From an uncultured bacterium (GTDB lineage: Bacteria > Patescibacteriota > Minisyncoccia > Phycocordibacterales > CAIZLB01), in contig CAINHC010000037.1 in assembly GCA_903848795.1 (NCBI GenBank), positions 1 through 51,878 on the forward strand: a stretch of DNA of 51,878 nt, read 5' to 3'. Positions 1-51,878 of this stretch are shown here, piece by piece; within the stretch, counting starts at the first letter, position 1, and the number at the start of each line of letters is the position of its first letter. The notes below the pieces were generated by a model that worked only from the letters and a program-made list of their open reading frames with translations, searched no databases and had not been told where the DNA came from. The translations under genes and the position numbers were made by a program.

Positions 1-210
1 CATCAACTACAGGGGGGGGGGAGGGGGAGGGGGACAGGACATCAGCTATAGGAGATAGGTGAGTGTGCGGGAAGGATGCAGCGCATCAACCACAGGGGGG
101 GGGGGGGCTGAGTAGCGGTCAGTGGCGATGGTCAAGGGTAGTGTCATGGATGGCGTTAGGGGTTGCGTCGGTGACTACAATGGCGTGATGTGGTGTGGTA
201 CGAGGAGTAA

Positions 211-1023
211 TTATTTGTGCAATCTAATAAATTGCCAGATTTTGTGTGCTAGTCTTCTTGTAATAAAAAATGGGGGAGCAGGAAGATTGTTAATTTTCCA
301 GACCCTTCTCTGCTCTATCCAGCCTGTAATTCTGTGACCTAGGCTACTAGCGCTTGTACCGCCGTCTCTCATGGTTACTAGAATCTCTGGCAGATATTTT
401 ACTTTTATTTTATAAATTTTTAGTAGACGAAATGTTAGCTCATAGCAAGCTGAAATTGCAAGGGTTGTATCGAAAATCCGGTTGTCCTTTTCTATAAGTT
501 TTTCATAAATCTTTCGTCTAACAAAAAAAGTTGGATGGGGGATACTCCAGCCCCAATTTAGTTTTTCTTCCGCATACTCTCCGGCCTTCCAGTATCTGGT
601 TTGCTTATTGATATCGTTATTGTCGACATAAGCCAAGTCACCGTAGACGGCGTCAACTTCAGGATTGTTTGCGAAAACTTGAACGATTTTGGACAGGACA
701 TTCGGGCTATAAAAGAAGTCGTCTGAATTTAAAATTCCAACAATATCGCCCGTTGCCATTTTTATACCCTTGTTCATTGCATCAAATATTCCCTTATCTG
801 GTTCTGAAATTAGTTTGATATTTAGAGCTGGAAATTTATTTTGATATTTTTTAACAATTTCTTGTGTGCCATCAGTTGATGCCCCATCAATTATTATGTA
901 TTCAAAATTCGAGTCTTGCACCAGTGCTGGATAATTTTGCATCTGTGTAACAACACTATCTAGAGTGTCTTCTAGAGTTTTGGCGGAGTTGTATGTAGGG
1001 GTGATTAGGGTGAGGTTGGGCAT
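211..1023 (-). CDS. Glycosyltransferase family 2 (WcaE-like)
   Basis: ITPTYNS, IIDGASTDGT, DKGIFDAMNKG, LNSDD motifs; start placed at ATG 1023 (MPNLTL), just after the upstream stop. Confidence 0.9.
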   Translation of the reverse strand: MPNLTLITPTYNSAKTLEDTLDSVVTQMQNYPALVQDSNFEYIIIDGASTDGTQEIVKKYQNKFPALNIKLISEPDKGIFDAMNKGIKMATGDIVGILNSDDFFYSPNVLSKIVQVFANNPEVDAVYGDLAYVDNNDINKQTRYWKAGEYAEEKLNWGWSIPHPTFFVRRKIYEKLIEKDNRIFDTTLAISACYELTFRLLKIYKIKVKYLPEILVTMRDGGTSASSLGHRITGWIEQRRVWKINNLPAPPFFITRRLAHKIWQFIRLHK

Positions 1024-1024
1024 A

Positions 1025-1771
1025 TTATTGATAAGTTGCCAATACAGCATCGGTGTCATCCAAATTAAGTTCGCTGATAGATTCTAGTTTATAATTCAGT
1101 GAGCGTAATAAATTTAAACATTCCTTGTGAACCCCTGTATTGTGTGTGGCTAAAAAGACGGTAGGGTGATATTTTTCCAACATTCTTTGTCCTCCTGTTA
1201 ATACATCAAATTCAGCTCCTTCGACATCCACCTTCATTAGATTTGGAGGTGTTATGATTTCATCATCTATCAGACTGTCTAAATCAAAGGTTGGTACCAA
1301 TAACGCCCCATGCTTTTTTGACAGTGAGCCTGTTGCTGCATGATCACCGTCGTCAAAATACATGAGATCCTTTTTGTTCGATACCGCTCCTGAGACCACT
1401 GTTGAGTTTATACACTTGTTAATCTCAATGTGCCTCTTTAGATAATTCAAATTTTTTGGTGCTGGTTCAAAGGCATAAACTTTACCTGTTGAACCGGTTA
1501 ATTTCGATGCTATTAAAGAGTAAAAACCTACGTTAGCACCGATATCAAATACAACATCGCCCTCTCTAATTTTGCTGGCAAATAATATCTGTTGGTCCTT
1601 TTCATATGTTCCAATCCAATAGGTATTAACCCCTGATCCTTTTATCCATTTTAGTCCCTTCAATATTCCTTGAAAGATGGGTAAAATTGTATTTTTTGGA
1701 ATTAGCTTCAAGGGGAGTCTGAGAGTTGTGCCTACAATTGTTTTATTTGAAATTTGTGAGAAGTCTAGCAT
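1025..1771 (-). CDS. FkbM family methyltransferase
   Basis: VFDIGANVG, YAFEP, KVDVEGAE motifs. Confidence 0.9.
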   Translation of the reverse strand: MLDFSQISNKTIVGTTLRLPLKLIPKNTILPIFQGILKGLKWIKGSGVNTYWIGTYEKDQQILFASKIREGDVVFDIGANVGFYSLIASKLTGSTGKVYAFEPAPKNLNYLKRHIEINKCINSTVVSGAVSNKKDLMYFDDGDHAATGSLSKKHGALLVPTFDLDSLIDDEIITPPNLMKVDVEGAEFDVLTGGQRMLEKYHPTVFLATHNTGVHKECLNLLRSLNYKLESISELNLDDTDAVLATYQ

Positions 1772-1781
1772 ATCATTTATT

Positions 1782-2696
1782 TTATTTATTGATGAGTCTC
1801 TTTATAATCTTTCCGATGAAAAATCTCCAGAATGGGTAATTGTCTCTCTGTGTTATCTTATCAGATTCTACACTTCTTTCAATCGTTGGTGGTTCCACAA
1901 GGGGGAAGTCCAGATTGAATGATTTCATGTTGCTGAATTTACTCACCCTTCTTGTGTGTGTTGAGTCATTTTGGCTGAATCCTATGTTGGTAATTAGGTT
2001 TACTGAAGGCATCACAGATAAAAAGTTATTGATTAGACAAGTGAGTGTCCATTGATAATCCCATGTATCTATCTTGTTCGCATAGACATTGTTAAAAATT
2101 GATGTCCAATAATAAACGTCTTTTGTATTTTTGAATATTTTCTTTAGATTACCTTCCCTCTTTATTTTAGGCCATGATTCTATTTGAACGTCATATTTAT
2201 TCCATACCCTGCGCCATGTCGCCCATCCCCAGATGTGTGGATATCTTGAAAAATAATAACTATATTCATTTTTTACTTTTCCAAATTGAAAATTGTTTCC
2301 GCTAATCATTCCAATTTTTTCTTCGTCTCTATATTTTGCCAGCATTTCCTCGCAGAATTTGAAGAATGACTCATTGGGTAGACAATCATCTTCTAAAATA
2401 ATACCTTCTTCTACATTTTCAAAAAACCAATCTATTCCAGACGATACTCTTTTTTTGCAACCTAAATTTATGTCTGAATAGTTTTTAAACACTTCACAGT
2501 CCCAATCTACTAAATCGATTATTTTTCTAGTTTCTTCACATTTGAGATCTTCTAAATCCTTATTTGCTCTTGGTCCATCAGCTACAACATATAATTTTGA
2601 AGGTCTAATTTTTCTAATCTCATTAAAAACCTTGGCCGTTACATCAGGGCGATTAAATATTATAAATAAAATTGGAGTTTTGAATCTTGATTCCAT
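1782..2696 (-). CDS. Nucleotide-diphospho-sugar transferase (GT-A fold, HlpA-like)
   Basis: FIIFNRPD, ADGPR, IILEDD, WGWATW, WDYQW motifs. Confidence 0.8.
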   Translation of the reverse strand: MESRFKTPILFIIFNRPDVTAKVFNEIRKIRPSKLYVVADGPRANKDLEDLKCEETRKIIDLVDWDCEVFKNYSDINLGCKKRVSSGIDWFFENVEEGIILEDDCLPNESFFKFCEEMLAKYRDEEKIGMISGNNFQFGKVKNEYSYYFSRYPHIWGWATWRRVWNKYDVQIESWPKIKREGNLKKIFKNTKDVYYWTSIFNNVYANKIDTWDYQWTLTCLINNFLSVMPSVNLITNIGFSQNDSTHTRRVSKFSNMKSFNLDFPLVEPPTIERSVESDKITQRDNYPFWRFFIGKIIKRLINK

Positions 2697-2705
2697 ATGT
2701 TTATA

Positions 2706-3416
2706 TTATATGTATTTACAGATAAAGAATAGGGTGCGAACTAGTGGGTTTGGGACCGGTAGTTTATTGTCTCTCATTTCCTTAAGATATAAGTCATTAT
2801 TTAAGTCACCAAGAGAGTCTCCTCGTTTCATAAAAATTGTTGAAGAAACTGGTATATATTTAAACTTAGCTTCTTGTTTATTTGCTATTCTAACGAATAA
2901 ATCTAGGTCTCCACATATTCTAAATTTATTATATTGCAAGCCTCCAACTAAATTATAAATTCTCTTGGAAAAAATAATGCTTGGTTGTATGGCGGGGATG
3001 CAGCCATGTTTTAGAAAGAATTTTCCAAATCTTCTACCTTTTCCAAATTCAGTATGTTGATCTTTTATAAAAAAGTATTTACCATCAGAATAAATAAAAT
3101 CAATATTTGATTTGACAGCTTCAGAGTACATCAACTCAAATCCATCTTTAATTATTCTGTCATCAGAATTTACCCATGTAAACAAATCTCCTGACGCCGC
3201 CATGAAGCCTTGGTGAATTGCTCCGTACATTCCAGTTTTTTCTGTTTGTTTTAATAATCTCACATGAGGGTATCTTGATATTATATTTATCGATTCATCA
3301 TTTGACCCTCCATCAACAATAATGTGTTCAAAGGGTATATCTAGTAACATAACCGACTTGATGTTGTCCTCTAGGTATTTGCCATTATTTAAATTAGGTG
3401 TGATTATGGATAACAT
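2706..3416 (-). CDS. Glycosyltransferase family 2
   Basis: SIITPNLN, IVDGGSND, WVNSDD. Confidence 0.88.
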   Translation of the reverse strand: MLSIITPNLNNGKYLEDNIKSVMLLDIPFEHIIVDGGSNDESINIISRYPHVRLLKQTEKTGMYGAIHQGFMAASGDLFTWVNSDDRIIKDGFELMYSEAVKSNIDFIYSDGKYFFIKDQHTEFGKGRRFGKFFLKHGCIPAIQPSIIFSKRIYNLVGGLQYNKFRICGDLDLFVRIANKQEAKFKYIPVSSTIFMKRGDSLGDLNNDLYLKEMRDNKLPVPNPLVRTLFFICKYI

Positions 3417-3417
3417 T

Positions 3418-4371
3418 TTAATAGTGAATAAGTTTAATTAGATATCGCTTAACTTTTTTAATGTTTTTGGTTATATAATTTTCTTGAATAGATATCGGTC
3501 TTCTTCCAGTTTGCTTAATAAATTCATCTTCTAGTTCTTTTATATGCCAAATTTGTAATGGCTCGAAGAATAATATACCATGCTCATCAAATAATTTTTT
3601 GATTTCTTGTAGGTGCCAGGTGGGCTTTAAATCTTCTGCTGTTTTTAGTGAATCTACACCCTCTATCCACTCTGGTTTTACTTTAGATAGTTTTGAGATA
3701 TCACAATCTAAAGAGTGTGAATATGCAGAATTTATCGATATGTAATCGTTTGGTTTTTTAACTAATTCAGTGCAACGATATAATATTTGCTTGAATTGAG
3801 TTTTATTCCAAGATAGCCATTGTAGGTGAATAATTGGTAGGCTATCTATCTTTTTGCAATTATTTAGGAAAGCTGGTGGTACCCTGGCTACGTGGTCGTT
3901 TATTATAATTTCCTCTCCATAATTTGTTGCTCCGTCATCTAGCCAAGCGGCTCTTTGGTAGTTTCTGTACCAAACGCCAGTGTCATTGTAATACTCTGTA
4001 GATTTCCAAAGCTGTATCCATGGAAATCTGAAACTATCTCCAACTTTGAAATCAGTTTCATTTAAAAACTTTTCAAATAGTTTTGGTGGTATGTACTCAT
4101 CTGCATCTAGAGATATTATTAAGTTGTTATCACCAAATTGTCTGGCTGTCTTCAGTAGATCCCACCTAACTTGATTGGAGTGCCCATCTCTTGGGTTGTC
4201 GATAATGATAACCTTTGGAAATTTTTTATATATCTCCATTGAACCATCGGTTGACATCTGGTCTGCGATGATTATTGTGTCACAATATTTAGATATTACG
4301 TTTAAAGTAACGGGCAGTACATCAGCCTCATTCTTGACCGGCATTAGACATATTACTTTTGGTCTTTTCAT
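3418..4371 (-). CDS. Glycosyltransferase family 2
   Basis: MPVKNE, DQMSTDGS, LDADE motifs. Confidence 0.82.
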   Translation of the reverse strand: MKRPKVICLMPVKNEADVLPVTLNVISKYCDTIIIADQMSTDGSMEIYKKFPKVIIIDNPRDGHSNQVRWDLLKTARQFGDNNLIISLDADEYIPPKLFEKFLNETDFKVGDSFRFPWIQLWKSTEYYNDTGVWYRNYQRAAWLDDGATNYGEEIIINDHVARVPPAFLNNCKKIDSLPIIHLQWLSWNKTQFKQILYRCTELVKKPNDYISINSAYSHSLDCDISKLSKVKPEWIEGVDSLKTAEDLKPTWHLQEIKKLFDEHGILFFEPLQIWHIKELEDEFIKQTGRRPISIQENYITKNIKKVKRYLIKLIHY

Positions 4372-4376
4372 TTTGT

Positions 4377-5600
4377 TTACTTCTTCAATATCTTCTTTAG
4401 CTTTCTGTATATTAGTAATGTATATCTATTATACAGCATTTTCTTGATTCGATTTACTAGGTCAAAATATAGCCTTCGGGGTTTGTTGGGGAAGGGGTTT
4501 TGAATAACATCTTTATATATATCAACAATCTTAGATATTTGATTTTTTAACTCGTACATTTCACTGAATCTCTTTTTGGCCTCTGAAGAACGGAATTTGT
4601 AGTACTCCTTATCCTCCATCAGCTTCTTAAGTTCGGCGGCGTAGTCCTCGATTTTATCAAGAACTCTTCCACCCTCACTGATACATTCTATGTGGCCATT
4701 TGCGTAAGATGATGAGTGGCTTACTATGGGTAGTCCGAAATACATCGCTTCCGCAATAGCAGCTGAATTTACTTCGCCATCTTTTCTGCCATGAGAAAAT
4801 ACATCCAATGTTGATACAAAATCATATATATCATCTTGAGTTTCGGCGTATGGTAAAAATATAATATTTTTGATATTTAAATCTTTTGCCTGCTTTTTAT
4901 ACAAGTCACTACCATTCAGCATTAAAAATACTGTGTTCTCATTTTCAATCTTTTTGTATGCATCAAGTGGAATAGGGGAGTAAATCCAGTCATCTTTTCT
5001 TTGATGAAAACCATATATAAATTTATTTTCAATATTCAATTTTTCCCGTAATCCCGCATACTTCTTTCTTGGAATATCAAGAAACGTTGATATAACTTCA
5101 ACTCTACTTGCATCACCACCTTTTTTGACCCATTGGTCTGCTGACCATTTTGAAATATGTAATACTCTAGAAATATTATATTGATTATCAACCCCAGCCA
5201 GTAGATGTAATGAGTCCACTATGGGAGTACTTCTGATTTTTGTAAAAGGATATTCTGGGTAACCGCCTCTGCCTGTTTGAATGATGTCATAATTATTTTC
5301 ATCAAACTTTTCCCAAAAATCTGTACCCACCCAATCATGGGTAGGGGAATTTATATCCTTTGCCTCAATATTAAACTTAATTAAGTTGACTTTACTTCTC
5401 TCCATAAATTGCACACGTTCTGGATCGGTGTTCAGGTGTTTATAATCACTTCCAATATATGGAGCCGAATCGCAATAAAAATAATCAACACTAAAATACT
5501 CAGTTGGTAGATTGACCGCTAAAACTTGAAGAAATTTTTCAGTTCCACCAGCAGATAATCCGCCAAACTTGATAAATGCGATTTTTATTTTTTTGTTCAT
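4377..5600 (-). CDS. Glycosyltransferase family 4 (GT-B)
   Basis: N-terminal GGTEK; C-terminal E-x7-E-type GEVNSAAIAEAMYFGLPIV. Confidence 0.82.
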   Translation of the reverse strand: MNKKIKIAFIKFGGLSAGGTEKFLQVLAVNLPTEYFSVDYFYCDSAPYIGSDYKHLNTDPERVQFMERSKVNLIKFNIEAKDINSPTHDWVGTDFWEKFDENNYDIIQTGRGGYPEYPFTKIRSTPIVDSLHLLAGVDNQYNISRVLHISKWSADQWVKKGGDASRVEVISTFLDIPRKKYAGLREKLNIENKFIYGFHQRKDDWIYSPIPLDAYKKIENENTVFLMLNGSDLYKKQAKDLNIKNIIFLPYAETQDDIYDFVSTLDVFSHGRKDGEVNSAAIAEAMYFGLPIVSHSSSYANGHIECISEGGRVLDKIEDYAAELKKLMEDKEYYKFRSSEAKKRFSEMYELKNQISKIVDIYKDVIQNPFPNKPRRLYFDLVNRIKKMLYNRYTLLIYRKLKKILKK

Positions 5601-5609
5601 TGTCGATTT

Positions 5610-6569
5610 CTATTGTAATTCTGGAGCGTTTTGTTCAATTAGAATTTCTTCGATAGCTTTCTTGACTGCTTCGTTTGAAGATAGCGAAGGAGACCAGCCA
5701 AGTGCTTTTAGTTTTGTAGCGTCGTATTTGAACTCTGACACATCCCCAACCCAACCTCTGTTGCTTTCTCCGTACTTAATTGGTGAGTTTAAATTCATTG
5801 ATGATACGACCATCTCAGCAATTTCAGACACTCTTGTTCGGTTATCTACTCCAATATTATAAACATTAAATTCATCATTTGAATTATTCCATATAAATAA
5901 TATTGCGTTTACAAGTTCTTTTACGTATATATATGGTTTGATTTGCTGACCGTTTCCTAGTACTTCTAGCTCTGCGGGATTGTTTTTGAGCTTTCTAATG
6001 AAATCATATATTGCTCCATGTGTAGCATATTCGCCAACGACATTTGGAAATCTTGCGATCCAGACTTGAATTCCATAGTTATGAGAATATGCACTAAGAT
6101 ACCCTTCAGAAGCTAACTTAGCTGCGCCGTAGTGTGAGATTGGTAGTAATGGTCCAGAGTTTTCATTTACTGCTAAATTTGTATCCCCATAAATTGCACC
6201 AGTAGAGCAGAAAAATATTTCTTTAATACTATGTACCCTAGCTTTCTCTAAGACTGCAATTGTTGTATTAAATGTGTTAAGTAAATCTACTTGTGGTGAT
6301 TTGCTGCTACTTGCAATATCTGAGTTTGCAGCCAAATGAAAAATCATATCAAATTTATTTGAAACAAAGATATTTTCAAATTCATCAGGATTCAACAGTT
6401 CACCTTTTATAAAAGTGAAGTTGATGTTATTTTTAAAGCGAGAGATGTTTCTTGTTGTTCCCAATGATAGGTTATCATATACCAAAACCTTGTGACCTAA
6501 TTTTAGAAGTTCTTCGCATAGATGATTGCCGATAAAACCAGCACCACCAGTAACTAATATATTTTGCAT
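5610..6569 (-). CDS. NAD-dependent nucleotide-sugar epimerase/dehydratase
   Basis: TGGAGFIG Rossmann motif, HLAA, YGAAK (YxxxK); start placed at MQNIL. Confidence 0.9.
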   Translation of the reverse strand: MQNILVTGGAGFIGNHLCEELLKLGHKVLVYDNLSLGTTRNISRFKNNINFTFIKGELLNPDEFENIFVSNKFDMIFHLAANSDIASSSKSPQVDLLNTFNTTIAVLEKARVHSIKEIFFCSTGAIYGDTNLAVNENSGPLLPISHYGAAKLASEGYLSAYSHNYGIQVWIARFPNVVGEYATHGAIYDFIRKLKNNPAELEVLGNGQQIKPYIYVKELVNAILFIWNNSNDEFNVYNIGVDNRTRVSEIAEMVVSSMNLNSPIKYGESNRGWVGDVSEFKYDATKLKALGWSPSLSSNEAVKKAIEEILIEQNAPELQ

Positions 6570-6579
6570 AATAGTATTA

Positions 6580-7296
6580 TTATATATTAAAACCTGCACT
6601 TTGTGCGTCATTATAAAACATCTTGACTGTATCGAGGGAATACTGATCTAAATCATATCCTACCAATGATAATTTCTTCAAAATATCATTTGTGACAGTT
6701 ATTATTTGGCAGCCTATTTCATCCGCTTGGAATATATTTAGTAATTCTCTTGGACTTGCCCAAATTAATTCAGCTTTTGGATTTGATTTCAAAATGTTAA
6801 CGGCCTCTTTCATTAGAGGTAGGGGATCGTATCCTGTATCAGCTATTCTTCCTGCAAATACCGATACATAACTTGGCACTTCTGGATTTAGTGATTTGAC
6901 CACATTTTGTACTTGGTCTAGAGTCATCATTGCTGTAACATTAAGTTTTACACCCTTATCAGATAGACGTTTAATCAATGGGTAACAAACTTCTTGCTTT
7001 GTGTTTGTGATTGGTATTTTTACATAGACATTTTCACCCCAACTGGCTATTTCTATTGCCTGTCTTTCCATTTCTTCAAAATCATCAGAAAAAACTTCAA
7101 ATGAGATGGATTTATCTTTGATGGTCGCTAATATATCTTTAGCGAAAGCATTGTAGTCGGTAATACCCGCCTTCTTCATTAGTGTTGGATTTGTAGTAAG
7201 TCCTTTTATGTAATCCTTTTCATACATCTCTATCATTCCAGCTTTATCTGCTCCATCGGCAAAAATCTTTACATTTAAATCTTTTATTGCTTTCAT
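6580..7296 (-). CDS. tal: Transaldolase (short TalC/FSA-like family)
   Basis: FADGAD, GLTTNPT, VYVKIP (Schiff-base Lys), SVFAGRIAD, WAS. Confidence 0.9.
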   Translation of the reverse strand: MKAIKDLNVKIFADGADKAGMIEMYEKDYIKGLTTNPTLMKKAGITDYNAFAKDILATIKDKSISFEVFSDDFEEMERQAIEIASWGENVYVKIPITNTKQEVCYPLIKRLSDKGVKLNVTAMMTLDQVQNVVKSLNPEVPSYVSVFAGRIADTGYDPLPLMKEAVNILKSNPKAELIWASPRELLNIFQADEIGCQIITVTNDILKKLSLVGYDLDQYSLDTVKMFYNDAQSAGFNI

Positions 7297-7297
7297 T

Positions 7298-7867
7298 TTA
7301 TTTTAATATTAAATTAATAATCTCAGATAAATCATTTACTTTGTAATCAGGTGAACTAAGACCTCTCTTTTTGGCTGAATGTTCATTATGTACCTGTATA
7401 GTCTTAATTTTAGCATTTTTTCCACATTCGATATCACTATCTTGATCTCCTATTATCCATGAATTTGTAATATCCAAATCATAATCCTGTATGGCTTTTT
7501 GTATAAAAAATGGTTTTGGTTTGCGACATTCACATGTTCCAGAGTACTCTGGGACAATGCCATTTGGATGATGATAACAATAATAATACTCCTTAATTTT
7601 GATGTCGCAATCCTTCACTTTTTCTCTAAGTATTTCTTGTATTTCCTTTATATTTTCCAAGGTTGTTTTTCCCTTTGCGTAACTTGGTTGATTTGATATT
7701 ACAAAAATGTAGTAGCCTTGATCGTAAAGTTTTTTGATTATGTCAAGGGATCCCGGTATTAATTCGAAATCTTTAGGGTAGTGAGGAGATTCATATTCAT
7801 CTGTTTTTGGATTAAATATTAATTGATTAATCACCCCGTCTCTATCAAAAAAAACTGCTTTGTTCAT
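7298..7867 (-). CDS. gmhB: D-glycero-D-manno-heptose-1,7-bisphosphate phosphatase (HAD)
   Basis: FFDRDGVIN, ISNQ, CYHHP, CECRKP, IGD motifs; heptose gene context. Confidence 0.88.
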   Translation of the reverse strand: MNKAVFFDRDGVINQLIFNPKTDEYESPHYPKDFELIPGSLDIIKKLYDQGYYIFVISNQPSYAKGKTTLENIKEIQEILREKVKDCDIKIKEYYYCYHHPNGIVPEYSGTCECRKPKPFFIQKAIQDYDLDITNSWIIGDQDSDIECGKNAKIKTIQVHNEHSAKKRGLSSPDYKVNDLSEIINLILK

Positions 7868-8572
7868 TTATTTAGTTGATTCCCACTTTGCTTCTTGAAC
7901 CTTTAAAAGAGGGTTAGAGACCATTAAGTGCCAAATTACGGCATGGAATGATTCTGTTAGAGGAGTTACCATGTCTGGGTTTATAGTTGGTATTATGATT
8001 GCGACATCAGCAACTTTTGCAGTATATCCGCCATCTCTACCTACAATGCCGAAAACCTTAGCCCCAACTTCCTTTGCATGTCTCAGAGCGGTTACTATGT
8101 TTGCACTAATATTTTTTTCTTCATTTCCACCGCCAACAGAAATTACAAAAATACAGTCTTTTGAATTTAATCTGCTTCCTCTTAGCCAATTTACAAAAAC
8201 CGAATCCCATCCATCATCGTTAGTACGTGCTGTTAGTTCTGACACATTGTCAGTTGGGGCGTAGGCTTCAATACCTACTAATTTTCTAAAGTCATTTACG
8301 GCATGTCCTGCATTTCCAGCACTTCCTCCAACACCAAGTATAAAAAGTCTACCTCCTTTATTTCTTACATTTAAAATTAATTTGACTGCTTTTTCTATAG
8401 CAACCTTATCTACCGTCTTACTGATTTGTTCAACTGCCTGTAAGTATGAATTGATGTAGTCGGTATTATCTACATAACTCTTTTCAATAGAAGCAATACG
8501 TTCGCGCAAAAAAGCTATCTCTTCGTCCGAGTTTTTAAACTGTTTTTCTTCTTGTAAAAATTCTGAATTCAT
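7868..8572 (-). CDS. gmhA: Sedoheptulose-7-phosphate isomerase (SIS domain)
   Basis: GVGGSAGNAGH, TARTND, GRDGG, ESFH. Confidence 0.85.
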   Translation of the reverse strand: MNSEFLQEEKQFKNSDEEIAFLRERIASIEKSYVDNTDYINSYLQAVEQISKTVDKVAIEKAVKLILNVRNKGGRLFILGVGGSAGNAGHAVNDFRKLVGIEAYAPTDNVSELTARTNDDGWDSVFVNWLRGSRLNSKDCIFVISVGGGNEEKNISANIVTALRHAKEVGAKVFGIVGRDGGYTAKVADVAIIIPTINPDMVTPLTESFHAVIWHLMVSNPLLKVQEAKWESTK

Positions 8573-9270
8573 TTTGTAGTAATTAATTTTTTAAACTCCT
8601 CAATTCCATTAAAAGAGCCTATTTCATAAAATCTTTGCTCGGTCTCAAATCCTAGTAATTTGTTATCTTCAGCTAGGTCTCTATAGATATTGGCTAAGTC
8701 ATACACCTCGCCATCCCCAACACAATTAAAGCATGTTTTGGTTACAATGCCTAGTCCATAATCTATGAAATTCATCTCCGGTACAATATTGACTTTGTCG
8801 TATTTTGTTATCTTGTTTTCTGAGAAAATTACATTGCTTTTGTCCCATTGGTTGTCATTTTTAATTACAGTCATGAGAGCAGGTTTATTGCTTGTTGTGA
8901 ATAATTTTGAAACTTCTTCAAAATTAATTGGCAAGTACGAATCACCATACATTATAAAAAATGTATCAGGAAGATAGGGGAGCGCTTTTTTAATTGCACC
9001 AGCTGTGCCAAGTAATTTATCTCCATCATATGAATATTTGATATTTAATCCAAATTTATCACCATCGCCAATCAGATCCTCAATCTGTTCACCTAAATAG
9101 CCAACACAGATAACGATATTTTTTATACCTTGCTCCTTTAATAATTTTAATTGAAATTCTATAAAAGGCTTTCCATTTATGTCTATCAAGGATTTTGGAA
9201 TAGAGTGACTTATTGGTCGAAGTCTGGTTGCCAGTCCGCCAGATAATAAAACAAGGTCGGTAATCATCAT
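8569..9270 (-). CDS. hddC: Sugar-1-phosphate nucleotidyltransferase (HddC-like guanylyltransferase)
   Basis: LSGGLATRL, PKSL, LGTAGA, YGDSY; lies between hddA and gmhA. Confidence 0.78.
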   Translation of the reverse strand: MMITDLVLLSGGLATRLRPISHSIPKSLIDINGKPFIEFQLKLLKEQGIKNIVICVGYLGEQIEDLIGDGDKFGLNIKYSYDGDKLLGTAGAIKKALPYLPDTFFIMYGDSYLPINFEEVSKLFTTSNKPALMTVIKNDNQWDKSNVIFSENKITKYDKVNIVPEMNFIDYGLGIVTKTCFNCVGDGEVYDLANIYRDLAEDNKLLGFETEQRFYEIGSFNGIEEFKKLITTK

Positions 9271-9275
9271 GTCTC

Positions 9276-10253
9276 TTATACTATTATTTTTGTGCCTTCA
9301 AAGTCAAATTTGAATCTTACCTCATCTAAACCTGCCTCAGTTAAAGCCTTACGTAGTTTTGACTTCTCTTCTGTATAGAACATTAAAAATCCACCTCCGC
9401 CTGCGCCTATTAATTTACCACCAATAGCGCCGTTTTGTAATGCAAGGTTATACCACTCATCTATTTTAGGGTTTGACATGTTTCCTGAACGTTTCTTTTT
9501 ATGTTCCCAGTGTACATTCATTAGCTCTCCAAACTTTTTTAAATCTCCACTCTCTAATGCTTCTTTGCTTTTTAACCCCAATTCTTTTACAAAATGCAAA
9601 TTAGATATCATGTCTTCATCACTGCTTTTGCTTTTATCATTTTGATCCTTAAGAATTGCCGATGCTGATCTGGAGTATCCAGTAAAAAACAACAATAGAT
9701 TGTCTTCTAGATCATATAGGGTTTCTTTGCTGATTTTGAGGGGGGATACTTTAACTTCACCATTTTTACAAAATTCAAAACAAGTAATTCCACCATACGC
9801 TGCGATATATTGATCTTGTTTGCCAATTGGCTCCTTTAATTTTTCAATCTCAATTTTACAAGCTTGTTCTGCTAATTCTGGTTGACTGAGAATATTATTT
9901 TCATAATGGTTTAAGGCTTTTAGTAGGGCAGTGGTGAAGCTTCCTGATGATCCAAGACCTGTTCCTGCAGGTATGTCGGCAATACTGGTAATTTCAAGCT
10001 GCTTTATATTTGGATTAATTTCTTTTAGTGACTCTCTTATGATGGGATGTTCGATAGAGTCTATATCTTTAGTGTTCTCAATCCTAGAATACTTCAAAAT
10101 GAATTCAGGAATAAATGGCTTGTTTACTGTTATATAGACATATTTATCTATCGCTGCAGATATTAAAAAACCACCATATTTGCTGTAGTATGATTCAAGG
10201 TCGGTTCCGCCACCGCCTAATGTTATTCGTAATGGGCTTCTTGTTATGATCAT
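9276..10253 (-). CDS. hddA: D-glycero-alpha-D-manno-heptose-7-phosphate kinase (GHMP family)
   Basis: PLRITLGGGGTD, PAGTGLGSS, GKQDQY, GKLIGAGGGG. Confidence 0.9.
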   Translation of the reverse strand: MIITRSPLRITLGGGGTDLESYYSKYGGFLISAAIDKYVYITVNKPFIPEFILKYSRIENTKDIDSIEHPIIRESLKEINPNIKQLEITSIADIPAGTGLGSSGSFTTALLKALNHYENNILSQPELAEQACKIEIEKLKEPIGKQDQYIAAYGGITCFEFCKNGEVKVSPLKISKETLYDLEDNLLLFFTGYSRSASAILKDQNDKSKSSDEDMISNLHFVKELGLKSKEALESGDLKKFGELMNVHWEHKKKRSGNMSNPKIDEWYNLALQNGAIGGKLIGAGGGGFLMFYTEEKSKLRKALTEAGLDEVRFKFDFEGTKIIV

Positions 10254-10269
10254 GAAAATTAATTAATTT

Positions 10270-11217
10270 TTATATAGCGTAACATATTGTTCCAGTTCGG
10301 GAGATACTATGTTGTCTTATGTATATTTTATAATCAGGTCTAAGCGATTTAATATAAAATGGTATTTCCCAAAAGTCTGACGGCTTGTGATATATACAGA
10401 TAGCCAGTTTAGGTTTGTGCTTTTTGATTATTTCTTGAGCACCCTTAAGTCCCTCAATCTCCGTTCCTTCAATGTCCATCTTAATGTATGTAATTCTATT
10501 TTTGTCCGACTCACTCATGAATGAATCTAGAGAAACAACTTCAACATCATCTCCGTTTGAGTCTGCGGACAATGATGAACCTATTCCCTTTAAGTCAACT
10601 TTGAGTTTCTTATTTTTCGAATAGACCCCTTTAAGATAGCAAGATATCTTGTCCGGAGATATGGCAAGCCTCTTTGTTGTTTGGATTAATTTTCCAAAAT
10701 TTAACTCATCGATTTCAAAGCTGAATATGTGTCCGAATTTATTGTGTGTTTTGTGTACAAAGCTTTCAATTGTATCCCCTGTAAAACCACCACAGTCAAC
10801 TAAAACCTCATTTGCGGACAGATGCACGATTCCTTCTGGAAAATACTCATCTTCATCTAGTAGATTTAGATGTTTTTCATATAAACCATGTTTATGTAAA
10901 AACTCCTGTTCGCCAGTACCATCATAGGTACAAAAATAATTAATCTGAGACCGTAGCGTTTCTTTAGATTTATCGTCCTCGGTTAGGTTGATTAACTTTT
11001 CTATGTCTTGTCTGTGAAGCTTGTAAAAATTTACAAAAGTCTTTTTACGTTGATAGCTTAATATTATTTTAGGTATATACACCAATAGAAGTGTAATTTT
11101 TTTTATAAAAATTACAAAAAAAGAATTATTGTCCTTGTTGTTTATGAATGAACTCAATTTACTCCTAAAAGAAGGTTTTGTCTCCAGTCCAAGGTAGTCT
11201 AGATAATTATTTTGCAT
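10270..11217 (-). CDS. FkbM family methyltransferase
   Basis: VDCGGFTGD, FSFE, IKMDIEGTE, KPKLAICIYH. Confidence 0.88.
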   Translation of the reverse strand: MQNNYLDYLGLETKPSFRSKLSSFINNKDNNSFFVIFIKKITLLLVYIPKIILSYQRKKTFVNFYKLHRQDIEKLINLTEDDKSKETLRSQINYFCTYDGTGEQEFLHKHGLYEKHLNLLDEDEYFPEGIVHLSANEVLVDCGGFTGDTIESFVHKTHNKFGHIFSFEIDELNFGKLIQTTKRLAISPDKISCYLKGVYSKNKKLKVDLKGIGSSLSADSNGDDVEVVSLDSFMSESDKNRITYIKMDIEGTEIEGLKGAQEIIKKHKPKLAICIYHKPSDFWEIPFYIKSLRPDYKIYIRQHSISRTGTICYAI

Positions 11218-11227
11218 TTTTATTTTC

Positions 11228-12043
11228 CTATAAATTATTGAATTCCTCTGGGTTTTTTGAGTATATTAGCAAATTCTTAGGCATCCAAAAAGGTATAAAT
11301 ACGCCCGTGTGTTTTACGTCAGGATTACGCATTATTTCTGGGGGATTCGTTTCATTTTTAGCTTCTTCTGTTAATTTTGAAATTAAACTCTCAATTTTTG
11401 ATACCCTCCTGTATCCTTTCTTTAAAAACAGATTATCCCAATACTCGCTTTCTTGCTCATTAACGTGGAATTCCCCACCTTGTCCAGGAGTGGCAGCGGT
11501 CATCATTATCAGTCTTGGGTTGAAACGCATCATGTTGTCTATGTATTTATCTACAAATTTATGTTCTATGTGTTCAGCTACCTCGATAGACATTACCATA
11601 TCGAACTCCCCAGCAATATTATTTAATGGTTCACGCAAGTCTGCAAAAACTACCAGATTTGGATCACACACCAGCATGTCCTTTGCATTTTCACCACCCT
11701 CAATACCCAACACTTTAATACCTGTTTTTTGCAGAGCATTAATCCAATGTCCTGTTGCACACCCAAAATCTATAACAGATTTAATGTTCAGTAATTTAAC
11801 AAGTTTAGGTGATAAATATTCTGCCATTGGTCTACTGTCGTTTAAGTTATCGATAAAGAACCTTTTAGGATAAGCGTGCTTTAAGGAATATTTCCCTTCT
11901 TTGATTCTTACAATCTTACCACTGAGGTTGTTGGCAAGACCTTTAATGCTCATCTTTTTATATTCATTGACCTTCATTTTAACTCTCTTTGAAACTCCTG
12001 CTAAACCTTCATTTTTGTATACGGCTTTTATTTTTTTTATCAT
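11228..12043 (-). CDS. Class I SAM-dependent methyltransferase
   Basis: VIDFGCATG, SIEVAEHI, PGQGGEFHVNEQ. Confidence 0.85.
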   Translation of the reverse strand: MIKKIKAVYKNEGLAGVSKRVKMKVNEYKKMSIKGLANNLSGKIVRIKEGKYSLKHAYPKRFFIDNLNDSRPMAEYLSPKLVKLLNIKSVIDFGCATGHWINALQKTGIKVLGIEGGENAKDMLVCDPNLVVFADLREPLNNIAGEFDMVMSIEVAEHIEHKFVDKYIDNMMRFNPRLIMMTAATPGQGGEFHVNEQESEYWDNLFLKKGYRRVSKIESLISKLTEEAKNETNPPEIMRNPDVKHTGVFIPFWMPKNLLIYSKNPEEFNNL

Positions 12044-12126
12044 TATTTTTTAATTATATTGTCTTTGTTTAAAATTATCAAATTTATAAATAACTATACA
12101 ATAATCTATAAATCTTGTTTTGAGAA

Positions 12127-12918
12127 CTATTTTTCCAATGTTAAGAAGTAGAATGATCCGAAATATGGCACACGCTTTCCAATAAAAGTGTTGGCTGTGA
12201 TATATATCTTCAATAATCTGGGGAACTTAAGAATAATTAAACTTCTGATTGTTGAAGGGATTCTCATTGTGTGTGCACCATATCTTCTTTTGATCCTGAA
12301 ACCCGCGTTAGTTGCTATAGCCTCTATTTTTTTGGGTGTAAATGAATAATGCCTTATTTGTTCCCAAGAGGGGTTTTGCGCTCTTTGTTCATCCAGGTTT
12401 TTTAGTATGCTTCTATTTTTAATTTTGGATAAACCATATAACATACTATTGCCATTTGGCATAGAAAATAGAAGGGTGCCACCAGGTTTGATTACTCTGT
12501 ATAATTCGTTCATGGCCTTTCCATAGTCTGGTATGTGTTCTAAAACTTCCGAACAAACACCAACATCTATGGAATTATCGTCTAGGGGTATTTTGGTTAT
12601 ATCCACCCTTTTAAATTCGACTGAACCATTATCATCAGATATATTTTTAATTGCAAAATCTAATTCCTTCTGGTCGTATTCAAAACAAAATATTCTATTA
12701 TATTTATTTTGGGCCATTTTTGTATATGGTCCACGTCCGGCGCCTGCGTCCAAGAAAGTTTTAAATTTACTAGAATTTTCTTCTATAAATTTTTGAACAA
12801 TCGAAGCTTTTATTAAGTGATAGAATCTATTTGGAGCAGATGGGTTATCATAATCTAAGAATTTATCCATAAATGGAATATTAATTATAGCCCCTAAATT
12901 ATCTTGTAGATTTTTCAT
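12127..12918 (-). CDS. Class I SAM-dependent methyltransferase (Methyltransf_11-like)
   Basis: LDAGAGRG, SEVLEHI, RVIKPGG; ATG start at 12918. Confidence 0.85.
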   Translation of the reverse strand: MKNLQDNLGAIINIPFMDKFLDYDNPSAPNRFYHLIKASIVQKFIEENSSKFKTFLDAGAGRGPYTKMAQNKYNRIFCFEYDQKELDFAIKNISDDNGSVEFKRVDITKIPLDDNSIDVGVCSEVLEHIPDYGKAMNELYRVIKPGGTLLFSMPNGNSMLYGLSKIKNRSILKNLDEQRAQNPSWEQIRHYSFTPKKIEAIATNAGFRIKRRYGAHTMRIPSTIRSLIILKFPRLLKIYITANTFIGKRVPYFGSFYFLTLEK

Positions 12919-14695
12919 TTTTTTGTGCAATAAAGTTATAATTTTTTTTCATTAGTATCTCTGCAGTTTCGAGTGTAAATTTTTCGCCATGCTCAGTTTT
13001 AATCGAATATCCGAACGATGTTAATAGATTATAAATGTCAATCCAAGTATAATTGTATACCCTGTAGTTATTTTTTTGCATCTCAAAGAAAATATCTGGT
13101 GAACATTTGGACAAGATTTCTTTAGAACCTTCTAAAACTAATAGCTCAGCTCCCTCGGTGTCAATTTTAATAAGATCTATAGAAGGTCTATCGTTCTGAT
13201 TCCACCATATATCAAGGGGGGTGGTCTGTACTCTAATATTTTTTCCACTTCCACCTCTGCCAGTATCTATTAGTCCATCACCAGAGCAGTTTGCCTCGTT
13301 GTGTACAAAAAAAGATAATTCACCCTCCTTGTTACTTAGTGCGAAGTTGTATAACTTTAGCCTGTCTTCAATGTTATTGGATTCAATTGTTTTTTCAAAT
13401 AGCTCGTGCTGATGTGGTGATGGCTCAAACGCAAATATTTTTGATGAGGGAAATTTATTTAATACATATAAACTGATTAAGCCAATGTTGGCGCCAACAT
13501 CTATAAAAACAGGATTCTTGATTTTTTCTAATGATTTTTCTAAAATTTTGCAGGTGTCCTTTTCGTATATTCTATTCATCATGACATGGTTAACTATACC
13601 CGTTCCTTGTTTAGAACAGCTGTAAAACAATTTAAATCCAAGATAATTTCTATATCTAATAAACGGCCCTTTGTCAGTGACTCTTTCCAGAAGGTCCAAA
13701 TATAAATTTCTTCTATTTTTCCTGGAAGCAAAAGGAAGAGTAAAGATTCTAAAAAAGGGAAGTGTATACAAGACAAATCTATCGACCAACCTCTTGAGAG
13801 ATTCTATTTTTTCTCGGTTGTCCATTGATAAAAACTTTTTTATTTTCCTTGCTATATTCATGTTTGTAAAATTATTTCTTAGTATTCTAATTAATGATAA
13901 TGATTTTTGTCGTAAAAGCCATGGTAGCTTTAGGTTTTTGTCTCTTTTGGCCCATATTGGATACAAATTCAATTTATCCCAATCGTCTTGCCAGATTTCA
14001 TATGCTGAGACTGACTGTACTCCATTAATTTTGCATAATATTGAAAATATACTTTGATCGTGGCGATTTTCTATAAAGCCTGCAAGGTTAGGTGTTTTTG
14101 ACGGGGAGTCATCAACCAAATTAAAATTTTCTTGAAATACTCTTAGCCACTCTTCAATTAGTCGTATTGTGTCTTTGTTTTTTCTAATCACAAAGGTGGT
14201 TGCGGCTATCATTCCTGTGTTATATATATCAGGTCTATTAATTGCATCAAAATGCTTAAAAATATCCCCCTTGCTGTATAGTTTGTCTAGATGAGAAAAA
14301 CAAACTGTTAAGTTTGGATTTTCAGATTTGACTGCCTCTTGAAAAACTAGCATTCCAAAATTATTTGATTTAACGATTTCAAAGTATTCATTCAGTCGAT
14401 TGACACCCGCTTTATTTAAGTGACATCCAACGTCTGAGTATAGAAGTATGTCATTATCACCCATCTTCCTCATTGTCTGCAGAATAATTTGTGGCTTCCA
14501 AACCCAGTATCCATAACCCCTAGATCCCTTAACTAATCTATCCTTAAATTCTTTGAGAAAATCGATATCCAAATTATTCTCGTCATTTATAAAAATCTCA
14601 TCAAAATATTTCATTGATATTGCTTGATTTTTAATTCTGTTTAGCGATTCGGACATTCGGGAATCAGCAAAGGTGCAAAAATATTTTTTGTACAT
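12899..14695 (-). CDS. Two-domain protein: N-terminal GT-A-like sugar transferase fused to C-terminal FkbM methyltransferase
   Basis: N-half GYGYWVWKP / LYSDVG / RHDQS; C-half IDVGANIG, FAFEP, KIDTEGAE. Confidence 0.75.
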   Translation of the reverse strand: MYKKYFCTFADSRMSESLNRIKNQAISMKYFDEIFINDENNLDIDFLKEFKDRLVKGSRGYGYWVWKPQIILQTMRKMGDNDILLYSDVGCHLNKAGVNRLNEYFEIVKSNNFGMLVFQEAVKSENPNLTVCFSHLDKLYSKGDIFKHFDAINRPDIYNTGMIAATTFVIRKNKDTIRLIEEWLRVFQENFNLVDDSPSKTPNLAGFIENRHDQSIFSILCKINGVQSVSAYEIWQDDWDKLNLYPIWAKRDKNLKLPWLLRQKSLSLIRILRNNFTNMNIARKIKKFLSMDNREKIESLKRLVDRFVLYTLPFFRIFTLPFASRKNRRNLYLDLLERVTDKGPFIRYRNYLGFKLFYSCSKQGTGIVNHVMMNRIYEKDTCKILEKSLEKIKNPVFIDVGANIGLISLYVLNKFPSSKIFAFEPSPHQHELFEKTIESNNIEDRLKLYNFALSNKEGELSFFVHNEANCSGDGLIDTGRGGSGKNIRVQTTPLDIWWNQNDRPSIDLIKIDTEGAELLVLEGSKEILSKCSPDIFFEMQKNNYRVYNYTWIDIYNLLTSFGYSIKTEHGEKFTLETAEILMKKNYNFIAQKNEKSTR

Positions 14696-14696
14696 A

Positions 14697-16223
14697 TTAT
14701 TTTATACTTAGTTTGTTAAATATTTTACGTACAGACGTTGTTGCTTCATCCCAGTCTTCTTTTTCCACGAAGCCAAATGTTTTGTATAATATCATGAAGA
14801 CTATGACACTGACTGGCCCAGCGATTATTAATTTTGTCATATTTGTAATTAAAGGACTCAATAAGAATCTGACGATTATAAAAAATGGGATAGTTGTAAT
14901 TATAATCTTTGTAAGCAATTTAAGGTGAATATTTTCTTTAATATGAAAGTACTTTTTTTCAGAGTAATGCAACATAAAGAATATGAATAGAACCGATATT
15001 AAATAAGACAGAGCTGCACCATTAATACCATAAATTGGTAGAAAAATAAATAATGAAATTATATTTATTATTGCCATAACAATGGAACTGGTAGTTAAAA
15101 ACTTCATCTTATTCATTGCTGTCAAAAGATTGGATAGTGGACTGAATAAGGCTAGGGTAAAGTTTGTTAGTACAAGCAATATTAATACTTTAGATGATTG
15201 GTTAACAAAATTTGCATCTAACCAATAGAATAATATTTTATCTGTTAAAAAAATAATAGACAAAGATATGGCAGAAGATAAGATTGTGATTAATCTAATT
15301 GATCTTATATAAACCCTTTTTATTTTATCTGTATCATTTATGGATTGAAGATTGACAGTAATAGGAAAGAGTAGTGATGAGAAGGTCGAAGATATGCTGG
15401 ATATTTTTGTAGCTATACTTCCCGGTACGCTGTAATAAGTTAATTGAGCGTTGCCTAGAAAAACAGGAATCAAAAGTTTGTCGAAATGTACCAAGGATGA
15501 GTTGGCTAAATTATTAAATGCTACTGATATTCCAAATTTATAATTTTTTATCAATTCTGTCTTATTCCAATAATATTTGAATTGCATAATTGGAAACACT
15601 CTTTTTGCAATAATAACGTATATTACAGAACTAATTACCATTAATACTAATTGCATTAACAATACTGGGATAATTCTATATCCGAGTAATACCAAGATTA
15701 GCATACTAACATTAGATAATAGCATAAATGACATTGATATCTTTGTCTGTACATCATACCTTTGTATTGTTACAAAAATATTACTGTAATTTGCAAAAAA
15801 TGAACCACATGAAGTAGTTAGTCCAAGTATAAAGAAAATCAATAAATAATTATTACCGACACCTACCCTCTCAAGAAACATTACTTGAATTATTATTCCG
15901 ATACTGACACATATTATAAAATATAATATGGACATTAATAAATAAATTGAATTCATTGAGTAAATCAGATCTCTAAGTTTATCTGTTTGGTTTTTTGCTT
16001 TGTATTCAATTATGTGTTTGCTTGTCGCTGTACTTATACCTAGGTCTAATAATCCCAAAAAAACAGTTATTGTATTTAGAAAAATATATATACCATATTC
16101 CTTAACGCCCCATCTGGAAATTATTATTGGTGTAATAAAAACAATAACTATAATTGGCAGCACAAAACTAATGAAATTATATATAGAATTCTTTAATGCA
16201 GTTTGCGCGCTGGTGTTAATCAT
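14697..16223 (-). CDS. wzx: Wzx-type polysaccharide flippase
   Basis: About 12-14 hydrophobic segments, WGVKEYGIY, LDLGI, DKLLI, YGINGAA; located in glycan locus. Confidence 0.88.
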   Translation of the reverse strand: MINTSAQTALKNSIYNFISFVLPIIVIVFITPIIISRWGVKEYGIYIFLNTITVFLGLLDLGISTATSKHIIEYKAKNQTDKLRDLIYSMNSIYLLMSILYFIICVSIGIIIQVMFLERVGVGNNYLLIFFILGLTTSCGSFFANYSNIFVTIQRYDVQTKISMSFMLLSNVSMLILVLLGYRIIPVLLMQLVLMVISSVIYVIIAKRVFPIMQFKYYWNKTELIKNYKFGISVAFNNLANSSLVHFDKLLIPVFLGNAQLTYYSVPGSIATKISSISSTFSSLLFPITVNLQSINDTDKIKRVYIRSIRLITILSSAISLSIIFLTDKILFYWLDANFVNQSSKVLILLVLTNFTLALFSPLSNLLTAMNKMKFLTTSSIVMAIINIISLFIFLPIYGINGAALSYLISVLFIFFMLHYSEKKYFHIKENIHLKLLTKIIITTIPFFIIVRFLLSPLITNMTKLIIAGPVSVIVFMILYKTFGFVEKEDWDEATTSVRKIFNKLSIK

Positions 16224-17440
16224 TGTTTTATGTGGTTTAGCTGAGTGTTGTATAGGTTAATATATTTATTATAAAAAATAACTTTAGAATATTTGGTTTC
16301 AATAAGATTTCGTCCAGCTTTACTCATTTTTTCCAGAGATTCATTATCTGTTAGCAGCCTGTCAATATCTAGTGATAGCGATTCGCTATTATTTTGGGTC
16401 AGTACTCCAACGTCATCGTTAACCAATTCTCTCACCACAGGAAGATCGAACCCAACAACAGGTATTCCACAAGAAAGCGCTTCGGCTGCTGATAATAGGA
16501 ATGTTTCTGCAACGGAAGCAAAACAAAAGATATCACTCAAGGAATATAATTCAGACATCATCTGTTTGTCATAAATATAATCAAAAAACTTCAGATTATT
16601 CTTTTCTGGTATTTTTCCGTTACCTACACCTATAAAAAGATAATTTGTTCCACTTAATAATTCCGCGGCCTCTAATATGTAATTAATACCCTTGCTCTTG
16701 TCACTTAAATTTGAAGCGGAAAAAAGTATTATTTTCTTATTCGTAGGTAAATTGTATTTTACTCGTAGATCTCTTTTATTAATCGCTGGTTTAAATATCT
16801 CTGTATCAACACCATTGTAGATTACTTCACTTTTGAATTTATTCAAAAATGATTTTTCTATATTGTCATGTAGCCAAACAGAAGGGCAAACGGTGGTCAT
16901 GTTTGATTGATTCAAAAAAACCTCTTTTTTCTTGGCGAACATATATTTTTGAAAAAAAGAAAAATAATTTTTTGGGTAACTGTAACTATTGGTGCATTTA
17001 CCTAATCCAGTTTTACAGTGGTTGCACCCTAGGCTATGTGCTGGCATCCATGTAATAGGCCATTCATCGTGAAGGGAATAGACTATTGGTATATTGGATT
17101 TACTTAGAAAATTCAGAAGAGTGAAGAAATTTATATAATAACCGTGTAAATTGTGTAAATTGATTAAATCGAAATTTCCCTTTTTAATAAAATTTATTAG
17201 TTTTTTGGTTGAAAAATAACTACCATAACCCTCAAGTCCTAGAAATCTAACCAAAAATATGTGAATGAACATCTCAATTCTGTTTCCGAAATAAAATGTT
17301 TTGGGAATGTTTCCTTGAGAATTACGTCCATAGGCAAAATGAATATCAAAATTTGAATTTAAATTTTCAAATATATCACGAGCGACTCTTGCGGCCCCAC
17401 CTTTATTGAGAGTTGTATTTATTATTAAAACCTTCTTCAT
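16220..17440 (-). CDS. Glycosyltransferase family 4 (WcaC-like)
   Basis: GGAARVA, LHNLHG, SLHDEW, NGVD, ETFLLSAAEALSCGIPVV. Confidence 0.88.
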   Translation of the reverse strand: MKKVLIINTTLNKGGAARVARDIFENLNSNFDIHFAYGRNSQGNIPKTFYFGNRIEMFIHIFLVRFLGLEGYGSYFSTKKLINFIKKGNFDLINLHNLHGYYINFFTLLNFLSKSNIPIVYSLHDEWPITWMPAHSLGCNHCKTGLGKCTNSYSYPKNYFSFFQKYMFAKKKEVFLNQSNMTTVCPSVWLHDNIEKSFLNKFKSEVIYNGVDTEIFKPAINKRDLRVKYNLPTNKKIILFSASNLSDKSKGINYILEAAELLSGTNYLFIGVGNGKIPEKNNLKFFDYIYDKQMMSELYSLSDIFCFASVAETFLLSAAEALSCGIPVVGFDLPVVRELVNDDVGVLTQNNSESLSLDIDRLLTDNESLEKMSKAGRNLIETKYSKVIFYNKYINLYNTQLNHIKQ

Positions 17441-17457
17441 TTTCAAAATGTTAGGTC

Positions 17458-17466
17458 ATTATAGCA
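17458..17466 (-). promoter_or_regulatory. Extended -10 promoter (TGcTATAAT) of the glycan operon
   Basis: Reverse complement reads TGCTATAAT about 18 nt upstream of the first gene's ATG. Confidence 0.55.
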
Positions 17467-17497
17467 TAAAATATATTGATTTTATCTGTTTTTTGTA

Positions 17498-17525
17498 TTG
17501 ACTTCCAATCATCTCATGGTACTAT
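17498..17525 (+). promoter_or_regulatory. Sigma70-type promoter driving an intergenic transcript
   Basis: TTGACT-16 nt-TACTAT with extended TG. Confidence 0.6.
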
Positions 17526-17531
17526 ATTTCA

Positions 17532-17833
17532 ACTGGGTCATGCCCAGCGGCGTCTACTCGCCACGTCTACAATGGGGACATTGCGGCGGGGAAGGGTGCG
17601 GCACAGATGGTCTTTAATTTGAGTGAGCAATTAAATAACTTTGAATATCGGCTGGCTGCTTTCATTCAGAGTAAATTTGCACAAAAGCACTTGGAATAAA
17701 ACATCTGTGTCGCGCTTGATTGCACGCCTGGGCGTTCAGGAAAGACCTAAATAGTCTAATCTCAACAACGTTTATTAAAAACGTTTCCTAACACCGTACT
17801 ATCCGTCCACCGCGTAAATTGCGCGGTTTTTTT
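17532..17833 (+). ncRNA. Candidate ~300-nt structured RNA of unknown family (contains a 30-codon sORF)
   Basis: Promoter upstream, several GC-rich stems including a 14-bp long-range helix, intrinsic terminator at the end. Confidence 0.5.
17809..17833 (+). terminator. Rho-independent terminator
   Basis: ACCGCGT-aaatt-GCGCGGT followed by a T run. Confidence 0.7.
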
Positions 17834-17921
17834 ATATCAATTTTCATCCTAAATATTAAAGCTGAAAACATAATTAAAATCAACCAACGATCAATGCTAA
17901 ACTCAGCGCCAGACCCACATC

Positions 17922-19025
17922 TTAGCTCATTTTCATCAAACCCCACCCCTTTGGCGCACGACTTAAAAATCCTTCAATTTCAGCTCCGCTTAGTAATCCT
18001 TCATGCGACCCAATATGCTGACAAACATTCATTCCATTAATAGACGCCCATTTAAGACAATCTTCGACGCTCATTCCACGCATGTAACATGCTGAAAAGG
18101 TGGCTGAGAATGCATCGCCTGCACCATTTCGCTCCACCGGCTTTCCGATATCATTATAAATTGGCATTCTGTAAGGTTCGCCGTCAATTAAAACATAAGC
18201 CCCAGCTGGTCCGTCTGTTATGACCGGCAACTTAATACCTAGTGCGCAAAGCTCCAATAATAATCTCTTTATATTTTGCGAACGCTCCTGAAGGCTTGAG
18301 CTCGCCTTAACAATTTCAAGGCCCAAAATATTTTCCGCTTCCTCTAGGTTGCAGAAAAACAATTCACTTCTCGCATAAATTTTACGTAGTGCTTCGCGAC
18401 CCATCTTCAATTGAAATGTTCCTGGCTGAAAAATTAGTTTTACATCTTTGTTTGCATCTAAATATTTTTCAATTTCTTTATGAAATTCCACCGAGTGTTC
18501 GCTTAGTGAACTTAGATACAACCACTTTGTATTTAGAACGGGGGGAAGGGAATAGGTATACTCTTCATGTTTTGTCAAAATTGTCCTATCATCCTTGTAC
18601 CAAAGAATGTAGTGATAATTTGTCTTTCTTCCACTGTTTATCTTTACGAACTCAGCGTCCACTTTTTCATTCCTAAATTTTTCAATTGATTTTTGACCAT
18701 ATAAATCATCCCCCACATTGCTTATTATTGCCGTCCTCAGTCCAAGTCGAGCGCATGCGACCGCTACATTTCCGCTATTTCCAACAGCAAAAACTTCAAT
18801 TGATTCCTCGTAAGGGATTTTTTCTCCAAACGCTAATCCTAATTCACGATGGCCGGTGATTGGGTTGATAGATTCGCGCACTTTATTTTGTTCTGACGGG
18901 CGGTGTCCGTTTTTGTCGCTCGAATCTCCGCCATGTCCAAGTCGAATAAAAGCATCTACAGCAATATCGCCAATTGTGATAATGTCGTATTCGTTATTAA
19001 AGATCTTTTTGAAGATTGAGGACAT
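17922..19025 (-). CDS. PfkB family carbohydrate kinase
   Basis: GNSGNVAVACARLG, VGDD, ITDGPAG, NGAGDAF. Confidence 0.88.
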   Translation of the reverse strand: MSSIFKKIFNNEYDIITIGDIAVDAFIRLGHGGDSSDKNGHRPSEQNKVRESINPITGHRELGLAFGEKIPYEESIEVFAVGNSGNVAVACARLGLRTAIISNVGDDLYGQKSIEKFRNEKVDAEFVKINSGRKTNYHYILWYKDDRTILTKHEEYTYSLPPVLNTKWLYLSSLSEHSVEFHKEIEKYLDANKDVKLIFQPGTFQLKMGREALRKIYARSELFFCNLEEAENILGLEIVKASSSLQERSQNIKRLLLELCALGIKLPVITDGPAGAYVLIDGEPYRMPIYNDIGKPVERNGAGDAFSATFSACYMRGMSVEDCLKWASINGMNVCQHIGSHEGLLSGAEIEGFLSRAPKGWGLMKMS

Positions 19026-19197
19026 ATTGATTGTGTTTTGAAAAACTTGGTGTGCGCGCTCGATATATTTACTTACACCAAAATTCGTGTATAAAAATAT
19101 TATAACATATTTTTTGTTTGGAAGGAGAATTAAGTAGCGAAAGATTCAGTGTGTCGGGAACTCCGACTTACTCCAACTCATTAATCTAGAAATTTTT

Positions 19198-19225
19198 TTG
19201 ACATATTTTTTGTGTTTGATAATAT
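19198..19225 (+). promoter_or_regulatory. Sigma70 promoter of repeated RNA, copy A
   Basis: TTGACA-16 nt-TAATAT with extended TG; same arrangement in copy B. Confidence 0.7.
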
Positions 19226-19230
19226 ATTGG

Positions 19231-19315
19231 AAGCGTTTGTAGGGGTTCGCCCTCTTACAGCATTGCTGTTGACAAACGCTAACAAGATGCATCGCCAAGA
19301 GCGGTGTTTTTTGTT
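19231..19315 (+). ncRNA. Candidate small structured RNA, copy A
   Basis: AGCGTTTGT/ACAAACGCT closing stem, GGGG-TTCG-CCCT and ACAGC/GCTGT hairpins, terminator CATCGC-caaga-GCGGTG-T6; covaries with copy B. Confidence 0.7.
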
Positions 19316-19332
19316 GCACTTAATTTTTTTTA

Positions 19333-19806
19333 TTAATCTTCTTCTGGCATACCTTCATGTAAAATCCTAGTCATCGTATCCTTATTCATACCCCAAAATG
19401 GAATAATGCTCCAAAAGAATATTTTTCCGCCATCTATTTGTTTCAATATGATTTTAACTCTATTCCTATTTATTATAGCTAAAAACTCATAATAACTTAC
19501 TGATTTTAAAACTGTATCTGTTCTGCTGTGAATTCTTATTCTCTCAAATCTTTTTGTCTCTAGTAAACCTTGTAAAGTATTAGATTTCCTAACAATTTCA
19601 GGAGCTAGACCTAGAAGCTTAAATCTCATGTATTGGTCTTGAATAGGTCTATAGTTGTCTCTTCCTTTAAATCTAAGATGTTCTAATCCATGATAAGTGA
19701 AAGCAACTTTTGCTTGAAAATAAGGACAATAAACTTCTTTTACTTCTCTGTAAGCTTTTTTACTTTGTTCTTTGAGTTTTTCAAAATCATTAATATTAAT
19801 TTGCAT
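19333..19806 (-). CDS. Hypothetical basic 157-aa protein, possibly a BECR/RelE-like ribonuclease
   Basis: Clean ORF with a leaderless-type promoter (TGaTATTAT-6 nt-ATG); FTYHGLEHL motif and C-terminal beta-rich KIILKQ..KIFFWSIIP pattern resemble BECR-fold toxins (inference only). Confidence 0.6.
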   Translation of the reverse strand: MQININDFEKLKEQSKKAYREVKEVYCPYFQAKVAFTYHGLEHLRFKGRDNYRPIQDQYMRFKLLGLAPEIVRKSNTLQGLLETKRFERIRIHSRTDTVLKSVSYYEFLAIINRNRVKIILKQIDGGKIFFWSIIPFWGMNKDTMTRILHEGMPEED

Positions 19807-19911
19807 GGAGAGATAATATCATTTTGGGCCTAATGGAATTTAAAATAAATTATAAAGAAAATGCTAGTAAAATATGTAGTTCAACAAAGTTAAATCTTTG
19901 ACTAATTTTGC

Positions 19912-19939
19912 TTGACAATTTTTTCGTTCTTGATAATAT
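19912..19939 (+). promoter_or_regulatory. Sigma70 promoter of repeated RNA, copy B
   Basis: TTGACA-16 nt-TAATAT with extended TG. Confidence 0.7.
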
Positions 19940-19944
19940 ATTGG

Positions 19945-20038
19945 TAGCGTTTGTAGGAGTTCGCTCTCGCGCGGCCGCATAAAAGCTGCAGTAACCAAAC
20001 GCTAACAAAGTACATCGCATCTAGCGGTGTTTTTTGTT
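19945..20038 (+). ncRNA. Candidate small structured RNA, copy B
   Basis: TAGCGTTTG/CAAACGCTA stem, GGAG-TTCG-CTCT and GCGGC/GCTGC hairpins, terminator CATCGC-atcta-GCGGTG-T6. Confidence 0.7.
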
Positions 20039-20079
20039 GCCTGATTTTGTATGCCATTTTTGTATGGTATTATATATTC

Positions 20080-20967
20080 ATGAAATTAATCGATGTAATA
20101 AATAAAGCTACCTCAGAAGGTAAGGCAGTCGGGCATTTTAATATCTCAAACTTGGAAGCCTTTAATGCGATTGTCAAAACCGCCAAAAAATTAAATGTTC
20201 CAGTAATTATTGGAGTTTCGGAAGGGGAGAGAGATTTTGTGGGGGTCGAAAACGCAGTTGCCCTTGTTGAATCCGCTCGCAAGGGTGGTGCGGAGATTTT
20301 TCTAAATGCAGATCATACTTATTCATATGTACGATCTGTTGAGGTAATTGACGCTGGATATGATGCTGTAATAATTGACTACGCATCAAAAAATAAAGAA
20401 GAAAGTATTGAGGTGACAAAAAGAGTTGTGGAATATGCAAAAAGTAAAGGGCCACATGGGGCTCTTGGAAATCCAGGCACCCCTCCGATTCTTGTCGAAG
20501 GAGAGCTTGGCTATATTGGTCAATCATCAAAAGTTCTCGACGCTCTACCTGAGGGTGTACTGATTGATCCAAATTCACTTACACAGCCAGCTGAAGCAAA
20601 AGACTTTGTTGAAAAAACTGGAGTGGATTTGCTTGCGCCGGCAGTTGGAAATGTTCATGGCATAATAAAAGGAGGAAACCCCGCCCTTAACATTGAGAGA
20701 ATAAAAGAGATTAAGCAGGCATGCAGTGTCCCACTTGTTCTTCATGGTGCTTCTGGAATTACAGATGAAGAATTGCATCTTGCGGTCCTCGCGGGAATTA
20801 GTGTTGTTCACTACAATACAGAGCTTCGCGTGGCATATAAGGATGCTTTGATTAAGTCACTCGAGGAGCACAAGAATGAAGTGGCGCCGTACAAGTATCT
20901 AAAAACTGCAGAGGATGCTGTGGCAGAGGTGGTGGAGAAGAAACTTCGAATAATGAACGATTTATAA
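20080..20967 (+). CDS. fba: Class II fructose-bisphosphate aldolase
   Basis: GHFN, NADH, VEGELG, AVGNVHG, LVLHGASG, NTELR; start placed at MKLIDV. Confidence 0.92.
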   Translation: MKLIDVINKATSEGKAVGHFNISNLEAFNAIVKTAKKLNVPVIIGVSEGERDFVGVENAVALVESARKGGAEIFLNADHTYSYVRSVEVIDAGYDAVIIDYASKNKEESIEVTKRVVEYAKSKGPHGALGNPGTPPILVEGELGYIGQSSKVLDALPEGVLIDPNSLTQPAEAKDFVEKTGVDLLAPAVGNVHGIIKGGNPALNIERIKEIKQACSVPLVLHGASGITDEELHLAVLAGISVVHYNTELRVAYKDALIKSLEEHKNEVAPYKYLKTAEDAVAEVVEKKLRIMNDL

Positions 20968-21085
20968 AAGTCCATGGTAGAAAAAAGAGGAGGGGTGGAG
21001 TTGAGCTCTTAGACATTAGGCGTTAGGTTTACCATACCCCCCCCGAGACATCCGACAATTGATTCTTTAAAACAAAAACTTTCTA

Positions 21086-22918
21086 ATGATAACTTTTTTG
21101 GGAATAATAATTTTTGCGATTCCATTTGTCACACTTCTTTTATTTAAAGACAAGGTGATAGGTTTTTTCTCTGTTCTGACGATAAGTTTACTTGTGCATA
21201 TGTTGATTGCGCTATTAACGCAGTCTTTACGCCTGTTTGAATATTGGATAATTTTGACCATATATGCACTTATAAGTTTAGGTATTGGGTTTTTTGTTTA
21301 TTTTAAAATAAAAAATAGCCACCATCATTTGCATGATAAATATATGCATTCGGTACGGAAAGACATCATGATGTCCGGTAAAAAAATGATAAGCAAGCAA
21401 AACTTTTTAATCGCAGTTGCATTTTCCGTCGTACTATTCAGTCTGGCGTCTGTACACTATAATTTTTCTGGCACCACAAATTCCCATGTTGGATCATATG
21501 AAGTAGAAAATAGTCCATATCCATATCCATACTTTTCTGATGAATGGGCTGGTATTGCTTTTGTCAATTACACCATAGGTAGTCATTCTTTACCTATTGT
21601 CAATCCGCTAATGGAGAGCGAAAGTTTCAAAAATCCACTTGTTCCATATTTCTCATTTCTATCTGATGCCTTCTTATTTTTTGGCTTCAATCCTCTGAAT
21701 GATTTTGAGTTTGTGAATTTGATTGTGGGGCTAGTAACTTGCATTTCTTTTTTTGCGCTACTTATTTCATTCGGAATAGATAAAAGAGTCTCCGCGCTCA
21801 CTGTTCTAATAATTCCCTACATAACTAACGGTGGAAATTTACCTGGAATTTGGTTTATGATTCCAATGACTTTTGCATTACCATTTTATGTAATTAGTTT
21901 GATTGGCTTTGCCAAGGAAAACAATAGGCTGTTTAGTATTGCCAGTATGTTTACATTATGTCTGTATCCTCCATTTATTGTTTTTGTTGCACCGGTTTGG
22001 GTGGCGTTTATTCTAAAGAATAAAGGTGTAAAAGTTAAGGCTAAGGCAACACTGTATGTTATTGTCTTCTTGCTCCTGGCTCTTATTATTGTTGGCTCTG
22101 TCGTGTTTAATAGTATAAAACCTCTGGATATTTTAGACACCCTGCGTTTCTATTTTTTCAGAACAAATTTAGTCGGAGGTTATTTAACCTTTCCAATTTG
22201 GTTCGTTTTGCCAATTTTTGTTTTACCGTTTGCGCTATTTGGTGTATTTTTGGCAATCAGGAACAGGAATAGAAAAAGATTTTATTTTATATTATTACCG
22301 CTTCTTACTGGCCTGACATTTTGGTTTTGCTATATTTGCGCAGAGCGAGTGTTTATTATAGATTTCCCAAGAGTTGTAACTATAACTTCATTTATAATTT
22401 TAATATTCTTTGGTATTTCTTTAGATTTTCTTGTTAAAAGATTTGTTAATTATAAATATAAAAATATATTGACAGCAATGTGTATTTTGGTGGCTGTACA
22501 ATTATCATTTAATTACACGCAAAATGATTCCTGGGAGGGGTTAAAGCTTCATACAAATGGTGATCCTGAGGATGTGATGCTTAACCCTGCTCCAACTGCG
22601 AGTAGGTTTTTGACGGATGATGATCTCGCTCTTTTCTCTAGCTTTACAAAAAAAACTTTTATCTCTCCACCGTGGAAGGGGCTTGTTTTGTCCGCTGCGA
22701 CCGGAAATTATCCAATGACTTCAAAGCCTTCTACTGTTGGTGTCTTTATTTTAAATTATGACTGGTTTGCAGATACTAAATGTGAAGAAAAAGATATTGT
22801 ATCAATTGATCATAATGTAAGCTATGCTTACTCCAAAAGATTCGATTGTCCTAATTTTATAGAAGTGGGGGAGAGTTCTGAAGGTTTGGTTTTGTATAAA
22901 TTCAATAAAGTTAAGTAA
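21086..22918 (+). CDS. Polytopic membrane protein, possibly a GT-C-type glycosyltransferase
   Basis: About 14 hydrophobic segments, SDEW acidic loop motif after early TMs, soluble C-terminus; glycan gene context. Confidence 0.55.
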   Translation: MITFLGIIIFAIPFVTLLLFKDKVIGFFSVLTISLLVHMLIALLTQSLRLFEYWIILTIYALISLGIGFFVYFKIKNSHHHLHDKYMHSVRKDIMMSGKKMISKQNFLIAVAFSVVLFSLASVHYNFSGTTNSHVGSYEVENSPYPYPYFSDEWAGIAFVNYTIGSHSLPIVNPLMESESFKNPLVPYFSFLSDAFLFFGFNPLNDFEFVNLIVGLVTCISFFALLISFGIDKRVSALTVLIIPYITNGGNLPGIWFMIPMTFALPFYVISLIGFAKENNRLFSIASMFTLCLYPPFIVFVAPVWVAFILKNKGVKVKAKATLYVIVFLLLALIIVGSVVFNSIKPLDILDTLRFYFFRTNLVGGYLTFPIWFVLPIFVLPFALFGVFLAIRNRNRKRFYFILLPLLTGLTFWFCYICAERVFIIDFPRVVTITSFIILIFFGISLDFLVKRFVNYKYKNILTAMCILVAVQLSFNYTQNDSWEGLKLHTNGDPEDVMLNPAPTASRFLTDDDLALFSSFTKKTFISPPWKGLVLSAATGNYPMTSKPSTVGVFILNYDWFADTKCEEKDIVSIDHNVSYAYSKRFDCPNFIEVGESSEGLVLYKFNKVK

Positions 22919-22920
22919 AT

Positions 22921-23847
22921 ATGTTGTCATATATGAATTTTGGAAATGAAGGTGTCAGGTTGGGCAATCAGCTTTTTCAATATGCATTTTTGAGGACTCA
23001 ATCTGAGAAGTTGGGTACTAAATTTTATTGCCCAAAGTGGATAGGGGATGATATTTTTGATTTACAAGACCAAGACTTAAGAGAATATGATTTGATAAAA
23101 ACAAAAAATGAGATTAAAAACTATTATACGGAGAGTCGCAAGACGAGTTTTAGCAGAAAACCTGTTTCAATAAAAGATAACACAAATATAAGCGGCTCAT
23201 TTGAAAGTGAAAAATGTTTTGATAAAGTAGCGGTTAAGAAGTGGTATAGGTTTAATGAAGAAAAGTTTTCAGTTGCCAGAGAAAAATATAGGGATATTGA
23301 TTTCAATAATGCGATTGCTATACATTTAAGGTTGGGTGATAAGTTTCATGACGAATTAATAAAAAAACTATTTTATGTACCAAGGATAAAATATTATAGT
23401 CGAGCGTTGGAATTAATTAGAAAATTTAATTCTATAGTCAAAGACAAAGGTTTAAATGGCGAGCCGTGTACTGCTAAAACTATCGTTGTTTTTTCTGATG
23501 ATATAGAGCTGGCGAAAAAATATTTTGATAAATTTGGCGATTTATTTTTCATAGAAGGGAATAGTGATTGGGAGGATTTTTATCTAATGAGCCGTTGCCA
23601 TGATATAATATGTTCGTCTTCGACTTTCAGCTGGTGGGCCAGCTATCTTAATCGAAATCCAAAAAAGACAATCATTTTTCCTAAGGAGCGTCTATGGAGA
23701 CCAAACTTTTTCAAGCATGAGATAGATTTAATTCCAGATCAGTGGCTTCAGGTTAGTGCACTTTATCCAGTAATTGATAACAGCATGTTCATTAGATACA
23801 TAATTGAGCCTATAAAATATTTAAAAAATAAATTTTATTTAAAATAA
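22921..23847 (+). CDS. Alpha-1,2-fucosyltransferase family (GT11)
   Basis: RLGNQLFQYA, IHLRLGD, VFSDD, STFSWW. Confidence 0.9.
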   Translation: MLSYMNFGNEGVRLGNQLFQYAFLRTQSEKLGTKFYCPKWIGDDIFDLQDQDLREYDLIKTKNEIKNYYTESRKTSFSRKPVSIKDNTNISGSFESEKCFDKVAVKKWYRFNEEKFSVAREKYRDIDFNNAIAIHLRLGDKFHDELIKKLFYVPRIKYYSRALELIRKFNSIVKDKGLNGEPCTAKTIVVFSDDIELAKKYFDKFGDLFFIEGNSDWEDFYLMSRCHDIICSSSTFSWWASYLNRNPKKTIIFPKERLWRPNFFKHEIDLIPDQWLQVSALYPVIDNSMFIRYIIEPIKYLKNKFYLK

Positions 23848-23849
23848 TT

Positions 23850-24644
23850 ATGAAATTTGCAAAATTAAGAAAGCACATAGAGAGCAAGAGGGGTAATGGA
23901 AGTTATTTTTTTGGTCCAATTATATTCTTTAAGGATACACTTTATGATTTTGCTATAAATGAACTTTCCAGATTTATCTTTTATGTTCATAATTCATTTT
24001 TATTTAGAAAGAATTATGATCTTGTCTTTGTTATAGCAAGATATAAAGAAGATGTTAATTGGGTTAAAAAATTGTCTTATAAGTATGTGGTGTACAATAA
24101 AGGTGGTGACAATATTCCTGGTGATATTAAACATAAAAAATTGCAGAATGTTGGCAGGGAGGCACATACTTATTTAACATATATTGTTGATAATTATAAT
24201 GCACTTCCAAAATATGTAGGATTCTTGCAGGGGGAGCCGTTTCTTCATTCGGTTTTGTTGGGCGCTAGGTTAAATAAATTCAAAGGTCAAGATTTTTATC
24301 CTCTCGGGCGAAATGCGCAGTATTACAGAGGGGAAACTGATATTTATATAGATATAATTGAAAAATCCACTTTTAAATATTTTGATATTAAACGGCCTGC
24401 GGGAGAATTTCCTTGGGGAGCTCAATTTATTGTGTCTAGAGAAAAAATATTGAAACACTCTTTAAAAGAATATGAATTTCTTCTAAATAAATTAGTTGAG
24501 GCAGAAAATAACCGAACACAGTGTTATATATTTAAACAACACCCACAACCATGCGCCTGCATGAATTATATATCAGCATGGATGTTAGAGGTTTGGTGGC
24601 CAATAATATTTGGAGAAGATAAAAAAATAATTAATTTTGATTAA
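23850..24644 (+). CDS. DUF3431-like protein (putative glycosyltransferase-related)
   Basis: VIARYKED, NVGREAHTYL, FLQG, GAQFIVSR. Confidence 0.75.
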   Translation: MKFAKLRKHIESKRGNGSYFFGPIIFFKDTLYDFAINELSRFIFYVHNSFLFRKNYDLVFVIARYKEDVNWVKKLSYKYVVYNKGGDNIPGDIKHKKLQNVGREAHTYLTYIVDNYNALPKYVGFLQGEPFLHSVLLGARLNKFKGQDFYPLGRNAQYYRGETDIYIDIIEKSTFKYFDIKRPAGEFPWGAQFIVSREKILKHSLKEYEFLLNKLVEAENNRTQCYIFKQHPQPCACMNYISAWMLEVWWPIIFGEDKKIINFD

Positions 24645-24693
24645 TGACGACGATTGATGGTGGGTGATTGATGATGTGATGGAGTTACTCCTG

Positions 24694-25830
24694 TTAATCT
24701 TTCGTTAGATTAATTTTTGCCTTGATTTGCTCGATAAAGCTTGAGGTGTCAAACTTTTTAGCTCTGTCTTGATTTGTTTTTACATACTTATCTTTATCAT
24801 TTACTAAATTATTTTCAATAATATTGATGGCGTCACGTAATTTGTCACCACTGATATTGTCTATTAGTATCCCATTTTCATTATTCAATATACTTTCCAT
24901 ATAGCCACCTTCGTTTGGTGCAATCACAGGTTTTCCAGAGGCCATGGCTTCAACTACAGTCATACCAAAGTCTTCATCCATTGATGTTGTGATAAATCCC
25001 TTACATTCAGAATACATTTTTTTAAGCTCCATGTCGGTGGCCCAGTGAATTATCTCGATATTTGATTTGTGGAATTTCATGAGGCCTTCTATTTTTCCCT
25101 TATATCCCTCAAATTGATCAGCTCCTTTTTCATAGCTTCCTACAATAATTAATTTTCTTGTGTTTCCTTTGTCGCCTCCATCTCTCTTAAATGCTTCCAC
25201 TTGTATTTCTACTCTCTTGGCAGGAATGAATCTATTCACTGATAACCAATAACCACCATCTCCATTATTACTGTATTTGGAGGTGTCGATAGGGGGGTTA
25301 ATTATTGTTGCATCTTTTTGATAATATTTTTTTATTCGACTTTGTGAATTTTTGGAATTACAGACTAACACTCCAACGTGTTTAATATATCTTCTTGACA
25401 ATATTCTGTTTATAAAAACCCATACATCAAAAACTGGTCTCTGCCACACCTTCAGCATTGTTTTTTTAATGTAATCCTTCCATCCCCATAGTTCATTTGT
25501 TGGCCCATGTGCATACCACATATTGGGTTTATTGTTTGCTACCCCAGAGAGAGCCCAGTCTCCGGCAACTATGTAAAAATCGTATTGATTGCCTAAGTTT
25601 AATCTTCTGAATTTCCAAAAGGCGAACTGATGTTTAAAAGGGGCCTTTTTAGGAATTGTACCTAGGGACTTGATTCTTGGTATCACATCCTCAAAACCCA
25701 TCTTAATTATATAATCTTTGTCGATGTTGGTTGTATATACATCGGCATTAAATGCTCGCGCAAGGGTGAGGGCGACCATTTCTGCTCCTCCTATATTGTC
25801 CAGATAATTGTGGAATATTGCGATTTTCAT
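24694..25830 (-). CDS. Glycosyltransferase family 4 (WbaZ-like)
   Basis: GGAEMV, INPPID, KRVE, EDFGMTVVEAMASGKPV; start placed at MKIAIF. Confidence 0.9.
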   Translation of the reverse strand: MKIAIFHNYLDNIGGAEMVALTLARAFNADVYTTNIDKDYIIKMGFEDVIPRIKSLGTIPKKAPFKHQFAFWKFRRLNLGNQYDFYIVAGDWALSGVANNKPNMWYAHGPTNELWGWKDYIKKTMLKVWQRPVFDVWVFINRILSRRYIKHVGVLVCNSKNSQSRIKKYYQKDATIINPPIDTSKYSNNGDGGYWLSVNRFIPAKRVEIQVEAFKRDGGDKGNTRKLIIVGSYEKGADQFEGYKGKIEGLMKFHKSNIEIIHWATDMELKKMYSECKGFITTSMDEDFGMTVVEAMASGKPVIAPNEGGYMESILNNENGILIDNISGDKLRDAINIIENNLVNDKDKYVKTNQDRAKKFDTSSFIEQIKAKINLTKD

Positions 25831-25877
25831 ATTTTTTATATTCTTAAGTTTTAATTTTACCAACGAATGGTTTAAAA

Positions 25878-27074
25878 TTATTTCTCCTTTATACCCAAAA
25901 TGCTCAACATAAATGATCCCATTATGGTTTGTATTCCAACAACAGCCAAAGTGAGGGCGACGATCATATTTTTTGTTTGATCTAATCCTCCCAAACCACT
26001 TCCTATCCATTGTGCAAAAATTGTCACAAATACCACAATTGAAGCTACTGCAATTACACTACCGAGCGCGATGGCTTTTTCTAGTGTCAAAAAATTGAAT
26101 AACTTTTCAATAACCTTGTCGGTATCGCCGAGGTGTGTGACAGCATAAATTCTAGAAAATCCAGTGAAGAAAATTAATTCATATCCCAATATAATACAAA
26201 GCGAGGATAAAAACATTGGATGAAAATATAATGTAATTCCAAATATCGAAAAGTTTCCAATAAAAAGTATCAGCATTGAAATTATTCCAAATAAAAACAA
26301 AAGTAATCCTGGAATCAAAAATATTACAACAGGGGAGTATAATAGTATAAATCGGAGGTGGCGCCATCCATCGGAAAATGTTTCTAATTTTGATTCGCCG
26401 ATTCGTAGTCGGTATTTAATCGGAATTTCTACAATTTTCAGATTCGCCTTCGCTGCCTTTATTATCATTTCTGATGCAAATTCCATTCCTAAAGTATAGA
26501 GTGTTAGTCTTGAATATGCCTCTTTTGAAATTGCTCTTGCTCCGCAGTGAATATCGTGGATTTTGATTTTGAAAAATAATCTAACGAGAGTTGAGAGGAT
26601 TGGATTGCCAATCCATCGGTGTGAGAAAGTCATCGAATTTGACTCCATCATCCCGCTGAATCTATTGCCGACGACCATATCGTTTCCTTGTTCTAATTTT
26701 TTAATAAATTTTGGAATATCATCAAAGTCATATGTGTTGTCGGCGTCCGCCATGAAGATGTATTTTCCGTTTGCTTTAGCAAGTCCGTGCAGGTACGCGG
26801 ATCCATATCCCTTAATGTGCTCTTTTTCTAGGATGATGTTGGGAAATTTTATAGATAGATTTTGTACTATTTCAACTGATGAGTCTGTTGAACCGTTATC
26901 TACAACAATTATTTCTATATCCAAATCTGAATCCTTCGCTGTTTTGTTGATAGACTCTATACAAACAGATATACCTTTCTCCTCATTGAGGCATGGTAAA
27001 ATAACGCTGATATATGGTTTTTTAATGTTGCTATTGGTGTAGGCTGCACTTCGATCATCTTCGCTATTTTTCAC
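25878..27074 (-). CDS. GT2 polyprenol-phosphate glycosyltransferase (DPM1-like) with C-terminal TM helices
   Basis: LPCLNEE, VDNGSTD, GYGSA, MADAD, GNR; four hydrophobic C-terminal segments. Confidence 0.88.
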   Translation of the reverse strand: MKNSEDDRSAAYTNSNIKKPYISVILPCLNEEKGISVCIESINKTAKDSDLDIEIIVVDNGSTDSSVEIVQNLSIKFPNIILEKEHIKGYGSAYLHGLAKANGKYIFMADADNTYDFDDIPKFIKKLEQGNDMVVGNRFSGMMESNSMTFSHRWIGNPILSTLVRLFFKIKIHDIHCGARAISKEAYSRLTLYTLGMEFASEMIIKAAKANLKIVEIPIKYRLRIGESKLETFSDGWRHLRFILLYSPVVIFLIPGLLLFLFGIISMLILFIGNFSIFGITLYFHPMFLSSLCIILGYELIFFTGFSRIYAVTHLGDTDKVIEKLFNFLTLEKAIALGSVIAVASIVVFVTIFAQWIGSGLGGLDQTKNMIVALTLAVVGIQTIMGSFMLSILGIKEK

Positions 27075-27146
27075 CCCTTGATTTTACCACACCCCCACCC
27101 AATATCAATTAATATGTATGGTTTTGTATGGATTCTTTGTCTGACG

Positions 27147-27251
27147 TCAACCAAAAACATACCCCTCTGGGAACATTTCGAGTTGCAACGAGAATAGCCA
27201 ATTTTTCAGCAGAAAAATGGCGTGTTTCCAGAGGGGTGTGTTTTTGGTTGA
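27147..27251. repeat. 105-bp palindromic element (29-bp inverted arms enclosing two small hairpins)
   Basis: 27147-27175 pairs with 27223-27251 with only two G-T positions. Confidence 0.75.
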
Positions 27252-27294
27252 ACGGTGTTGCAAATTCGCCAAAAATATATATAATAGCTCCACT

Positions 27295-27921
27295 ATGTTA
27301 AAGCTTATTACAGAAAAGCGTGAAGGCGGTAAAACTGTGGCGGATGCTAAAATCCCTGCAGTATTTTATGGTCCAAAGGCAGAATCAACACCAATCTGGG
27401 TTAATGAGATTGAATTATTAAAGGTTTGGAAGGAGGCTGGAGAGTCAACAGTTGTTACTCTTTCTTATGAGGGGGTAGAGCATGATACTCTTATTCATGA
27501 AATAGATAGAGAGCCTGTTAGAGGTAAGGTTAGACATGTTGACTTCTATGTACTTGAAAAAGGCAAGAAGGTTGAAATTGCTATTCCTCTTGAATTCGTC
27601 GGTGTATCTGAGGCTGTTAAGACTTTGGGAGGTAACCTTGTTAAGGTTCTTTACGAAGTTGAGATCGAGGCAATGCCTAAGGATCTTCCTCACAATATTG
27701 AGGTAGACATCTCCGCGCTTGTTGACTTCGATTCACAAATTCACGCAGGGGACATCAAACTTCCAGCAGGAGTCACTCTTAAGACTGATGCGGATGAAGT
27801 GATCGCACTTGTTGCAGAAGCTAAGGAGGAGACAGAAGAGGCACCAACAGAAATCGACATGTCTGCGATTGAAGTAACAGACAAGAAGGGAAAGAAGGAT
27901 GATGAGGCTGACGCTGAATAA
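27295..27921 (+). CDS. rplY: 50S ribosomal protein bL25 (Ctc form)
   Basis: IPAVFYG, HVDFY, EIEAMPKDLP, IHAGDI, acidic tail; start placed at MLKL downstream of TTGCAA-16-TATAAT. Confidence 0.93.
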   Translation: MLKLITEKREGGKTVADAKIPAVFYGPKAESTPIWVNEIELLKVWKEAGESTVVTLSYEGVEHDTLIHEIDREPVRGKVRHVDFYVLEKGKKVEIAIPLEFVGVSEAVKTLGGNLVKVLYEVEIEAMPKDLPHNIEVDISALVDFDSQIHAGDIKLPAGVTLKTDADEVIALVAEAKEETEEAPTEIDMSAIEVTDKKGKKDDEADAE

Positions 27922-27984
27922 TCTAATTGTTATTTCGGTGGTGAAGAAATAATCTGTAATAATTCTCGCACAATACTCAAATAT

Positions 27985-28015
27985 AAAATAACTCGCTCAA
28001 AGGCGGGTTATTTTT
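27985..28015 (+). terminator. Rho-independent terminator after rplY
   Basis: AAAATAACTCGC-tcaaag-GCGGGTTATTTTT. Confidence 0.7.
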
Positions 28016-28131
28016 GTGGTGGGGTTATTAATTTCATGGACAAAATAGCTCATAATGGTATCTTTTGCGCCATTATATACAATATATTGTTGAAAAGCTT
28101 GCAATAAGCATAGAAATAGGATATTATTCTG

Positions 28132-29364
28132 ATGTTATTAGTAACACATAAAAACATGTTGCATTCAATATCTTGTAAAAACTTCTACTCTTTTGGCGAT
28201 TTAAACACCTTAAGTTTTTTAGTAAATGACAATGCTCCACAAAATAATGGCTATTTTACTACGCCATCAGGAACTCGTCTTTCAAAAGTTGAGACTGTAA
28301 TAGGTGGAAATGCCTCTGGAAAGACTAATTTGTTAAAAACCCTTCCTTTCCTGAAGTGGTTCATCATTGATTCTTTTAATCTAGATCCACAGTCTCTAAT
28401 CAACTTCCGTCCATTTATGTTTGGTGAATATAAAAATAAACCAGCAGAACTTTCTGTTATCTTTGAAGTTGAAACAGGTGTCTATACGTATAGTTTTATT
28501 CTTGATCAAACAAAGATTATTTCAGAAGAACTTAAATTAGTCAGTATGGCAAAAGAAAAGAAATCTAGTAAAAAGATTTTTTTACGAACATGGAATAGTA
28601 TAACCAAGTCCTATGATTTTGAGGGTGATAATTTTAATCTCCCTAAAGGGTTTGAAAATTTAATACGTCCAAATGCAAGTATTATAGGTGTTGCTATGCG
28701 TCTAAATCACAAGGAAAGTCAGGAAATTGTTAATTTCTGGCGTTCTGTAGAAACAAATGTTAGTGAAGCTGGGTGGATTGGAGATAATATGTTTATTAAT
28801 CGGGGTCAACAATTAGCAGAAGTCCTAGACTTTTTTAGTGAAAAGGAGTCTTTGAAAAAAGACGCTGAAAAATTACTTGCGCGTTTTGATTTGGGTCTAA
28901 ATTCCTTTGAAATCAAGAAAGAAAAACAAGACGGCGGAATTTCAATGATGGTTAATGTCTCGCACTCGTTTGGTAATCAAAAAGAGGTGTTACCAATTCA
29001 ATATGAATCTTCTGGTACTAAGCAATTATTTATACTTTTGAAACATATTTTGCAGGCAATTAGTAATGGTGGGGTTGTAGTACTTGATGAATTTGACGTT
29101 AACCTACACCCAGAGATGATGATAGCTTTGTTTGATTTATTTATTGATCCAAATATAAATGAAAAAAATGCTCAGCTTCTTTTTAGTACACACAATCATT
29201 ATATTTTAAGTAAGCTGGATAAATATCAGATAACTCTTATTGAAAAGAACGAGAAGGGAATGAGTGAATCTTGGCGTCTTGATGAAATGGCTGGTGTACG
29301 AGCTGATGACAATTATTATACAAAGTATATTGCAGGTGCTTATGGAGCATTTCCTAAAATGTAA
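28132..29364 (+). CDS. ABC-type/AAA_21 ATPase (RloA/AbiLi-like)
   Basis: CKNFYSF, Walker A GGNASGKT, ESSGTKQL signature, VVLDE, LHP, FSTHN, YIAGAYGAFP tail; true start may be ATG 28156. Confidence 0.85.
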   Translation: MLLVTHKNMLHSISCKNFYSFGDLNTLSFLVNDNAPQNNGYFTTPSGTRLSKVETVIGGNASGKTNLLKTLPFLKWFIIDSFNLDPQSLINFRPFMFGEYKNKPAELSVIFEVETGVYTYSFILDQTKIISEELKLVSMAKEKKSSKKIFLRTWNSITKSYDFEGDNFNLPKGFENLIRPNASIIGVAMRLNHKESQEIVNFWRSVETNVSEAGWIGDNMFINRGQQLAEVLDFFSEKESLKKDAEKLLARFDLGLNSFEIKKEKQDGGISMMVNVSHSFGNQKEVLPIQYESSGTKQLFILLKHILQAISNGGVVVLDEFDVNLHPEMMIALFDLFIDPNINEKNAQLLFSTHNHYILSKLDKYQITLIEKNEKGMSESWRLDEMAGVRADDNYYTKYIAGAYGAFPKM

Positions 29365-29370
29365 AAATTA

Positions 29371-29913
29371 ATGTCTAGAACTAATCCGTTTAAAAAGAAA
29401 AGACGTGTGGCAAATAGAACCTTACTGGTGTATGGTGAAGGAATGTGTGAAGAAATGTTTCTAAGACACATCAAGAGTTTATATTCGTACGATACAAATA
29501 TTGCTGTTACAATCAGAAAAGGTAAAGGAGGTACGGCGGTTGATGTAATAATTGATGCAGACAAAGTTCCTGGCGATTTTGAAAAGAAAGTTGTTGTTTT
29601 GGATAATGATAAAACGTCAGAAGAAATGCAAAAAGCCAGAAAAGAGGCTAAAAATAGGGGGATGATTTTGATTGAAAATACTCCTTGTGTTGAGGCTTTG
29701 TTGCTTTCTGTTTTGGAATCTGGTATTGAATTTTCAGCAAAGACGTCTGTTTGGTGTAAAAAGGAATTTGAATCAAAATATATTGATAAGAAAAAACGTG
29801 GAGATAAAGAAGAATACGACAAATATTTTTCAAAAAAAGTACTTGATTTTAGGCGCTTAAATATTAAAGAACTTAATGCTATTATCCTTCTAATGGAGGG
29901 TAAGTTTAAATAG
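29371..29913 (+). CDS. RloB-like (TOPRIM-related) protein
   Basis: LVYGEG..EE.F, VVLDND, NTPCVEALLL; immediately downstream of the RloA-like ATPase. Confidence 0.75.
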   Translation: MSRTNPFKKKRRVANRTLLVYGEGMCEEMFLRHIKSLYSYDTNIAVTIRKGKGGTAVDVIIDADKVPGDFEKKVVVLDNDKTSEEMQKARKEAKNRGMILIENTPCVEALLLSVLESGIEFSAKTSVWCKKEFESKYIDKKKRGDKEEYDKYFSKKVLDFRRLNIKELNAIILLMEGKFK

Positions 29914-29938
29914 GGCAGAAGGTGGGTCTGTATAAATA

Positions 29939-31528
29939 ATGATCAAATTTGAAAATAATGGTAAAACTACAAAAATGACAAAAGATGAATTCAAAAAAGA
30001 AATAAAGGAATTGTTTGATATCCTAAAGACAGGAGAAAAAGAAGATTTTAAACTTGCAAAAAAGCAAATAGAAAAGTTGTATCATAATAATAGGGCATAT
30101 TCTAAAGATAATGAAGATGTTATTTTTGAAGTAGTTAATGATTTTGAAAATATAAAAGATATTCTGCATAAGTTAGCTGTACTTTCTGGCTTAAAATTGC
30201 CTGTTTTGTATGTAAGGTCTAAAAACTTTACAGAAATTTACAAATTCATTTTAGGGAACCTAGAAAACTCAGACGGTCACATAAGGGAAGCCTCAAGAAA
30301 TCTTGGATCCTGGTTTAGATTCGAGTATAGAAATGATAAAAAAAGATTTGAAGACTTCATTGATAACATTGAAATATTAATGAAAAAATATGAACCAGAT
30401 CTGGATCATAAACCTTTTTATCTGGGTGATATGAAGCCTTCAGTATATAAAACATTAGTCTTGTTTTGGCACGATATGGCAAGCGGAACATCTAAATATT
30501 ATGACAACAGGGAGGAATTGATGGATATAACAAGCAACGAGAGAATTCCTTTTTTGGGTAAAGATAATGACGGAATGATGGGTGAAGAAGGATGGGAGGA
30601 AGAGGAAGTAGATTATCAGGATGTATTTGATTCTATTTGGTCTGGCAAAAAAGAAGGTAATCCTCTGGATGCTAATGTTTGGCTTAAAAGTCTTGAGGAA
30701 ATGTCTCAAAAAAGACTAGAAAACCAGATTAAAAGCTTGGGATTTAATGATAAGGAATCTGTAGACATGTTTGCTAATCTTTGCATATTTGGAGAGGATG
30801 CACACCCAAAAATAATTGAAGACTTGTATTTAAGTGGAAAAATTGAACAAGATATTACAGGTCTTTCCAAAATAAATAATTTTATGAGAGCGATATATTT
30901 ATTTAATAATCATAGGGTCCTAAAAAATAAGCATGGGAATATTTCACATTTACTGGTGGAAGCCTTAATTGAAAAGGAATGTATAGGTTCTGTCCAACCT
31001 AGAGATTTAGTTTCTTTTGTGAAATTAATTTGTCAAAGCCATGAGGAAGTGGATAATTTTATTGATTGGAATGAGAATAAAAATAAGGAAAGGTTTGAAT
31101 GGAGGATTAATTTTTCAAAAGAACATTCCATGTCAGCAGATAGCCATTTGGAATATTTAAAAGAAATTAAGGAAAGAGAGGAGGAGGACAAGGTGATCAG
31201 CTTCTTTGGAAGATCTGTTGCACATCACGCTCTTGACTGGCATATACAAAGTAACCCTGTTGGATTTAATAGAACGGCTGATCCTAAAAAAGTAGTGGCA
31301 TGTGTTTTAAAGATGGTAAAAGATTACAATATTATGGAGACAAAGGGGGAAATATGTCTAAATTATGATAATAAAGATTTGTCCAACTTTGGTGGATGGA
31401 AGGGTGCAAACAGTTTTCCTGGAAGTGAACATAGAGTGACACATCCCATATTGGAAAGAGTTGGAGATCCATCTCTTCTTTTGATTGACCCAAGCAAGCT
31501 TGGTAAGGAGAGATTTATGTGGATGTAG
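29939..31528 (+). CDS. Hypothetical protein (helical N-terminus, acidic linker)
   Basis: Long ORF co-oriented in the operon; no family recognised. Confidence 0.7.
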   Translation: MIKFENNGKTTKMTKDEFKKEIKELFDILKTGEKEDFKLAKKQIEKLYHNNRAYSKDNEDVIFEVVNDFENIKDILHKLAVLSGLKLPVLYVRSKNFTEIYKFILGNLENSDGHIREASRNLGSWFRFEYRNDKKRFEDFIDNIEILMKKYEPDLDHKPFYLGDMKPSVYKTLVLFWHDMASGTSKYYDNREELMDITSNERIPFLGKDNDGMMGEEGWEEEEVDYQDVFDSIWSGKKEGNPLDANVWLKSLEEMSQKRLENQIKSLGFNDKESVDMFANLCIFGEDAHPKIIEDLYLSGKIEQDITGLSKINNFMRAIYLFNNHRVLKNKHGNISHLLVEALIEKECIGSVQPRDLVSFVKLICQSHEEVDNFIDWNENKNKERFEWRINFSKEHSMSADSHLEYLKEIKEREEEDKVISFFGRSVAHHALDWHIQSNPVGFNRTADPKKVVACVLKMVKDYNIMETKGEICLNYDNKDLSNFGGWKGANSFPGSEHRVTHPILERVGDPSLLLIDPSKLGKERFMWM

Positions 31529-31612
31529 GGATTGTTGTAACATTGGATGGAACGTACAAGCTGGAACGTACGTTGGAGAGCTTTTTGTAAATATGCTATG
31601 ATGCTTATTATA

Positions 31613-31879
31613 ATGAAACCATCAACAAGAGAAAAGCTAATAAATTGGGCTAATGGTAATAACTGGTCAGCAAGTCATCCTTTGGATATGGAGAGGTTTT
31701 GGAAGTTTGTCATAGAGGCTTATACTAACGGAGATTCTCAAATATCAGAAGATGAGTTTTACGGTTCATTGTCATCTTTCTATGATGATGAAGATGTTTT
31801 AACTGATTATTATATAAAGTATGAAAATGGCATTGAATTATTAGATTGTTATAATAAGGAAAAAGATGGATTCCAATAA
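31613..31879 (+). CDS. Hypothetical small acidic protein
   Basis: ORF overlapping the start of the next gene; start placed at MKPSTREK after a TGcTATGAT/TATAAT region. Confidence 0.6.
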   Translation: MKPSTREKLINWANGNNWSASHPLDMERFWKFVIEAYTNGDSQISEDEFYGSLSSFYDDEDVLTDYYIKYENGIELLDCYNKEKDGFQ

Positions 31880-32570
31880 GCCTCAAAAAATTAATATTTA
31901 TTGTGATGAAAGTAGTATAGACAACCCTAAGCATAATTTTATGGTTATAGGGGCTCTGTTTATAGATAGAAATCTAGCACCAGTAGTAAAAGAAAAAATA
32001 AAGGAAATAAGACAAAAATATAAGATAAATGGTGAATTAAAGTGGGTCAAAACATCTTCATTGACGATGGATTTTTATAGAGAGCTTTTTGAATATTTAT
32101 TTAGCTTTGAAACACAGAATGTAACATTTCGTTGCATTGCGATAGATAAAACAAAAATAAATTATGAAAGGTATCACGATAAAGATAAAGAAATTGCTTT
32201 TTATAAGTTTTATTATCAGTTGCTAAAGAGACGAATAAAAGAAGATGTTCAACAGTATCTTTTCTTGGATTTTAGACCTTCAAAAAACAAAAATAGCGTA
32301 CGGAGACTGGGGGAGTTTCTCGGTATTTTAACAAAAGGGATAAAGCATATACAAGCATATCCATCAGACCAAAATATCTTTATACAAATAGCGGACATCT
32401 TAACCGGAGCCGTAGCTTATTCATATAACTCTAAACTGGATAGTAAGGTCAAAAAGGAGCTAATAGATATTATTGCAAAATCAATAGGAAAAGATAGCTT
32501 AAAGTTTTGTTCACCTTTCTGGGAAGATAAATTCAATATTTTCTGTATAGACTTAACTAAAAGGAAATAA
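31866..32570 (+). CDS. DUF3800 domain protein (RNase H-like acidic motifs)
   Basis: IYCDES, ELKW, FLD, S...IQIADILTGAV motifs. Confidence 0.85.
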   Translation: MDSNKPQKINIYCDESSIDNPKHNFMVIGALFIDRNLAPVVKEKIKEIRQKYKINGELKWVKTSSLTMDFYRELFEYLFSFETQNVTFRCIAIDKTKINYERYHDKDKEIAFYKFYYQLLKRRIKEDVQQYLFLDFRPSKNKNSVRRLGEFLGILTKGIKHIQAYPSDQNIFIQIADILTGAVAYSYNSKLDSKVKKELIDIIAKSIGKDSLKFCSPFWEDKFNIFCIDLTKRK

Positions 32571-32571
32571 A

Positions 32572-33009
32572 ATGTCTGAAAATGATAATCTAAAGATATT
32601 GATTCTCAATACAGAAGAAGAATATTTAAAGGAATTCTGTGAAGCATATCGTGCAGATTTTTGTACCCCAGATGGTTTTAATATTTGCTGTAAATATCTT
32701 GAGTCAACCGCAAAACATTTTTGTCGGGGTGGTAAAAATGGTCCTTTCCAGGTGACTAGAGCATACAGAATACTTTGGGCAAAATATATACTCATGCATC
32801 CAGAGGAGAGAGTCATTCTAAGGGATATTTGTACTGGAAACACCTTATTCTTTTTAATTAGAACTAAAACACCACACATCGTTGTTTGTAAGAAACTTGG
32901 TGATAAATGGAATTTGATATCATCTTTTGTTGTAGGTGGAGATAGAGCAAAAAAATACCTTAAAGGTCAGTACCCTTATGAATATTTTGATAAAAATAAA
33001 GACAAATAA
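32572..33009 (+). CDS. Hypothetical protein, possibly a BECR-fold nuclease
   Basis: Coupled to the DUF3800 gene (1-nt gap); H..RAYRILW and C-terminal HIVV..WNLISSF pattern; fold is inference. Confidence 0.6.
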   Translation: MSENDNLKILILNTEEEYLKEFCEAYRADFCTPDGFNICCKYLESTAKHFCRGGKNGPFQVTRAYRILWAKYILMHPEERVILRDICTGNTLFFLIRTKTPHIVVCKKLGDKWNLISSFVVGGDRAKKYLKGQYPYEYFDKNKDK

Positions 33010-33073
33010 TTATACACACTTTTGTTACTAATAAAAAATTCCATTTTAGCTAGTGGTATGCTACAATATAAAT

Positions 33074-33176
33074 ACCTCCAAAAGGGGTTGAAATAGGGAG
33101 TATACCTTATGGTATATCTTGTAACCATACCTTTTCTGAAGAGCTGTTGAGGATATCAACAGCTCTTCCTCGTTTC
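33074..33176 (+). ncRNA. Candidate structured RNA downstream of the DUF3800 operon
   Basis: Promoter TTCCAT-17-TACAAT (33039-33067, extended TG), long imperfect hairpin 33080-33135, perfect 13-bp hairpin 33138-33168. Confidence 0.5.
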
Positions 33177-33244
33177 TGGGTATTATTTCTAAGCTAGGCC
33201 ATTAATTTGGCGTTTTTGAATGAAGCGGTTATAATAGAATACAT

Positions 33245-34660
33245 ATGTTGTTTCCTAATGAATCTGAAAAATCGGCAATATTGTCTTGGCGTTCGTTTTA
33301 CACTCTGCTATCAAACAAATTTGTTTTAACATTATTTGTACCGATGGTTTTGGTTGGTATTTTTTTTGTTACTCCCTGTGTGTCTTTTTCTCAAGCGGTT
33401 CTGACAGCAGATCAACAGGCGGCACTGCGGGCTGAGCTTGCAAGTATTGAGCAAGCGATAAAGGATCAGCAGGCCATATTGGATACTAAACAAAAAGAAG
33501 GGACTTCTATCTCTCGTGATATTGCAATACTCGATGCTCAGATTAAACAAGCACAGTTGAAGATTAGAGCTCATGAAATTTCTATAACAAATCTAGGAAA
33601 AGATATTGTTGTTAAAACAAACACAATTACAGCCTTAGGGGAGAAAATTAACGCTGGTCAAGAATCGATGGCTCAAATAATTCAGAGAACAAGAGAATTG
33701 GATGACCTGTCTGTTGCCGAATCTTTTTTAAGTAATAAAAATATTTCAGACTTTTTTATTGATCTTGATAATTTTAGTTCGATAAAACAATCTTTAAATT
33801 TACATTTAGATAATGTTAAGGGTGCAAAGAAGAGTAATGAAATAGTTAAAGAACAATTAGGTGAAAAAAGAAATCAAGAAGTGGATGCTAAAATCAACGT
33901 TGAGCAAGAGCAGGCTAAGATTAAGAAGCTTGAAGCTGATAAACAAAGATTGTTGAATTTAAATAAAAACGAACAACAAAGTTATAAAACTGATATTAGC
34001 AATAAGACCAAAAGAGCTAATGAAATTAGAAATGCGCTCTTTGCACTTCGTGATACTCCTTCAATTAAGTTCGGTGACGCTGTGACGTATGCTAAAGCAG
34101 CTTCAGTTAAGACTGGAGTTAGGGCAGCGTTTGTTCTGGCTATCATTCAGCAAGAAAGTAATATGGGATCAAATGTTGGAACGTGTTATTTGAGTGACTC
34201 AACAACAGGTGCGGGTGTTAAGAAAACATCAGGCACACCTGTTGCCAACCTGATGAAGCTTTCAAGAGATGTTCAGCCTTTTTTGCAGATAATGAAAGAG
34301 ACGGGCAGAGACCCTTATAAGACTCTAGTCTCATGTCCAATTGGTAATATCGGTTACGGAGGCGCTATGGGACCTTCACAGTTCATTCCTTCTACTTGGA
34401 TGTTGAATAGAAGTAGGGTTGCAACAAATGTTGGTAAGAGCTATGTGGATCCTTGGAATCCAGAAGATGCGCTGATGGCAACAGCTGTCTTCTTGTCTGA
34501 CCTTGGAGCTGGCGCAGGTGGATATTCAGCTGAGAGAAATGCAGCTTGTAGATATTATTCTGGTAAGGCTTGCAGTGGAAGTAATACCTTCTATGGTGAC
34601 CAAGTTATGGGGCGTGTTACAACAATGCAAAGTAATATTGATGTGCTGAACGCTAACTAA
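33245..34660 (+). CDS. Secreted coiled-coil protein with C-terminal lytic transglycosylase (SLT_2-like) domain
   Basis: N-terminal hydrophobic segment, long heptad region, IIQQES, GAMGPSQFIPSTW, DPWNPEDA. Confidence 0.85.
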   Translation: MLFPNESEKSAILSWRSFYTLLSNKFVLTLFVPMVLVGIFFVTPCVSFSQAVLTADQQAALRAELASIEQAIKDQQAILDTKQKEGTSISRDIAILDAQIKQAQLKIRAHEISITNLGKDIVVKTNTITALGEKINAGQESMAQIIQRTRELDDLSVAESFLSNKNISDFFIDLDNFSSIKQSLNLHLDNVKGAKKSNEIVKEQLGEKRNQEVDAKINVEQEQAKIKKLEADKQRLLNLNKNEQQSYKTDISNKTKRANEIRNALFALRDTPSIKFGDAVTYAKAASVKTGVRAAFVLAIIQQESNMGSNVGTCYLSDSTTGAGVKKTSGTPVANLMKLSRDVQPFLQIMKETGRDPYKTLVSCPIGNIGYGGAMGPSQFIPSTWMLNRSRVATNVGKSYVDPWNPEDALMATAVFLSDLGAGAGGYSAERNAACRYYSGKACSGSNTFYGDQVMGRVTTMQSNIDVLNAN

Positions 34661-34784
34661 TCGAGCTTTCACCTCTTGGGGGGGGGGGTTAATATAATAC
34701 TTTTCGGGATGGTGTTTTGACCCTTAAATTAGGGTTATTGCTACAGATTTGCCTTTTTTGGCCTTTTAGGTTAATATTGCCCCT

Positions 34785-35036
34785 ATGAAAGCTGATATAC
34801 ACCCTAAATACAATACAGACACCAAATTCACATGTTCTTGTGGAGCTGTGTTTTCTATTGGTTCAACAAAAGACGCAGTTAGTATAGAAATCTGTTCGGA
34901 GTGTCACCCATTTTATACAGGTAATGAAAAGATACTAGATGCTGCTGGACGCGTTGAGAAATTCAAGGCAAGACAAGCAAGTGGAGTGGCTGTAGCTGCT
35001 GCAAAGAAGTCTCCTGCAAAGGCAACAAAGAAATAG
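34785..35036 (+). CDS. rpmE: 50S ribosomal protein bL31 (Zn-binding type)
   Basis: [29 protein letters not shown]. Confidence 0.97.
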
Positions 35037-35048
35037 CGTAATAAACAA

Positions 35049-35079
35049 GAAGGTCGCTCAATTAATTGGCGGCTTTTTT
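35049..35079 (+). terminator. Rho-independent terminator after rpmE
   Basis: AAGGTCGC...GCGGCTTT stem followed by a T run. Confidence 0.6.
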
Positions 35080-35088
35080 GTTTGCCTA

Positions 35089-35208
35089 GGGGTCAGGCCC
35101 CGTACGTGACATGAAAAATGTGTTACAATTTGAATCACAGGGAAGCATTATTGTGGTCAATTAATAAATTACAACACATTTTTGAATACTTGCACGGGGC
35201 CTGACCCC
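35089..35208. repeat. 120-bp element with perfect 15-bp terminal inverted repeats (MITE/REPIN-like)
   Basis: GGGGTCAGGCCCCGT (35089-35103) and ACGGGGCCTGACCCC (35194-35208). Confidence 0.7.
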
Positions 35209-35218
35209 AAAAAACAAC

Positions 35219-36214
35219 ATGGAAAATTTAGATGAATTAAAACAAAATTTTAAAACAAGCTTTCTCGCATATGAATACGAGCGTCTTTTGGTGCAGAAGA
35301 AAGATATTGAAGAGATGTCGACAGATCCTGAAATGATGGAAATGGCTAAGGACGAGCTCGCTACTTTGAATGAACAAATCAAGGGAATTGAGGACAGAGT
35401 CGCAGAAATCATAAAGGCAGATGAGGAAGAGGAGGACTTTCCATCAGAAATTATTATGGAAATTAGACCAGGTGCCGGAGGTGAAGAGTCGTCTCTATTT
35501 GCTGAACAACTAGCCGTAATGTACGAGAGATATGCTGATTCTCAAGGTTGGACATGGAGGGAGATTGATGTTAGTAAAAGTGAATCCGGGGGATATAAGT
35601 TTGCAAGCATTGAATTTAAAGGAAAAGAAATATACAAATATTTACGATATGAAATGGGAGTACATAGAGTTCAGCGTGTTCCCGCAACCGAGAAGTCCGG
35701 AAGAATTCACACTTCGACTGTGACTGTTGCCATACTTCCAATTCGCAAGAAAGTTAAGTTCGAAATTAACCCATCAGAAATTGAAATGGAATTTTCACGT
35801 TCCGGTGGTGCTGGGGGACAAAACGTGAATAAGGTGGAGACAGCTGTGAGACTAATTCACAAGCCAACTGGAATTGACGTAAGGTGCACTAGTGAGAGAA
35901 GTCAGCTTAAGAACCGTGAAATGGCCATGCAAATTTTGACTTCAAAGCTTGCTCAATTAAAAGAAGAGGAAGATGCCAAGAAATTCTCAAGGGATAGAAA
36001 GGATCAGGTTGGAACAGGGGATAGGTCTGAGAAGATAAGGACATACAATATTCTTCAAGATAGAATTACAGACCACAGAATCAAGCAATCATGGCACAAT
36101 ATTGAGTCTGTCTTCTTAGGTAATTTAGGCCCTATTTTGCAAGCTCTACAAGACTTCGTGAAAAACGGTAAATCCCTAGATTCCAATGATGATGCGTTCG
36201 ACGGGGAGGAATAA
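35219..36214 (+). CDS. prfA: Peptide chain release factor 1
   Basis: [18 protein letters not shown] (PxT, RF1-type), [18 protein letters not shown]. Confidence 0.95.
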
Positions 36215-36371
36215 TTTGTTTTTTTCATAGGTATTTAATAGATGTAATTTATGCCGATTATCGGAAAGAGGCCTTAACTTATAAGGAAATTCAAAAGGAA
36301 AAGGTAATAACCACTAACAATTGCACAAACTAATAATAGTGCTATTATTTAGGCAATAATTTAAATACTTT

Positions 36372-37001
36372 ATGAGAAGATATGCGTTTATTGATGTTCA
36401 AAATACAGAGAGTACGGCTATGAAGTCTTGTGGTTTTTCAGTTGACTGGTCTAAATTGTATGAATATTTGTGTCACGATAGATGGTCTTGCCAGAAAGTG
36501 TTTTTTTATACTGGAATAGAAGCGGGAGATACTGACCTAGCTACTCAGTTTGAGTCTTTAACAAAACTATCTAATGCCGTCGTTAGAATTAAGCCTATAT
36601 CTGTATATAAAAAGAATGACAAAATAATTAAAATGAATTGTGTTCATTGTGCGGGAGAAAATGTTAAAAATATTGAAATGGGTTACGATAAAAAAGCAAA
36701 TTGTGATGTCGAATTAACGATGGATGTAATATATACAGCCTTAAATAATAAAGATGAGGAAGTGGAACTAATGATTATGACTGGCGATGGAGACTTCGAA
36801 GCTCTTATTAGAAAAATGTCAGATTCAGATGCTGTAAAGAAAATTTATGTTATTTCTTCTCAAAAAAAGTTTAGTTCATTTGGAATTACCAGAGGTAGAT
36901 TTTCAACCAAACTAAAAGAGCTTATAGAAGAGAAGAAGGACAAAATTGAATTTATTAATATAGATTCCTGGAAATATAAAATTAAAAAGGAAATTATATA
37001 A
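36372..37001 (+). CDS. NYN domain (LabA/DUF88, PIN-like) protein with a CxxC insertion
   Basis: FIDVQN, KANCDVELTMD, TGDGDF; CVHC. Confidence 0.85.
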   Translation: MRRYAFIDVQNTESTAMKSCGFSVDWSKLYEYLCHDRWSCQKVFFYTGIEAGDTDLATQFESLTKLSNAVVRIKPISVYKKNDKIIKMNCVHCAGENVKNIEMGYDKKANCDVELTMDVIYTALNNKDEEVELMIMTGDGDFEALIRKMSDSDAVKKIYVISSQKKFSSFGITRGRFSTKLKELIEEKKDKIEFINIDSWKYKIKKEII

Positions 37002-37014
37002 AAATATACAAATA

Positions 37015-37041
37015 GAAAACGCCACGAAGCGTGACGTTTTC
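37015..37041 (-). terminator. Minus-strand terminator-like hairpin convergent with the NYN gene
   Basis: GAAAACGTCACG-ctt-CGTGGCGTTTTC (G-U wobble only on the minus strand) followed by a T-rich tract. Confidence 0.55.
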
Positions 37042-37143
37042 GAAGGACTTTTAAAGTATATACCTTATAAATGGAAAGTCAATACTTACTTAGTGGTTAG
37101 TGGTTGAATTCTAAGTATGACTCGTCTTGATATTAACCCAACA

Positions 37144-37173
37144 AAAAGGTCCCCCTTGGCAAAGGGACCTTTT
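37144..37173. terminator. Bidirectional terminator-like hairpin upstream of rpsB
   Basis: AAAAGGTCCC-10 nt-GGGACCTTTT. Confidence 0.6.
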
Positions 37174-37257
37174 AAACTGCCTCGTTTTTATATGTTTTTT
37201 AAAAAAAGCTTATAAATTTGCCAATATCCACCCCTTATGATAGACTCATCTCCACAT

Positions 37258-38067
37258 ATGTCATCACATGCAGATAAAAAAAGCCCAGTAATTGACGCCA
37301 TGTTTAAAGCAGGCGCTCATTATGGTTTTACAAAAACAAGACGTCATCCAAGCGTTAAACCCTTTATTTTTGGAGTTAAGAACCGTGTAGAGATCTTCGA
37401 CCTAGAAAAGACAGAAACTGCTCTTGAAAAGGCCCTAGAATTTGTTACTAAAGTCGCAGGAACTGGCAAGCAAATCGTGTTTGTTGGTGGAAAGAGTGAG
37501 GCTAAGGAGATTGTTAAGAAAGTTGCAGATAGTGCAAATCTTCCTTATGTTGCATCTCGTTGGGTTGGAGGTACTCTTACAAACTTCGAATCAATTAAGA
37601 AGCGTGTTGAGAAGCTACTTGACCTTACTCACAAAAGAGAGAAGGGAGAGCTTTCAAAGTACACAAAGCGTGAGAGACTGATGATTGACAGACAAATCGA
37701 TAGACTCAATTTTCTATACTCAGGAATCGTATCTATGAATAATCTTCCAGCTGCTCTTTTTGTTATAGACTCAAAGAAGGAACACATTGCAGTTGCTGAG
37801 GCTCGCGAGAAGAAAATCCCAGTTATTGCACTTACCGGATCTGACTGTGATGTTTCAATTATAAACTATCCAATACCTGCAAATGACTCATCAGTTGCAA
37901 GTATAGAATTCTTCGCTAGAAAGATCGCTGAGGCTTATACAGAAGGTAAGAGGTCAGTAGTTGCACCAGTTGCAGCTCCAGCTTCCGCTCCTACTTATGC
38001 TTCAACTTCTCAAGCGTCAGCTCACTCATCATCTCATCCATCAGCTGGCCGAACATCCACAAGATAG
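37258..38067 (+). CDS. rpsB: 30S ribosomal protein uS2
   Basis: AGAHYG, IFDLEKT, RWVGGTLTN, PANDSS; start placed after TTGCCA-17-TAGACT. Confidence 0.96.
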   Translation: MSSHADKKSPVIDAMFKAGAHYGFTKTRRHPSVKPFIFGVKNRVEIFDLEKTETALEKALEFVTKVAGTGKQIVFVGGKSEAKEIVKKVADSANLPYVASRWVGGTLTNFESIKKRVEKLLDLTHKREKGELSKYTKRERLMIDRQIDRLNFLYSGIVSMNNLPAALFVIDSKKEHIAVAEAREKKIPVIALTGSDCDVSIINYPIPANDSSVASIEFFARKIAEAYTEGKRSVVAPVAAPASAPTYASTSQASAHSSSHPSAGRTSTR

Positions 38068-38160
38068 ATTCATGGCGCTCTAGTGGCGCTCCCGAGGACG
38101 ACCTAGATGGATGTGAATAACTAATTGGCTTATTATAACTAATTTGATAAAATATACGTT

Positions 38161-38754
38161 ATGTCTACACAAATATCACTTGACCAAGTTAAAGAATTAA
38201 GAGACGAGACAGGAATCTCTGTTATGCAATGCCGTAAGGCCCTAGAAGATGCTGGGGGAGACAAAGAGAAGGCTTTAATATTACTAAGAAAGAAAGGCGC
38301 CGAAATTTCAGCCAAGAAATCTGACAGATCTCTTGGCGCTGGAATCGTGTCTGCTTATATTCACTCAAATGGTCTTATTGGATCAATGGTTGAGCTTGCT
38401 TGTGAGACTGACTTCGTTGCTAAGAATGAAGAGTTTGTTAAGTTGGCGCATGATATTGCTATGCAAATATCAGCCACAAATCCAGAGTTTAGAACAATGG
38501 ATGAAATTGTTGAGGCTGACAAAGCAAAAGCAAAAGAAATCTTTGCTGAAGAGGTGGTTGGTAAGCCAGAAGAGCTTAAGGAGAAGATTTTGCAAGGTAA
38601 ACTGGATTCATACTTCAAGGAAAGAGTGTTGTTAGATCAACCATTCATCAAGAATCAAGATCTTACAATCAGACAATTGATTGATGGCTTTGTGCAAAAA
38701 TTTGGAGAGAGAATAGAGGTTTCGAGATTCTCTCGTTTCAATGTTGGTAGATAA
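38161..38754 (+). CDS. tsf: Elongation factor Ts (short form)
   Basis: VKELRDETG, CRKAL, ELACETDFVA, LLDQPFIK; follows rpsB. Confidence 0.96.
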   Translation: MSTQISLDQVKELRDETGISVMQCRKALEDAGGDKEKALILLRKKGAEISAKKSDRSLGAGIVSAYIHSNGLIGSMVELACETDFVAKNEEFVKLAHDIAMQISATNPEFRTMDEIVEADKAKAKEIFAEEVVGKPEELKEKILQGKLDSYFKERVLLDQPFIKNQDLTIRQLIDGFVQKFGERIEVSRFSRFNVGR

Positions 38755-38758
38755 ACAT

Positions 38759-39127
38759 ATGTTTTTCTTATATACAATTTGTGGTCTTTCTCTTTTAATC
38801 ATGCTCGCCATGGTGATTACGAAGATGTTAGAAACTTCTGGTAAGAAGTGTTATATAAAATTCAGTAAACCTGAATGGAATTGGCACATACTTCGAAAGT
38901 ATCATTTAGTTAGACACAATGTTGTGCATATCAAAAGAGAATCATTAGCTAACTTCTTCCATAGAATGGCCAAGGTATCAGAGCTGCTTTTGATTAAGAT
39001 GGCAAACAAATTAGAGAAGAGGTTTTCTAAGCTAGGGGATATGATAAAAGGGAAGCAGGTAGCAAGAAATAGAGGGTCAGTTTCATTCTTTTTGAAGAAG
39101 ATTGAAGACCATAAAAATAATTTGTAA
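38759..39127 (+). CDS. Hypothetical membrane-anchored basic protein
   Basis: N-terminal TM segment, C-terminal SVSFFLKKI; 4 nt after tsf. Confidence 0.65.
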   Translation: MFFLYTICGLSLLIMLAMVITKMLETSGKKCYIKFSKPEWNWHILRKYHLVRHNVVHIKRESLANFFHRMAKVSELLLIKMANKLEKRFSKLGDMIKGKQVARNRGSVSFFLKKIEDHKNNL

Positions 39128-39218
39128 TTATCGGGGCGGTATGCTATATTATTGATAATTAATTGATGGCAGAGGCTTGAATGAAGCCATAGACTAGATT
39201 AATTAAGGCTCGGCGTTT

Positions 39219-39294
39219 GCCGCTTTAGCTCAGTTGGTAGAGCAACTGTTTTGTAAACAGTAGGTCCCCAGTTCGAATCTGGGAAGCGGCTCCA
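39219..39294 (+). tRNA. tRNA-Thr (anticodon UGU)
   Basis: GCCGCTT/AAGCGGC acceptor stem, D arm GCTC-AGTTGGTA-GAGC, anticodon stem ACTGT/ACAGT with loop TTTGTAA, GTTCGAAT T loop, encoded CCA. Confidence 0.97.
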
Positions 39295-39295
39295 T

Positions 39296-40579
39296 TTATT
39301 TGGTAATTGGACTAAGTGATGTGCCAGCTCCTCTCAGTGTGTCTATAACACCGATCGGACGCCCTGTTGGGGAAGGAGAACATGCCACCCCTACATATAT
39401 AAGACAAACAGCTGGACCTCTGATATATCCACCCATTATGTTTTGTCCAATTGTAGGATTGAAATTCATTTTTAAAGTTGAAACACCTGGTTGAAATATG
39501 ACACTAATAGGTATTTTTAAAACAAGATCAAGAAGATTTATCATATAGTTTCCACTACATGGGCATGGGGTATTCAACGTGATTCTTCCACCGAATTGTG
39601 ATATCACAGCCTGACTTGCTGTTTTAGCCGCACCTTCAGCTGCCACATTTCCTCCCGCTGCTACACTCCCCCCAACAGCTCCAGCTGCAACTGCCGTTCC
39701 GCTGTTAAGAAGGGCAGCACCTCCAAGTATTGCAACCATTCCTATTATTCCAGAAGATGAATTGCTACTGCTAACCGTGCCTGCGGTATTCGATGATGGA
39801 GAAGATGTGCTTGTTTGACCTGTTATGTAGGCAGATGATGTATAATCTGAAGAAGTGCCATAATCTGTAAAAGTTGGCATTGATCCACTTGTGCCAGCAT
39901 AAGAAAAATTTACAAAATTATTATTGTAGCTAGTGGCGTTTGTATTATTGTTTGTGTAGTTGAAGTTATCTAAATTATTTGTGGATGTACTGTTTGCAAA
40001 ACTATAAAACACTCTTGATTGAGCAAGTAACCAATTTAGTTTTTTTATTGTACCCATTCCAACTATTCCTGTGGCATTTTTGATACCTTGTGGGTCTAAA
40101 ATTTCAGATCTATATACTATTTGAAATTTTTTCACAGCAGCTTCTGTTAATGGACCATAGGCTGATGTTAGATCGGTCAATGCCATGTTGGGATTGTCAG
40201 TTAGGGCTGTTCTGGCGTCTGAGTTCAAAATCCATTTTAGGTTTTGGACATCAGGAGAAACGGAATTCCCCTTTTTTAGGTTTTTTGTAAATGAAAAAAA
40301 AGCTGGCAACTGATCTATTCTGTTTATAAATTTTTTTGTTTCGATATTCATGCCATTATATATTTCTTGTGGTGATACGTTTTGGGATTGAGATAGATTG
40401 CTTGTTGCTGATGTTGTTGTCGATGGTGATAGCGTTGTATCTACTGAGGATTGTGCGCTTACTGTTGAGTATGAAAAACTAATAATTAGGACAGCAATTA
40501 TTATTGAAAATGACGAGAAGGACATTAATGGATGCAGGTACTGAAATAAAAAATTTTTATTACGGAAATTCGTATTCAT
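39296..40579 (-). CDS. Secreted protein with peptidoglycan-binding domain, S/T/N-rich linker and Cys-containing C-terminal domain
   Basis: Signal-like segment, LKKG..DVQNLKWILN..YGPLTEAAVKKFQ..GIVG, C-terminal FGG..CPCS..C..C. Confidence 0.72.
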   Translation of the reverse strand: MNTNFRNKNFLFQYLHPLMSFSSFSIIIAVLIISFSYSTVSAQSSVDTTLSPSTTTSATSNLSQSQNVSPQEIYNGMNIETKKFINRIDQLPAFFSFTKNLKKGNSVSPDVQNLKWILNSDARTALTDNPNMALTDLTSAYGPLTEAAVKKFQIVYRSEILDPQGIKNATGIVGMGTIKKLNWLLAQSRVFYSFANSTSTNNLDNFNYTNNNTNATSYNNNFVNFSYAGTSGSMPTFTDYGTSSDYTSSAYITGQTSTSSPSSNTAGTVSSSNSSSGIIGMVAILGGAALLNSGTAVAAGAVGGSVAAGGNVAAEGAAKTASQAVISQFGGRITLNTPCPCSGNYMINLLDLVLKIPISVIFQPGVSTLKMNFNPTIGQNIMGGYIRGPAVCLIYVGVACSPSPTGRPIGVIDTLRGAGTSLSPITK

Positions 40580-40652
40580 AAAAAAATTATAGCATCCATT
40601 GGATGATTTTGCTAAATCGACCAAATGACGATTTTGGAGAATCGCACTTGAT

Positions 40653-41417
40653 CTAGATTATCTTGGAAAGAATCGACTTCGAGCTTGTTCCACTTGTGCT
40701 TGTCGCTTTAGCTTTGCTAGATTTCTCATCATCCGCTCGTTTCTTGTCTATCTCTTTGAGTTCAGGAATTAATTTCTTCAAATCGTCATATGTTCTGAAA
40801 CCTGTGATTGCTTGATCGTCAACAATAACTGCTGGTAATTTTGTTTCTGAAATTTTATTAACCTCTCTTAGGGTGTTTAACGCAGAAAGCTTGAGGTTCG
40901 TATCAAAAGAATAAATTCTAACTTCAGGATATGATTCTCGTAGTTTTGTAAGAACAAGTCCCATATTTACACATTGGGGACAAACATCTTCATTGCCATA
41001 GAAGTATAGAATTGAAATTGGTTTAAATTGGCACTTAACAGCGAGTCTCTGCATTAGGATATAGTCCTTGATCTGAAGTAGGGAATAGTACTTTTTTAGA
41101 TATATTAGTTCTGGGCTAGCGGCACTTTGCTTATTAGCTTCCATGTATGAGAGTTTTGTGGCCAATGAATTGATTTCTTGGGATAAAATGGTTCCATCTA
41201 CGTTTTTGCAAGAAACTTCTCCCAGAAGGTCAAATTGGGTCTCTGAGGATAGTATATCGAGAGAAATCTGGTCTTGAACCCCCTTGATGTCCGCTTCTTT
41301 TTTAGAACTTAACAGGTTGTTTACTTCAAATGCAGCTCCAAATATTAGGGCTGTAATAAAGAATGAGATTATGTATGTTTTCCAGTCAATTGGGGTGCGA
41401 ATTGGTTTTTCGTTCAT
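40653..41417 (-). CDS. Membrane-anchored protein with thioredoxin-like CxxC domain
   Basis: N-terminal TM, ILYFY..CPQC, LPAVIV. Confidence 0.65.
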   Translation of the reverse strand: MNEKPIRTPIDWKTYIISFFITALIFGAAFEVNNLLSSKKEADIKGVQDQISLDILSSETQFDLLGEVSCKNVDGTILSQEINSLATKLSYMEANKQSAASPELIYLKKYYSLLQIKDYILMQRLAVKCQFKPISILYFYGNEDVCPQCVNMGLVLTKLRESYPEVRIYSFDTNLKLSALNTLREVNKISETKLPAVIVDDQAITGFRTYDDLKKLIPELKEIDKKRADDEKSSKAKATSTSGTSSKSILSKII

Positions 41418-41460
41418 ATATATAGTGTTTTTGTGTTGTTGTTTGATTATTATACTAAAA

Positions 41461-42723
41461 TTATCGCCAAGATGCATCTTTTCTTCTGAGCGTGTTGTAG
41501 ACTGATGTGAGTAGCCAAAGTGGTGAGATTATGGAATATAGAGTGATAAAATAGACAATGTCGATCATCTTGTTATCCTTTACTCCAGTTAGTTTTTTAC
41601 CATACCAGATAGAGAAGATTACAAGTGATAATGTAACTAACCCAATAAACATTGGTGCCTGAATATTATATAGCCACCAGTCAAAAGTGAATGCATTAAA
41701 ATCAAAACTCCAACCGATTAGTTGTATCTTTTTGTAAGTGTTAATTATGTTGTATATCGCTTTGATTAGAGTGAAGCCTAAGAAGAAAATTGTCACAATG
41801 ATTGAATACATTGCGATTGGAAGTATCAGCATTCCAAGATTTCCGTATTTTGGATTCAGAATCATTCTTCTATAATCTATGGCGTTTTGAATAAAGCCTC
41901 CGGTCCACCTAACTCTTTGTTTATATAGTCTATAAAGTGTTCTTGGTCCAACGGTGTAGACAACGGCTTTGTGAGCATTGACGATTTTGAAATGATTCTC
42001 TTGCAGGCGCAGAGCCATTTCCAAGTCTTCGGTGTTGTGAGCGTGTTTATAATTTCCAACCTTAGAAAACACTTCTTTTCTGAATATTGAAAAAGGTCCA
42101 GGAGTTACGTACTGGGCATCAAGGAATCCTAAAATCTTTCTGGTGAATACTCCCATATTATATTCTGCGCTTTGCATAAGGCCTAGTACGTTGTCAGGAT
42201 TTTGGATTTTTAGAGATGGAGTGACAGCTCCAACGCTTTTGTCCGCAAAATATGGAATGATGTGGAGTAGGGCATCAGCGTCAACTTCAGAATCGGCATC
42301 TAAACAGCCAATCATCTCTGTAGAACAGTTTGCAATACCATAATTAAGCGCAGTGTATTTTCCACCGTTTTCTTTTTGATGCAAAAGTATTTGTGGGTGA
42401 TTATTATATTTTTTTACAATCTCCCAAGTGTTGTCCTTTGACCCATCATCAACGATCATTATTTTTAGCTTTTCTACAGGATAATTTAATTTGAGTAGAG
42501 ACTGAATTGTTTTGTCTACTGTATTTTGTTCATTGAATACAGGAACAAGAATAGTCACAGATGGATAGTCCGTGTTAGTGGCTTCTGTGTCATTGTGGTT
42601 GAGAAGGGCTTTTTCACCTCTGATCTTCTTTGTGTTTTCAATCAATGTCACCATCAAGAAAACGCTAAAGAAAACTATAAGAAAAAGGGAGCTGTAATTG
42701 AAAAGTACAATGATATATTGCAT
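41461..42723 (-). CDS. Processive-type GT2 membrane glycosyltransferase (PgaC/IcaA/cellulose synthase-like)
   Basis: VPVFNE, DDGS, GGKYTALN, LDAD, TED, QRVRW. Confidence 0.9.
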   Translation of the reverse strand: MQYIIVLFNYSSLFLIVFFSVFLMVTLIENTKKIRGEKALLNHNDTEATNTDYPSVTILVPVFNEQNTVDKTIQSLLKLNYPVEKLKIMIVDDGSKDNTWEIVKKYNNHPQILLHQKENGGKYTALNYGIANCSTEMIGCLDADSEVDADALLHIIPYFADKSVGAVTPSLKIQNPDNVLGLMQSAEYNMGVFTRKILGFLDAQYVTPGPFSIFRKEVFSKVGNYKHAHNTEDLEMALRLQENHFKIVNAHKAVVYTVGPRTLYRLYKQRVRWTGGFIQNAIDYRRMILNPKYGNLGMLILPIAMYSIIVTIFFLGFTLIKAIYNIINTYKKIQLIGWSFDFNAFTFDWWLYNIQAPMFIGLVTLSLVIFSIWYGKKLTGVKDNKMIDIVYFITLYSIISPLWLLTSVYNTLRRKDASWR

Positions 42724-42878
42724 AAATATGGGTTTTTTGGTGTGTGATGGGGCGCTTTGCGCCACGCCATGTAGGCTAAAACCAGCCTTAATCAAAAGGT
42801 TTGGCTTTTGCCATCTTTTGTTCTATATAGTATAGCCGATTTAACGTTTTTTTCAATATGATATATACTAAGAAAACT

Positions 42879-43634
42879 ATGACAGATGAAAATACAAAGG
42901 GGGATTCAGTCGGGGGTGATAGTAGATTGATTGGGGCCGAGATCGGTCATCTTCACCCTATGACACAGACAGTCAATGAGATTGTGAAGATTTTTTCGGA
43001 GATTGGATTTCAGGTTGCTGAAGGTCCTGAAATTGAGACGGAGTTTAATAATTTTGACGCACTTAATGTTCCCAAAGATCACACTTCTCGTGATATGCAA
43101 GATACTTTTTGGTTGAAGGATGCAGGGCCTGAAGGGGAGCGGATGCTACCTCGTACTCACACCTCTCCTGTGCAAATTAGATTCATGCAATCTCATAAAC
43201 CGCCATTTAGAATTATCGCACCTGGAAAGGTATATAGAAATGAATCAACTGATGCTACTCATGAGGCAGAATTTTTTCAAGTCGAAGGAATGTATATTGA
43301 TAAAAATGTTTCTCTCGCAAATTTGAAATTTGTCCTAGAATCTTTTATTAAAAAGTATTTTGGAGAAGAAACTGAAATGCGATTTAGACCATCATATTTT
43401 CCCTTTGTTGAACCTGGGTTTGAAATTGATATTAGGTGGAAGGATAGATGGTTGGAGGTGTGTGGAGCAGGCCTTGTCAGACCTGAAGTGATGCGCACTG
43501 GAGGAATTGATCCTGAGGAGTGGCAGGGATTTGCTTTTGGAATAGGACCAGACAGAATGGTTATGCTTAAATATGGAATTGATGATATTAGAAATATGTA
43601 TTCTGGAGATTTAAGATTTGTTAATCAGTTCTAA
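42879..43634 (+). CDS. pheS: Phenylalanine-tRNA ligase alpha subunit (N-terminally truncated)
   Basis: GHLHP, NFDALN, RTHTSPVQ, FRPSYFPFVEP, GFAFGIG. Confidence 0.96.
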   Translation: MTDENTKGDSVGGDSRLIGAEIGHLHPMTQTVNEIVKIFSEIGFQVAEGPEIETEFNNFDALNVPKDHTSRDMQDTFWLKDAGPEGERMLPRTHTSPVQIRFMQSHKPPFRIIAPGKVYRNESTDATHEAEFFQVEGMYIDKNVSLANLKFVLESFIKKYFGEETEMRFRPSYFPFVEPGFEIDIRWKDRWLEVCGAGLVRPEVMRTGGIDPEEWQGFAFGIGPDRMVMLKYGIDDIRNMYSGDLRFVNQF

Positions 43635-43690
43635 GGGGTCAGGCGATTTTTAAGCGTAAAAATCGTGCCAAAATCAGCAGATTTTGGCCA
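43635..43690. repeat. Tandem hairpins preceded by GGGGTCAGGC in the pheS-pheT spacer
   Basis: CGATTTTT-aagcgt-AAAAATCG and GCCAAAATC-agca-GATTTTGGC. Confidence 0.6.
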
Positions 43691-43727
43691 TGAATAAAAA
43701 AATAATTATAAAAATAAAAATACTAAA

Positions 43728-45788
43728 ATGCTTATCTCACAAAATTGGTTAAAGAAATATTTTACAGACGGCGCCGAGCCGCGGACTTTACCCGATGCGA
43801 AGACAATAGAGAACACCTTCACAATGGGTATTTTTGAAGTTGAAGGAGTTGAGAAGGTTATTACTGGAACAGAGAATGTAGCCGATACTGTTTTTGATAT
43901 TAAGGTTCTACCTGACCGAGCCCATTATTGTTATTCACATAGATATGTTGCGCAAGAGTTGGGTGCGCTATTAAATATTCCAGCCACTCTTCCTGTTTAT
44001 GATACAGCAAAAATAGCATCACAAATTGATGGCAGTCTTGTGGTTAATGTAAATGTTGTGGAAGAAAAAGTTGGTGAAGAGAAAAATAGATTTGTTTGTC
44101 CAAGGTATATGGCAAGACGAGTCGAAGGGGTAGAGGCTACAGCTTCACCTTTATGGCTGAAAACCGCACTAGAGGCATTGGGTCAAAGATCAATTAATGT
44201 CCTAGTTGATTTAACTAACTATATAATGCTAGAAACTGGCCAGCCACTTCACGCTTTTGATGCTGATAAGGTGGAGGGGGATATTAATGTTCGATATGCA
44301 AAAGATGGGGAAATAATAGTACTCTTGGATGGAACTGAAGTTGCACTTTCTTCCGATATTCTAGTTATTGCCGATTCGAAAGATGCTCTAGCGATTGCAG
44401 GAGTTAAGGGTGGAAAAAAAGCTGAAGTTACGGCAGAGACCAAGAAAATTATTATCGAATCCGCCAACTTTGATAGTGTTTCAGTTAGAAAAACTTCACA
44501 AAAGGTTGGAATAAAAAATGAATCGTCGAAGAGATACGAGAATAAGGTGACTCCTGAGAGAACGCAACTTGCGATGAATGCGATTTCTGAATTTATCGCA
44601 ACAATATTTCCTTCTGCAAAATTTGGAAATGTTACTGATGTTTATCTTGGTAAGCCGGAGGCTAAGCAATTTGATGTGTCAGTTAAATTTATAAATGATG
44701 TAATCGGGTTGAAGGAGAGAATTGGCGCTGATAAAATAATTGATATACTTCTAAGATGCGATATTAAAGCGGAGGCTACCTCGGATGACAATCTAACAAT
44801 TCACGTTCCAGAGTATAGATTGGATCTTGAAATTGGATATGACATAGTTGATGAAGTTGGACGTATTCTAAACTACATGAATCTTGTGCCAGTCGAATTG
44901 CCAAAAGAAGATAACCGCCCAGTACTTAAGAACTTTTACTACATGAACGCATTGCGTAAGGTTTTTCAAGGTGCTGGATTTTCTGAGGTTTACACTCATT
45001 CATTAAAAGAGAATGGCGATGTTGAAATTTTAAATCCCCTAAACATTGAAAGAGGATTCATGAGAAATACTATTGGTGAGGGATTAATAAAAAATCTAGA
45101 ACATAATCTTCGATATGTAGATTTGCTTGGTCTTGATGCTGTTAAGATATATGAGGTGGGTACAATCTTTGGTGGTAAAGTTGAGAGACCATCCTTGGCA
45201 TTTGGAATTGCAAATGCAAAGAAAGTTAAGGGATATAATTTTGAAGCAGAAGCGGAGAAGATTTTCAATCAAATTTTGAGTAGTGAGTACTTTGCTGGCA
45301 CGGCGAGTGGAACATCACTTGATTTGAATTTACTAAAATCATCTGCAAAATTTACTGAGTCAAATATTGGAACAGGTGGAGTAAACGTTGTTGGTAATGT
45401 TTGTGAAATAGAACTTCAAAAAATAATTGATGTACTACCTGATCCAAAAAGTGACATCTATTTTGAAACTCCAAAATTAATTAAATATAAAAAGTATTCT
45501 CAGTATCCATTCATGGTTAGAGATATCTCAGTGTTCGTTCCTGGGGAGGCGACGGAAGTGGAAGCTGTTAAGTCTATAATTACTAAACACGGAACGAATT
45601 TGTTAAATAGCGTAAGATTGTTTGATGTTTATACAAAAAATAAAGAAGGCGAGCCTGTTAAAACTTCTTATGCGCTAAGGCTTGTATTCCAATCGAATGA
45701 GAGAACTCTTACAGATGATGAAGTGATTCAAATAATGCAAAATATAACTGCTGAGATGAATGGTATGGAGGGATGGGAGGTGAGGTAG
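43728..45788 (+). CDS. pheT: Phenylalanine-tRNA ligase beta subunit (lacking the B2 OB-fold insert)
   Basis: SQNWL, PDRAH, VDLTNYIMLETGQPLHAFD, IIESANF, YRLDL..DEVGR, FDX-ACB domain RDISV..LFDVY..RTLTD. Confidence 0.95.
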   Translation: MLISQNWLKKYFTDGAEPRTLPDAKTIENTFTMGIFEVEGVEKVITGTENVADTVFDIKVLPDRAHYCYSHRYVAQELGALLNIPATLPVYDTAKIASQIDGSLVVNVNVVEEKVGEEKNRFVCPRYMARRVEGVEATASPLWLKTALEALGQRSINVLVDLTNYIMLETGQPLHAFDADKVEGDINVRYAKDGEIIVLLDGTEVALSSDILVIADSKDALAIAGVKGGKKAEVTAETKKIIIESANFDSVSVRKTSQKVGIKNESSKRYENKVTPERTQLAMNAISEFIATIFPSAKFGNVTDVYLGKPEAKQFDVSVKFINDVIGLKERIGADKIIDILLRCDIKAEATSDDNLTIHVPEYRLDLEIGYDIVDEVGRILNYMNLVPVELPKEDNRPVLKNFYYMNALRKVFQGAGFSEVYTHSLKENGDVEILNPLNIERGFMRNTIGEGLIKNLEHNLRYVDLLGLDAVKIYEVGTIFGGKVERPSLAFGIANAKKVKGYNFEAEAEKIFNQILSSEYFAGTASGTSLDLNLLKSSAKFTESNIGTGGVNVVGNVCEIELQKIIDVLPDPKSDIYFETPKLIKYKKYSQYPFMVRDISVFVPGEATEVEAVKSIITKHGTNLLNSVRLFDVYTKNKEGEPVKTSYALRLVFQSNERTLTDDEVIQIMQNITAEMNGMEGWEVR

Positions 45789-45931
45789 TAGTTTTACTCT
45801 TTAAGTATTAATTTTGGGGTTTTTAGGATTAATCATGAAAATAGGGTTTTGCAATCCTTGTATTTGTACAAAAATAAGGATTGGCAAATCATATATTTGG
45901 GTATTATTTCTATATTTGATATAATCAATAT

Positions 45932-48424
45932 ATGAAATTTAATAATGAAAGCATCCCTGCTGATGCTAATCAAAATCCAAATGAAGACTTAAACCTCCAT
46001 GCCCTTTCTCGTGAGAGAAGTGAACTTAGAAAAGCCTTGCAGGGTCTTGGGGTTAATCCAGTAAAATCAGAACATATTAAGACTGGAAAGAATGAAGAAT
46101 CTTTAATATATACAGAAGGTATTGAAGAAGTTAATCAAAAAATTGGAGATTTTAGTATAGAAAAAGCTGGAGGAATGTCAAAAGCAAAAGAACTTGTGAG
46201 ACAAGACAAAGAAGTTGCTCCTCAGAAAGGTTTTGTAAATGAAATTGCAATAGTGAAAGAAATGGGTCCTATCTATGAAGAAATTGCTGATTCATTTGAG
46301 CAGGTCGAACAATCTAATTTGGTTATTAATAAAAATATTCAACAGATTTCTTTAGAAGAAGACCCATATAAAAGAATGGTCCTAGAAAGAGTTGTAAAAA
46401 AGTTTATAGTTAAAAGAGATGCTTATCAGGAAATATATCAATTAGCTGTTACAAGAGATCCAAAAATTGCCAGAGCGCACACGCTTATAGAATACAAGAA
46501 AGGGCTACATTCAGAAGGTCACATTGCAATGACTCCAAGTGTTGCTAAATACGTTGAAGAAATAGAAAAGAAAATGCGTACCGGAGATCCAATGTTTCTC
46601 CATGGTCCAACTGGTACTGGTAAAACATCTATTGCAAGGCTTGCTGCGGAAGAATTAACCGGAAAAACTGCTGAGATGGTTTACTGTAATCAACAAACAC
46701 GCGAGTCAAATATCTGGGGTAAGACAGGTGTTAAAGGAGACGGCAAAGGAGGGTCTGAGACTTTTGATATATTGGGTCCACTTGCAAGGGCTATAAAAGA
46801 AGGTAAACCAATTATTTTTGATGAATTTAACTCACTTGAAGAGGATCAAATGAGGATCATTAAAGGAGTTTTTGGTTATAAACCAGGAGATGAAGTGCCA
46901 ATCACGGGAAATGGTAAGATAAAAATGGCACAAGGTTTTCAAATAATCTGTACAGCCAATCTTAAATCTGAAAAACATACAGATAGAAGAGATCTACCAG
47001 ATGAAATTAAAAGAGAGTTTGAGCAAAACAATATAGAGGTTAATTATAATCCAAAACATGAAAGTTTTGATATTATGCTTGCCCGACTTATGAATCAAGA
47101 TGGGTCCATTGACCTTTCTTGGCACGATATGAACGTAACTCTCCCAAAATTTTCTGAGGCAATTGAGAGTGTTCAGCAAGCCTATTCTGGAAATTTAAGT
47201 GATGACGAGGCAAAATCAATTGGTGTGATGAATGCTTCAAATGCAAAATCAGAGCTTAAGGGTTTTGTTATGACACAAGGCTCTGTTGAATCAATATTAG
47301 ATCAGTGGAAAATTGAGACAAAAATTGGTAAAGGTAGTAAAACTTTTGCAGAATTTATTGATGAAAGATTAAAAACAGCGTTGACTTTTAAAACATACAG
47401 TCAAGAAGACAGAGTCTTGTCAGCAAAAATATTTGCACTCAAGGGATTTTTAAAAACTGTAACACCAGAAGAAATGTCTCTACCAAAAGATATTTTTAAT
47501 GGAGTTAAAATAAAAGCCGAAAGAGGTGGAGAAGATGAAATTGAAGAATTAAAAGAAAAATCTTCAAAGGTTGTACATATTACTTTGTCTGAAATTGCAG
47601 AACTAGATCCTTTTGCTGTCCGTCCAAATAAAATTGATCCACTAGAAGATTTTTCTGCGGGACATGAGTCAGACGGGGATGACTTTTCAAAGTCATTAGA
47701 AAAAAGATTGGCCAAGATTAGAAAAGGGAAGGAAAAACATGGTAATTCAATATCCACAGAGTATACTCGCACAAATCCAGAAACCAACGCCGTAGAACAC
47801 CAAGAATCCATAACTATAAACATAGAGGAAAAACTTCAAGAATTTATAACACTATATCAAGAAACAAACATAGATACACCGCCAGACTTTGAAGATCAAA
47901 TTAGAGATATTTGGTTAAAGAATAATACTGAAATACAGGAAGCTATTGAGGAAAAAGGTTTTGATGATATCATTATAGCTCCTGCCAATATTCCACTCCC
48001 TGCACTTGCAGAAAAAATGAAGGTGGGCAATGACTACTGGTTAGGAGATGGCTTCAAAAATGGCGGAGGCTTTGCAGGAGCAAATAGTGTGGGCACAGAT
48101 AAGCCACGTATAATTCTTATTCACAAGACTCAAAATTTAGGAGAAAGACCAGAACTTGCTTCAACACGTGGAGTCAAAGCAAAAGACATAAACATAGAAG
48201 AATCACTATCATTGGATGATTACATAATATTTCAAAAACAATATTTTAAAGAAAATGGAAAACACCTTGATGAAAATGGGTGGACATGGACACCTCGTAC
48301 TAAATCTGGCGACCGTTTTGTCTACTCCGGCTGGGGCTCCGATGGCGAGCTGCATGTCGTCGCCAGTGGTGCCGGCGGTTCCAGCTCCCACTTGGGCGTT
48401 CGTCCCTCCCGCTATTTTTATTAA
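45932..48424 (+). CDS. MoxR/AAA_5-type ATPase with C-terminal putative DGR-diversified (CLec-like) domain
   Basis: Walker A GPTGTGKT, Walker B IIFDE, CTAN; C-terminus WTW...LGVRPSRYFY carrying a variable-region cassette. Confidence 0.85.
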   Translation: MKFNNESIPADANQNPNEDLNLHALSRERSELRKALQGLGVNPVKSEHIKTGKNEESLIYTEGIEEVNQKIGDFSIEKAGGMSKAKELVRQDKEVAPQKGFVNEIAIVKEMGPIYEEIADSFEQVEQSNLVINKNIQQISLEEDPYKRMVLERVVKKFIVKRDAYQEIYQLAVTRDPKIARAHTLIEYKKGLHSEGHIAMTPSVAKYVEEIEKKMRTGDPMFLHGPTGTGKTSIARLAAEELTGKTAEMVYCNQQTRESNIWGKTGVKGDGKGGSETFDILGPLARAIKEGKPIIFDEFNSLEEDQMRIIKGVFGYKPGDEVPITGNGKIKMAQGFQIICTANLKSEKHTDRRDLPDEIKREFEQNNIEVNYNPKHESFDIMLARLMNQDGSIDLSWHDMNVTLPKFSEAIESVQQAYSGNLSDDEAKSIGVMNASNAKSELKGFVMTQGSVESILDQWKIETKIGKGSKTFAEFIDERLKTALTFKTYSQEDRVLSAKIFALKGFLKTVTPEEMSLPKDIFNGVKIKAERGGEDEIEELKEKSSKVVHITLSEIAELDPFAVRPNKIDPLEDFSAGHESDGDDFSKSLEKRLAKIRKGKEKHGNSISTEYTRTNPETNAVEHQESITINIEEKLQEFITLYQETNIDTPPDFEDQIRDIWLKNNTEIQEAIEEKGFDDIIIAPANIPLPALAEKMKVGNDYWLGDGFKNGGGFAGANSVGTDKPRIILIHKTQNLGERPELASTRGVKAKDINIEESLSLDDYIIFQKQYFKENGKHLDENGWTWTPRTKSGDRFVYSGWGSDGELHVVASGAGGSSSHLGVRPSRYFY
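47793..47915 (+). repeat. 123-bp direct repeat, copy 1 (start of the shared C-terminal domain)
   Basis: 6 mismatches versus 51054-51176. Confidence 0.9.
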
Positions 48425-48475
48425 TAATAGGTAGCTTGTAGCTTGAGGATTGTATCTTTTTTTGAATTTTGTATT
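48305..48475 (+). repeat. Putative DGR variable region VR1 plus conserved 3' flank
   Basis: 171-bp direct repeat with 51602-51772; 17 coding differences all at codon positions 1/2. Confidence 0.88.
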
Positions 48476-48491
48476 AAATTAACTTTGTATT

Positions 48492-50603
48492 ATGAATGAA
48501 AAACCAATAATTATAGAGACAGCAAAAGATGGAAGGGATAATGAAGAGAAAAAAATTGATGGTATTCTGCTTGAGCCTGAAAATCCACCTACAACTGCTC
48601 CTAAAAAAGAACAAGGAGATAGAGAATTTCAAGAAAAACAACATGAGCAAGCTGTGAATTTTGTTGAGGGCCACAGAAATGTTTTGGAACATTATGCTCG
48701 GGGTGCTATTTCTATAGCTCCATCGCCAAAAGGTTTAAATACATTTGCCTTTGATCTTGAAAAAAATACAATTTACATAAACTCAATGTTCTACAAAGAA
48801 CTTGGTTTGTCAGATGAGCGCACACTTTTTGCCTCAATGCATGAAATAGAACACTTCCTAGAAAAGAAACAAATTCTAGCAGAAAAAGGTGGCTCTATAA
48901 AATTTAAAAAATATTTAGATAGAATTAAAAAATCTAGAGCCTTTGCTTTAACAGATAATTGTGTAGCGGATATACATGTGAACAAGACAGTTATATCAAA
49001 AACAAACGAGAGTTTGGCTGGGGTTGAAAAGGGTATGTATACGGAAGTGCTATTTAAGGAAAGAGATTTTACAGAAGCTCCAAAGCATATTCAATTTGCG
49101 CAAGCCTTGCTTAGAGAATCGAGGGTATCCGACGAAGAATGTGTTGTCGCAGAAGATGTGCGAGAGAAAATGGAAAAAATCAAAAGTATGAAAGGTAAGA
49201 GTGGGTTGTCACTTATTGATGTTATGACATCACCGTCGACAACCATGTCTGATAGATTGGCTCTGCAGGACAAGTTCATAATGCCAATAATTGAGGAATT
49301 AAAAGAAAAAGATATTGAAGAGGAGAAAGAAAAACGTAAACAGAAAAAAGAACAGCAGGAAAAACAAAAGCAAAAATCTGAGAAGGAGAAAGGCGAAGAG
49401 GGTGAGGATATGAAGAATGATGATGAAGGTGGTGATGATAATAAAGATGACCCAACTAAAGGAGATAAAACCAAACCAGAAAAAGGTGGCAAAAATGAAT
49501 CTAAGGGGGAAGGGGATGAAGATCTAAATGAAAACTTTGACCCAAATGAATTTTGGAAAGAATCCTATGATAAGGCAGATAAAACAACACCAAGAGCTGT
49601 ATCACAAGAGGATATAGACAAAGCGATTGAAGAATATGAAAAAGCAACTAAAGCTAAGGTAAAAAGTGAAAAAGAAATACAAGAAGAACTTGATAAGGAA
49701 TACGCAGAAAATATTGGAGTGAAAAAAGAGGATTTGCAACAATATAGAAAATTGGTAAAAGAGTTAGAAAAAGTTGTTAATCCAGAGACAAATAGAAATG
49801 TTATAGAGGAACTTAGGGATCTAATTGCAAAAATTATATCCAAAAGAAAAAAGAAAAAAACAGATCCAAAATATCCAGTGGAAGAAGGTGATGAATTAGT
49901 GGAACCTGGGGAATTGGTTGCTGAGGTTAAGAAAGGTAATTTTACACCAAAAGTTTGGGAGACACATGAGCTCAAAGAAAAAGCTGATAATAAATTTGGA
50001 GAAATAGAGATAACATTTGTTGGCGACAGGTCTACCTCTATGAAGGAAGGTAGAAAACTTACTGAACAGCAAAAATCTATCGTTATGGCAATGGAGGCTT
50101 TAAAAGAGTTTTCGGATATATGTAAAGAAGAGAGAACAAACTTAACTAAACCTCTTGAAATCAAATCTGAAATTTATTCTTTTCAGTCTTCAGAAAAAGA
50201 TGATAAGACACCAATAAAAGCAATGTCTCCTGAACTTAGTGAGGCAGACAGAATAAAAACAGCCTCAAAACTTGCGTCGTGTACTGGGTCAACGATGGAC
50301 TTTGTACCACTTGAAACTATTATGTCTAATTTGGACGAGACTTCCAAGAAAAAAATTCTTGCTGGTGAATTAAAAAAAATTGTAATTATATTTACCGATG
50401 GAGAAAGCGATGACTCAGATAGGGTAATAAAAGTTCTAAAAACACTTAGGGAATCTGGAGTTGTCGCGGTTGGTGTGGGGGTAACGGAATCTGGTAAACA
50501 AACTTTGCTTACTTATGCACCAGACGCAAAACTAGCGGAAACAGCGGATAAATTACCAATTATATTGGGTGAGCTTTTGAAGGAACATCTTTCTGTTGTA
50601 TAG
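48492..50603 (+). CDS. VWA-domain protein with N-terminal HExxH metallopeptidase-like domain and charged linker
   Basis: MHEIEH; K/E/D/G-rich linker; MIDAS DRSTS ... FTDGES, VGVG; directly follows the MoxR-type ATPase. Confidence 0.82.
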   Translation: MNEKPIIIETAKDGRDNEEKKIDGILLEPENPPTTAPKKEQGDREFQEKQHEQAVNFVEGHRNVLEHYARGAISIAPSPKGLNTFAFDLEKNTIYINSMFYKELGLSDERTLFASMHEIEHFLEKKQILAEKGGSIKFKKYLDRIKKSRAFALTDNCVADIHVNKTVISKTNESLAGVEKGMYTEVLFKERDFTEAPKHIQFAQALLRESRVSDEECVVAEDVREKMEKIKSMKGKSGLSLIDVMTSPSTTMSDRLALQDKFIMPIIEELKEKDIEEEKEKRKQKKEQQEKQKQKSEKEKGEEGEDMKNDDEGGDDNKDDPTKGDKTKPEKGGKNESKGEGDEDLNENFDPNEFWKESYDKADKTTPRAVSQEDIDKAIEEYEKATKAKVKSEKEIQEELDKEYAENIGVKKEDLQQYRKLVKELEKVVNPETNRNVIEELRDLIAKIISKRKKKKTDPKYPVEEGDELVEPGELVAEVKKGNFTPKVWETHELKEKADNKFGEIEITFVGDRSTSMKEGRKLTEQQKSIVMAMEALKEFSDICKEERTNLTKPLEIKSEIYSFQSSEKDDKTPIKAMSPELSEADRIKTASKLASCTGSTMDFVPLETIMSNLDETSKKKILAGELKKIVIIFTDGESDDSDRVIKVLKTLRESGVVAVGVGVTESGKQTLLTYAPDAKLAETADKLPIILGELLKEHLSVV

Positions 50604-50683
50604 CAATGGTATGTTAGATTAGTAAACAAGACAGTAGAGTATTACTTTATTATAAATCTTAAAGATGATAATATAAAAACATC

Positions 50684-51721
50684 ATGGAATCACCAATCAT
50701 AGAGATGGCTAAGCCAAAATCACCACAAAAGTCTGAAAACAGATCTGAATTAGAAACAGACCAACAAAAAGCAAAAGAAGCTTACAAAGCTTCTTTTGAC
50801 AAGCTGGATCTTTTTATTGGACGAGACATAGCAAGATATAAAGAACAACTGGCAAGCGGTGACTTTGAAGACAAAGAAGGAGATGAGGAGGGTTCTGGAG
50901 AAAAAAGAAAGGAAGCATTTAGAGTAAAGCTTTTACGTAATATGGATAAGGTAGAGAAAATGCATAAAGTTATAGAAAGTGGAGAAGATATACTCTTAAT
51001 ACAGCCTGAAATCTCTGTAGATTATGTTTATGCTAACCCCACCATGGGCGCCCTAGAACACCAGGAATCCATAACTATAAACATAGAAGAAAAACTTCAA
51101 GAATTTATAACACTATATCAAGAAACAAACATAGATATACCACCAGACTTTGAAGATCAAATCAGAGAGATTTGGTCAAGAAACACCACAGAAATACAAC
51201 AGTCAATAGAGGAGAATGGATTTGATGATATTCTGCTTGTTCCAGCCAACCTTAACCTTGTAGATCTTGCAGAGAAGATGAAGATGGAAAATGGAAATTT
51301 CACTGGTGCCAACTTTGATAACGGAGGAGGCTTTGCTGGAGCAAAGAGTATAGGTATAGACAAACCACGTATTATTCTATATCACAAGAAAACGTTGCCA
51401 GAAATACAAGAGAAGACAGGAATAGACGTTCATTTAGACATCAAGGCGGGTGAAGCTGAAAAGCTATTCAAACAAAACCCTGATCAATACTTAAGTACTC
51501 TTGAAGACTTTATTGTTTTTGAAAGGAAAAATCTTAAAGATTCCAACAAACACTTTTCCAAGTATGCAGAAAACAGTGGAGTTTGGCTATCTGGAACCAA
51601 GTCTGGCGACCGTTGTGTCTACTCCGGCTGGGACTCCGATGGCGGGCTGAGTGTCAACGCCGATGATGCCGACGATTCCGACTTCAGCTTGGGCGTTCGT
51701 CCCTCCCGCTATTTTTATTAA
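50684..51721 (+). CDS. Putative DGR target protein sharing the C-terminal domain of the AAA ATPase
   Basis: EHQESITINIEEKLQEF..., GGGFAGA, DKPRIIL, and the LGVRPSRYFY end shared with 45932..48424. Confidence 0.82.
   Translation: MESPIIEMAKPKSPQKSENRSELETDQQKAKEAYKASFDKLDLFIGRDIARYKEQLASGDFEDKEGDEEGSGEKRKEAFRVKLLRNMDKVEKMHKVIESGEDILLIQPEISVDYVYANPTMGALEHQESITINIEEKLQEFITLYQETNIDIPPDFEDQIREIWSRNTTEIQQSIEENGFDDILLVPANLNLVDLAEKMKMENGNFTGANFDNGGGFAGAKSIGIDKPRIILYHKKTLPEIQEKTGIDVHLDIKAGEAEKLFKQNPDQYLSTLEDFIVFERKNLKDSNKHFSKYAENSGVWLSGTKSGDRCVYSGWDSDGGLSVNADDADDSDFSLGVRPSRYFY
51054..51176 (+). repeat. 123-bp direct repeat, copy 2
   Basis: 6 mismatches versus 47793-47915. Confidence 0.9.
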
Positions 51722-51772
51722 TAATAGGTAGCTTGTAGCTTGGGGATTGTATCTTTTTTTGAATTTTGTATT
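51602..51772 (+). repeat. Putative DGR variable region VR2 plus conserved 3' flank
   Basis: 171-bp direct repeat with 48305-48475. Confidence 0.88.
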
Positions 51773-51878
51773 CTGCATTTTAAATTTTTTCTTTGTATTG
51801 GATTTTGGTGAGTATGGTGGAATTGTTGACGTTGAAGCAACAGATGATTCTAACCTGCCAAAAATTGATTTTAAATTA

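Follow-up and report, generated by a model that had tools for sequence, protein, structure and literature searches.

A Patescibacteria gene cassette combining a CbbQ/NorQ/CobS-like AAA+ ATPase, a VWA partner and two retroelement-diversified target domains

Related systems already described

Target domains of diversity-generating retroelements (DGRs) fused to AAA ATPases have been reported in CPR bacteria, as the first-pass annotation of the present locus had stated (Paul 2017, as cited in the accessible part of PMC10907252), and the 'UVR4/Midasin' targets and B3 architecture (Wu 2018, PMC5758913) are likewise close to this locus. In the accessible portions of these sources, those elements and the one analysed here, which lies in a 51,878-nt stretch of DNA (the window), have in common the order target, template repeat (TR), opposite-strand avd and RT, a C-terminal variable region (VR) on an AAA (midasin-like) ATPase protein, a Patescibacteria host, and cytoplasmic targets without a transmembrane (TM) segment. 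Here, in contrast to them, the RT, avd and TR most likely follow the last of three genes (ORF3) and do not separate the ATPase gene (ORF1, or A) from its VWA partner (ORF2, or V). An HExxH-VWA gene after the RT, a small target with its own N-terminal module, and non-DGR relatives are not described for those elements in the same portions, and the text of Paul 2017 and the supplementary tables of Wu 2018 may cover some of these features.

MoxR-vWA couples with DGR-diversified domains have been published as well, outside CPR, as predicted conflict systems (accessible parts of PMC7159879 and PMC10907252), so neither AAA-fused DGR targets in CPR nor MoxR-vWA-DGR systems elsewhere are new. The VMAP ternary systems of cyanobacteria and gammaproteobacteria, as far as these sources present them (Kaur 2020, PMC7159879; Dore 2024, PMC10907252), resemble the present locus in joining a MoxR-class ATPase, a vWA protein and a DGR-diversified domain in each locus, and cytoplasmic sensing is predicted in both. 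However, their variable domain is usually on the vWA protein, whereas here it is on the ATPase and on a separate small protein; the vWA protein here bears an HExxH domain, and the host is not multicellular. Furthermore, the third VMAP protein carries the effector, whereas no such component was found here, neither among the Pfam matches of ORF1-ORF3 (in a Pfam copy that may not include VMAP models) nor next to them, the neighbours being pheS, pheT and gyrB.

Among AAA+/VWA couples of known function, a finger of the VWA protein passes through the AAA+ pore, with remodelling of the linker (accessible part of PMC13036017), and in CobT a flexible linker connects an N-domain to a VWA domain (bioRxiv 10.64898/2026.10.09.757910, as far as accessible). 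The layout of N-domain, flexible linker and VWA domain with an intact MIDAS is common to ORF2 and the partners in NorQ-NorD, CbbQ-CbbO and CobS-CobT, which, unlike the cassette, serve one fixed client each (NOR, Rubisco and CobN, respectively). To our knowledge, none of these couples has a hypervariable domain or an HExxH motif. Phage 'CobT-like' VWFA proteins are a further group of relatives: with phage proteins that bear the name CobT or VWFA in BFVD, ORF2 aligned structurally over nearly its full length (E 1.9e-10 to 1e-7, 680-865 columns), and its N-domain matched a phage cluster in the Atlas at TM 0.93. The locus in the window is, in contrast, chromosomal, between pheST and gyrB, and we know of no DGR link for the phage proteins.

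Architecture of the three genes and their retroelement

All three genes are present on the plus strand of the window: ORF1 (45932..48424; 830 aa), ORF2 (48492..50603; 703 aa), which starts 67 nt downstream of ORF1, and ORF3 (s; 50684..51721; 345 aa). With pheS and pheT upstream and gyrB beyond the RT, the flanks are housekeeping genes and form no defence island, a setting that speaks against a conflict-system reading.

The first gene encodes, as had been annotated, an AAA_5-like ATPase fused to a VR-bearing domain. Pfam AAA_5 matched aa 221-346 (E 3.8e-13) within an AAA+ module at 46508..47455 (aa 193-508), with Walker A GPTGTGKT at aa 225-232 (46604-46627) and Walker B IIFDE at aa 294-298 (46811-46828), both conserved in every one of the 21 aligned homologues. 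In the structure model (mean pLDDT 76.8) the solved structures closest to the AAA+ core were NorQ and CbbQ2, i.e., MoxR-class members. Walker motifs, fold and the adjacent VWA gene all fit, and ORF1 is a CbbQ/NorQ/CobS-like (MoxR-class) AAA+ ATPase. An assignment to MoxR proper was rejected, no AAA_3 being found among 18 Pfam families, and so was a named NCBIfam equivalog, the best match being GvpN, whose score of 26 bits lies below the cut-off of 267. A low-confidence linker (47627..47740, aa 566-603; pLDDT below 50 at aa 566-583 and 586-603) joins the ATPase body to the class I VR-bearing C-terminal domain (47741..48421, aa 604-830). ORF1 presumably forms a hexamer, in which the flexible linker of each protomer would present a binding domain diversified by the DGR.

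The HEIEH motif, charged linker and MIDAS-bearing VWA domain previously noted in the second protein are all borne out in ORF2, which is a CobT/NorD-type partner whose N-domain is joined by a long flexible linker to a VWA domain with intact MIDAS. Its model (mean pLDDT 76.5) resolves two domains, aa 41-298 and 347-703. The former is a helical HExxH domain (48612..49385) with HEIEH at aa 117-121 (48840-48854), in which H117, E118, H121, D155, N156, D160 and N164 are conserved without exception among 14 aligned homologues. It is followed by a low-complexity, E/K/D-rich linker (49386..49529, aa 299-346; pLDDT below 50), whose alignment columns are E/K/D/G-rich and variable in length, and by the VWA/MIDAS domain with an N-terminal extension (49719..50600, aa 410-703; Pfam VWA on aa 507-673, E 6.1e-8). 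The MIDAS motif is complete (DxSxS at 50025-50039), with D512, S514, S516, T601 and D636 invariant in the same 14 homologues, and the best fold matches were NorD and Rea1, both AAA+-partnered types. For ORF1 and ORF2 NCBIfam provided no equivalog, the sequence level giving Pfam AAA_5 and VWA only. The HExxH domain belonged to no curated family in Pfam, NCBIfam or PADLOC and to no peptidase family in Pfam or NCBIfam; besides the phage cluster, weak leads were Atlas clusters at TM 0.58 (16% CobT) and 0.49 (34% DUF2201_N) and a PDB profile match to MJ1213 (E 0.12). A canonical HExxH is present in four of six distant V homologues and absent in those of loci L077 and L079, and catalysis may thus not be essential.

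ORF3 carries the same VR domain behind a helical N-terminus, in agreement with the annotation: its aa 110-345 (51011..51718) are 57% identical to aa 607-830 of ORF1 (BLASTP E 4e-80). The conserved N-terminal helical module (50684..51010, aa 1-109) holds Q27, Y52, F61, D63 and G72 invariant across 25 sequences and is possibly MIT-like. Its profile matched the VPS4B MIT domain among PDB sequences (E 3.4e-4, over about 35 residues only), with helices 2 and 3 aligning ('...G.K.K......K.....DRAEK.K..L'), and Pfam MIT was found in 11 of 23 members, the best E of 0.0055 falling under the curated cut-off. In contrast to the MIT domains of Vps4, spastin and MITD1, however, the module is joined to a variable binding domain and not to the ATPase, and no MIM-type partner was identified for it. 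ORF3 very probably adds another copy of the binding domain, diversified separately from that of ORF1 and borne on a small helical module that is possibly MIT-like. The suggestion that this gene acts as a swappable adaptor holds in part: the module family is narrow (a search of 1.84 billion proteins gave 45 representatives at E<=0.001) and always N-terminal in full-length proteins of 240-380 aa, and the C-terminal domain must match the single TR.

That TR is a 112-nt repeat on the minus strand of another contig of the same genome (G000:C32:5464-5575); TR, Avd and RT are thus outside the window, and the assembly gives no physical link between them and it. VR1 of ORF1 (48305..48416) differs from the TR at 15 of 112 positions, 14 of them TR adenines, and VR2 of ORF3 (51602..51713) at 12 of 112, nine of them TR adenines (one-sided Fisher, p 4.7e-11 and 2.2e-5, respectively). 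Each of the 23 TR adenines occupies a first or second codon position, and VR1, VR2 or both vary at 19 of them. The hypervariability of both VRs is real and far above chance, and the earlier proposal that the receptors are diversified by retrohoming is supported in that both VR domains are DGR targets; one TR would rewrite 15 codons in each of them. Beside the TR we detected an RT with an intact frame (361 aa; Pfam RVT_1, E 5.7e-20) and an Avd (Pfam bAvd, E 3.9e-15, over the 40-bit cut-off). The RT translation contains LGNITSQ, which we take to fit the DGR-type [ILV]GxxxSQ motif. In L052, the closest related locus, the spacer between the end of the VR and the TR aligns to the tail of the window and then to the head of the reversed C32 (72.6% over 135 nt, E 7e-18). 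This alignment suggests that C32 most likely abuts the 3' end of the window, with the retroelement directly after ORF3.

Each VR is followed by a 59-nt flank that is missing from the TR, at 48417..48475, where it holds the last two codons and the stop codon of ORF1, and as a near-identical copy at 51714..51772. These flanks are a candidate target-marking element, in which no significant DNA hairpin was found (z -0.55 and -0.70). The VR domain itself could not be placed in the C-type lectin fold of DGR variable proteins: it gave no FGE-sulfatase or CLec family in Pfam searches of 23 members and no C-type lectin in a profile search of PDB sequences; that of ORF1 matched no Pfam family, and the nearest named Atlas cluster was DUF5701 (TM 0.66-0.70). 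VR1 and VR2 unitigs did not differ among four lake-water runs from a single study, of which two may stem from the source sample, so no ongoing diversification was seen at the level of contigs, which drop rare variants.

Conservation of the cassette in Patescibacteria

An alignment of ORF2 led to 49 related loci, of which 34 contain an RT, 29 avd, 23 an ORF1 homologue and 22 a small target, usually in the order AAA-target, TR, avd, RT, HExxH-VWA, small target. Among the 40 loci whose upstream sequence reaches at least 1100 nt, 22 have the RT immediately before V, at gaps of -47 to +32 nt; the window differs from these in that no RT stands between A and V. An ORF3 homologue directly follows V in 16 of the 31 loci with at least 900 nt downstream, and adenine-biased TR/VR pairs were found for A and s targets alike (e.g., 15/15, 18/18 and 17/17 mismatches at A). 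Gene order is kept among loci with only 42-58% protein identity and in far more distant ones: A and V are adjacent in all six of the latter (L075-L080), five of which are without an RT, and two carry small paralogues in tandem arrays in place of a DGR.

The AAA-VWA-small-target gene set is therefore a conserved Patescibacteria cassette, and the synteny expected across CPR has been found. Its description as a stand-alone operon was incomplete, since in most relatives RT and avd are inside it and here they most likely come after ORF3. Taken together, it is very probable that ORF1-ORF3 supply the proteins other than RT and Avd in a DGR cassette of the Patescibacteria type that comprises a CbbQ/NorQ/CobS-like motor, a CobT/NorD-type partner and a second target, with the TR, opposite-strand avd and RT on C32. 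The distribution is patchy: the cassette was found in two of 60 close relatives and, in a phylum-wide sample of 400 further genomes, in eight (E<=1e-30).

Possible role and alternative explanations

The best overall explanation, to which we give a probability of about 60%, is a CobST/NorQD-type AAA+/VWA couple with cytoplasmic, DGR-diversified ligand-binding domains. By analogy with NorQD and CobST, the VWA domain of ORF2 would engage the AAA+ pore and ring, ATP hydrolysis would pull or twist the ORF2 linker and so alter the MIDAS face and the state of the HExxH domain, and the VR domains would choose which ligand engages the motor. The unfoldase/protease machine proposed earlier is not supported, since the solved relatives NorQD and CobST remodel the finger and linker of their partner and feed no protease, as far as the accessible parts of the sources go (PMC13036017; bioRxiv 10.64898/2026.10.09.757910). 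The impression that ORF1-ORF3 lack an obvious signal peptide is upheld by a crude hydropathy test rather than a signal-peptide predictor; it found no hydrophobic segment (maximum 19-residue Kyte-Doolittle mean <=1.08).

For such a couple, a role in cytoplasmic recognition or conflict, most plausibly against proteins of phages or other invaders, is at slightly less than even odds; it would parallel the cyanobacterial and gammaproteobacterial MoxR-vWA systems that are coupled to DGRs. Against this role, no known defence family was recovered in PADLOC-DB 2.0: ORF2 was unmatched, ORF1 had only P-loop-level matches (E>=3e-4) and ORF3 one match at E 0.011. More tentatively, and on balance doubtfully, the cassette could be a cytoplasmic 'anticipatory receptor' machine, in which the DGR, transcribed with the partner gene, would continually rewrite the heads on the ATPase and on an MIT-like satellite, invader binding would lead to ATP-driven activation of the HExxH domain, and DGR-less lineages would achieve the same with tandem arrays of paralogous satellites. 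If true, bacteria whose genomes measure about 1 Mb would possess a recognition arm resembling adaptive immunity.

Attachment to hosts is the presumed lifestyle of CPR bacteria, and the variable domains could instead be diversified adhesins or appendage tips of a surface or attachment apparatus that the AAA+/VWA pair assembles or remodels. ORF892 of ATV was among the BFVD matches of ORF2 (E 2.4e-5), and a MoxR/VWA pair is said to act in the extracellular tail development of Acidianus two-tailed virus. Moreover, in the accessible parts of the sources, an archaeal phage-tail assembly system is among the studied MoxR-vWA couples (PMC7159879) and the cellular DGR targets that have been characterised are mostly surface proteins (PMC8144416). 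We nevertheless regard this apparatus as unlikely, given that ORF1-ORF3 have no hydrophobic N-terminus or TM segment by hydropathy, that an ATPase-fused VR domain has to be where ATP is, that the best VWA matches are NorD/Rea1 types and not adhesins, and that the operon is without secretion or pilus genes. Quite improbable, too, is a housekeeping motor that acts as a chaperone or inserts metal and, as NorQD, CbbQO or CobST do, activates one enzyme or loads a cofactor into it, with VRs tuning client binding: its nearest solved structures (NorQ, CbbQ2, NorD) and the CobT-named phage matches point that way, but the patchy distribution is unlike a housekeeping function, no conserved client gene is nearby, hypermutation of a binding site argues for variable and not fixed ligands, and DGR-less relatives carry arrays of divergent paralogues.

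The tight coupling of V to the RT gene in many loci, with gaps that imply co-expression, would also suit a VWA protein, and perhaps an ATPase, serving the DGR itself, for example in cDNA integration or in remodelling of RT/Avd, instead of using the diversified domains. DGRs elsewhere are not known to need an AAA+/VWA pair, most of the distant loci have the A-V pair and no RT, and in the window the RT is not between A and V, all of which makes a retroelement accessory very unlikely. In line with this, the four classes of DGR accessory genes of Wu 2018, in the accessible part, name avd and HRDC and no AAA+/VWA pair. Finally, two DGR target genes flanking an unrelated VWA gene by chance, a reading that no specific finding favours, is hardly credible, as it is contradicted by the gene order conserved at 42-58% identity and farther.

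The two diversified proteins and their retroelement

In the genome analyzed (1.02 Mb, 52 contigs, completeness 98.8%), the window makes up the complete 51,878-base contig C37, and its 3' end carries, downstream of pheS and pheT, three plus-strand ORFs spaced by 67 and 80 nt: ORF1 (45932-48424; 830 aa, Pfam AAA_5 at aa 221-346, E 3.8e-13), ORF2 (48492-50603; 703 aa, Pfam VWA at aa 507-673, E 6.1e-8), and ORF3 (50684-51721; 345 aa), for which the Pfam search returned no match. Nothing specific was gained for the three proteins from NCBIfam and PADLOC, and promoter and terminator scans gave counts at shuffle level (22 vs 19.1 and 2 vs 3.2, respectively). No hydrophobic stretch was found in any of the three, in agreement with the first-pass annotation, where obvious signal peptides were considered absent. 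ORF3 aa 110-345 and ORF1 aa 607-830 share 57% identity (E 4e-80).

The final 112 nt of both shared domains constitute the variable regions VR1 (48305-48416, in ORF1) and VR2 (51602-51713, in ORF3), and a third copy of this repeat, the template repeat (TR), is located on the minus strand of another contig of the genome (C32, 5464-5575), adjoined by an opposite-strand bAvd gene and a 361-aa reverse transcriptase (RT), and then by gyrB. Template adenines account for 14 of the 15 differences between VR1 and TR (p 4.7e-11) and for nine of the 12 between VR2 and TR (p 2.2e-5), so that the two modules, proposed as hypervariable from the sequence alone, proved to be so. All 23 template adenines occupy codon position 1 or 2 (AAC, AAT, GAC or similar codons), and 19 of them vary in at least one VR, over 15 codons. 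Furthermore, VR1 and VR2 are followed by the same 59-nt 3' flank, which TR lacks, and no significant DNA hairpin was detected 3' of the VRs (z -0.55 and -0.70).

The start of TR lies 150 nt inside C32, counted from the contig end, and 157 nt of the window remain after ORF3. The closest relative is L052, whose VR-to-TR spacer aligns with the tail of the window and then with the head of the reversed C32 (135 nt, 72.6%, E 7e-18), which makes A-V-s-TR-avd(-)-RT-gyrB the most likely order in this genome (A, V, and s being the genes of ORF1, ORF2, and ORF3 type), with the assembly split by repeats. In four lake-water metagenome runs from one study (X1-X4), 87-97% of sampled words of window positions 45932-51878 were present in contigs; Logan unitigs ended exactly at VR-type repeats, with breaks at VR, IMH, and shared-block repeats (47828-47876, 48391-48420, 51108-51118, and 51717). 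No VR variation was seen across these runs.

At the start of the shared domain, a block of ~120 nt (47793-47912 and 51054-51173) is at least 95% identical between the ORF1 and ORF3 copies, the middle of the domain reaching 35-60% identity only. The block was rejected as a conserved element, since its equivalent shows only 63-79% identity between the A and s copies of three related loci (L021, L034, and L052); for this reason, its identity in the window looks like recent local gene conversion.

ATPase, VWA partner, and small target

In the structure model of ORF1 (pLDDT 76.8), the AAA+ core spans aa 193-508; it matched NorQ/CbbQ-type structures ahead of dynein, Mdn1, and McrB, with Walker A and Walker B motifs invariant across 21 homologues. 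In the ORF2 model (pLDDT 76.5), a helical N-domain (aa 41-298) is followed by 48 charged residues below pLDDT 50, confirming the linker previously noticed between the HEIEH and VWA parts, and then by a helical region and the VWA domain. All 14 aligned homologues retain the MIDAS residues as well as H117, E118, and H121. Among viral models, phage proteins bearing the names CobT or VWFA aligned with ORF2 along its entire length. Its N-domain matched no curated family, the weak leads being a phage cluster (TM 0.93), a part-CobT cluster (TM 0.58), a part-DUF2201_N cluster (TM 0.49), and MJ1213 (E 0.12); PDB fold searches used the whole ORF1 and ORF2 models, and VWA and AAA domains filled the matches.

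The N-terminal module of ORF3 (~110 aa) defines a narrow family: a search of 1.84 billion proteins yielded 45 representatives at E<=0.001, in which it is always N-terminal; full-length proteins among the matches have 240-380 aa. MIT domains made up most top rows of its profile search, with an E-value of 3.4e-4 against the VPS4B MIT domain over ~35 residues only, and Pfam MIT scored below its cut-off; "MIT-like" is accordingly used here as a lead. Comparison of the module with the ORF1 N-terminus and linker gave hhalign probabilities of 0.3%, 0.2%, and 0.9%, leaving unsupported the "S.EE.LR..L" helix likeness to ORF1 noted by eye. Complex prediction with the ORF2 alignment, Mg, and ORF3 aa 1-125 scored 0.00 in two runs, a result uninformative on binding.

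Two classes of VR-bearing domain occur among related loci, without demonstrable homology to each other by hhalign (probability 1.4%). In the 13 loci with both A and s, the two always belong to the same class (13/13), as would be needed where one TR serves both targets.

A cassette in related and distant loci

The ORF2 family, large and unnamed, gave 326 matches at E<=0.001 when 7999 candidates were scored; their annotations go no further than "VWA domain-containing" or "hypothetical". A survey scanning one genome per species recovered 49 loci, many on short contigs, almost all labelled as Patescibacteria MAGs; the five other labels were one Woesearchaeota, two Gammaproteobacteria, one Bdellovibrionales, and one Eubacteriales. 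A DGR-type RT was present in 34/49 loci, avd in 29/49, an ORF1 homologue in 23/49, and a small target in 22/49. The gene set is thus a conserved cassette, and its commonest order (A, TR, avd(-), RT, V, s) places TR, avd(-), and RT between A and V. RT is missing from that position, as in the window, in four loci (L031, L037, L041, and L047), and another four have the order V, A, avd(-), RT. Where enough flanking sequence was available, RT adjoined V in 22 of 40 loci, at gaps of -47 to +32 nt, and the small target adjoined V in 16 of 31. Moreover, TR/VR pairs with only or nearly only adenine mismatches were found in related loci for both A and s targets.

Two of the related loci deserve separate mention. 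In a same-family genome (L013, G024:C9), the C-domains of A and s are identical in DNA (4380-4560 and 7413-7593); no TR was found in this assembly, and RT appeared only as a fragment on a 2.9-kb contig, denoting either an inactive cassette or assembly collapse. L048 (PXDW01000041.1), a contig of 3.6 kb assigned by binning to a Woesearchaeota (DPANN) archaeon, has avd and RT together with a V homologue showing 46% identity to ORF2, explained either by misbinning or by transfer between bacteria and archaea of ultra-small size.

The family is sporadic, occurring in 2/60 close relatives and in 8/400 other genomes sampled phylum-wide. A and V are adjacent in all six distant loci (L075-L080, with L074 left out as a duplicate of L032), and avd, RT, and a VR-like C-terminus occur together only in L079, from which we infer that the AAA+/VWA couple is the core, with receptor diversity supplied by DGRs or by paralogue arrays. 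Three of the six have a bare A-V pair, and two, without DGR, have tandem arrays of 310-398-aa paralogues beside it: nine in L075 (G146:C2:800-18800; 310-384 aa) and six in L077 (G074:C10:600-18400; 355-398 aa). These paralogues conserve an N-terminal stretch, which we read as a helix, and diverge in their C-domains. WD40-like repeats were observed at the C-terminal end of two L075 paralogues.

Possible role and other retroelements of the genome

The prevailing view of DGR targets is of receptors at the surface or on phage tails. In the present case, an intracellular remodelling motor driven by ATP carries the diversified domain as a fusion, and motor, VWA partner, second receptor, and retroelement form one inherited cassette in many CPR lineages. 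Midasin-like ATPase targets and a B3 architecture were described in CPR (Wu et al., 2018; PMC5758913), as were CPR targets without TM domains (Roux et al., 2021), and the purpose of intracellular hypermutation was raised as a question for CPR DGR targets (PMC8144416). In the literature covered, supplements and Paul et al. (2017) being outside its scope, no account was found of an HExxH-VWA gene as a constant member of the cassette, of a small second target with its own module, or of DGR-free relatives with paralogue arrays.

Our data establish a two-target DGR, a CbbQ/NorQ-like ATPase, a NorD/CobT-like VWA partner with intact MIDAS, and their conserved linkage. By analogy with NorQD (PMC13036017) and CobST (bioRxiv 10.64898/2026.10.09.757910), the VWA domain would sit on the ring with a finger inside the pore, the N-domain may attach to the small AAA subdomain, and the linker would be acted on by ATP hydrolysis. 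More speculatively, the VR domains would catch a ligand, so gating the cycle and switching the HExxH domain. The cassette could then be a cytoplasmic conflict or sensor system, an equally speculative proposal, akin to the MoxR-vWA systems with coupled DGRs that were predicted by Kaur et al. (PMC7159879) and Dore et al. (PMC10907252). A defence role is likewise speculative, and the absence of PADLOC matches, the housekeeping genes at both flanks, and the invariance of the VRs among four runs of one study all speak against it. With its diversified domain on an intracellular motor, the cassette offers a concrete, testable model for the purpose of intracellular hypermutation in minimal-genome organisms, with the non-DGR relatives and their paralogue arrays as a natural comparison between two routes to receptor diversity. 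In addition, a variable site of 15 codons set in an otherwise fixed scaffold may interest protein engineers.

The same genome has at least two further DGR-type RT genes. The C22 gene (3196-4182, L069) is intact; it is accompanied by an avd of its own, encoded on the opposite strand, and by a target that lies upstream and ends in "...WDGGHRWVFLAS". The C2 gene (1828-2796, L067) contains one TGA and one TAA within the match. C48 and C49 have 431-aa frames with weaker RT matches (E about 1e-18), which look like another RT type. C32 also encodes, beyond gyrB (190-1758, L063), a probable surface protein of 522 aa, which combines a hydrophobic segment at its N-terminus with CARDB domains (E 1.1e-14) and long "NCVNGY.NGVYTGC" repeats rich in N and Y.

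Follow-up and report, generated by a model that had tools for sequence, protein, structure and literature searches.

The window, that is, the whole stretch of 51,878 nucleotides analysed here, carries near its right-hand end three genes encoded on the plus strand. The first of these (target gene 1, 45932..48424) encodes an 830 aa protein in which a MoxR-type AAA+ ATPase is followed, on the same chain, by a C-terminal variable domain of some 224 aa with the variable region VR1 at its end. The AAA_5 domain spans aa 221-346 (Pfam E 3.8e-13) and contains the Walker A motif GPTGTGKT at aa 225; the IIFDEF motif is present as well, and the nearest solved chains are those of NorQ. The second gene (48492..50603) encodes the 703 aa partner protein, with an N-terminal HExxH region, a K/E/G-rich linker and a C-terminal vWA domain (Pfam VWA, E 6.1e-8) whose MIDAS motif, DRSTS, is located at aa 512. 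The HEIEH sequence at aa 117 is retained in all eight aligned close homologues, and the homologue of this protein in the related locus G031 has HEGGH elsewhere in the N-terminal region. The locus thus encodes a MoxR-class ATPase with intact Walker motifs beside a vWA/MIDAS protein, the arrangement that defines a MoxR-vWA pair. The third gene (target gene 2, 50684..51721) encodes a 345 aa protein, assigned to no Pfam family, in which a hydrophilic N-terminal part precedes a variable domain of the same kind, with VR2 at its end; the C-terminal domains of the two targets are 57% identical. Neither signal peptides nor membrane segments were detected in the three proteins, and Pfam identified no effector domain in any of them.

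The two gene ends, VR1 (48305-48424) and VR2 (51602-51721), align without gaps and differ at 17 nucleotides in 12 codons, with five differences at codon position 1, twelve at position 2 and none at position 3. All 12 codon pairs listed in the first-pass annotation (ttt/tgt, ggc/gac, gag/ggg, cat/agt, gtc/aac, agt/gat, ggt/gat, ggc/gac, ggt/gat, agc/gac, tcc/ttc and cac/agc) are exact, and the gene ends are indeed GC-rich in an AT-rich background (GC content 0.65 for VR1 and 0.62 for VR2 against 0.35 for the window). The similarity between the two ends also continues past the stop codons (48417-48475 compared with 51714-51772, 98.3% identity over 59 nt), a feature absent from the first-pass annotation.

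The missing parts of a diversity-generating retroelement (DGR) are found on contig C32, a 5.7 kb contig of the same 1.02-Mb genome that carries a template (TR), an Avd gene, a reverse transcriptase (RT) and gyrB. The TR (C32 5575..5464, minus strand, 112 nt) is a third copy of the VR repeat and lies upstream of avd and RT; avd is encoded on the opposite strand, which gives the arrangement TR-(avd)-RT. The TR is non-coding: the open frame across it amounts to just 39 aa, and past the last shared codon comes a TGA. All 23 TR adenines fall at codon position 1 or 2, and seven of the codons are AAY. The segment of VR1 homologous to the TR (48305..48416, plus strand, 112 nt) contains 15 mismatches, 14 of them at TR adenines (14/23 adenine sites against 1/89 other sites, Fisher p 4.7e-11); in the corresponding segment of VR2 (51602..51713, plus strand, 112 nt), nine of the 12 mismatches are at adenines (9/23 against 3/89, Fisher p 2.2e-5), the others being T14G, T25G, which is shared with VR1, and C83T. 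Because the genome contains this third copy and the VR mismatches land on its adenines, the VR1/VR2 pattern is not due to chance. The first-pass annotation had proposed that both gene ends are diversified from one template, had written out much of that template and had suggested a genome search for an adenine-containing non-coding copy near a DGR RT and Avd; such a copy exists, with all three elements adjoining on C32, it agrees with the predicted sequence at 22 of the 27 codons written out, and the mismatches of both VRs to it are concentrated at its adenines. Comparison of the three copies supports the identification of both gene ends as DGR variable regions served by a single template.

The RT encoded on C32 has an intact reading frame and is recognized by Pfam RVT_1 (72.3 bits; cut-off 29.6). 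It contains the motifs LGNITSQ and YNDD; the (I/L)GxxxSQ motif is a hallmark of DGR RTs. The closest solved chain is 8ub7_A (E 2.5e-30; best group II RT, E 9.3e-19), whose printed residues are those of the Brt protein of the Bordetella phage BPP-1; a literature search for '8UB7' found no paper. The Avd protein passes the Pfam bAvd cut-off (56.7 bits against 40) and scores 66.3 with NCBIfam DivGenRetAVD, under the cut-off of 80; a sequence-based search for a solved structural relative of this protein found none. No base pairs of a conserved RNA structure were predicted 3' of the TR among nine sequences, and an Rfam scan gave no match on C32 and only a tRNA-Thr in the window.

The VRs and the TR end in an IMH-like, GC-rich segment of 26 nt (48391..48416 in VR1, plus strand) that is identical in VR1, VR2 and TR; its columns GG....CG.C..TCCCGC are invariant among 25 VR ends from 19 loci. 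Past this segment, VR1 and VR2 have a common flank that is missing at the TR. Within this flank lies a tandem heptamer, GTAGCTTGTAGCTTG, which begins 6 nt past the stop codon of target gene 1 (48431..48445, plus strand) and recurs exactly, again 6 nt past the stop codon, after target gene 2 (51728..51742, plus strand); there are no other exact copies in the genome. The heptamer is conserved 3' of 19 of the 27 related gene ends and is never found 3' of a TR. In general form it is TAnnTTG repeated twice, with the consensus GTAGCTTGTAGCTTG, located 0-15 nt past the target stop codon. This distribution makes the tandem heptamer a candidate marker of recipient sites, and its position after target stop codons may be a new detail. 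A search for a GC-rich hairpin after the VRs yielded no significant DNA folds (z -0.62 and -0.63), and an AGCT/AGCT pairing is without covariation, its score being reached by 232 of 500 shuffles. No terminator is listed at the heptamer. A GC-rich hairpin or cruciform after the VR is not universal, being present in 34% of DGRs as described by Wu 2018 (PMC5758913). The heptamer would be a testable candidate for the discrimination between donor and recipient in these AT-rich DGRs, which is needed for retargeting such an element.

Contigs from four lake-water runs, all belonging to a single study, were searched for variation in the present-day population. The VRs show none, the unitigs of VR1 and VR2 being letter-identical across the four runs, a comparison that rests on contigs, which drop rare variants; the only G>A rows represent the TR contig aligned to VR2. 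Twelve contigs, one of them of 103 kb, encode exactly the target-2 protein, which has no other member in its 90% cluster, and six encode exactly the target-1 protein. The 90% protein clusters contain no VR variants; a single copy is truncated within the VR, at aa 800. Since the contigs show no VR variation and the exact target proteins recur, the element may be rarely active or silent. These observations, together with the three accumulated non-adenine differences, one of which is shared by both VRs, are consistent with a fossil or dormant DGR whose VRs were written by past retrohoming and are no longer diversified in this population. However, the RT reading frame (with YNDD kept), Avd, the two targets and the 3' recognition segment are all intact, and the contigs that lose rare variants all come from the same study. 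Moreover, VR1 and VR2 are unlike at 17 sites, which implies at least two separate writing events. On balance, a fossil or dormant element appears unlikely, even if it has to be taken seriously.

The first-pass annotation had left two placements, with the target sites either remote from the cassette or the cassette located just past the right edge of the window. Synteny in related genomes favours the latter and speaks against the former. In two close relatives, L030 and L032, pheT is located about 660 bp from gyrB on one contig, which places the end of the window contig (C37) and the end of C32 back to back. The most likely arrangement, judging from gene order, is therefore an island, pheT-[AAA-VR1, vWA, VR2, gap, TR, (avd), RT]-gyrB, in which the cassette would lie just beyond the right edge. 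We infer this adjacency from the relatives; C37 shares no end overlap of 12 nt or more with any contig. A 14-nt direct repeat, ATAGGGTTTTGCAA, is present at both outer borders: the left copy (45841..45854, plus strand) lies 53 nt past the pheT stop, and the right copy (C32 4099-4112, minus strand) overlaps the RT stop codon. The 13-mer core of this repeat occurs at just these two sites in the 1.02-Mb genome, the two flanks align locally with a score of 29, which none of 300 shuffles reaches, and the repeat is absent from the pheT-gyrB spacer of the relatives; it possibly represents the border of an inserted island.

Alternatively, the cassette could work in trans from a distant chromosomal site. 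The separation of C37 and C32 into contigs without overlapping ends is compatible with this arrangement, and some DGRs do have targets at remote sites (Wu 2018, PMC5758913). Nevertheless, this scenario is quite improbable given the short distance between pheT and gyrB in the two relatives, the repeat at both borders, the close spacing, a few kb at most, of RT and targets in nine of the 26 related loci, and likewise in G031, and the fact that the remote targets described by Wu 2018 (PMC5758913) fall only outside the CPR set.

Least of all can the pattern be attributed to ordinary divergence of paralogues without a retroelement, whether by diversifying selection or by gene conversion, or to a TR/RT contig that is a binning contaminant, an explanation that we regard as extremely improbable: the paralogues do share a gene-conversion-like patch outside the VRs (47788-47907 compared with 51049-51168, 95% identical) and C32 is short, but selection fails to explain differences that match the adenines of a non-coding copy beside RT and Avd, the gyrB protein of C32 is 96% identical to its counterpart in a relative, the pheT of which shows 86% DNA identity to the pheT of the window, and the depth of the TR contig follows that of the VRs in all four runs (ratios 0.56-0.89).

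The same module, comprising the ATPase with a variable domain, the HExxH-vWA partner, a free variable domain, TR, inverted avd and RT, is found with the same RT clade in other Patescibacteria. The MoxR-vWA pairing recurs in five related loci in which both parts are present and, additionally, in G031, where vWA, AAA-VR-VR, TR, (avd) and RT are contiguous and all in-repeat mismatches are at adenines. In seven further loci, 153 of the 168 TR/VR mismatches are at TR adenines. The RTs that adjoin this target family form a single clade with 100/100 support, and the RT of C32 belongs to a clade whose RTs flank A-biased TR/VR pairs. Alignment columns of the target family at TR A-codons are more variable than others (2.95 against 1.41 bits, p 2.5e-6), and the orthologue L111 represents a third VR state, with 13 of its 17 differences from the C32 TR at A sites. 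In four related loci, the DGR core is located between target 1 and the vWA gene, whereas here it follows the second target. No relatives of the target family were found in viral contigs.

Taken together, these features very likely represent a Patescibacteria-type DGR with two targets, whose template, avd and RT reside on C32. CPR DGRs with architecture B3, TR-(avd)-RT, and AAA-ATPase targets (Midasin-like, 'UVR4', category g1) have been described (Wu et al. 2018, PMC5758913; Paul et al. 2017 cited in Dore et al. 2024, PMC10907252), and the present element resembles those covered there in the order of its parts with avd on the opposite strand, in the AAA ATPase target with the VR at its C-terminal end, and in the patescibacterial host with several DGRs per small genome. 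With the prototype DGR of the Bordetella phage BPP-1 (mtd-avd-TR-brt), it shares the adenine-specific differences between TR and VR, a related RT, with 25% identity to Brt over 320 aa (E 5e-40), the Avd gene and the GC-rich 3' segment common to TR and VR. Unlike BPP-1, the element is chromosomal rather than phage-borne, has two targets and an inverted avd, and lacks a GC-rich hairpin after the VR, a structure that BPP-1 needs for efficient homing as described by Guo 2011; furthermore, the target family has no profile similarity to Mtd (probability 1.8%).

By analogy with the Bordetella phage element, the TR would be transcribed and copied by RT and Avd into cDNA with misreading of adenines, and the cDNA would then replace VR1 or VR2, guided by the common GC-rich 3' end and, as we propose, also by the tandem heptamer that lies past each target stop codon and is missing from the TR. 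The diversified domain would bind ligands and form the C-terminal part both of a cytoplasmic MoxR-type AAA+ ATPase and of its free paralogue, the two being encoded around the HExxH-vWA partner.

The C-type lectin (CLec) fold proposed in the first-pass annotation is a putative one for this domain, DGR variable regions characteristically lying in a CLec or Ig fold. Sequence searches with the variable domain against Pfam and solved structures produced no match. Its ESM Atlas neighbours DUF5701 and DUF4256 reach TM scores of 0.65 and 0.63 for aa 225-345, below the bar for naming, and the remaining ESM Atlas matches are hypothetical CPR clusters only; Lcl_C (0.78-0.80) is a weak feature lead. A literature search found no paper mentioning either DUF family. 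Host attachment is the role usually proposed for DGR targets of such symbionts. Because the module encodes only cytoplasmic-looking proteins, intracellular sensing is favoured over host attachment, and a role as a cell-surface adhesin is less likely for the diversified domain.

An analogy is offered by the DGR-linked vWA-MoxR (VMAP) ternary conflict systems reported in cyanobacteria and gammaproteobacteria (Kaur et al. 2020, PMC7159879; Dore et al. 2024, PMC10907252). As in the systems described there, a MoxR-class AAA+ ATPase and a vWA protein are encoded with a DGR-diversified ligand-binding domain, and the targets are predicted to be cytoplasmic. Unlike in those descriptions, where the variable domain belongs to the vWA protein, here it is found on the ATPase and also as a free-standing protein, and no VMAP, TIR, caspase or trypsin-like effector is seen; the HExxH region of the vWA protein is the only effector candidate. 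As a further difference, Dore et al. 2024 assign the majority of CPR RTs to a clade of their own. The system could be a variable sensor inside the cell that is coupled to a MoxR-vWA machine and perhaps directed against phages, a proposal that is plausible but tentative.

The element is a typical example from ultra-small Patescibacteria, and AAA-ATPase CPR DGRs with the TR-(avd)-RT order have already been published; it adds one well-resolved case to the known class of CPR DGRs that diversify AAA ATPases. The case shows that codon-position logic alone can identify a DGR target in raw sequence, and do so correctly. The recurrence of the whole module with its own RT clade could be of use to specialists. 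It is conceivable, although doubtful, that this RT clade marks its recipients with the tandem heptamer, which would replace the GC-rich cruciform of phage DGRs, and that the same clade diversifies one ligand-binding domain on a MoxR ATPase and on a free paralogue beside the HExxH-vWA protein, which would provide ultra-small bacteria with a cytoplasmic hypervariable sensor, possibly an adaptive anti-phage one.

The two variable regions (VRs) of the window are very probably written from a single template that is located on another contig of the same genome. This genome, assembled in 52 contigs (1,020,251 bp) of which the window is contig C37, encodes a GyrB closest to those of Patescibacteria/Paceibacterota MAGs. 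When the whole genome was searched with VR1 (48305-48416) for an adenine-bearing non-coding copy, as the first-pass annotation had suggested, a third copy was recovered on contig C32 (5575..5464, minus strand). This 112 nt template repeat (TR) contains 23 adenines and is in register with both VRs. Adenines of the TR account for 14 of the 15 mismatches with VR1 (Fisher p 4.7e-11) and for 9 of the 12 with VR2 (51602-51713; Fisher p 2.2e-5); the non-adenine mismatches are T25G, shared by VR1 and VR2, plus T14G and C83T, which VR2 alone shows. All 23 adenines occupy codon positions 1 or 2, seven codons are AAY, and the TR reading frame ends in TGA directly after the last codon common with the VRs; the 15 variable codons allow about 3.6e13 peptides. 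Downstream of the TR, on the same strand, lies a gene for a 328 aa reverse transcriptase (RT; RVT_1, 72.3 bits). The best solved relative of this RT is 8ub7_A (E 2.5e-30), whose printed residues are those of BPP-1 Brt, with group II RTs ranking behind; identity to BPP-1 Brt is 25% across the full length. The avd gene, which occupies the TR-RT interval on the other strand, scores above the cut-off of the Pfam bAvd model and under that of the NCBIfam model. The same TR-(avd)-RT order, architecture B3, is reported for 90% of the diversity-generating retroelements (DGRs) in the CPR collection of Wu et al. 2018 (PMC5758913). With the mismatches at TR adenines and the RT and Avd genes beside the TR, the earlier interpretation of a DGR writing both VRs from one template holds.

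Compared with each other, the last 40 codons of target 1 (45932-48424) and target 2 (50684-51721) align without gaps, as originally described, and a recount of the 17 nucleotide differences, which fall in the same 12 codon pairs, places 5 at codon position 1, 12 at position 2 and none at position 3; the noted GC-richness of the VRs (0.62-0.65 vs 0.35 for the window) is likewise borne out. The near-identity extends 59 nt past the stop codons (98.3%), and the coding DNA directly upstream of the VRs is only ~50-60% identical between the target genes. Farther upstream, a 120-nt patch (47788-47907 and 51049-51168, its only copies in the genome) is 95% identical, third codon positions included, within DNA where third-position identity is 0.2-0.5; this looks like gene conversion between the target paralogues.

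The VRs are identical neither to the TR nor to one another, which requires at least two rounds of writing. Dormancy of the present-day element is possible, though less likely than not: the VRs are identical in the unitigs of four lake-water runs (all from one study), and the exact proteins are recorded on 12 contigs for target 2 and on 6 for target 1, in clusters without variants; contigs, however, hide rare variants.

No end overlap between C37 and C32 was found. Two close relatives, with GyrB identities of 96% and 94%, each have the pheT 3' end and gyrB on a single contig, with gyrB following after ~660 bp; this pheT segment corresponds to 45000-45788 of the window (86-88% DNA identity). Judging from these sequences, the sole linear arrangement that fits is likely to be pheS-pheT, followed by AAA-VR1, vWA, VR2, a gap, TR, (avd) and RT, and then gyrB. 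Under this arrangement, the island would span at least 7.7 kb and stand in place of a small unrelated gene. The outer borders of the island carry a 14-nt direct repeat (45841-45854 in the window and C32:4099-4112, minus strand, the latter overlapping the RT stop codon), the 13-mer core of which has no further copy in the genome; this repeat may have arisen as a target-site duplication or serve as an attachment site, and the assembled part of the island shows no integrase. The depth of the TR contig tracks that of the VR unitigs in the four runs. In the closest relative (locus L030, 2300-2800), the pheT-gyrB spacer is occupied not by the DGR island but by a small, GC-richer gene on the other strand, so that the site represents a replacement, with no clean empty site. 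Near the right end of the window, a contig from run X4 departs from the window sequence at 51787 into other letters, and the last 130 nt (51747-51878) are left uncovered in runs X1-X3; the sequence 3' of VR2 may differ from sample to sample or be poorly assembled.

Target 1 (830 aa) contains an AAA_5 domain whose Walker motifs are intact, and its nearest solved chains are those of NorQ, a MoxR-class ATPase. Target 2 (345 aa) shares with it only the C-terminal domain of ~224 aa (57% identity). The gene between them (48492-50603; 703 aa) encodes an HExxH region, a charged linker and a vWA/MIDAS domain. The HExxH motif, at aa 117 in the N-terminal region, is conserved, and this region is possibly a metallopeptidase-like domain; no Pfam model matched it at E up to 0.01. 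None of the three proteins has a hydrophobic segment suggesting export. In other phyla, DGRs linked to MoxR-vWA systems have been described (Kaur 2020, PMC7159879; Dore 2024, PMC10907252). The variable domain belongs to no Pfam family and lacks sequence relatives in the PDB; its own family is small (130 representatives with E no higher than 0.001 in a set of 1.84 billion proteins), and its Atlas neighbours are DUF5701 and DUF4256 only, plus a weak lead to Lcl_C. It was detected in 7 of 400 other genomes sampled across the phylum, in none of 24 from the same family and in 2 of 16 from other families of the order.

Among 26 Patescibacteria MAG loci encoding this domain, many of them short contigs broken at the repeat, an RT is present in 9, the ATPase part in 13 and the vWA protein in 10. 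Four loci have the complete order AAA-VD1, TR, (avd), RT, vWA, VD2; unlike in these, the core in the present genome sits behind the second target. A repeat scan of 15 of the 26 loci identified TR/VR pairs in 7, where TR adenines account for 153 of the 168 mismatches; the other 8 gave none, and in these the RT either lies at the edge of a contig (2 loci) or is missing (6 loci). In another genome, G031, a single contig carries genes for the vWA protein, for an AbiEii pair and for an AAA_5 protein that has two variable domains, together with the TR, avd in inverted orientation and the RT, and the in-repeat mismatches fall at adenines in 14 of 14 and 15 of 15 cases. The AbiEii pair, which resembles a toxin-antitoxin module, lies within this cassette (contig C7, 8051-9143), where the vWA gene is on one side of it and the ATPase target on the other. 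A target 1 orthologue in a related MAG (84% DNA identity) has a third VR state that differs from the present TR at 17 positions, 13 of them A sites. When 54 family members are compared, the adenine codons of this TR coincide with the more variable columns (2.95 vs 1.41 bits, p 2.5e-6).

The RTs adjoining this target family form one clade (100/100 support), apart from those of the two other DGRs of the genome. One of these, on contig C22 (VR 2201-2332, TR 2647-2778, RT 3181-4191), is complete, with 18 of 18 mismatches at TR adenines, a 644 aa target without a Pfam family, and an inverted avd in the same TR-(avd)-RT order as on C32. The other, on contig C2 (VR 798-914, TR 1241-1357, RT 1840-2796), has TR adenines at 15 of its 16 mismatches; a single TGA interrupts the RT frame and leaves 268 aa as the ORF, so that this copy may be broken. 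Contigs C48 and C49 carry near-identical RT genes (~431 aa) that cluster away from the DGR RTs and are probably group II intron-like.

Six nt after each target stop codon lies the 15-mer GTAGCTTGTAGCTTG, with no other exact copy in the genome. This heptamer element is a direct repeat with the invariant letters TA..TTGT...TTG. With 7 rows excluded, 2 because they extended past the contig end and 5 because they stopped short of the C-terminus, the 26 loci yielded 27 gene ends with a stop codon and downstream sequence; the element is present at 19 of these with up to 2 mismatches and at 22 with up to 3, always 0-15 nt past the stop on the strand of the gene, and is absent at 4, against a background of 0.4% in random 83-nt segments. 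No TR is followed by it, and neither G031 nor either of the other two DGRs of the genome has it. A hairpin at the element or after the VR was unsupported. In the literature searched, no description of a CPR element with a vWA partner, a free second target or the heptamer was found, although one may exist elsewhere. Because BPP-1 depends, for efficient homing, on a hairpin downstream of its VR (Guo 2011), we propose that the heptamer might be the recipient-site marker of this RT clade. Taken as a whole, the retroelement is typical of Patescibacteria DGRs, and its template, enzyme, likely location and relatives are resolved here.
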